A stretch of 30,891 nucleotides of DNA from a candidate division WOR-3 bacterium (lineage in GTDB: Bacteria; Hydrothermota; Tepidihabitantia; Tepidihabitantales; Tepidihabitantaceae), in NCBI GenBank assembly GCA_965649295.1, contig CBFGKH010000015.1, positions 1 through 30,891 on the forward strand. The letters are read 5' to 3'. The position numbers were made by a program, and so were the translations under genes. Below the pieces are notes generated by a model that worked only from the letters and a program-made list of their open reading frames with translations, was not told where the DNA came from and searched no databases. Of the stretch, positions 1 through 30,891 are shown piece by piece. Positions within the stretch are counted from its first letter, which is position 1, and each line of letters starts with the position of its first letter.

Positions 1-2
1 GG

Positions 3-542
3 CAAGAAGCCGTCAAGGGCGGCGGTGTCCGTGAGCTGGTGGAGCGGGTCGAAGTGCCGGTCTACGCCGGTGCGTTGGGCGTGCCGGGCGTGACGCAAAT
101 TGAGCCAGAGCGGTTGCTGGCGCTGGGTTACCGGTTGACCGGCGTAGTGCCGGTGCTTTGCCGCTGCGCAGAAGGCCGGCGGCTGGCGGCCGAGACGCCG
201 ACAGGCATCAGTTTGCCCGACAACGATACCCGCTGCTACTACGTGAGGGCAATCGCCTGTGAGGTGCGCCGACTGTTGGACACACCAATGCCCGACCCGG
301 ACGCCAAGCGACCGTTGGCTGCTCGGTTGCCAGCGTTCAAGCTGCCGCTTTGCCGCTGGTGCGGCAATACCGGAAAGCGGGAAGCTCCACCGCTTCGGCC
401 GTCCGGGAAGCCGTTCTGGTGCTATTGCAACTGTTGCATTGGCCATCTTCTCGAGACGGCAGAGACCAGTAGTGACGCCGGCTGGGTGGCACGGGCAAGA
501 CTGGAATTGGCAAAAATACAGGAGGCGAGCAATGTCCGTTGA
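3..542 (+). CDS. Cys-rich putative Zn-binding protein, 5'-truncated by the window edge
   Basis: Frame is open from position 3 (QEAVKGGGVRELVERVEV...). Contains CRCAEG, CRWCGNTG and CYCNCCIG motifs; the stop overlaps the next gene. Confidence 0.6.
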   Translation, partial: QEAVKGGGVRELVERVEVPVYAGALGVPGVTQIEPERLLALGYRLTGVVPVLCRCAEGRRLAAETPTGISLPDNDTRCYYVRAIACEVRRLLDTPMPDPDAKRPLAARLPAFKLPLCRWCGNTGKREAPPLRPSGKPFWCYCNCCIGHLLETAETSSDAGWVARARLELAKIQEASNVR

Positions 543-1074
543 GTTTCGCGAGAAATATACGGGCGAGCTTGCCCACATCAAGAATCCGGCCATTCAACCG
601 CTTGCTGACTGGCTGCTGGATTGGGCCAGACAGCACGGCGGCGAAGTGTCGGCCAACGATGTGCCGAGAGACCTGATTGAGCGCAACAACTGGCGTAATG
701 CCGCCGGCGAGCTGTTGGGCAATTACGCTATTGGAACGGCGCTGCGGCGGTTGGAGTGGCTTGGGCTGGTCGAGCCGGTGCGCAGGATACCGGCGGGCGG
801 TGAGAACGACTCTCACCGGCAGGTGACCGTCTACCGGTTGACCGAGCCAGTGCGGCCGCCGGTGAGCGAGCCCGATAACCGGGCGCTGGCAGAGTCGGTG
901 GCTTGGTTGCTGTGCCGACTCCGGGAATGGCCGGCACCGCCAAAGGGCGCCACAGTTGAGTTTGTCGCCGGCTGGCGGGCGGCGCTGCGAGAGCTAAACG
1001 ATTCGGTTCTGGTGTCGGCAATCCGGGAGCAACTAAGGGCCGTCGGAGTTTGGGCCGACGAGGAGGACAAATGA
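532..1074 (+). CDS. Putative winged-helix DNA-binding protein (180 aa)
   Basis: GGAGG then ATG532 (MSVEFREKY...). The segment AIGTALRRLEWLGLVE...VTVYRLT resembles a wHTH recognition helix plus wing. The track's 259 start is an unlikely extension. Confidence 0.6.
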   Translation: MSVEFREKYTGELAHIKNPAIQPLADWLLDWARQHGGEVSANDVPRDLIERNNWRNAAGELLGNYAIGTALRRLEWLGLVEPVRRIPAGGENDSHRQVTVYRLTEPVRPPVSEPDNRALAESVAWLLCRLREWPAPPKGATVEFVAGWRAALRELNDSVLVSAIREQLRAVGVWADEEDK

Positions 1075-1523
1075 CCGACAGTTACTGCTGGCGATGTGTC
1101 GAGTGCGGCGAACGCTTTGCGCTTGACGACCTAGTTCGGTTCTCCGACCGTTGTCCGCATTGTGGAGCGATAGGGAACCGGTTGACCCTGATAGAAGCAC
1201 GAGGCAGAAGCGAGGAGCAAATGACTATGAGGCTGATACAAGATGTTTGCGACGCCGTAATTGCGCGGGCCTTTTCGGCCGCCTACGACGAGGCGGTAGC
1301 GCTGGCGAAAGAAGTCGGCATACCCGAAAGCGAAGTGACGCCTGACGCCGACCACAAGGACGAAATAGTGAACCTTGTGGTCGAAACCATAAAGCAACAC
1401 CCGCCAAAGCCGGATGACAACTTGGCAATCTGGACTGTTGCGACGTCCAAGTTACTGCTCGACGTCGTAAACCGCAACCGTGAGCTGTTTTTTTCGGACT
1501 GCTCGAGCGTATCAGGGCGATGA
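1071..1523 (+). CDS. Zn-ribbon plus helical domain protein
   Basis: AGGAGG RBS and ATGA overlap with the upstream stop; CVECG...CPHCG. A possible internal start lies at ATG1221 after GAGGAG. Confidence 0.7.
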   Translation: MTDSYCWRCVECGERFALDDLVRFSDRCPHCGAIGNRLTLIEARGRSEEQMTMRLIQDVCDAVIARAFSAAYDEAVALAKEVGIPESEVTPDADHKDEIVNLVVETIKQHPPKPDDNLAIWTVATSKLLLDVVNRNRELFFSDCSSVSGR

Positions 1524-1627
1524 AAGCCAGGCGACAGACGGACTAGGCAGGGCAAAGCAATGGCGGAGTGGCGGTCAACAATTAAGCCGATGGCGCCGCA
1601 GACTCGCACCGACCGCCACTCCGCACC

Positions 1628-1666
1628 AAAAAAACACTTGACAGACTGCGCAAGGTTAGGTAAGCT
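1628..1666 (+). promoter_or_regulatory. Sigma70-type promoter
   Basis: TTGACA (1638-1643), 17 nt spacer, TAAGCT (1661-1666), preceded by an A-tract in an intergenic gap. Confidence 0.65.
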
Positions 1667-1700
1667 GCAATACGATGAGGCAGTCAGGAAAGGAGACCCG

Positions 1701-2075
1701 ATGAATTGGCCCGAGAAACCCGGCGCTGTTTCGGCGCTGGTGCTAAACGACATCAAGCTGAAAATTGCGCAGGCGGCAGTTCGGCAGGCGTTCACTATCG
1801 CACACGGCCGGGCGACCAAACTAGCCGTCGAGCTAGGGCTGCCCGAACCGCAACCGGACGGCGAGAAGGCCCGTGCGATTGCTGACACAATCGCCGAGCA
1901 AATCAAGAACGCAATGCCGAACCCGCATCAGAGCCTACTAGAGTGGGCCGACGCACTGGCCCGGAAGCTGGCCGGAGAGCTAGACGAGCGGACTGACGGT
2001 GCGTTTGAGCGGTTCTACGCTGAGGCCGACGCTTTACGGGCGAGGCGAGAGGCCGAGCAGAAAGGAGGCGACTAA
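1701..2075 (+). CDS. Hypothetical helical protein, paralogue of the C-terminal part of 1071..1523
   Basis: AAGGAG RBS before ATG1701, downstream of the promoter; aligns by eye with the upstream gene product. Confidence 0.7.
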   Translation: MNWPEKPGAVSALVLNDIKLKIAQAAVRQAFTIAHGRATKLAVELGLPEPQPDGEKARAIADTIAEQIKNAMPNPHQSLLEWADALARKLAGELDERTDGAFERFYAEADALRARREAEQKGGD

Positions 2076-2131
2076 TGCCGTGTGGTAGCCGTAGTCGTGG
2101 CCGTAGTCGTGGGCGTAAGCGGGGGCGGTAA
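2075..2131 (+). CDS. 18-aa Arg-rich microprotein MPCGSRSRGRSRGRKRGR
   Basis: AAGGAGG RBS; TAATG overlaps with both neighbouring genes; exactly fills the gap. Confidence 0.6.
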   Translation: MPCGSRSRGRSRGRKRGR

Positions 2132-2355
2132 TGGTTAGGCAGTTTGCTAGAATAGTTCCAAATCGAGAGTTCGGGGCTGTAATTGCCCGACTGATTGAGC
2201 TTGGCGATGTCAAGGATGCCGTGTCGCTGGTGCGACTTGCCGGTTCAGGCGGGCGCATCAGAGTCATCGGCGAAGGCGAGAATAGGACTGTGGTAAAACA
2301 GGGCAGTTATCGGCGTATTGTGCTGTCGGAAAGCTGCCTGAGGATGGAGAGTTGA
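2131..2355 (+). CDS. Hypothetical protein (74 aa)
   Basis: ORF coupled to the upstream stop by TAATG; tiles the operon. Confidence 0.6.
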   Translation: MVRQFARIVPNREFGAVIARLIELGDVKDAVSLVRLAGSGGRIRVIGEGENRTVVKQGSYRRIVLSESCLRMES

Positions 2356-2357
2356 CG

Positions 2358-2606
2358 ATGAAGCGAAACATAAAGCCTAGCGAAGCGCTGGTCTGTGTGC
2401 TGCACGGATTGCCGGTAGAGGATATCGCCGAAAAGGGCAAGCCGGAGCGGCTTGTGTGTCCGGCGGGCTGCAATCGAGAAACCCGGCTGGTAGGTTGGCT
2501 GAAGACAGTGCCGAAGGCACAGGCCGAGAAGGCGCTGGCTGCGTTCAAGGAGAACCCGACCGGCTTTGTGGCAAAGCCAATACCGAAAAGGGACAAGGAC
2601 AAATAG
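2358..2606 (+). CDS. Hypothetical basic protein with CxxH...CxxxC motif
   Basis: GGAG then ATG2358; CVLHG...CPAGC; Lys-rich tail. Confidence 0.65.
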   Translation: MKRNIKPSEALVCVLHGLPVEDIAEKGKPERLVCPAGCNRETRLVGWLKTVPKAQAEKALAAFKENPTGFVAKPIPKRDKDK

Positions 2607-2612
2607 GAGGCC

Positions 2613-3017
2613 GTGATGAGAGCGTTGACGATTGGTCTGATTGCGCTGGCGCTTGTGTCGGCGGTGTCTATTGCCGTCGCACAGGACGCCGTTACCGGCC
2701 AACCGCCGGGCTTCCCGGACTGGTTCTGGCTGGTGCTTGGCGCAGTGCTGCCCTGGCTGTATCAGGTGCTGCTGTCGCCACTGCCCGGCTGGGCTAGGTT
2801 CGTTCTGTCGTGGGGGCTTTCGGCGGCCATCAGTGTGCTGGTTGGCGTAGTCTTCCTGCACTACGGGTTGAGCGAGCTTTTACGCAACTTCGCTTGGCTG
2901 GTGGCGGCAAGCCAGGCCGTCTACGAGCTGCTAGTCAAGCCAGCGGCGAAGGCCGGCGCTGCGGCGGGCAGGCGTAACCGGTTCACGCTGCCGTTCCTAA
3001 AAAAGTTGTCCCTGTAA
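2613..3017 (+). CDS. Holin-like membrane protein with N-terminal signal/TM segment
   Basis: AGGAGG RBS; N-terminal hydrophobic segment ending AVA-Q, about three further hydrophobic segments and a basic C-terminus; lies near the endolysin. Confidence 0.55.
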   Translation: MMRALTIGLIALALVSAVSIAVAQDAVTGQPPGFPDWFWLVLGAVLPWLYQVLLSPLPGWARFVLSWGLSAAISVLVGVVFLHYGLSELLRNFAWLVAASQAVYELLVKPAAKAGAAAGRRNRFTLPFLKKLSL

Positions 3018-3102
3018 GATTATCACGATGCCAGCCACTTCTTGCTGCTCCTCTGGCAATCGGGTGACGCACACCCAACACGCAACACCGGGCCGCACCG
3101 GT

Positions 3103-3576
3103 ATGGCTGGCGTCGTTCAATCCTCTGTCGCCGGTGCGGCCCGTTCTTTCGTTGCGTTCCTGCCGGGCTGTCCCGTTCCACAGGCACGGGCGAGGCTGAG
3201 TAGGCGAGGACGCTGCTATTATCCGGCCGGTTCAATGGCATATCGGCGGCGCTTGGTGCTGTTACTGTCGGCGCTGCGAAGAGGCCAGCCGGCAATTACC
3301 GGGCCGGTGGCGCTGAGTCTGTGCTTCTGTCTGTCGAGACCCAAGGCCAAGAACGGCGGCTTGACTCCGGCCGGGCGGCGGCAGTGGCCGGACTCGGCGC
3401 ACACCGGCGACCTGAGCAATTACGTCAAGCAGCTAGAGGATGCCCTCGAGACGGCCGGCATTATCGGCAACGATGCCGCTGTCGTTCGAGTTTGCGCTGA
3501 TAAGCGTTGGGCTGGTGACGACCGGCAGGTCGGGGTGTCGGTGCTGGTGCAGGAGTTGGCCAATGCTAGTGGTTGA
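3103..3576 (+). CDS. rusA: RusA-family Holliday junction resolvase
   Basis: FLPGCPVPQARAR N-terminal motif, GPVALSLCF, and DLSNYVKQLEDAL...GIIGNDAAV catalytic pattern (DxxNxxKxxxD...D). Start uncertain (3028 or 3103). Confidence 0.85.
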   Translation: MAGVVQSSVAGAARSFVAFLPGCPVPQARARLSRRGRCYYPAGSMAYRRRLVLLLSALRRGQPAITGPVALSLCFCLSRPKAKNGGLTPAGRRQWPDSAHTGDLSNYVKQLEDALETAGIIGNDAAVVRVCADKRWAGDDRQVGVSVLVQELANASG

Positions 3577-4162
3577 CGCTGGACACGGCGGCAAGGACAC
3601 CGGCGCAACGGCCGGCGGGCTGAACGAGGCGGCCGTCAACTTGTCGGTTGCCGGAATGCTGGCACGCAAGGCCGAGCGGCATTGCCCGGTTCTGGCGCCG
3701 GTTGGACTGGTGCGACCGACAAGGGCCGGAATGACGCCGGCAGAACGGCAATCGGCGATTCGGGCACTGCTGAATGCCGGGCCGCAACCGAGAGCCTTTG
3801 TATCGGTTCACTGTGACAGCTCGCCGAACCCGACCGTGCGGGGCTTTTCTGTTTGGACAACAAGGGGCGGCACGCCAAGCGATGCGCTGGCAACGGCCGT
3901 CTGGGCCAGACTCCGACAAGTCGCTTATACCCCCTACCAGATGCCAGCACGGGCGGATTACTGCGACAACGACCCGGACTACGAGGCCGACTTCTATGTC
4001 CTGCGGATTGCCGAGTCCTGCGGTGCGGCGGCGGTGCTGGTCGAGTTGGGCTTCCTAAGCAATGCTACAGATCGGGCGATATTGCGATCCGTGTCGCATC
4101 GGGGCAACATCTCTCAGGCTATTCTGTTGGGCGTGAACGACTGGGCGAGGATTCGGGCGTGA
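3563..4162 (+). CDS. Endolysin, N-acetylmuramoyl-L-alanine amidase (Amidase_3)
   Basis: VVDAGHGGKDTGA, NEAAVNL, FVSVHCD and AVLVELGFLSN Zn-amidase motifs; AGGAG before ATG3563. Confidence 0.93.
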   Translation: MLVVDAGHGGKDTGATAGGLNEAAVNLSVAGMLARKAERHCPVLAPVGLVRPTRAGMTPAERQSAIRALLNAGPQPRAFVSVHCDSSPNPTVRGFSVWTTRGGTPSDALATAVWARLRQVAYTPYQMPARADYCDNDPDYEADFYVLRIAESCGAAAVLVELGFLSNATDRAILRSVSHRGNISQAILLGVNDWARIRA

Positions 4163-4287
4163 TGCGGACGGTGCTGACCGTCATTGGCGCGGTGTCGATC
4201 GCCGGAGTCGTCGTGGCCACGCTGGTGCTGATGGCCGGGAAGAACGAGACGAGCGATAGGAGGAGCGATGAGCGAGACAGTCCGTAA
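4162..4287 (+). CDS. Small single-pass membrane protein (41 aa)
   Basis: TGATG overlap with the endolysin stop; MRTVLTVIGAVSIAGVVVATLVLMAG followed by a charged tail. Confidence 0.5.
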   Translation: MRTVLTVIGAVSIAGVVVATLVLMAGKNETSDRRSDERDSP

Positions 4288-4474
4288 TCCCGACAAGGTC
4301 AATCTGAACGATCTTGCCAGAGCTGTAACGCTGGAGGAAGGCGGCAAGGTGAGCCTGCCGATCGGCCAAGTGCGCGAGGTGCTGCGGCTGGTGCTGCGGC
4401 GTTTGGCGACCGATTACACGGAGGCCGCTGTGCTGGCAACGCTGCGCCGCGTGCGACGCAAGGCGGCGCAATGA
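4268..4474 (+). CDS. Small basic helical protein, weak resemblance to HU/IHF N-terminal helices
   Basis: AGGAGGAG RBS; VNLNDLARAVTLEEGG...QVREVLRLVLRRL. Confidence 0.6.
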   Translation: MSETVRNPDKVNLNDLARAVTLEEGGKVSLPIGQVREVLRLVLRRLATDYTEAAVLATLRRVRRKAAQ

Positions 4475-4600
4475 GCAGAGCTATCGGGCGTAGCGTCAAC
4501 GAGTTGCGCGACCTAGCGAGGTCGTCGGACTTGATGAGTTTGCGACATTGGGCAGTATCGCCCGCGTCCTCGGCGTTGAGGGCAAACTACCGGAGGAGCT

Positions 4601-4828
4601 GTGAATGACAATTGGGTCGTGAAGCTGTGGATCGGGATGCAGGATGGGCTGTGGTTTCGCAAGTGTCCGCCGACGCTGTGCACTAGGGGCAAGTGCCCGG
4701 ACTCGATTGACGACATTGCGCTGGCGCAGAGATTCGTCAGCCGCGCCGAAGCCGAGGAGTGCGCCCGCGTTCTGGCGTGGACGATGCCCGGCGTGATCAG
4801 AGCGGAGGCGGTGCGCTCGGCGCTATGA
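4601..4828 (+). CDS. Hypothetical protein (75 aa)
   Basis: GGAGG then GTG4601; DIALAQRFVSRAEAE segment. Confidence 0.6.
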   Translation: MNDNWVVKLWIGMQDGLWFRKCPPTLCTRGKCPDSIDDIALAQRFVSRAEAEECARVLAWTMPGVIRAEAVRSAL

Positions 4829-4885
4829 CCGCTGTCGCAATGCTGGTCTTCGGTGGCTGCTGGCTGGACGAACTGAGGTGACTGT

Positions 4886-5536
4886 GTGGCGGTGATGATG
4901 CCTGATTCATTGAGGCCATTACTGCGGCCGATAACCGACCTGATCCCCTATGAGCGCAATGCCCGGCGGCACAAGCCGGAGGACATTGACCGATTGTGCA
5001 AGAGTCTAGAGTTCTACGGCTGGACGAGCCCGATAATCGCGTGGGCGCACGACGGCAGGCTATATATATCGGCCGGACACCTGCGTTATCAGGCAGCGTT
5101 GCGGCTCGGAATGGCCGAAGTGCCGGTGCTGGTGCGGGATGACTGGGACGAGGCAACCTTCCGGGCTTATACGATCTGGGACAATCAGTCCGTGCTGCGG
5201 GCCGAGTGGGACATCGACCTGCTACGGGACGAGTTGCAGACTCTGGACTTGGCACAGTTTGACTTGTCGCTCGCAGGGTTCGATCAGCCTGACATTCAAT
5301 CGTTGGGTGTTGCCGTGTCCGCGACGGAGTGGCCAGATCTGCCAGACGCGCCGAGGCCGGAGTTCCATCAACGCACCTTCGTCCTGCACGACAGCCAAGT
5401 CCCGGTTGTAGATGCGGCGCTTAGAGCAGCAAAAGCGGCGGGCGAGTTTGACGGCCCTAACCAAAACAGCAACGGGAATGCCCTGACCAGAATCGCCGAG
5501 GCATACCTCGCGGGAGGTGAGGGTGGGCGCAGCTAA
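4886..5536 (+). CDS. ParB/Sulfiredoxin N-terminal domain protein of the type found beside phage DNA-modification genes
   Basis: LIPYERNARRH...SLEFYGWTSPII...AGHLRYQAALRLGMAEVPV...YTIWDN; no methylase domain follows. Confidence 0.88.
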   Translation: MAVMMPDSLRPLLRPITDLIPYERNARRHKPEDIDRLCKSLEFYGWTSPIIAWAHDGRLYISAGHLRYQAALRLGMAEVPVLVRDDWDEATFRAYTIWDNQSVLRAEWDIDLLRDELQTLDLAQFDLSLAGFDQPDIQSLGVAVSATEWPDLPDAPRPEFHQRTFVLHDSQVPVVDAALRAAKAAGEFDGPNQNSNGNALTRIAEAYLAGGEGGRS

Positions 5537-6359
5537 GGCGCTTGAGATCAGGCCGATACCATCTCAGGTCGCTAACGCGTTTGTGCGGCGAGTTCATTAT
5601 AGCGGTAAGGTCGCACCGAACTCGCAACTTCACTTGGGGGTGTTCTGGAACGGAAGGCTCGAGGGCGCGATGCAGTTCGGCCCATCATTAGACAAGAGCA
5701 AGATTATCGGGCTGGTGCGTGGGACTGGGTGGAATCAGTTCCTTGAACTCAACCGCCTTGCGTTCACAGATGTTTTGCCACGCAACAGCGAGTCTAGGGC
5801 GTTGGGCGTGGCGTTTCGAATGATGCGGCGGCTCTATCCACATATCAAGTGGGTCGTTTCGTTCGCCGATGCGACACAATGCGGCGATGGGACAATATAC
5901 CGGGCGGCAGGGTTTGTGCTGACCGCCGTCAGGCGGAATAACTCCCTTTGGGAGCTGCCTGACGATGGGCGTTTCGATTGGCTTGGAACGAAGACCAAAG
6001 CAGGCCGGCGGTTGGTGCATCTCATAGCTCCATCTGGTCGCTCAATCGTTCACGAGGTGTCCACCAGAACCGGCAAGGCTGCGCTTGATATGTTTCAAAT
6101 CACCGGCGGTGCGGCTTCGACGCGTCCGCTTGCCGAGGCGGGAGCGCGGGTGCTTGATGGGTTTCAGCTACGCTATATCTATTTTCTCGACCCGACTTGG
6201 CGCGAGCGGCTGACCGTGCCGGAACTGCCATATTCGGCAATCGTCGAGGCCGGGGCGAAGATGTATCGTGGAGTGCGGCAGGCCGATAGAGGCGCGGGCA
6301 AGCCAATGTCCGAAGGCGGTGCAACCCCGACCCTGCCGCTTGAGATTGCAGACGACTGA
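5523..6359 (+). CDS. mom: Mom-family adenine hypermodification (carbamoylmethylation) enzyme, GNAT fold
   Basis: HYSGK..NSQLHLGVF, LELNRL, PRNSESRAL, YPHIKWVVSFAD, GTIYRAAGF and FQLRYIYFL match the blocks of phage Mu Mom as I recall them; GGAGG RBS before GTG5523. Confidence 0.9.
   Translation: MGAAKALEIRPIPSQVANAFVRRVHYSGKVAPNSQLHLGVFWNGRLEGAMQFGPSLDKSKIIGLVRGTGWNQFLELNRLAFTDVLPRNSESRALGVAFRMMRRLYPHIKWVVSFADATQCGDGTIYRAAGFVLTAVRRNNSLWELPDDGRFDWLGTKTKAGRRLVHLIAPSGRSIVHEVSTRTGKAALDMFQITGGAASTRPLAEAGARVLDGFQLRYIYFLDPTWRERLTVPELPYSAIVEAGAKMYRGVRQADRGAGKPMSEGGATPTLPLEIADD
6275..6340 (+). ncRNA. tRNA-Gly-like cloverleaf nested in the mom 3' end
   Basis: Acceptor GCGGCAG/CTGCCGC plus T discriminator; D-like hairpin GCC-GATAGA-GGC; stem CGGGCA/TGTCCG with loop AGCCAA; T-like arm GGCGG-TGCAACC-CCG(A)CC. 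Confidence 0.65.
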
Positions 6360-6450
6360 GGGCTATCCGATAAAGGCTAAGCTAAAGGCGCGGCGTTGGC
6401 AGGATCGCTGGCGCAGACTGCGCTTTTGCTGGCTGGCAGGATGCTGACGA

Positions 6451-7008
6451 ATGCGGACACCCGGTTATAAAAAGCGCACACTGGACATTCTGACGACAAT
6501 CGAGCATCTGTGCGGGCTGGGGCATACGGTAGAGGAAGTCGCAGACTTTCTGAGCATTAGTCGGCGGACACTGCAACGGTGGCGCAAAGCGTCGCCGGCC
6601 GTAAATGACGCCCTGCTAAAAGGTCAGGCGCGGGCGAAAGTGACAGTGACTAAGGCCCTGTTTGATCTTGCGACCGGCAGGGCGGTCAGAAGCGAGACCC
6701 GCCGGCCGGTGCTGACGGCGGACGGCAGGCCGGTATACGGGCCGGACGGTCGGCCAATCGAGCAGGTTGATCGGCAGTATTACCCGCCCAATCTTGGCGC
6801 ACAGGTCTTCTACCTCTGCAACCGAGACCCGGAGCGGTGGAAGAATGTCCAGCGGGTCGAGCTGTCGCAACCAACCACGCTGCTGCCGATACAGATCGTC
6901 GAGTCTGCAGGGCCAGAGCAGTCTATGCTACCACCGGGAGCTGGCGTCGGCGAGCAGCAGGATAGTCAGAGCGAGGTCGTGGCCGACTATGCCTATGAGG
7001 TAACTTGA
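6451..7008 (+). CDS. terS: Terminase small subunit
   Basis: HTH EEVADFLSISRRTLQRWRK, ALFDLATG and YYPPNLGAQVFYLCNRDPERWKN; immediately upstream of TerL. Confidence 0.8.
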   Translation: MRTPGYKKRTLDILTTIEHLCGLGHTVEEVADFLSISRRTLQRWRKASPAVNDALLKGQARAKVTVTKALFDLATGRAVRSETRRPVLTADGRPVYGPDGRPIEQVDRQYYPPNLGAQVFYLCNRDPERWKNVQRVELSQPTTLLPIQIVESAGPEQSMLPPGAGVGEQQDSQSEVVADYAYEVT

Positions 7009-7011
7009 TCG

Positions 7012-8340
7012 ATGGCTGCCGGCTGCCGCAAGCTGGAACTCTATCCGTGGCAGTTCGACGCATTGCGCCGGTTCAACAGGACAATCCTGCAGGACGGCAC
7101 GGTGCGCCGGTTCTTTGCCGCCTTCTGCGGCACAGGCGCGGGCAAGAGCCGGTTTGGCTCTGTCTGGTCGTTGGTGACTCATCAGCGCATTGCAGCCGAG
7201 CTTTTGGCCGCCGGTGAAACCCGGCAGCCGCTCGGATTGATTGTCGCGCCGACCTATCGCCATCTTGAGCGATTCGCTGTCGGCGAGCTGTTGTCGGTGG
7301 TGCGCGGCACGGCCCACGCTGCACGCTACAGTCGGCACGATGGCGTCTTGGAGTTTGCGCCGGCGACCGGCGGCGGACGGGCTTACTGCGGGTCTGCCGA
7401 CCGTCCTGAGTCGCTGGAAGGGGCGCATATTGACTGGGCCTGGGTTGACGAGGCGGGTCTGACAAGCGACTTGACTTGGGCCGTCATACTGGCCCGGACG
7501 CAGATACGACTCGCGCCGGTGCTGCTCACTAGCTACTGGTATTCCCTGCAATGGTGCTACACCGAGTGGTGGCAGCGATGGCAGGCTGGCGACCCGGCAT
7601 ATGACATCGTCAACTATCCGTCGACGGCCAACCCCAAAGTGTCAAAGGCCGAGTTTGAGCGTTTGCGGCGAGTTATGGACGAGCGCCTGTTTCAGATGCG
7701 CCACGAGGGCCGGCCGGCCCGTATGGTTGGGCAAGTGTATGCCGGCGCTTGGAACCCGGCCGACCCGGTGCTTCACTGCGACGCACCGGCCGTCGGCCCG
7801 GACTGGCTGTGCTGGCTGGGCGTAGACCAAGGATATGCTCCCGACCCGTTTCACGCTGTCGTGATGGCCGAGTGTCCCGACACCGGCGTAATCTACGCCA
7901 TCGGCGAGTATCGGGCGAACGAGAAGCTCACAACCGAGAACGCTGTTGCCCTGACCCGGCTGATTGACCGGCTGGGCGTCCGGGCGCAAACCAAGCGAGC
8001 ATATGTTGACCCGGCCAACAAACAAGGGCTCGCCGACCTGCGGGCGGCTCTGCGCAGAGTCCAGCAGGCCGACCCAACCCTGCTACCGCTTGACATTGCC
8101 GTCAACCCGGCCCATAATGCGGTCGAGGCAGGCATTGAGGCCGTCTTCGAAGCGTTCAAGTCCGGCCGTCTTCGCATTGTGCGAGGCCGTTGCCCTGCGC
8201 TGGTGCGAGAGCTGGAGCTGTATCATCGAGACCCACAAGGCGACCTCGTCAAAGCGAACGACCACGGCCCGGACGCACTGCGTTACGGGCTTTACTCTTG
8301 GCGGCGACGGGCAACGCTGGCGGAGCTTGGACTTGGGTGA
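7012..8340 (+). CDS. terL: Terminase large subunit
   Basis: Walker A GTGAGKS, Walker B WAWVDEAG, nuclease GVDQG, YVDPA and NDHGPDALRY. Confidence 0.93.
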   Translation: MAAGCRKLELYPWQFDALRRFNRTILQDGTVRRFFAAFCGTGAGKSRFGSVWSLVTHQRIAAELLAAGETRQPLGLIVAPTYRHLERFAVGELLSVVRGTAHAARYSRHDGVLEFAPATGGGRAYCGSADRPESLEGAHIDWAWVDEAGLTSDLTWAVILARTQIRLAPVLLTSYWYSLQWCYTEWWQRWQAGDPAYDIVNYPSTANPKVSKAEFERLRRVMDERLFQMRHEGRPARMVGQVYAGAWNPADPVLHCDAPAVGPDWLCWLGVDQGYAPDPFHAVVMAECPDTGVIYAIGEYRANEKLTTENAVALTRLIDRLGVRAQTKRAYVDPANKQGLADLRAALRRVQQADPTLLPLDIAVNPAHNAVEAGIEAVFEAFKSGRLRIVRGRCPALVRELELYHRDPQGDLVKANDHGPDALRYGLYSWRRRATLAELGLG

Positions 8341-8351
8341 GTGAGGAGGCT

Positions 8352-10616
8352 ATGGCGAACCGATTGACCTTGTGGAAGTCGATTGCCGGACTGTTCGGGC
8401 GGCGGACGCAGAAGGTCGCTTCGACCGAGCGTGGCTGGACGACCGTCTGGGCTGACGGCCCGGTTGCGTTGGAAGGCGACGACCTCAGGACGCCGGAGCA
8501 AGCCTATCAAGTGGTGTCGTGGCTTCAGGTTGCCATCACCACAATTGCCGAGCAGGTGCAGTTGGCGCCACTGCTCATCTATCAGTCCAACCCCAGACAA
8601 TTAGTCGAGGCCGGGATTGACCCGCACCGGTTGGGTTGGGTGCGCCAAGTGGCCCTTGTCGAAAACAAGGCGCTGGCCGACAGCTTACGGCCGGCCGCCG
8701 ACCCACTGGAACTGCTCACAGACCCGCTACGGGACGGGTCAATGACTTGGAGCGACCTGATTGAGCAAATTACCGGCTGGTGGCATTTACGGGGCAGGGT
8801 TTGCCTTTGGTGTCCGCAATCGGCGGCTGGAACCGGGCCGCTGTTCATCAAGCCCTTGCCGCCAATGTTTGTCCGGGCAATCGCCGACTCGGCCGGCCGA
8901 TTGACTCACTACGAGTATCGCCACCGTGGCGGCACGGAGCTGATACCGCAGACAGAGATGGTGGAGATGCTCCGCTGGCACCCGCAATCGGGACTATTGG
9001 GGTTGTCTCCATTCGAGGCGATAATGCACTCGGCCAATGCCGACCTGCATCAAGTTCGGTGGAACGAGAATCAGGCCCGCTACGGAATGCGCCGGGACGG
9101 GTTCTTGGTCACCGACGCCGACCTGACGAGCGACGACCGTGAGAGCTTGTCCGAGACTTTTACTGCCCGCTACGGCGGTGCTGCCAATGCTCACCGCATA
9201 CCGGTGCTGTCGTCGGGTGTGCGCTGGCAGAATGTTGGGTTATCACCAAGAGAAGCTGAGTGGCTGGCGGCCCGTAAGTTCACGGCCCGAGAGATTGGCG
9301 CCATCTTCCGTGTGCCGCCGATATTTATGGGCGATTACGACCTGAGTCACTACAACATCACCGAGCAACGACGCATTCTTTGGCGCAATGCCGTTCTGCC
9401 GTTCTTGCGCCGGGTCAAACTGATGTTCGATCGGCAGTTGTTACTGAGCTGGGGCAAGGGCTACTATTGCGACTGGGACATCAGTGGAGTCGAGGAGCTG
9501 GGGCCGGAGTTGGAGAAAGCGGCGGCGACCGACGAGATTTATCTGCGCAACCGGGTATTGGCGCCGGGCGAAGTGCGTCGACGGACTTTCGGGCTGCCGG
9601 CATATCGAGGGTCGATGACCATCTACGGCAACCCGGCCGAAGTGCCGTTGGCAACCGCCGACGACATAGAACCGGCCGAAGCCGTGACGCCGGTTGGTGT
9701 CGTCAAGGCCGGCAAGTTCGCCAATCGGCATATCGTTACGGCGTCCAAGACCGACGAGCCGGTAGTTCTCTACAAGGGCCGACCGGCACGGCTGGAAGTG
9801 CCGAACCACCGGGCTGCTTTGCGGCGATATTACCGCCAGCATCAGGAATTGCTCCGGCCACAGCTCGACCGACTGGGCCGGTTGTGCCGGGCGCACACCG
9901 AGCGGATTATCAAGCGGGCGGATGCCCTGTTGGCGGACGGCGTGACCAATATCGCCGGACACCTGAGTTTGACGGAGCTGGCCGACGAGCTGGAAGAGCG
10001 GGCGCTGCCGCTTGTGCGGTCGTTTTGTCGGACTTGGGGCAATCTTGCGCTTGCCGTCGGTGAAGAACAGGAACCGGCACGGGCGGCCGGCGACACCGAG
10101 GCCAAGGGCGGGCGGCGCTTCGACATCGAAGCGTTCGAGGAGCGGGTCTTGGCGGCATTGGTAGAGGACTGGGCGAGAACGACAACCGATGTCCGTGTGC
10201 GTGAAGCGCAGGAAACGATTGACCAAATACTGACCGAAGGACTCCGGGCGAGAGAAGACCACAACGCAATCGCTGCCCGGCTGCGTGAGGTTCTCGGCAC
10301 GGAATATCGGGGCGAGATGGCCAGTCGCACGCTGTTGACCGGTGCAAGCGAGGCCGCTCGAGACGAGGGCTGGCGTCAGTCGGGGCGAGTGCAGGCGACC
10401 AAGTGGCTGCCGGCTTGGCCAGACGGGCGCAACCGGAGCTGGCACTTGGCGATGGAGTCGGTTGACCCGGTGCCGCTTGGCACGCCGTTTATTCTCACGC
10501 ACCCGGACGGCCGGCAGGTTCAGGCGCTCTATCCAGGCGACCCGGCCCTGCCGCTGGAAGACCGAATAAACTGCCGGTGCACAAGGCTGGCCGTGCTTGT
10601 GCCGGCGGGCGAATAG
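8352..10616 (+). CDS. HK97-type portal protein fused to a MuF/SPP1 gp7-like head morphogenesis domain
   Basis: GAGGAGG RBS; portal motifs GLSPFEA, GGAANAHRIPVL, IGAIFRVPP and EVRR; C-terminal KW...RSWH...YPGDP...INCRC. Confidence 0.88.
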   Translation: MANRLTLWKSIAGLFGRRTQKVASTERGWTTVWADGPVALEGDDLRTPEQAYQVVSWLQVAITTIAEQVQLAPLLIYQSNPRQLVEAGIDPHRLGWVRQVALVENKALADSLRPAADPLELLTDPLRDGSMTWSDLIEQITGWWHLRGRVCLWCPQSAAGTGPLFIKPLPPMFVRAIADSAGRLTHYEYRHRGGTELIPQTEMVEMLRWHPQSGLLGLSPFEAIMHSANADLHQVRWNENQARYGMRRDGFLVTDADLTSDDRESLSETFTARYGGAANAHRIPVLSSGVRWQNVGLSPREAEWLAARKFTAREIGAIFRVPPIFMGDYDLSHYNITEQRRILWRNAVLPFLRRVKLMFDRQLLLSWGKGYYCDWDISGVEELGPELEKAAATDEIYLRNRVLAPGEVRRRTFGLPAYRGSMTIYGNPAEVPLATADDIEPAEAVTPVGVVKAGKFANRHIVTASKTDEPVVLYKGRPARLEVPNHRAALRRYYRQHQELLRPQLDRLGRLCRAHTERIIKRADALLADGVTNIAGHLSLTELADELEERALPLVRSFCRTWGNLALAVGEEQEPARAAGDTEAKGGRRFDIEAFEERVLAALVEDWARTTTDVRVREAQETIDQILTEGLRAREDHNAIAARLREVLGTEYRGEMASRTLLTGASEAARDEGWRQSGRVQATKWLPAWPDGRNRSWHLAMESVDPVPLGTPFILTHPDGRQVQALYPGDPALPLEDRINCRCTRLAVLVPAGE

Positions 10617-10625
10617 GAGGACGCT

Positions 10626-11387
10626 TTGAGCAACAGTTACGCCATAGGAGTAATCGAAAAGGCTTTGTCGGTCGACGAGCCGGCCGGCATAGTGGAGCAT
10701 ATCGTGTCGTTCGAGGCCGAAGACCGGGACGGCGATATCGTTCGACTGGACGGGCTTGACTTATCGCTTTACCGGCGCAACCCGATAGTGCTGTATCTGC
10801 ACGGACTGGACCCGAAGTTCGGCACTCTGCCAATCGGCACTTCACTGAGCTTGGTGGCGGACGGGCCGAAGTTGGTTGCCAAGACCCAGTTTGCGCTCGA
10901 CCTTCCCGACCCGGAGAACCGACCTAGACTGATATTCGAGGCATACAAGGTTGGCCTGCTGCGGGGTTGGAGTATTGCCTTTGCTGTGCTGGAAGCCGAA
11001 GAACGCAAGCCGTCAAGGCCGAACGCACTGTGGCCGGGACGGGACGTCAAGCGGTCAGAGCTGCGGGAATACTCGGCCGTGCCGGTGCCGGCGAACCCGT
11101 TGGCGCTGACCGAAGCGGTCAAGTCAGGGATGGATTTGGAGCTGGTGGCTCGGTCTATCGGGCTGTTTGTGCCGACCGTTGACCAGTATCAGGCCGTCAA
11201 GAACGAGCTGGACGGGTTCAGGCGGTTGGAAGAAAAACTTGCCGAGCTCGCCAGGCAGTTGAAGACACTACAACAGGGACTTGACAACACTGACCCCGTA
11301 AGCAAGAATGCGACAGTAAATGAGGCTGCAATACCGTCACCGAAACCGGCCGCAGAGCCGGGTCGACGGTTCTGGCGTAGCCGTTGA
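10626..11387 (+). CDS. HK97-family prohead maturation protease
   Basis: AGGAGG then TTG start; DRDGDIV, NPIVLYLH, GWSIAF and LREYSAVPVPANPLA. Confidence 0.92.
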   Translation: MSNSYAIGVIEKALSVDEPAGIVEHIVSFEAEDRDGDIVRLDGLDLSLYRRNPIVLYLHGLDPKFGTLPIGTSLSLVADGPKLVAKTQFALDLPDPENRPRLIFEAYKVGLLRGWSIAFAVLEAEERKPSRPNALWPGRDVKRSELREYSAVPVPANPLALTEAVKSGMDLELVARSIGLFVPTVDQYQAVKNELDGFRRLEEKLAELARQLKTLQQGLDNTDPVSKNATVNEAAIPSPKPAAEPGRRFWRSR

Positions 11388-11410
11388 GTGGTTTGGACTA
11401 GGAGGACTAA

Positions 11411-12715
11411 ATGAGTAACAAACTGAAACTGAGAAACGGGACGGAGCTGGAAGTCGGCCCGACTATGTTCAAGGATGTCGGCGACGACTTGGTCTTCGAG
11501 GCAATCACCGATAACGCTGTGGCTGCCGTCTGTGCGGCACTCGGCATCAAGTCCGACAAGGATGGCCGACCGTCGCTGGCGGCGACGCTGGCCGGTTCCG
11601 ACCTGCTCAAAGACGCCGTGAGCGTGGCGGTGCAGGACGGCATCAAGTTGGCTGTGGCGAAGGCCGCACCGGGCGAGCCGACCCGGCCGTCGTTCACCTT
11701 TCAACAGCTGCTTCAGCATCACTGGGCCAACGACCCACGCAACCGAGTTGCCGTTGACCCGTTGCAGAAGGCGGCTCTCGAGCGGGCCGAAGCGGCTGTC
11801 AAGACCGGCTTCGACGAGGCCATCAAGACGCTGAACCTTGGCGGTGCGGCCGCCGGACTGAACCTTGTGCCGGAGTATTTCGCCACCGAGATTATCGAGT
11901 TCGCAATCGGTGCTGCTCCGACGCTCGGAATGGTCACCCGTATTCCGATGGGGTCAATGCGCAAGCTCAGCTTCCCGAGGGAGAAGTCGGCACTTTGGCT
12001 GCCCGACATCTATTGGGAGGACTACGTTGACCCGACCAAGAGCAAGACGGAAACCGCCTCGCCGGAGTTCGAGCGGGCGTCGCTGGAGCTGAAGCTCTAC
12101 TACGTCCTCTGGCAGATACCGCACGACCTACTGTTGTTTACCAACACCGCAATCAACACATTCCTGCAGACCCGGATTGCACGAGCAATCGGCCGAGAAC
12201 TGGAACGGCTTATTTGGCTGGGCAACACCAGCGCCGGCGACCCGTTCGACGGTGTCTACGAGACCAGCGGCGTGACGCCGGTTGACCTGAAGACGCCCGG
12301 CACGCTGACATTCGACGACATCATAGAGTTGGAGTTCGCAATCGAACCGGAATACTGGGCCAATGCCCGGTTCGTGCTTGGGCCGGGTGCGCTCAAGGAA
12401 ATCGCCAAGCTCAAGGACAAGAACGACAACTACATTTGGCAGGCACCGGTTGGTAATGCGCCCGGCACTATTCACGGCCGGCCCTACACCGTTACTTCTG
12501 TAATTGGCAATAATGTCGGCGGAGCGGGCTACACCTGCATCTTCTACGGCGACCCGGCGCTCTTCTTCCTGGGCGAAGGCACCTACTCTGTGAAGGTGAG
12601 CGAGGAGGTCGGGTTCAAAGAAAACGTGACTTGGTGGAAGGTTGTCGGCTACGCTGACGGCTTCCTGTCCGTGCCGGCCGGTATGGCATTCCTGCGACTG
12701 GTGCCGGTGTCGTGA
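11411..12715 (+). CDS. Major capsid protein, HK97 fold
   Basis: Follows the protease; LVPEYFATEII, LIWLGN, LKDKNDNYIWQ and TIHGRPY; N-terminal scaffold-like extension. Confidence 0.92.
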   Translation: MSNKLKLRNGTELEVGPTMFKDVGDDLVFEAITDNAVAAVCAALGIKSDKDGRPSLAATLAGSDLLKDAVSVAVQDGIKLAVAKAAPGEPTRPSFTFQQLLQHHWANDPRNRVAVDPLQKAALERAEAAVKTGFDEAIKTLNLGGAAAGLNLVPEYFATEIIEFAIGAAPTLGMVTRIPMGSMRKLSFPREKSALWLPDIYWEDYVDPTKSKTETASPEFERASLELKLYYVLWQIPHDLLLFTNTAINTFLQTRIARAIGRELERLIWLGNTSAGDPFDGVYETSGVTPVDLKTPGTLTFDDIIELEFAIEPEYWANARFVLGPGALKEIAKLKDKNDNYIWQAPVGNAPGTIHGRPYTVTSVIGNNVGGAGYTCIFYGDPALFFLGEGTYSVKVSEEVGFKENVTWWKVVGYADGFLSVPAGMAFLRLVPVS

Positions 12716-12726
12716 TGGAGGCGACG

Positions 12727-13191
12727 ATGAAGCGACTAATCGGCCTGGTTCTGTTGTTGGCGCTGGCGCTGCCGGCGCTGGCTGAATGGAAGCAGATTTC
12801 TGTCTTTACCAATCAGTCGGTTCTTGCGCAGGAAAGCATCGTCAGCAACTTCGTGCCGGTCAAGCCGTATGCTAACTTCTGGGTGAACTGTGTCATTGAG
12901 TCGCTGGCGACCGGCGGCCGCTGCACGCTGTCGGTGTCGGTGCGCTGGCGCTGGGCGACCCGTGCGCCGGGGTCAACGACCTACTACTACTCACCCTGGA
13001 GAGCGATACTCGCCGACTCATTGACCGTTCATCAGACGCTTTACTGGGCGCCACTGACGGGTGCGAGTTCGGGCGGCTTGGCTCAGGACACCATCGTCGG
13101 AATGGCGACCGACTTGCAGTTTTTGGTGTTTGGGCGAGGCACAAACGACTCGACAAGAGTCGCTCGGCTGTGGCTCAACCGGCTCTACTAG
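12727..13191 (+). CDS. Beta-rich protein with a Sec-type signal peptide
   Basis: GGAGG then ATG12727; MKRLIGLVLLLALALPALA-EW. Confidence 0.7.
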   Translation: MKRLIGLVLLLALALPALAEWKQISVFTNQSVLAQESIVSNFVPVKPYANFWVNCVIESLATGGRCTLSVSVRWRWATRAPGSTTYYYSPWRAILADSLTVHQTLYWAPLTGASSGGLAQDTIVGMATDLQFLVFGRGTNDSTRVARLWLNRLY

Positions 13192-13210
13192 GCAGGTGCA
13201 ACAGTGAGGC

Positions 13211-13323
13211 ACAGGGCGGCCCGCTGGACGGCCCAGTGTGAGCATACCGCCCTGTTGACAGGCTCAGCGTGCGACATCAAGCCGGGCGGGGTGCGGTTCT
13301 GGCTCTGTCCGGCTTGGTGTCGC
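13211..13323 (+). other. Structured intergenic RNA-like region (two hairpins)
   Basis: ACAGGGCGG/CCGCCCTGT stem, and a 21-bp stem 13271-13291/13303-13323 whose four non-Watson-Crick positions are all G-U on the + strand. Confidence 0.55.
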
Positions 13324-13342
13324 CGGCTACCGGAGGACGACA

Positions 13343-13882
13343 ATGCCGACACCGGACAACAGGCTGGTGACCCTGACGCAGGTGCGTCGATTGGCGCCAC
13401 AAGTAGAGGACACAGACCGCTGGAATGCGGCGCTGGACGCTGCGCTGGCGGCTGCCGACGCCTATTGTGGGCAACCGCTACTGCGACATTCGGTCACTGG
13501 TGAGCGGAGCGAAACTTGCGCCGGACGGCTTTTCTTCCGGCACCGGCCGATCATATCGGTTCAACGGTTGTTGGTGGACGGTGCCGAGCTGGACGCTGCC
13601 GACTTCCCGGTTTGGGCCGAGCGCTACCTTGACCTGAGCGAAGTTGTCGGCACGACCCGGCCGGCACTGGTGGAAGTGGACTACACCGCCGGCTGGCAGG
13701 CGGGTGAAGCTCCGGCCAACCTGCGGCTGGCGATTGCGCTGCTGACAGTCAAGAACGAGGGCCTGACCCTTATCGGGCCGGTGGACAGCGAGTCAAGCGG
13801 CGGCGAGACGACAACCTACACCGCCACACCTTACCGTGACGCTCACCGACTTCTCGATGCCTACAAGGCTTGGCGGGCGTAA
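13343..13882 (+). CDS. Head-tail connector (gp6-like adaptor)
   Basis: LVTLTQVRR, AADAYCGQPL, VEVDYTAGW..APANLRLAI and LLDAYK; position after the capsid genes. Confidence 0.82.
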   Translation: MPTPDNRLVTLTQVRRLAPQVEDTDRWNAALDAALAAADAYCGQPLLRHSVTGERSETCAGRLFFRHRPIISVQRLLVDGAELDAADFPVWAERYLDLSEVVGTTRPALVEVDYTAGWQAGEAPANLRLAIALLTVKNEGLTLIGPVDSESSGGETTTYTATPYRDAHRLLDAYKAWRA

Positions 13883-14253
13883 TGCGGCAATACTTGGTCA
13901 ACGCTATCGTCAGCCTTTGGCGAGACGGCCCGACGGTCGTCACGAGCCGGGTGCGCCGACAAAAGCGGTCTAAGCCGCTGTTGAGCGGCGTCCGGGCCGC
14001 AATACAAGAACCGTCCGTGCGAGAGCGAGACAGTCTGCTGGGCCGCTTCCCCGATGTCGAGTGGCGGGTGTTGACGCCGGGCTACTGGACGGTTCTGCCG
14101 GACGACCTGATAGAAGTCGTCAAGGTTGTTCGACGCCAACACCGGTTCGGTCACCTTGCCGGGCTTTGGCTTCGGGTTCGGCAGGTGGACAACACCCACG
14201 CCGGCGCTGTTGCTTACGCCGTCGCCGACCCAACAGAAGGCAGGACTTGCTGA
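13882..14253 (+). CDS. Putative head closure/stopper protein
   Basis: TAATG coupling; size and synteny. Confidence 0.5.
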   Translation: MRQYLVNAIVSLWRDGPTVVTSRVRRQKRSKPLLSGVRAAIQEPSVRERDSLLGRFPDVEWRVLTPGYWTVLPDDLIEVVKVVRRQHRFGHLAGLWLRVRQVDNTHAGAVAYAVADPTEGRTC

Positions 14254-14855
14254 TGGCTACCGTCAAGCTCGCTACTTCGACCAAGTGGCCGGCCCGGAGT
14301 GCGTCCGGCTGGGTCAACCCGGCGGCGGCGGTCGAGGCCGTCCGGTCAAAGCTGGTGACTTGGCTGGCCGATGTCGCCGAGGAAGGCGCGAATTACGACC
14401 GTCAAGAACTGCCAGTCAACACCGGGCAGACCCGGAGCTGGGTCAATGCGGCGGTAAATGTCGAGAAGTTGCGGGCGGCGCACGGAATTATCCGTAACGG
14501 CAAGGCCGCCGGCCCGGTGCCAACGCACGCCGCTATGATAGAGGCGGGCATTACCGGGCACCGTGTTAGCCTGAGGCACACCGGCATCAGGAATTGGATT
14601 GTCCGGGCCATCAAGCGGCCGGTCGAGAAGACTACGACGGGCCGCTGGTTCTGGCGACCCAAGCCACGAGGCCGGCCACTGTTTTACCTGCCGACTTGGT
14701 ATCGAGTTGACTATCCGGGCCGCAAAGGGCCACGCCGAGAGCTGCGAGGCGGGCGGGTTGCCATTCCTTGGCTGAGCCGGGCGCAAAAGCGACTGCTGCC
14801 GTTTGCCCGGCGGCGGTTGAGGGAGCTGGGCGTGACTGCACGGAGACCCCAGTGA
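14253..14855 (+). CDS. HK97 gp10-like neck/tail completion protein
   Basis: PVNTGQTRS and HAAMIEAG motifs; basic composition; TGATG coupling. Confidence 0.65.
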   Translation: MATVKLATSTKWPARSASGWVNPAAAVEAVRSKLVTWLADVAEEGANYDRQELPVNTGQTRSWVNAAVNVEKLRAAHGIIRNGKAAGPVPTHAAMIEAGITGHRVSLRHTGIRNWIVRAIKRPVEKTTTGRWFWRPKPRGRPLFYLPTWYRVDYPGRKGPRRELRGGRVAIPWLSRAQKRLLPFARRRLRELGVTARRPQ

Positions 14856-15400
14856 AGCAGACGCCGTTACCGCCGTTTACCGCCGAGCTATTGGACAGCG
14901 TCAAGGCGGCGCTGACCGAGAAAGCGACCAAGCGCTGGCGACTGTTTGACTGCTTGACTGGTGACGCACTAGACACGGCGACCGGCCCGGAGCTACTCCG
15001 GCGCCTCAAAGGCGGCCGGGTTATGGCACTGGTTGGGTTGCCCACCGGCTCGGTGACGCTGCCGTTCACGGAGTCGCACACCACACAGACGGCCGAGTAT
15101 GCCATCAAGATATTGTTGGCAATGCGCCGAGAACGGACAAGTGACACTTGGCCGCTACGGATTGAGTTGGGCGGCTGGTTGGCGGCGGCGATGAAGGACT
15201 GGGCGGCGACCCTGATGCGCTCACCGCATACCGACCGAGCTATTTGTCCGAACGGTGCGCCGCTGTTTCGGCTGGCAGCGGCGCAGGTGACAGAAATCAG
15301 TTACCGGCCGGAATTAGGTGACGGCGACATCGTGGCCGGGCTTTTGTGCGTGGCCGTAACCGTTGCCGTCGAGACCGAGTTTGACAAGCAGGAGGACTAA
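14852..15400 (+). CDS. Putative tail terminator protein
   Basis: GTGA overlap; synteny after the gp10-like gene. Confidence 0.5.
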   Translation: MKQTPLPPFTAELLDSVKAALTEKATKRWRLFDCLTGDALDTATGPELLRRLKGGRVMALVGLPTGSVTLPFTESHTTQTAEYAIKILLAMRRERTSDTWPLRIELGGWLAAAMKDWAATLMRSPHTDRAICPNGAPLFRLAAAQVTEISYRPELGDGDIVAGLLCVAVTVAVETEFDKQED

Positions 15401-16176
15401 TGCTGGACATCACGACCTTTCACGAGTATGTCGACAACATCGCTTATACCGCCGGGTTGTTGGAAGCGGTAATCGGCGACACAAGCAATCCGACATCAAT
15501 CAAGGGCTGTATTCAGGCCCAGCAGGACAGGACGCAGGCGTTGGCGGACGCTTCGCTGGAAGGGCCGCTTCTGGAAGCGCTGAGGACGGCCCTGACGGTG
15601 GAAGTGCCGTCAGTTCGCAACACCATACAGGCCGCTTTCGCTCGAGCATTGGTGGACGCCATTGAGCGAGAAACCGGAAGGCCCGCCTCTGAATGGTATG
15701 AGGGAGTGCGGAGTGTTGGCGACCGAGTGCCGGCAGAGTTCAAGTGGGCGCTGGAAAATGCCGGTGCCAGCTGGCCGGCTCAATTCACTCAACCGCCAGC
15801 CGGCACGGTTCTCGGTTCTCAGAAGGCACCGGGTTCGTCTTTGACGCTTGCGTTGGACGACGAGCCGATTGACACCAACGCTTACGGCGGCGGCAGCGTG
15901 GAAATTATCGTGACCGGCGATATCGTGATGTCGGCCGGTTTTGGCGCCACGCTGGCGGTGGTGATTACGGGCGAGCAGGCAGGCGGCGGGGTTGTTACCG
16001 GTTCGGCGACAATCACGCACGGCGACACCGCCGGGACGGTCATCACCGTGACCGTATCGCCGTCTGTTGCCAAATTCGTGAGGGCAACAAATATCGTTTG
16101 CACGCCGTCATCCGGCACTTGGACAAGCGGCAGTTTCGAGCTGCGCACCAAATACGACCGAGCGCCGGCGGCGTAA
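15400..16176 (+). CDS. Putative virion structural protein (helical N-half, Thr/Gly/Val-rich beta C-half)
   Basis: AGGAGG RBS, TAATG coupling; lies within the tail operon. Confidence 0.6.
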   Translation: MLDITTFHEYVDNIAYTAGLLEAVIGDTSNPTSIKGCIQAQQDRTQALADASLEGPLLEALRTALTVEVPSVRNTIQAAFARALVDAIERETGRPASEWYEGVRSVGDRVPAEFKWALENAGASWPAQFTQPPAGTVLGSQKAPGSSLTLALDDEPIDTNAYGGGSVEIIVTGDIVMSAGFGATLAVVITGEQAGGGVVTGSATITHGDTAGTVITVTVSPSVAKFVRATNIVCTPSSGTWTSGSFELRTKYDRAPAA

Positions 16177-16189
16177 CCGAGGAGGAGTG

Positions 16190-16708
16190 ATGCCAAGACC
16201 AGAGCATAAAAATGCCCTACTCAAACTGCAGGGCGGGGCGACATTGCAGTGGGGAACGACAGTCATCGGCGAGTCGGCCGACGGGCTTACCATAGAGGTG
16301 GCGGAAGACTCAACGCTGTGGAATAAGGCCGACCAGATTGCCGGCGCAACCGGGCGGTTCGGGTTCGATGTGTCCGTCACCGTCCGGGCAAACTTAGAGC
16401 GGTTCACTGCCGAAAACTTGGCGCTGGCACTGGGCGGTTCGGTTCAACGCTCGGCCAATACCGAGACAGTAGAAATCAAAGCGCCGGGACTCCATCCGCA
16501 GGGCCGGTTCGTTGCCTACGGCACAAGAGCCGACGGCACCAAAGTTCGCTTGGTGCTGGAAGCTTGCTCAGTGCAGGGCGGGTTCTCGACGACTTGGGCG
16601 AAATCGGCACCGGCCGTTATTCCGGTAGTGTTCGAAGGCTACGTCACCGAAACAACCGGCCGAGTTGGCTATTTTGTCTTTGGCGAAGAGCCGAGTTCAA
16701 ACACGTAG
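16190..16708 (+). CDS. Major tail tube protein
   Basis: IGESADGLTIEV...ADQ...VTVRANLERFTAENLALALGG and IPVVFEGY are typical of siphophage tube proteins. Confidence 0.75.
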   Translation: MPRPEHKNALLKLQGGATLQWGTTVIGESADGLTIEVAEDSTLWNKADQIAGATGRFGFDVSVTVRANLERFTAENLALALGGSVQRSANTETVEIKAPGLHPQGRFVAYGTRADGTKVRLVLEACSVQGGFSTTWAKSAPAVIPVVFEGYVTETTGRVGYFVFGEEPSSNT

Positions 16709-16730
16709 ACCGTGGTAACAGGGAGAGAGT

Positions 16731-17060
16731 ATGCCAGACAGTCAAATCCCCAGAATGGGCTTCGTCGGCGAGGCGTATTACACTGACGAGACCGGCGAGG
16801 CGGCCCTGTTGGAAGAGCTTGGTTTCAGGGTTGTGCTGCTCGACAAGCCGGGACCGAACGGCCGGTTTTACTTCAAGGTTTCGGGCGGCCCCAACACCGC
16901 CGGGCTGACCCTGCCAGACGCCGTGCGGGGCATTTACCAACCGCACCTATGGGCGGCGTCAGAGGCGGTCAAGGTTCAGTTCTACCAGTCGGTCACAAAG
17001 CGGCTACGGGCCTGGACGGCGGCGGTGAATGCCAAGCGGGCAGAGAGGAGTCAGCAATGA
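16731..17060 (+). CDS. Hypothetical protein, possibly DUF5659-like
   Basis: YYTDETGEAALLEELGFRVVLLDK...RFYF pattern; ATGA overlap with the next gene. The family call is tentative. Confidence 0.55.
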   Translation: MPDSQIPRMGFVGEAYYTDETGEAALLEELGFRVVLLDKPGPNGRFYFKVSGGPNTAGLTLPDAVRGIYQPHLWAASEAVKVQFYQSVTKRLRAWTAAVNAKRAERSQQ

Positions 17061-17635
17061 GCGACAATATCGGGACGACCCTCCGACTGAAAACACCGGA
17101 CGAGCTTGCGACCGAAGCACGGGCGGCAATGCAGGCACGACAGGACGAGCTCGACATTCTCGCACGCCGGGAAGTGCGGCTTGCAGTTGGCGGCACAGAG
17201 CTGCGGCTGCGCACTCCGGTAATGCGGTTCTACCTTGATGCCGTTCGTGAGCTTGGGGCGATTGACGACGCCGGCGGGCTGTTTGTGCCACTGATAAAGC
17301 TGGCCAAGCAGTTGCAGGCGTCAGGCGGCAAGGCGCTGGTTGAGCCGGCGCTTCTGTCCGAGTTCGGCGCCAGTGTGCTAGAATGGCTGACGACTCGATT
17401 GGCGGCGCTCCTGCTGGACGCCAACGACAAGGCGACTCTGGCGACTGCGCTCGGGCTGGGCGCACCACTGCCACCGGACATTACACCGACGGCGCTGGCG
17501 GCAATTCTGCGAGACCGCTTGACGCTGGCGGGACTTGCTAAACTGGTTGCCAAAGCCTTAGATGTGCTGGACGCCGACTTGGTGGCCAGTTTTTTCGTCG
17601 AGGCGGCCCGCCGGCTGACGGCGGCCCGGACGTAG
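17057..17635 (+). CDS. Tail assembly chaperone (gpG-like)
   Basis: GAGGAG RBS; lies upstream of the tape measure gene; slippery T TTT TTC near the 3' end. Confidence 0.75.
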   Translation: MSDNIGTTLRLKTPDELATEARAAMQARQDELDILARREVRLAVGGTELRLRTPVMRFYLDAVRELGAIDDAGGLFVPLIKLAKQLQASGGKALVEPALLSEFGASVLEWLTTRLAALLLDANDKATLATALGLGAPLPPDITPTALAAILRDRLTLAGLAKLVAKALDVLDADLVASFFVEAARRLTAART

Positions 17636-17817
17636 GGTGGGGTGATATACTCTGCACGGCGGCGGCACACTTCGGGGTTGATCCGGCGACCGCCGTCGAC
17701 CGTTGGACGCCACAGCAGATCCGGTTGTTCTGTCGGTTCGTGCTTGACGACCGGGAACGACAGGCGGCGGTTCTGGTGGCGACACTGGCGAAGGCTATGA
17801 CGGGCGGAGGCGCATAA
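17590..17817 (+). CDS. -1 frameshift extension of the tail chaperone (gpT-like part of gpGT)
   Basis: The -1 frame reads FFRRGGPPADGGPDVGWGDILCTAAAHFGVDPATAVDRWTPQQIRLF...GGGA*; its TAA overlaps the tape measure ATG. Confidence 0.78.
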   Translation, partial: FFRRGGPPADGGPDVGWGDILCTAAAHFGVDPATAVDRWTPQQIRLFCRFVLDDRERQAAVLVATLAKAMTGGGA

Positions 17818-19886
17818 TGCTGAGCAGTGGCGGAGTGACGATTGCCGATATCGTTGCGATAATCCGGGCCGAAGGCGTCGAGGAAGTTGAGCGCAAGCTC
17901 AACGGACTTGGCAAGAAACTGAACGACACAAAGGCGGTAATGGAAAAGGTCGGCACGGCCGCCACTGTGTTCGGTGCGGCCCTGACCGCTACGGCTGGCG
18001 TTGCCGTCAAGCGGGCCGGAGACTTTGAGCGGTTGCAGACCCGGCTTGTGAGCATCTTCGGCTCGGTCGAGAAGGGCAGCGAGGCATTCAGGCAACTGAA
18101 CGAGCTGGCCGCCAAGACGCCGTTCTCGCTGGAAGGCGTCATCGAGGCCGGCTCTATGCTGGCGGCGTATTTGGGGCGAGACCGTGACCAAGCGGTTGAG
18201 CTGACAAAGGACCTAGCCGACCTTGCGGCGTATATGGGCGACGATATCGCCGAAGCGGCACGGGCGTTCGGTATGGCAATGGCCGCCGGCGCTAGTGGCG
18301 CCGAGATGCTTCGACGGCGTGGCGTGCTGGCGGCGGTTGCGGACTTCGCAAGGCTCAAATATGGCATCAACGACCTAACCAAACTGACCCTGCCGGAGTT
18401 TCGACGGGTAATGATTGAGGCAATTCGTGACCCGTCGCTTGGCATTGCCGGGTCAACCGAGCGGTTGTCCAAGACCTTTACCGGCGCTTGGAGCAATATG
18501 ACCGACGCTCTCGACCGGTTCGCTGCGTCAATGGGGCAGACCTTGCTGCCAACAGTAACCGGTGCGCTTCGGCTGATGACCCGGTTTCTTGACGCTCTGG
18601 CGGCAATGCCGTCGGGCTTCAAGGCCGTCGGCGCTGTCGTGACCGTTGTCGTTGGCGGGCTGAGTATGTTGGCCGGCACGGTGGCGCTGCTTATCCCTAA
18701 GGTGTTAGGGTTGGCGACGTCGTTGAGTAGCCTGGGCGTCACGCTTGGCGGACTGGCCGCCGCAACCGGGCCGATTGCCGCTGTTGCGCTGGCGCTGGGC
18801 GGTATCGTGGCGGTGCATTTGTCGCTGGTGGACGCCGCCAACCGTGCCGACGCCGCTTCAATCAAGTTCAGCCAGACGCAAGAGCGGTTGGCCACGACAG
18901 TGGCAAGGACAAAACAGGAAATTGACGCTTTGCGACTGGCAAAGCTCGACCTAGTGGTTCAAAGTGCGGCCGAGTCAGGGCCGTCCTGGTTGGAGCAAAA
19001 ACTGTTTGGAGTCAAGGAGGCCAAGCCGGGCGCGTATGCCCTGCGGCGACTCAGGGAAGAACGGCAACGACTGCGGCGAGAGCTGGCGAAGGCGAGCAAG
19101 GAAGGGGCGGGCGAGGCCGGCGGCGAAGAAACTACGACCTTTGACCAGTTTCTCGGCGCAAGAGTGCGCAAGTTCACTGAGGCCCAACAGCGCACTATCG
19201 CAACGATGGAAGCTTGGGGCCAAAAGTGGCAGGCGGCACAGGACGCTTTACTGCGTCAACAGGAGCAAATGGCCGAGCGGGCCGAAATCCCCATAATCGG
19301 GCCGATGCTGTCGCCGGAGCAGTTACAAGCGCTAGAAGAAAAGCTGGCGGCGCAGAAGGCGGCGATTGAGTCGACCAAACAGGCGCTGGCGGCGCTGGAA
19401 GAAACTGCCTTGCGAGTCGCTCAGAATATCGGCGAGGCGTTCGGACAGATGGCCCGTGAAGGCGAGAAGGATATTGGGCAGATTATTGCGGCTTTGACAA
19501 AGATGATTATCAAGCTACTCATCGTCAAGGCCCTGCAATTGGCCCTGCCGGGCTTCGGTGGACAGTTTCTCGGTTCTGTGGCAATGGGATTCCTCGGTGC
19601 GCTCGGGTTCGACGACCCGGCGGCCGACGCCAAGGCGTGGAAGTTCGGCATTGACTTCGGCCGCAACTTTCGGGCCGGAATGATGCAGGCACTCAATCCG
19701 GCCGGTGCGTCGCTGGCCTTTGCCGGCGCTACACCGGTGCCGGTGCAGGTGCAGGTGTTTGAGCCGGGGCCGATGACTTCGGTTCGGGTTGTTCGGAGTG
19801 GGCTACGGCGAATGTCGGAGTTTGACCGATTGGACGTCCAACGCTTGGGGTTGGGCCGTGCTGGCGACCGCTGGAATGAACGCTGA
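17817..19886 (+). CDS. Tape measure protein (689 aa)
   Basis: LAAKTPFSLEGV and LSKTFTGAWSNMTD motifs; Ala-rich helical sequence with hydrophobic stretches; synteny. Confidence 0.92.
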   Translation: MLSSGGVTIADIVAIIRAEGVEEVERKLNGLGKKLNDTKAVMEKVGTAATVFGAALTATAGVAVKRAGDFERLQTRLVSIFGSVEKGSEAFRQLNELAAKTPFSLEGVIEAGSMLAAYLGRDRDQAVELTKDLADLAAYMGDDIAEAARAFGMAMAAGASGAEMLRRRGVLAAVADFARLKYGINDLTKLTLPEFRRVMIEAIRDPSLGIAGSTERLSKTFTGAWSNMTDALDRFAASMGQTLLPTVTGALRLMTRFLDALAAMPSGFKAVGAVVTVVVGGLSMLAGTVALLIPKVLGLATSLSSLGVTLGGLAAATGPIAAVALALGGIVAVHLSLVDAANRADAASIKFSQTQERLATTVARTKQEIDALRLAKLDLVVQSAAESGPSWLEQKLFGVKEAKPGAYALRRLREERQRLRRELAKASKEGAGEAGGEETTTFDQFLGARVRKFTEAQQRTIATMEAWGQKWQAAQDALLRQQEQMAERAEIPIIGPMLSPEQLQALEEKLAAQKAAIESTKQALAALEETALRVAQNIGEAFGQMAREGEKDIGQIIAALTKMIIKLLIVKALQLALPGFGGQFLGSVAMGFLGALGFDDPAADAKAWKFGIDFGRNFRAGMMQALNPAGASLAFAGATPVPVQVQVFEPGPMTSVRVVRSGLRRMSEFDRLDVQRLGLGRAGDRWNER

Positions 19887-19888
19887 CA

Positions 19889-22201
19889 ATGCACCCTGTT
19901 AGCGACGCTACTATTGCCCTGTTACGGCGGACGACCAATGCGCCAAGCCTGCGCTGGCGACTGTATGTCGTCGGCCCAGTGGGCGAGCGTCGAGACTACA
20001 CCGACCGGCTGGACATTGACAGCTTACAAGCCGTCAATTGGGAGATTGAGCGGAGTTACGCCAAATTGACGCCGGGCGATGCTCGGTTCTCGGTGCTGGA
20101 CAACGGCGAGGTAGAGGGGTTCGTCCAGCAGGCCAATCCGGCGTTCGTGGAGCTGTGGGCGGCCGCAACCGGCGTTGGGCCGCTGGACTGGGCTTGCGTC
20201 TTTTGCGGCTGGTTGTCGCCAAATGATGTCCAGCGGGTTGTCCGGCAGTCGGGAGAGCAGGTGCTTGACTGCTATGCCCGTTCGTTTCTCTCGGGACTGT
20301 CGGGGCAACCGGCGTCCTTGTTTGCTGGTCTGCCGCCACTGCCGTCGCTAATGACGCTGCACGAGTTTGCCGGTCGACTGGTGTTCAAGATGAATCCGGT
20401 TCTCTTGCCGATGGGGTTAGAGCTACAACCTGATGTGCTATGTCGAGCGATTGATACACCGGATGGCTCATACATCAAGAGCACTTGGCGAGAAAGCGCT
20501 TTGACTGGCGGCCCGATAAACTACGGCCCGGCGGTGTGTGTGAGCGAGACCGACGGCGACTGGCTGATTCTCTATTACGATATGCCGACTGGCCAGCTTT
20601 GGCGGCGCTGGATTGACAAGGACGGCCGGATTGTCCGGCGGCAGGAGTATGTCCGCTACTGCGGTATGTGTCGAGATGCCCGGTTTGTTCTCGCTGGCGG
20701 CCGGGTGCTCCTGGTTCTGTCGGCCGCCTGGTCTTGGTGGCCGGGTTTCGGTTACAAGGTGCGGACGATTGTTGTGTTGGACAGAGCGGGCGAGTTTCTG
20801 GGCGAATGGAACGCTGACGACTGTCGGCCGGTGCGAGGCGGCGAAACCTATCACCCGATTGGTGCGATAGTCTACGACCCGCTGTCCGACGAGGTGGTGT
20901 TTACCTGCAACCGGCTGGCCAATTTGCCGCCGTCGGGACTAAAGAACCTACGGGCGAGGATAGCGGTCGACGACCTATTGAGCGGCGGCACGCCAACCGC
21001 CGACTGGCCCGACAACGGCCACGCCCTAAGCGCTGGCGGCTTCTTTGCCGGCGAAGTCAACGGTTTCACCGGCCGCTGGGTCACGGCGGCGGTGTTGCAG
21101 ATGGACGCTTGGCCCTGGACTATTAGGCACAACACCTATCGGCGGGCGATGAGTTCGGGCTACGAGTATCTTTGCACTTACAAGGTAGAGCTATTCCGTG
21201 ACAGCGCTGTTGGCTGGCAGGTATCGGCCGGGCTGTTTGTGTTCACGCCGGGCGACACGGCTTTTCGGTTCTGCTTGCCGAACCCTGTCCGCTCGCCGGT
21301 GTCGACCGACGGCGCTGCCATAATGGCCAACTGCGTGCCTGACCCGGATTGTGCGCTGACCGCCTGGCATCAGGCCTGGGTGGCTTGTCCTGTTGGAAAC
21401 AACGATTACCGGCTGCGGTTCTACCGTTATCATCCGCCGTCGGCAATGCTCACGGTCACGGAGTTTTCGCCGACAATTAGGCAAGAGCGGCCGAACGGGC
21501 TGAACGAGGTGCCGCTGTTCTGCTTGCTGCGCCAAGCGCCAACTTATAGCTTTCTCGGGTGGGCGCAGGACTACACCGGCAACGAGGAGCATTTGACGGT
21601 TTTAGTCGACACCGCTTTCCCGCCGGTGCTGCGGGTTGCCGGGCTGAACCTTGCCGACGGCACTCTTAGGGAGCTGTTAGAGCAGGTGGCCGAAGCGACC
21701 GGTCACTATTTGGTGTTTAGTCGCCGGACGGCGTCGGGCAAAGTGCGGTTTGTTGTTCGTCCTCGCCTCGATGCGCCGCCGTTCTATACTCTGGCGGGCG
21801 GCGATGTCGTGGCTGACTCGGTTCGGTTGCAGGCGAACGAGCCACTGTTTGTTGTCGTCAGTAGTCAGGGCGTCACGAGCCAATATCCACAGTTCGTTGT
21901 CCCGGCGGCGCTCAAACTGGTGAGCGTGAGCAATGACGCCATCCCGACAAGCGTCGTCCCGGCGATGGCCAAGTTTCTCTATCAATTGTTTACCGGCGCC
22001 GACCAAACCGTCAAAACCGAGACTGACGGCGTGTTGTGGGCGGAAATTGCTGACCCGGTAGAGTTCAGCGTCGGCGATGCGTTGGTGCAGGGCATAATTA
22101 CCCGGCTGGAAGTGGACGCTAACGGCAGAGGCCAGTTGACCATCGTAGGTCGGGACGCACGAGTGAACCGGCGGCTGCCGAGACAGGTCACGGAGGACTG
22201 A
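19889..22201 (+). CDS. Tail tip/hub protein with a large central beta-rich insertion
   Basis: Follows the tape measure gene; LRELLEQVAEATGHYLVF...GKVRF hub-like motif. Confidence 0.6.
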   Translation: MHPVSDATIALLRRTTNAPSLRWRLYVVGPVGERRDYTDRLDIDSLQAVNWEIERSYAKLTPGDARFSVLDNGEVEGFVQQANPAFVELWAAATGVGPLDWACVFCGWLSPNDVQRVVRQSGEQVLDCYARSFLSGLSGQPASLFAGLPPLPSLMTLHEFAGRLVFKMNPVLLPMGLELQPDVLCRAIDTPDGSYIKSTWRESALTGGPINYGPAVCVSETDGDWLILYYDMPTGQLWRRWIDKDGRIVRRQEYVRYCGMCRDARFVLAGGRVLLVLSAAWSWWPGFGYKVRTIVVLDRAGEFLGEWNADDCRPVRGGETYHPIGAIVYDPLSDEVVFTCNRLANLPPSGLKNLRARIAVDDLLSGGTPTADWPDNGHALSAGGFFAGEVNGFTGRWVTAAVLQMDAWPWTIRHNTYRRAMSSGYEYLCTYKVELFRDSAVGWQVSAGLFVFTPGDTAFRFCLPNPVRSPVSTDGAAIMANCVPDPDCALTAWHQAWVACPVGNNDYRLRFYRYHPPSAMLTVTEFSPTIRQERPNGLNEVPLFCLLRQAPTYSFLGWAQDYTGNEEHLTVLVDTAFPPVLRVAGLNLADGTLRELLEQVAEATGHYLVFSRRTASGKVRFVVRPRLDAPPFYTLAGGDVVADSVRLQANEPLFVVVSSQGVTSQYPQFVVPAALKLVSVSNDAIPTSVVPAMAKFLYQLFTGADQTVKTETDGVLWAEIADPVEFSVGDALVQGIITRLEVDANGRGQLTIVGRDARVNRRLPRQVTED

Positions 22202-22203
22202 CG

Positions 22204-22836
22204 ATGGGGACTCAACCGTTGCATTATCCGGTCTGGGGCGGTTGGAGCTATCCGGTGCTGCGATACGTCAAGAACGGCGCCAGCACCGTCTTCGCCACAA
22301 CCGCCAAGACCGGCTTGCCTCAACTGTATGTCGAGCTGTGGATTGAGGAAGTGCGTCGACAGGTGATTGAGCTGGCAAGCGAAGGTCGCCGACACCGTCG
22401 GGCCGGGTTCACCCTTCACATCAAGGTGAAGGCCGGCAAGCCCGGCAATGCCGACCTGATGGCGTGGACAATGGGCGCTTTGAGCGCTGACGCCATTTAT
22501 GTGCGGCCACGACCGGGCCAGTTGTTTGCTGCGCCGCCGTCACCGGCAACTGACGAGTGGCGGGTTGTCTTCTTCGAGCAACCGACCTGGCAGTATTTTC
22601 GTGACCGCTGGGTGGGCCACGAGTTGGAGCTCCACTTTGTCAGTGCCGACCCAATTGACCGGCCGCCGGTGAGCAATTCTCTGGCTGGGTTCGTGTCGGT
22701 GGAATATGGAGCGGACGGCGAACCGACGCCGGAGACAGCTCACACCTACTGGAACGAGCGCCAGTGGCCAATGGAGTCCGGCGGCACAACTTTGGAGGCC
22801 GACAACGAGCGAGACATAGCCTATTGGGAGGAATAA
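22204..22836 (+). CDS. Putative tail tip (distal tail-like) protein
   Basis: GGAGG RBS; synteny; aromatic beta-rich sequence. Confidence 0.5.
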   Translation: MGTQPLHYPVWGGWSYPVLRYVKNGASTVFATTAKTGLPQLYVELWIEEVRRQVIELASEGRRHRRAGFTLHIKVKAGKPGNADLMAWTMGALSADAIYVRPRPGQLFAAPPSPATDEWRVVFFEQPTWQYFRDRWVGHELELHFVSADPIDRPPVSNSLAGFVSVEYGADGEPTPETAHTYWNERQWPMESGGTTLEADNERDIAYWEE

Positions 22837-24161
22837 TGAGCTGGAACGACAAGACCAATCTTGTGCCCAACACTTTTGCGGGCCGGCCGAACCCGAGCGA
22901 CACAAGCGAAACTTACCGGGTGCGGGCCAGCACCGTAAACGAGAACTTCGTCGCCTGCGCATTAGCGACCGGTGTAACGCAGGCGCTTGGGATGACCTGC
23001 ACTGACGCTGGCAGTTCATCAACCGCCTGTCGCCTGACACTGCCGGCCGGCGTGGCTGCGCCGGGCGACCTTGTCGTGGCACTGGAAGACCGGCCAACCT
23101 GCCGCAGTTGGGCGACGACTGCGGGCGTGGGCGGCACGATTGAGTTCGGCGACTCGGAGTTGCACGATGCCGGCAAGGCCGGGACGACCGACTACGACAC
23201 CCTAAAAAACGACTTGTTGTTGTTGGTGGCGGCGCCACTCTGCCAGCCGTGGATACCCTACGGCGCTATCCTGCGAGGTGGAGTTCACGGGCTCAAAGGC
23301 TCTCATCTACCTTGGGATGACTCCACGACGCTGCCAATCCCTAAGACAATCAAGACCAAGTTCGAGGAATTGGAGGCCGCTATCGGCGCACTGAACGGGC
23401 CGGGCGGCGAGGACGGCTCAGTCCAATTCAACGAGGCCAGCACTTTCGGAGGTGACAACGTGCTGAAATACCACAAAGCGTTCACGGCCCTGACGCTGGG
23501 GGCCAGTATTTTGTTGAGCGGCAACGGCCGCAATCTTGCGGTTGGCGACGGGCATATTATCAGTGGAGAGAAATCGGCCGTGATTGGCGACGCCATCACG
23601 AGCCAGACAACCGCCGGGTTGTGCGTCGGTGAAAGCCACTCTGCCGCCGGCAACAACAGCGTGCTGATTGGTGTCGGTGCCGCCGACCTTGCTACTGGCG
23701 GACAGCAGGACAACCGTGCCGGCTTCTACCAAGCCGGCGGCTACGAGAATACTGTTGGCGACAGCCAGGCAAGCCGGTTTGTGCTTTACGGCACGACCGA
23801 CTACAACGGCATACTCGAGCAGGACATTTACCTGCGGGACAATCGCACCTACGGCTACCAGGCGCTGATTGTGGCACGGGCGACCGACGGCACGGGTTCT
23901 TCTGCGACGTGGCGACTGGCAGGTTGCTGCGAGCAGACGGCACAAGCCGGTAGCCGTGATGTCCCTGCCGGTAATCCGCCAACAGCGACGCTTATCAAGG
24001 CCGACACTGGAGTCGGTTGGGAAGCAGTCAGTATTGTCTCCAGCGCCGAGAGTGCGCCAGAGCGGCTGCGTTTCAGTATTCACAACAGCTATCAGACGCC
24101 GGTGCCGGTGCGCTGGACAATTTTGGTGGAGCTGGTGGAAGTGGCGGCAAAAGCGCAATGA
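22836..24161 (+). CDS. Tail fibre/receptor-binding protein
   Basis: TAATG coupling; short coiled coil, GSVQFNEASTFGGD motif and YadA-head-like repeats (NLAVG, SAVIG, LCVG, SVLIG). Confidence 0.7.
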   Translation: MSWNDKTNLVPNTFAGRPNPSDTSETYRVRASTVNENFVACALATGVTQALGMTCTDAGSSSTACRLTLPAGVAAPGDLVVALEDRPTCRSWATTAGVGGTIEFGDSELHDAGKAGTTDYDTLKNDLLLLVAAPLCQPWIPYGAILRGGVHGLKGSHLPWDDSTTLPIPKTIKTKFEELEAAIGALNGPGGEDGSVQFNEASTFGGDNVLKYHKAFTALTLGASILLSGNGRNLAVGDGHIISGEKSAVIGDAITSQTTAGLCVGESHSAAGNNSVLIGVGAADLATGGQQDNRAGFYQAGGYENTVGDSQASRFVLYGTTDYNGILEQDIYLRDNRTYGYQALIVARATDGTGSSATWRLAGCCEQTAQAGSRDVPAGNPPTATLIKADTGVGWEAVSIVSSAESAPERLRFSIHNSYQTPVPVRWTILVELVEVAAKAQ

Positions 24162-24352
24162 CGCCGCCGGTTGCGACTGGAACGCTTCGGCAACTAGAAC
24201 GAGAGCTGGTTATCGAGGCGCTCGACCTGTTGACCGCATTGCTGGCGCTGCGTAGGGTGGCGCTGGCCAAACTGGTGAGGCTGACCGATGGACGATTGGC
24301 AAACACTGCAAACGGCGCTGGACTTGCTTCGGGCCGCACGGACGGCGGTTGA
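24158..24352 (+). CDS. Hypothetical Leu-rich small protein
   Basis: ATGA overlap with the fibre stop; overlaps the next gene by 65 nt. Confidence 0.4.
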   Translation: MTPPVATGTLRQLERELVIEALDLLTALLALRRVALAKLVRLTDGRLANTANGAGLASGRTDGG

Positions 24353-24638
24353 CGATGTTCAGCGGCAGGCACAGGCGATTGCCGAGAATGTCGCACGAAT
24401 GCAAGCTGCGCAGGACGCCTGTGCCAAGCGCCAAGACGAGCGATACGCTGAGCTACGGCAGGAGCTGGACGACCGGCTGGCCAGCCTGAACGACCGTTTG
24501 ACCGGCACGGCCCGGCAACGAGCAACCCTGACCGTGCTGGCGGTGCTGGTTGCCGTCGAGCTGGCCGCTGCCATCGTTGCCGGCGCTGCCCCCAGAATCA
24601 TCGAGTTAGTGCGGTTGGCTCTGCTCAGAATACCATAA
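24288..24638 (+). CDS. Coiled-coil protein with C-terminal TM helix (XhlA/holin-like architecture)
   Basis: Heptad-rich N-part followed by LTVLAVLVAVELAAAIVAG; last gene of the late operon. Confidence 0.65.
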   Translation: MDDWQTLQTALDLLRAARTAVDDVQRQAQAIAENVARMQAAQDACAKRQDERYAELRQELDDRLASLNDRLTGTARQRATLTVLAVLVAVELAAAIVAGAAPRIIELVRLALLRIP

Positions 24639-24694
24639 CCCCCCCATTAGTCTGTTTTTTGTCGATTGCTGTCGTTTAGCCCAACCGAAAAAGC

Positions 24695-24722
24695 TTGACA
24701 AGTTGTTCAAGTTCTCTATACT
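24695..24722 (+). promoter_or_regulatory. Strong sigma70-type early promoter
   Basis: TTGACA (24695-24700), 16 nt spacer, TATACT (24717-24722) in an AT-rich intergenic gap with an upstream A-tract. Confidence 0.7.
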
Positions 24723-24789
24723 ATTGATGTAAGGGGGCGGCAGGCCGGCGGATGGGCCGTCGGAACTGACCAGCCCCAGAGGAGCAAAA

Positions 24790-25551
24790 ATGCTAAGATG
24801 GAACCTCGAAAAAATCAGAAACTGGCAGTCACTCTGTCTGACCAGAGAAGGAGGAAAAGTGATAACAGTCCTAGAGCAGATGAAGGCGCTCGCCGGCCGT
24901 CACCGCCGACGAGTGCTTGGGCCAAACGACTTGTTTCAGGCCTTGGCCGAAGCACGGCGCACTGGCGTCGGTGTCCAAGCCGGCGAGACAGTGGCCAACA
25001 ATTATAGCTTTCCCGCCAGCAGGATGCGACTGTTGGCGGTCAAAGCCGGCGACCGCTATGGCATCCTGATGGACTGGGGTTCGGCCCGCAAGGGGGCGAC
25101 CCCAGTTCCAATTCCTGGCGGCTTGCGATCGAAAATGGGAAAAGCCATCCTTGCCGCTGCGCAGCAAGGCGAATTACTCTCGGAATATCGAGAGGTGGTT
25201 GATTATCGGCGAGAGCCGATAATTCACCGGTTTAACTGGCTGGTAGTATCGGCCAGCGAAGTGAACCGGTCACTAGCCCGGTGGCGGTGCGAGGCACGCC
25301 GCCGGCGCTGGGAAGCCTGGCCGGAAGAGCCTGACAGCGCCCTGCAAGTGACAGTCGCTGACTCGCTGGCCGCCGGCAACTGTCGGGCCGAGACCGAACG
25401 AGTCGCCGGCTGGTGGCCGGCCGGAACCGAGTCGGTATCGGCCGCTGAGCTCCGCCAGGCTATTCTCGAGCGTGAACCCACGCTGGCGGAGTATGCAAAG
25501 CGGGCCATCAAAGCGGCACGCCAGCGCCAACAGGAGGAGGAATGCCGCTAA
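24790..25551 (+). CDS. Hypothetical early protein (alternative start GTG24859)
   Basis: Two in-frame starts, each with a strong SD; VTVADSLAAGNC motif near the C-terminus. Confidence 0.7.
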   Translation: MLRWNLEKIRNWQSLCLTREGGKVITVLEQMKALAGRHRRRVLGPNDLFQALAEARRTGVGVQAGETVANNYSFPASRMRLLAVKAGDRYGILMDWGSARKGATPVPIPGGLRSKMGKAILAAAQQGELLSEYREVVDYRREPIIHRFNWLVVSASEVNRSLARWRCEARRRRWEAWPEEPDSALQVTVADSLAAGNCRAETERVAGWWPAGTESVSAAELRQAILEREPTLAEYAKRAIKAARQRQQEEECR

Positions 25552-26495
25552 GGGGCTTTGTTGACGACACCGGCCGTCCAGTGTCGTGGCAGGAGTTGCG
25601 AGACGGGGGCGGGCGCTTTGCCTGCCCCCGACCCGTTCTGTTGGCGCTGGCGAAATCGGCATCGGCCGAACACGATTACGCCGACCTAACTGCCAGCGCA
25701 ATCGCTGGCGGACTGGTTCGGCAACGGGAGCTGATGCGCCGCTGCGACTACTACGAGTCGTGGCAGGCGCATTACTACGCTTGGCTAGGCAGTGCGGCCC
25801 ACACGGTCGTGGAAAGCGCCGCCCGCTCGGCGTTCGGGGTTGGCGAGGCGACCGTAGTGGTTGCTCACAGGTCAGGGCTGACGATTGGTGGTCGGTTCGA
25901 TTGGCTCGAGATAGACCCGCACGCCAAGAAGGCACGGCTATACGACTACAAGACCGTTACAGTCTATGCCGTGCGGCAGGTCTTGGCCAACGGTGTCCGG
26001 GCCGAGAAACCGGAATGGGTAACGCAACTGAACATTTATCGCTGGCTGATAGACCGGGCGGTCGGCGGTATGTCTGTCAGGTTCGATTACCGGCACCATT
26101 CTGTTGGCTTCGACCATATCGTAGCGCCCTGTAACCTCTATATCGTCGCCCTTGCTCGAGACTGGACACCGGCCAAAGCTGAAGCTTTGCCGGTCGAGCT
26201 GATTGCTGTGCCGGTGCTAGCCGATAGTGAAATCGAGGCTGTCGTTGACGCCGCCGTCGCCGACTTGCTTGCCGTTCAAGCAATCACGGACAGCAACCTG
26301 TTGCCGCCTTGCCCGACGGACAGACTGTGGTTCAATGAACGAACCGGCATTGTCCAGCGGTGCGCGAATTACTGCCCGGTATCCGACTGGTGCAATCAGT
26401 GGGCGTATACCAAACGGCTAATTGCTGAGTCCGGGACGGGCCGGGCAACTGCGGCAATGCTCGACGAGGCGGCAATCCAGATTGGCCGGAAATGA
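25542..26495 (+). CDS. PD-(D/E)XK (RecB/Cas4-like) exonuclease
   Basis: LGSAAH, GRFD, LYDYKT, QLNIY and C-terminal RCANYCPVSDWC. Confidence 0.85.
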   Translation: MPLRGFVDDTGRPVSWQELRDGGGRFACPRPVLLALAKSASAEHDYADLTASAIAGGLVRQRELMRRCDYYESWQAHYYAWLGSAAHTVVESAARSAFGVGEATVVVAHRSGLTIGGRFDWLEIDPHAKKARLYDYKTVTVYAVRQVLANGVRAEKPEWVTQLNIYRWLIDRAVGGMSVRFDYRHHSVGFDHIVAPCNLYIVALARDWTPAKAEALPVELIAVPVLADSEIEAVVDAAVADLLAVQAITDSNLLPPCPTDRLWFNERTGIVQRCANYCPVSDWCNQWAYTKRLIAESGTGRATAAMLDEAAIQIGRK

Positions 26496-26728
26496 CAAGG
26501 GCGCAGAGAAGTAGATATCCAATGCACACCAAGCTACTACTGGCGGCTGAGGCGCTAATGGCGTTAGTCCGAGCCTATCGGACTGACGCTAGAGATGAAG
26601 ATGGCCAGCTCAGTGAGCAGGGACGGCAGATTGCTGACCGGGCCGAGCAGGCTTGCCGTCGGTTGCTTGAGCTGGCGCAAACGCTGGCAACCGAGCCAAA
26701 GGAGAAGAACAATGAGCAAGGCAAATAG
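26492..26728 (+). CDS. Hypothetical helical protein (78 aa)
   Basis: ATGA overlap; tiles the operon. Confidence 0.55.
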   Translation: MTRAQRSRYPMHTKLLLAAEALMALVRAYRTDARDEDGQLSEQGRQIADRAEQACRRLLELAQTLATEPKEKNNEQGK

Positions 26729-28112
26729 CAGCCAGTCGGGGCTTGCAATCACCCGACTGGAAGTCCGTAACTATCAGAGAGTCCGGTTGGCGAGAGTCAA
26801 GCTCTCGCCGACCGGACTGACCGTCATCAAGGGCAAGAACGGTCAAGGGAAAACCAGCCTATTCAACGCTATCGCCGATGCACTGGGTGTGGCCGACCGT
26901 GACCCGGCCCGGCGAGTTGTGCGGCCGGTTCAGACCGGCGCTGCGGCCGCCAAGGTGCGGTTGGAATTGGCGCCGCAAGAGTCGCCTGATGAACCGCAGT
27001 TTGTAGTCCAAAAAACAATTACCAGCAAGGGTGAATACCTGCGGGTGACCGACGCTCGAGGGGCGGCATATAGCAAGCCCCAACAGCTGCTCGACGCACT
27101 GCTGGGGCGACTCGGCGCTTTCAACCCGCTGGACTTCGTTCGAATGCGGCCCGACGAGCAACGGCAAGAACTACTCAGGCTTATAGAATGGCCCGACATC
27201 ACTGCCGACCTTGCACGACTGGAAATTGCCGTTGGCGACGGGCAGACACCGCTCGATGCGCTGGACGCTGCGGTGAATGAAGCCTACGAGTATCGCACGC
27301 AGGTCAATCGTGACCTGCGCCGGTCGCAACAGGCACTTGACGCTCTCCATTTACCGCAGGGCTGGCGGACAATGAGGCAACCCGACATCACTGGACTGTT
27401 GGCCGAGCGTGACCGGCTGTCACGACAATCACGGGAGTGGCAAGAGGCCCAGTTGGCTGTTGAGCGGGCCAGTGCCGCCGCTCACGAATCACGAGAGCGG
27501 GTAATCCAGCTGGAAGCGGCGTTACTGGCTGCCCGCAAGCGATTGGAGTCGGACGAGGCTCAGTTGGAAGCGGCCAAGAACCGATTGTCTGGACTGTCTG
27601 AACCTGATGCCAGCGAGCTGGCCCGTATAGATGCAGAGCTTGCTCAGGCCCAGACTACTAGTGCGGTGTGGGCGAGGATTGAACAGGCCCGTGCGCTGGA
27701 ACACGACCGGGCGATGGCCGAAGCCGAGTCTGAGCGGCTGACCGGGCGGATTGAAGCTATCAATCGGCTCAAGGCCCGACTTGCTGCCGAGGCGAAGGCG
27801 CCAATTCCCGGACTTGCACACGACCCCACACTGGGCGTTACCTACAACGGACAACCGCTGAGTCAATGCTCTCACTCGGAACAAATCCGGGTCGGGCTGG
27901 CGCTGGCGTATGCGTCCAACCCAAAGTTGCGGTTCGTGCGATGTCCCGAGACGATGCTCGATGGACTGGACGCCGACAACCTGCGACAGTTGGAAGACGA
28001 CCTTGCCCGTTACGGGTTTCAACTACTGGCCGAGCAGGTGTTGCGAGATGAGTCCGACGGGCTGATTATTGAGGACGGCGAGCTTGACGCCGACAACAAC
28101 AAGGAGGACTGA
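26712..28112 (+). CDS. SMC/Rad50/SbcC-like ATPase with coiled coil
   Basis: ITRLEVRNYQRV, Walker A GKNGQGKTS, long coiled coil, signature-like CSHSEQ and D-loop-like DGLD. Confidence 0.85.
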   Translation: MSKANSSQSGLAITRLEVRNYQRVRLARVKLSPTGLTVIKGKNGQGKTSLFNAIADALGVADRDPARRVVRPVQTGAAAAKVRLELAPQESPDEPQFVVQKTITSKGEYLRVTDARGAAYSKPQQLLDALLGRLGAFNPLDFVRMRPDEQRQELLRLIEWPDITADLARLEIAVGDGQTPLDALDAAVNEAYEYRTQVNRDLRRSQQALDALHLPQGWRTMRQPDITGLLAERDRLSRQSREWQEAQLAVERASAAAHESRERVIQLEAALLAARKRLESDEAQLEAAKNRLSGLSEPDASELARIDAELAQAQTTSAVWARIEQARALEHDRAMAEAESERLTGRIEAINRLKARLAAEAKAPIPGLAHDPTLGVTYNGQPLSQCSHSEQIRVGLALAYASNPKLRFVRCPETMLDGLDADNLRQLEDDLARYGFQLLAEQVLRDESDGLIIEDGELDADNNKED

Positions 28113-29407
28113 TGCCTATAAAGACAACAGTATCAACGCTGGCTGCAAACGCCGGCAATCTGACCGATAGAGAACCGGTCGCCGACTCGCTGGAATGTTG
28201 GGTCGTGCGGCAATTCCCCCCCAAGCAAGGCAACAAGGGCGGGCTGAGTCAAATGCTTGGTGTGAGCGACTCGCCGGACGGCAAGCAGGGCAGGGCGACG
28301 ATATTCCTGAACCTGCCCGACGCCAACACTCCGGTGAAGACCACGCCCGTAAGGGTTCGGCTCGACGGCGTCACCTTTCTGCGGTTGCACTCCTATCAGA
28401 ACAAGTTTGGCAAGAGCGTCAATGACCCGCAGTTCGTTGCCGAGTTCTGCGAAGTGCTGGAGCAAGGCCCGCCGGCAAAGCCTATAGACGGCAAAGCGAG
28501 CAGTAACAGCGGCGGTTGGAATGGGCTAACAAGGGACGACTCACTGCGGTGCCGGGCGTTGGAAGTGGCCGGACGCACCCTCAACACTCTCCTGATGGCG
28601 GCGCCCGACCATCCTAATTTGCTGCGAGTCGCTGACGCCGGTGCGATGCTGGCCGACCAGTATTCGCTGTGTTGCCAGTTACTTGGAATCGAGTCGCCAG
28701 CTGGCGCTGCTAGGCTTCCTGTGGATGGGCAAACAGCAACCGAGCAGACCAAGGCCCCAGGCCAGTCGGCGGGCGCCAAGCTCAGTCCTGAGGCCGCAGA
28801 GCAGGCGGCGACAATCGTCCGTCTGTGTGTCGAGATGGCCGGCGGTGATGCCGAGCTGGGGCGGCGAGTATTCACGGCCCTAACCCGCTGGACGGCACCA
28901 GACGGCCGTGATATGCCCGGCCTGACCAGTCGTGACCAGTTCAGGTCGGATGCACAAGTGCGGGCAGTGATAGCGAAAGTCGGGCCGCTTCACCACGCTT
29001 GGAAGGCGCTGAAACCGGCCGCACAGAAGCGACTGGTCAGCGTCATCACCGCCGATTACGGCACGGCGGCCGAGCTTGGCGAAGCGATACAAACCTACCT
29101 AGATGCGTTTGCCAGCGACGAGCCGGCCGTCGAACCGGCGACTGCGACCAACCCGCAACCGGCGGATGACCCGTTTGCCGAGCTGGGCGAGAACGAGTTC
29201 GTCAGCGTGACCAAGATGGCGGCGGCAGACTGGACAGCGTTTACTTCCTTGCTGGCCGCCAAAGGGTTTACTGAATCCGATGCCGACCTTGCGGCCCGGC
29301 GGTTGTTTGGCCGTGCGTATTGGGGCGAGCTAACGCATCTTACAGCAAGGGGTGCGGCCGAAGTCGTCAAGGCACTGACCCAGAACAACAAAAGGAGGAG
29401 CAAGTGA
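28112..29407 (+). CDS. Hypothetical multidomain protein, possible OB-fold ssDNA-binding/recombination protein
   Basis: AGGAGG RBS and TGATG coupling; beta-rich N-domain; lies in the recombination cluster. Function is inferred from context. Confidence 0.5.
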   Translation: MPIKTTVSTLAANAGNLTDREPVADSLECWVVRQFPPKQGNKGGLSQMLGVSDSPDGKQGRATIFLNLPDANTPVKTTPVRVRLDGVTFLRLHSYQNKFGKSVNDPQFVAEFCEVLEQGPPAKPIDGKASSNSGGWNGLTRDDSLRCRALEVAGRTLNTLLMAAPDHPNLLRVADAGAMLADQYSLCCQLLGIESPAGAARLPVDGQTATEQTKAPGQSAGAKLSPEAAEQAATIVRLCVEMAGGDAELGRRVFTALTRWTAPDGRDMPGLTSRDQFRSDAQVRAVIAKVGPLHHAWKALKPAAQKRLVSVITADYGTAAELGEAIQTYLDAFASDEPAVEPATATNPQPADDPFAELGENEFVSVTKMAAADWTAFTSLLAAKGFTESDADLAARRLFGRAYWGELTHLTARGAAEVVKALTQNNKRRSK

Positions 29408-29688
29408 AGCGCACAATAAGCGAGCTGACAATCAAGACAAGTCATCAACCGCAGGACAACACGGCGTCGTTGGAGTTGACGGCGACGGTCGCTTCCGACC
29501 AAGATGCCCGCAACTGGTTCGGCAGAACGCTGGACTTTCTGTGGGGCATTGGCGAGCCGTTTACCTGCGAAATTTCTGAGCCATTCCTGCGGGTGTGGTT
29601 TCGGCTGACTGGAAGCACGGCCGCCGACAGGATGATGGTTCTGCTCAAGAAGCTGACCGACAACGGCTGGCAATGGGCCGAAGAATGA
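29404..29688 (+). CDS. Hypothetical protein (94 aa)
   Basis: AGGAGGAG RBS and GTGA overlap. Confidence 0.65.
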   Translation: MKRTISELTIKTSHQPQDNTASLELTATVASDQDARNWFGRTLDFLWGIGEPFTCEISEPFLRVWFRLTGSTAADRMMVLLKKLTDNGWQWAEE

Positions 29689-29700
29689 GAATGCGAGTAA

Positions 29701-29732
29701 GACAGGGCCGGTCTTCGCCGGCCGGCCCTGTC
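29701..29732 (+). other. GC-rich hairpin upstream of the replication gene
   Basis: GACAGGGCCGGTC-TTCGCC-GGCCGGCCCTGTC: 13-bp stem with one U-G pair and no U-tract. Confidence 0.6.
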
Positions 29733-29752
29733 GAAACCCGAAGGACGGAGCG

Positions 29753-30667
29753 ATGAAGCGAACAATGATTGACACCGAGCTATGGTATGACCCGGCAGTG
29801 CTGGGGTTGAGTGACCGGGCGCTACGACTACTTATGCACCTACTCACCTGTCCGGCCCGGTCGTGGTCGGGTCTTTACCGTTACCCTGTGTCACAGATGG
29901 CCGCAGGCGCTGGAATGCCCGCCAAGGCCGTGCAGGCGGCGCTGGCCGAGTTGGCGCAGACAGGCGGAAAGGCCCGAACCCTGTTTGACCCCGATACAGC
30001 ATTCGTGTTTATCGCCGAAGCATTTGCAATGCAGGGGCAGTCAAACACTGAGGCCCTGCGTGGAGCGGCCGAGAATTGCCGGTTGTGTCTGCGGGCCGGC
30101 TGTTGGTTGGCGGCCGAGTTCGTCAACCGGTATCCGGCAGTAAGGAGCGAGTTGACGCCAGACGATCTAGAGGCCCTGGAGAGGGTCGCAAAGTCTTCAA
30201 TAGTCCCTCAACAGACCCTCGCCAGACCCTCACCAGAGGCACAGTATAAATGTAATAATAGTTTCTTACAGTTACAGACCAGTAGAACAGAAACAGTTGA
30301 GAAGGTTCTGGTTTACTGGAATAGCTGCGAGTTTGGCGGCGAGCGACTGACACAACACCGGCCCAACGACCGGATTGTGAAGGCGGTGAGCAAAGCTATT
30401 GACCGCTGGGGACTGGCCAAGGTGTTGGAAGTCATTGATACCTACGCCACAGTTTTGCTGAGGCCGGAGTTCTATTGGAGCTATCGCTGGGGACTTGTCG
30501 AGCTGTTGACCCGGAGCAATGCCTTAGACCACTTCTGGGAGCTGTCAAGGCGGGACACCCTCAACAAGTTCCTGCGAGAAGGCCAGCCGTTGCGATTGGT
30601 TGACGAGCTGGCAGAGTTCAGGCTGCCCGACTGGGCGAAGACCGACACCAATAAGGAGGAGCAATGA
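29753..30667 (+). CDS. Phage replication initiator/replisome organiser
   Basis: IDTELWYDPAVLGLSDRALRLLMHLLTCP...GLY...AVQAALAEL N-terminal wHTH pattern, linker with DNA repeats and a C-terminal helical domain. Confidence 0.75.
   Translation: MKRTMIDTELWYDPAVLGLSDRALRLLMHLLTCPARSWSGLYRYPVSQMAAGAGMPAKAVQAALAELAQTGGKARTLFDPDTAFVFIAEAFAMQGQSNTEALRGAAENCRLCLRAGCWLAAEFVNRYPAVRSELTPDDLEALERVAKSSIVPQQTLARPSPEAQYKCNNSFLQLQTSRTETVEKVLVYWNSCEFGGERLTQHRPNDRIVKAVSKAIDRWGLAKVLEVIDTYATVLLRPEFYWSYRWGLVELLTRSNALDHFWELSRRDTLNKFLREGQPLRLVDELAEFRLPDWAKTDTNKEEQ
30181..30275. repeat. Iteron-like 11-bp repeats plus AT-rich tract (putative replication origin)
   Basis: TAGTCCCTCAA, CAGACCCTCGC and CAGACCCTCAC in tandem (30201-30233); inverted GAGGGTC at 30181; AT-rich tract at about 30244-30272. 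Confidence 0.55.
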
Positions 30668-30891
30668 CAGAGCAGAGGAAACCGAGAATTGACTGGCAGG
30701 GGCCACAGCAGGCGGCCGACTCGCTGCGGGCATTCGTGGCCGCAGTTTGCGAGCGGTGCAAGGGCAACCAGGCCCGTCGGGACGAGTCCGGCGCTCACTG
30801 TCCTGCGACAGACGCACTGGAGCGGGCATACGAGGACGGCGCAAACCGGTTCTGCCCGTATTGCGGCACGCTTTGGGTTGGCAACCGACTG
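30664..30891 (+). CDS. Cys-rich putative Zn-binding protein, 3'-truncated
   Basis: AAGGAGGAG RBS and ATGA overlap; MTEQRKPRIDWQ...CERCKG...CPYCG; open to the window end. Confidence 0.65.
   Translation, partial: MTEQRKPRIDWQGPQQAADSLRAFVAAVCERCKGNQARRDESGAHCPATDALERAYEDGANRFCPYCGTLWVGNRL

Follow-up and report, generated by a model that had tools for sequence, protein, structure and literature searches.

A covarying family of tRNA-Gly-like elements tied to phage mom genes and its possible role as a glycine carrier for DNA modification

The co-substrate of the DNA modification enzyme Mom was a puzzle for decades and has recently been shown to be Gly-tRNAGly which, in the published picture, is scavenged from the host. 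Here we ask whether a mom gene may bring a glycine carrier of its own. The question is raised by a contig from a candidate division WOR-3 bacterium (CBFGKH010000015.1, assembly GCA_965649295.1, positions 1-30,891; this whole stretch of 30,891 nucleotides is hereafter called the window), in which the 3' end of a mom homologue folds like a small tRNA-Gly. An earlier sequence-only reading had proposed that this fold is either a dedicated glycyl donor for Mom or a cis element that regulates mom.

The mom locus and the fold at its 3' end

The features relevant to this question, all of them on the forward strand, are the following:

4886..5536, forward: ParB-like nuclease-domain gene, overlapping the start of mom (Pfam ParB_N; PHROG 620, E 6e-39)
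5517..6359, forward: mom homologue of 280 codons (Pfam PF25680, E 2e-50, residues 9-240; PHROG 1384 'Mom-like DNA modification protein', E 8e-46)
6275..6340, forward: tRNA-Gly-like RNA element of the reduced 66-nt class, from position 1 to the discriminator U73 (minimum free energy cloverleaf and match to covariance model R1)
6275..6281, forward: acceptor stem, 5' strand GCGGCAG (G1 C2 G3 and following), 7/7 pairs with 6333-6339
6282..6293, forward: mini D-hairpin GCC-GATAGA-GGC, adjoining the acceptor stem in the fold
6295..6312, forward: anticodon-like hairpin CGGGCA/TGTCCG, with a 6-bp stem and the 6-nt loop AGCCAA, GCC at 6302-6304
6315..6332, forward: T arm GGCGG-TGCAACC-CCG(A)CC, with a 5-bp T stem and A6330 bulged
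6333..6340, forward: acceptor stem, 3' strand CTGCCGC, and discriminator T6340 (U73), as read from the sequence
6451..7008, forward: small terminase subunit, the next gene downstream (PHROG 309, E 1.7e-29)

The protein encoded by the mom homologue displayed 36% identity to Mu Mom and matched PDB entry 8bv8 with an E value of 4e-26. Its residues H27, Y28, R80, S93, and D118 align with H58, Y59, R111, S124, and D149 of Mu Mom, and Mu R151 is aligned to Q121. The ParB-like gene is a recurrent partner of this mom clade, and the gene order ParB-mom-terS recurs in Psychrobacter phage vB_PmaS_Y8A. A search of genome contigs with the window Mom protein returned no relative; the bacterial-genome loci described below were gathered by a DNA pattern scan instead. 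As had been claimed from the sequence, the element overlaps only the tail beyond the alignable part of Mom, since it occupies codons 253-275 and the Pfam match ends at residue 240. In the predicted structure, residues 260-280 have pLDDT values below 50 and no secondary structure, so that this tail is predicted to be disordered. Its peptide 'GGATPTLPL' is the T arm read as codons.

The cloverleaf described in the sequence-only reading, arm by arm, is both the minimum free energy and the centroid fold of 6275-6340 (-31.5 kcal/mol). Judged on this single sequence, the fold is not beyond chance: its z-score against shuffled sequences was -1.94, and 10 of 200 shuffles folded equally well. ARAGORN, one of the checks that had been suggested, called no tRNA in the window, and a search of positions 5400-7200 against Rfam, including the tRNA family RF00005, returned no match at E<=10. 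A scan of 4400-7100 for consensus promoters and terminators found nothing above shuffle expectation near the element.

The marks of a canonical decoding tRNA are absent from the window copy, which displays the 6-nt loop AGCCAA, the D loop GATAGA, and the T loop TGCAACC where we compared it with a 7-nt anticodon loop carrying U33, a D loop with G18 G19, and a T loop beginning with TTC. Likewise, there is no encoded CCA, as U73 is directly followed by a TGA (6341-6343) that is out of the mom frame. Hence, every deformity listed in the earlier reading (a D loop lacking GG, a bulged T stem, a 6-nt loop, and a missing CCA) is visible in the sequence.

The significance of the element comes from comparison with its homologues, which overrides these weak single-sequence statistics. 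Covariance model R1, built exclusively from 26 longer (76-nt) homologues with the window sequence left out, matches 6275-6343 end to end (model positions 1-76) with 36.6 bits and an E value of 1.5e-6. The same model matches six ordinary host tRNAs, tRNA-Gly(UCC) being the best of the host matches; thus, a match to R1 alone indicates a tRNA shape and not membership of the family. The hallmarks of the family, described below, are all present in the window copy, which lacks just the encoded CCA, a frequent and non-universal feature.

A covarying family linked to mom genes

In addition to the window, R1 matched 79 of the 80 closest mom loci, and in 78 of the 80 the element lies on the coding strand of mom, where the gene ends. 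When 7/7 acceptor pairs, 5/5 T-stem pairs with the bulged A, U73, and G1 were all required, it was present in 67 of 71 mom tails. The linkage also emerged from searches that used the nucleotide motif and made no use of mom: of 80 viral loci, 74 had a match to the Mom HMM on the strand of the motif, and mom adjoined the motif in 60 of 80 loci from bacterial genomes, across many phyla. Twelve copies found in bacterial genomes by the motif had no recognisable mom within 1.2 kb, and Pfam searches of the ORFs beside them revealed no Mom, which counts against a role as a carrier for Mom. Meanwhile, none of 45 Mu-type mom loci displayed the element, and it was absent from the loci of Mu, JD024, and pAEv1818 when these were checked.

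The position of the element relative to the reading frame was established in 146 distinct contexts. It shared the position seen in the window (on the mom strand, abutting or overlapping mom) in 125 of them: the ORF read through the element in 101, stopped inside it in 15, and stopped before it in nine. In another 13 contexts, the element stood in front of mom. Where the ORF reaches the element, all three frames are used (59, 47, and 10 cases). Because the same nucleotides are kept in every frame, beyond a stop, or ahead of the gene, their conservation is not due to constraint on a peptide. The arrangement before or after mom changed only three times on a tree of 176 Mom domains. Four contigs carry tandem double copies, among them that of the cultured Psychrobacter phage vB_PmaS_Y8A, in which they lie in an unannotated intergenic gap (2162-2302 of locus L081), as would be expected for a trans-acting RNA gene. 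The element is also carried by the lysogen Limnohabitans sp. MMS-10A-192 (locus L292).

Covariation among mom homologues, the test proposed in the sequence-only reading, bears out an RNA. In alignments fitted to the covariance model, 94.9% of paired cells were complementary, against 34-44% when the partners were slid by one to three columns, and changes on both sides were observed in 19 of 21 pairs. Pairing was complete (100%) in the acceptor stem, where each variable pair had undergone 41-46 double changes, and the covarying T stem was 99.7% paired. Even the D-hairpin displays compensation, with CCC-ATTAGA-GGG at the same place in loci L011 and L266.

The T arm, U73, and CCA were already set in the search pattern by which two of the three sequence sets were gathered, so that for these features only the 72 distinct mom-selected copies are unbiased. 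Among those 72, G1:C72, C2:G71, and U73 were each invariant (72/72), G3:C70 was present in 65, and the bulged A of the T stem in 70. CCA was encoded in 56 and missing from 16, as it is in the window. The T loop began with TTC in just 14; 33 copies were 64-68 nt long, and the D arm was lost in about half. The anticodon-like loop contained NCC in 197 of 201 hairpins, a CC occurring in 23.5% of shuffles, and the triplets were UCC (92), ACC (86), CCC (12), and GCC (7). Only 76 of 197 copies had U33, loops as called were 3-6 nt long in 182 of 201 hairpins, and the 6-nt loops of other members take the form NNCCAA. NCC and U73 were therefore kept whatever the frame or stop position, as the sequence-only reading had required of a genuine RNA.

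These alignments place the window element in a large, covarying, tRNA-shaped family that is physically tied to mom and accompanies Mom genes in phages whose hosts span many bacterial phyla. The features read by bacterial GlyRS are kept across the aligned copies: G1:C72, C2:G71, mostly G3:C70, U73, and C35 and C36 within the NCC loop. The glycine identity set given in the earlier reading is in print for G1-C72, the acceptor pair next to it, U73, C35, and C36 (PMC7826273). Meanwhile, features needed for decoding are lost or deformed, as seen in the frequent absence of U33, the 5-6 nt loops, the frequent ACC, the reduced D arm, TGC in place of TTC, and the bulged A.

A separate case was locus L145, in which a DruA/DUF4338 protein carries the same element. 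In a profile comparison of this protein with Mom, only the translated element aligned, and a PDB sequence search with it gave nothing meaningful. The presence of the element at L145 hints that other enzymes, perhaps including a component of Druantia defence, use the same carrier.

A glycine carrier for Mom and its competitors

Based on these findings, we lean, with slightly better than even confidence, towards the interpretation that 6275-6340 is the gene of a small tRNA-Gly-derived RNA laid over the 3' end of mom, which would be charged by GlyRS and serve as a private glycyl donor for Mom. The RNA would be co-transcribed with mom late in infection and excised by host RNase P and 3' processing enzymes, and in this host its 3' end would be completed by the CCA-adding enzyme. 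The host alpha2beta2 GlyRS would then glycylate it. The bulged T stem and the crippled anticodon loop would shut the charged RNA out of EF-Tu and the ribosome, creating a private pool of Gly-tRNA. Mom would draw on this pool to glycylate the N6 of adenine in phage DNA, and a rearrangement would yield N6-carbamoylmethyl-dA. For the large cross-phylum Mom clade of phages and islands, we consider it an even bet that it forms a two-part cassette, in which the enzyme is accompanied by an overprinted private mini-tRNA serving only the delivery of glycine to DNA.

The gene content of the host suggests that it can mature and charge such an RNA, as it includes glyQ and a gene of the PolyA_pol/CCA-enzyme family. 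CCA could be encoded by at most 11 of the 47 host tRNA genes and is lacking from all three host tRNA-Gly genes. Published work agrees with the chemistry. The use of Gly-tRNA by Mom and its GNAT fold, both named in the sequence-only reading, are in print, and Mom is reported to need Gly-tRNAGly with a terminal ribo-A and to reject Gly-tRNAAla (PMC13219725). In staphylococci, EF-Tu is described as sequestering proteogenic Gly-tRNAGly from FmhB, and isoacceptors with TGC/TGT loops feed the transferase (PMC7826273). The element RNA is not required for the chemistry itself, since Mu Mom is reported to be active with all three host tRNAGly isoacceptors (PMC13219725) and Mu-type loci lack the element. 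Two properties of the locus count against a carrier: excision of the element would cut the mom mRNA in two, 84 nt ahead of the stop codon, and the window copy is a reduced form with no normal D arm, a 6-nt loop, and no encoded CCA.

The strongest competitor, which we nonetheless consider unlikely, is that the fold acts in cis on the mom transcript, as a tRNA-like element for its processing or regulation. Cleavage at the cloverleaf by RNase P or RNase Z would define the 3' terminus of the mom mRNA (or its 5' terminus where the element precedes mom) and in this way control mRNA stability or the translation of a potentially toxic enzyme, glycine charging being incidental or acting as a sensor. 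Such a role would fit the constant placement on the mom strand, abutting or overlapping the ORF at either end, and the 13 viral loci in which mom starts some 1-220 nt after CCA, placing the start region in or beside the fold. It would also fit the annotation of Mu mom, according to which translation is controlled through RNA structure and Com, and the short hairpin followed by TTTT downstream of the window element (6411-6427). However, processing needs a tRNA shape only, which leaves the near-invariant U73, G1:C72, and C2:G71, and the persistence of NCC in loops of differing size, unexplained. The tandem duplicates are equally unexplained, as are the nine contexts in which the copy lies fully apart from the ORF.

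It is improbable that the element is an ordinary, though odd, phage tRNA-Gly that aids phage translation and sits beside mom by happenstance. Phage tRNA genes are common, and three of ten loci, those of the most canonical members, passed the Rfam tRNA threshold (29.7-33.1 bits, cut-off 29), with GG in the D loop and TTCGA in the T loop. Nevertheless, the scarcity of U33, the short anticodon-like loops, the 86 copies with an ACC anticodon, the nearly constant bulge in the T stem, and the loss of the D arm in about half of the copies are at odds with decoding. ARAGORN called one of 60 loci, with a 4-base anticodon, and the motif adjoins mom in 74/80 and 60/80 loci.

We find it very unlikely that the element is a decoy or a spare against systems that attack Gly-tRNAGly, such as acetylating GNAT toxins, kept by mom because Mom needs that pool. 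Toxins of this kind specific to tRNAGly exist (TacT is cited in PMC13219725), and the acceptor identity of tRNAGly is kept in the element; yet the loci gave no sign of such a toxin, and what the element is tightly linked to, at one end or the other, is mom itself.

Last, the notion that there is no RNA here at all is barely credible and is refuted as far as sequence comparison can do so. It would make of the element a C-terminal peptide motif of Mom (GGAxPTxxL), as the conserved tail of many homologues in the protein alignment might suggest, a chance fold in GC-rich DNA, in line with the modest z-score of the window fold, or a host tRNA copied at an attachment site; but the 3' strand covaries with a partner strand that lies some 55 nt upstream of it, and the tail is predicted to be disordered. 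We rejected the peptide motif on the use of three frames and of positions past a stop or before mom, the attP copy on its longest identities (6 nt to host tRNA-Gly genes and 15 nt to the rest of the genome), and the chance fold on the comparative evidence, which outweighs weak single-sequence statistics.

Related systems and implications

The closest precedent comes from the ssrA genomic islands of Dehalococcoides, where a 76-bp tRNA-Gly-like 'pseudo-tRNA' lies in the first 150 bp of a mom homologue (McMurdie et al., BMC Genomics 2011, PMC3146451). Like the window element, it has a conserved tRNA-Gly shape and the anticodon 'DCC', and is located inside a mom homologue beside a ParB-domain gene. 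Our motif scan recovered many loci of Dehalococcoidia and Chloroflexota in which mom starts 1-13 nt after CCA, which indicates that the pseudo-tRNA belongs to the same family. According to that report, the Dehalococcoides copy is 76 nt long and belongs to an integrative island of a single genus, in which it occupies the 5' end of mom, whereas the window copy is a reduced form of 66 nt that lacks CCA, belongs to a tailed phage, and occupies the 3' end of mom. The report, in its available text, presents the sequence as no more than an unusual structure and a site for primers, with no link to the Gly-tRNA chemistry of Mom published in 2023/2026. Our literature search found no paper joining a tRNA-like element with a phage mom gene, and PMC3146451 was the sole relevant precedent for an embedded tRNA-Gly.

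Gly-tRNAGly was identified as the co-substrate for the Mom of phage Mu (Silva et al., Nat Commun 2026, PMC13219725), which belongs to the same Pfam Mom family as the window protein and requires this tRNA. Mu is described there as scavenging host tRNAGly and has no tRNA-like element, in contrast to the window phage, which carries one inside mom; the term 'tRNA-like' has no occurrence in the available text of that article.

A functional parallel is provided by the non-proteogenic tRNAGly isoacceptors of staphylococci, which feed FmhB/FemA/FemB (Rietmeyer et al., NAR 2021, PMC7826273). As in the window element, the determinants for GlyRS are kept in them, and their T loop has TGC/TGT instead of TTC, a substitution that the sequence-only reading had named correctly. 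These tRNAs are reserved for a tRNA-dependent transferase and escape EF-Tu; weak binding to EF-Tu was measured for them, and we infer the same for the element. Unlike it, they are described as full-size, cellular, and free of a T-stem bulge, their acceptor is a peptidoglycan precursor and not DNA, and their lineage is reported to be restricted to staphylococci (PMC7826273).

A more distant comparison can be made with the tRNA-like structures of plant viruses.
The 3' ends of plant viral RNAs carry aminoacylatable tRNA-like structures with synthetase identity elements, located within protein-coding RNA, and these act in cis on the RNA genome, in eukaryotes. The window element, by contrast, is encoded by a phage with a DNA genome, has its link to a single enzyme, and would probably be cut out of the transcript.

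These findings have implications for how Mom loci are annotated. The widespread 'conserved C-terminal motif' of Mom homologues is an annotation artefact, and behind it lies a class of RNA genes missed by tRNA finders, as the single ARAGORN call illustrates, and lacking any annotation in one complete phage genome of GenBank. The elements also provide a candidate natural minimal substrate of GlyRS, of 64-68 nt and with no normal D arm, and would be for viruses and DNA what the staphylococcal tRNAs are for cells and their walls. As Mom takes its glycine from charged tRNA-Gly, the window element is probably Mom's own glycine carrier, and the distribution of its family suggests that, outside the Mu group, most Mom genes come with a carrier of their own. 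If true, this would explain how Mom competes with translation for Gly-tRNA, and the element would be the first tRNA devoted to the modification of DNA.

The mom homologue of the window and the element in its 3′ end

The following features of the window are relevant to this analysis:

4886-5536: ParB-like nuclease-domain gene, upstream of mom
5517-6359 (+): mom homologue (Pfam PF25680, E 2e-50, residues 9-240)
6275-6340 (+): tRNA-Gly-like element, inside the 3′ end of the mom ORF

The mom ORF also matches the PHROG family 'Mom-like DNA modification protein' and PDB entry 8bv8, and its product is 36% identical to Mu Mom. Downstream of it lie tailed-phage genes for the terminase (small and large subunits), portal and head. 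The window is a complete 30.9-kb contig, one of 19 in a 2.28-Mb genome, and carries the only Mom gene of the host. Relatives of this Mom are abundant: at E≤0.001 they make up 7986 of 8000 scored candidates, and the top match other than itself has 62% identity. The reportedly essential R151 of Mu Mom aligns with Q121 (window 5877-5879), which is invariant in the window's Mom clade; the alignment is gapped here (DATQCGDG versus DE-RCGRAG in Mu), leaving the equivalence uncertain. The remaining reported key residues are kept in this clade. Downstream of the mom stop and ahead of terS, a short hairpin (GCGCA-GAC-TGCGC, then TTTT; 6411-6427) is a possible weak terminator, although it falls short of the thresholds of the terminator scan. 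Distant from mom, positions 25542-28112 hold an exonuclease-like ORF and then a large ORF matching a PHROG of unknown function (E 2e-68) and showing weak similarity to an SbcC-like family.

The sequence-only reading had described the 66 nt at 6275-6340 as a compact tRNA-Gly-like cloverleaf, and re-reading the window reproduced this description exactly. The cloverleaf is both the minimum free energy and the centroid structure (-31.5 kcal/mol). By itself this fold proves little, as 10 of 200 shuffles fold equally well (z -1.94). ARAGORN found no tRNA genes in the window, and Rfam gave no match to the element at E≤10. The host possesses three ordinary tRNA-Gly genes, none directly followed by CCA, as well as glyQ, encoding a GlyRS of the α2β2 type, and a gene of the PolyA_pol/CCA-enzyme family. 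No run of more than 6 bases is common to the element and the host tRNA-Gly genes, which rules out an attachment-site copy.

A structured RNA family selected at the nucleotide level

Many Moms have a C-terminal 'GGA(T/S)PTxxL' behind a variable linker (alignment of 25), which would make the element a conserved peptide motif. We compared the DNA beneath the protein tail in 80 mom loci taken from viral contigs. The nucleotide motif was kept in any frame, some loci reading 'RRCDTDP' instead, and in some the mom stop codon fell before or within the element. Among 146 distinct contexts, mom lay upstream in 125; its ORF ran through the whole element in 101 of these, while the stop codon fell within the element in 15 and ahead of it in 9. 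In ORFs reaching the element, position 1 fell in codon phase 2, 1 or 0 in 59, 47 and 10 cases, respectively. The element directly preceded mom in 13 contexts, a few bases past the stop codon of an unrelated preceding gene and with the Mom domain right after CCA; the other 7 had no Mom match, 4 of them being devoid of upstream DNA. As far as sequence comparison goes, a peptide motif is thus ruled out, since the nucleotides are kept across frames and outside the ORF. In an AlphaFold model of the window Mom, built from a shallow alignment (25 sequences), residues 260-280 had pLDDT <50 and no secondary structure.

Across loci, the 7 nt preceding T-CCA invariably have their complement in a 7-nt strand some 55 nt upstream, and the sequences of the two strands vary by locus. 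Under a strict definition, 67 of 71 mom tails, representing 59 distinct sequences, combine a fully paired acceptor stem (7/7) and a fully paired T stem (5/5) containing a bulged A with G1 and a discriminator T. Members of a class of about 73 nt have a 4-bp D arm; in some of them the D loop contains GG and the T loop carries TTCGA. Those of a 64-68-nt class, which includes the window element, have a reduced D region and an anticodon-like loop of 5-6 nt.

A covariance model of the family (R1), trained on 26 long-class members and excluding the window, matched 79 of the 80 mom loci, 78 of them on the mom strand at the mom 3′ end, besides the window element (36.6 bits, E 1.5e-6). In the scan of these 80 loci no match was found in L065. 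At L053 the match (2236-2307, minus strand) lies just beyond mom on the opposite strand, displaying a UCC loop, U73 and CCA and lacking the usual T arm. The best R1 match in the host genome is tRNA-Gly(UCC), and five further ordinary tRNAs match, so an R1 match by itself is not diagnostic. In the R1 alignment (74 distinct rows), which favours structure because it was fitted to the model, 94.9% of cells were paired, versus 34-44% with partners slid by 1-3 columns, and 19 of 21 pairs changed on both sides. The acceptor helix, whose complementarity had been seen earlier without any model, was 100% paired, positions 4-6 showing 41-46 double changes, and the T stem 99.7% paired. Most family members escape the usual tRNA finders: the Rfam tRNA model passed threshold for 3 of 10 loci tested, handling the bulged A as an insertion, and ARAGORN called 1 of 60, with a 4-base anticodon.

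Distribution and linkage to mom

Searching viral contigs by nucleotide motif alone returned at least 120 stretches. Of 80 fetched, 74 had a same-strand Mom HMM match, and 4 of the 6 misses came without flanking DNA. The same search over one genome per prokaryotic species yielded 83 stretches, spanning Proteobacteria, Chloroflexota, Bacillota, Actinomycetota, Acidobacteriota, Planctomycetota, Verrucomicrobiota, candidate phyla and others. Among the 80 fetched, mom was adjacent in 60 (upstream in 37, downstream in 23); of the remaining 20, 6 had only short flanking DNA, 2 were spurious matches in unrelated genes and 12 had no recognisable mom. In a FastTree phylogeny of 176 distinct Mom domains, the arrangement switched between before and after 3 times, with 'before' in 30 rows and related rows sharing labels. 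Mu-type mom loci gave no element match (0/45), nor did Mu, JD024 and pAEv1818 (best E 0.12).

The 12 mom-less copies, all in bacterial genomes (L263, L265, L268, L269, L274, L275, L282, L289, L300, L312, L318 and L334), look full, and no mom could be recognised up to 1.2 kb away; some adjoin ordinary metabolic genes, e.g. acyl-CoA dehydrogenase or GFO/IDH oxidoreductase. L312 shares its MAG with L316, where mom lies 4 nt downstream of a nearly identical element.

The cultured, completely sequenced Psychrobacter phage vB_PmaS_Y8A (OQ059336.1) carries two tandem copies (locus L081, positions 2162-2229 and 2234-2302) filling its mom-terS gap, where GenBank has no annotated feature. Three metagenomic contigs also carry tandem pairs.

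In one viral contig (L145), an ORF not recognisable as Mom (106-1245, plus strand) reads through an element at 1154-1229. Its product belongs to the DruA/DUF4338 (Druantia) family (Pfam E 8e-28; PADLOC DruA E 1e-21), and profile comparison with Mom aligned the translated element only. DUF4338 proteins may also use such a carrier.

Glycine identity and a possible donor function

The 72 distinct copies gathered through mom loci all possess G1:C72, C2:G71 and U73, while G3:C70 occurs in 65, the bulged-A T stem in 70 and an encoded CCA in 56. Their T loops start with TGC (30), TTC (14), CGC (10), GGC (10) or TGT (5). In a pool of 206 distinct copies, where two of three sets were gathered by the 3′ motif and only the 5′ strand and loop are therefore unbiased, CC was present in the anticodon-like loop of 197 of 201 hairpins found, versus 23.5% in shuffles. 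The triplets were UCC (92), ACC (86), CCC (12) and GCC (7), preceded by U in just 76 of 197. Glycylation determinants are G1-C72, the second acceptor pair, U73, C35 and C36 (PMC7826273); these are the invariant or near-invariant features of the family, indicating that glycine identity is kept. In staphylococcal non-proteogenic tRNAGly genes TGC or TGT replaces TTC, and proteogenic isoacceptors are sequestered by EF-Tu away from FmhB (PMC7826273).

Mu Mom moves glycine from Gly-tRNAGly onto N6 of adenine in dsDNA, requires the terminal ribo-A, accepts 3/3 E. coli isoacceptors and rejects Gly-tRNAAla (Silva et al., PMC13219725); its authors regard the tRNA as scavenged from the host. The most economical reading is that the mom-linked RNA is a private glycyl donor, as the sequence-only reading proposed, with GlyRS identity kept and decoding crippled. 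Such an RNA would be transcribed together with mom and kept away from both EF-Tu and the ribosome; EF-Tu presumably contacts the T-stem region that holds the bulged A. Beyond an RNA gene under selection for tRNA-Gly shape, every step is what we infer, and we lean only slightly towards the full mechanism. Excision poses a problem for it, as the mom mRNA would be cut upstream of the stop codon at most loci. That the element instead acts in cis, in processing or regulation, seems to us unlikely.

A conserved 76-bp tRNA-Gly-like 'pseudo-tRNA' with anticodon DCC was reported within the first 150 bp of a mom homologue in Dehalococcoides ssrA islands, without being assigned a function (McMurdie et al. 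2011, PMC3146451). Our motif scan recovered this element-before-mom arrangement in Dehalococcoidia. The text of the two Mom papers (one being PMC13219725) does not mention a tRNA-like element, and our searches found no literature linking such an element to Mom glycine chemistry. New here are the breadth across phyla, the statistics of frame independence and a cultured phage with the element, to which the window adds a reduced, CCA-less variant embedded at the mom 3′ end.
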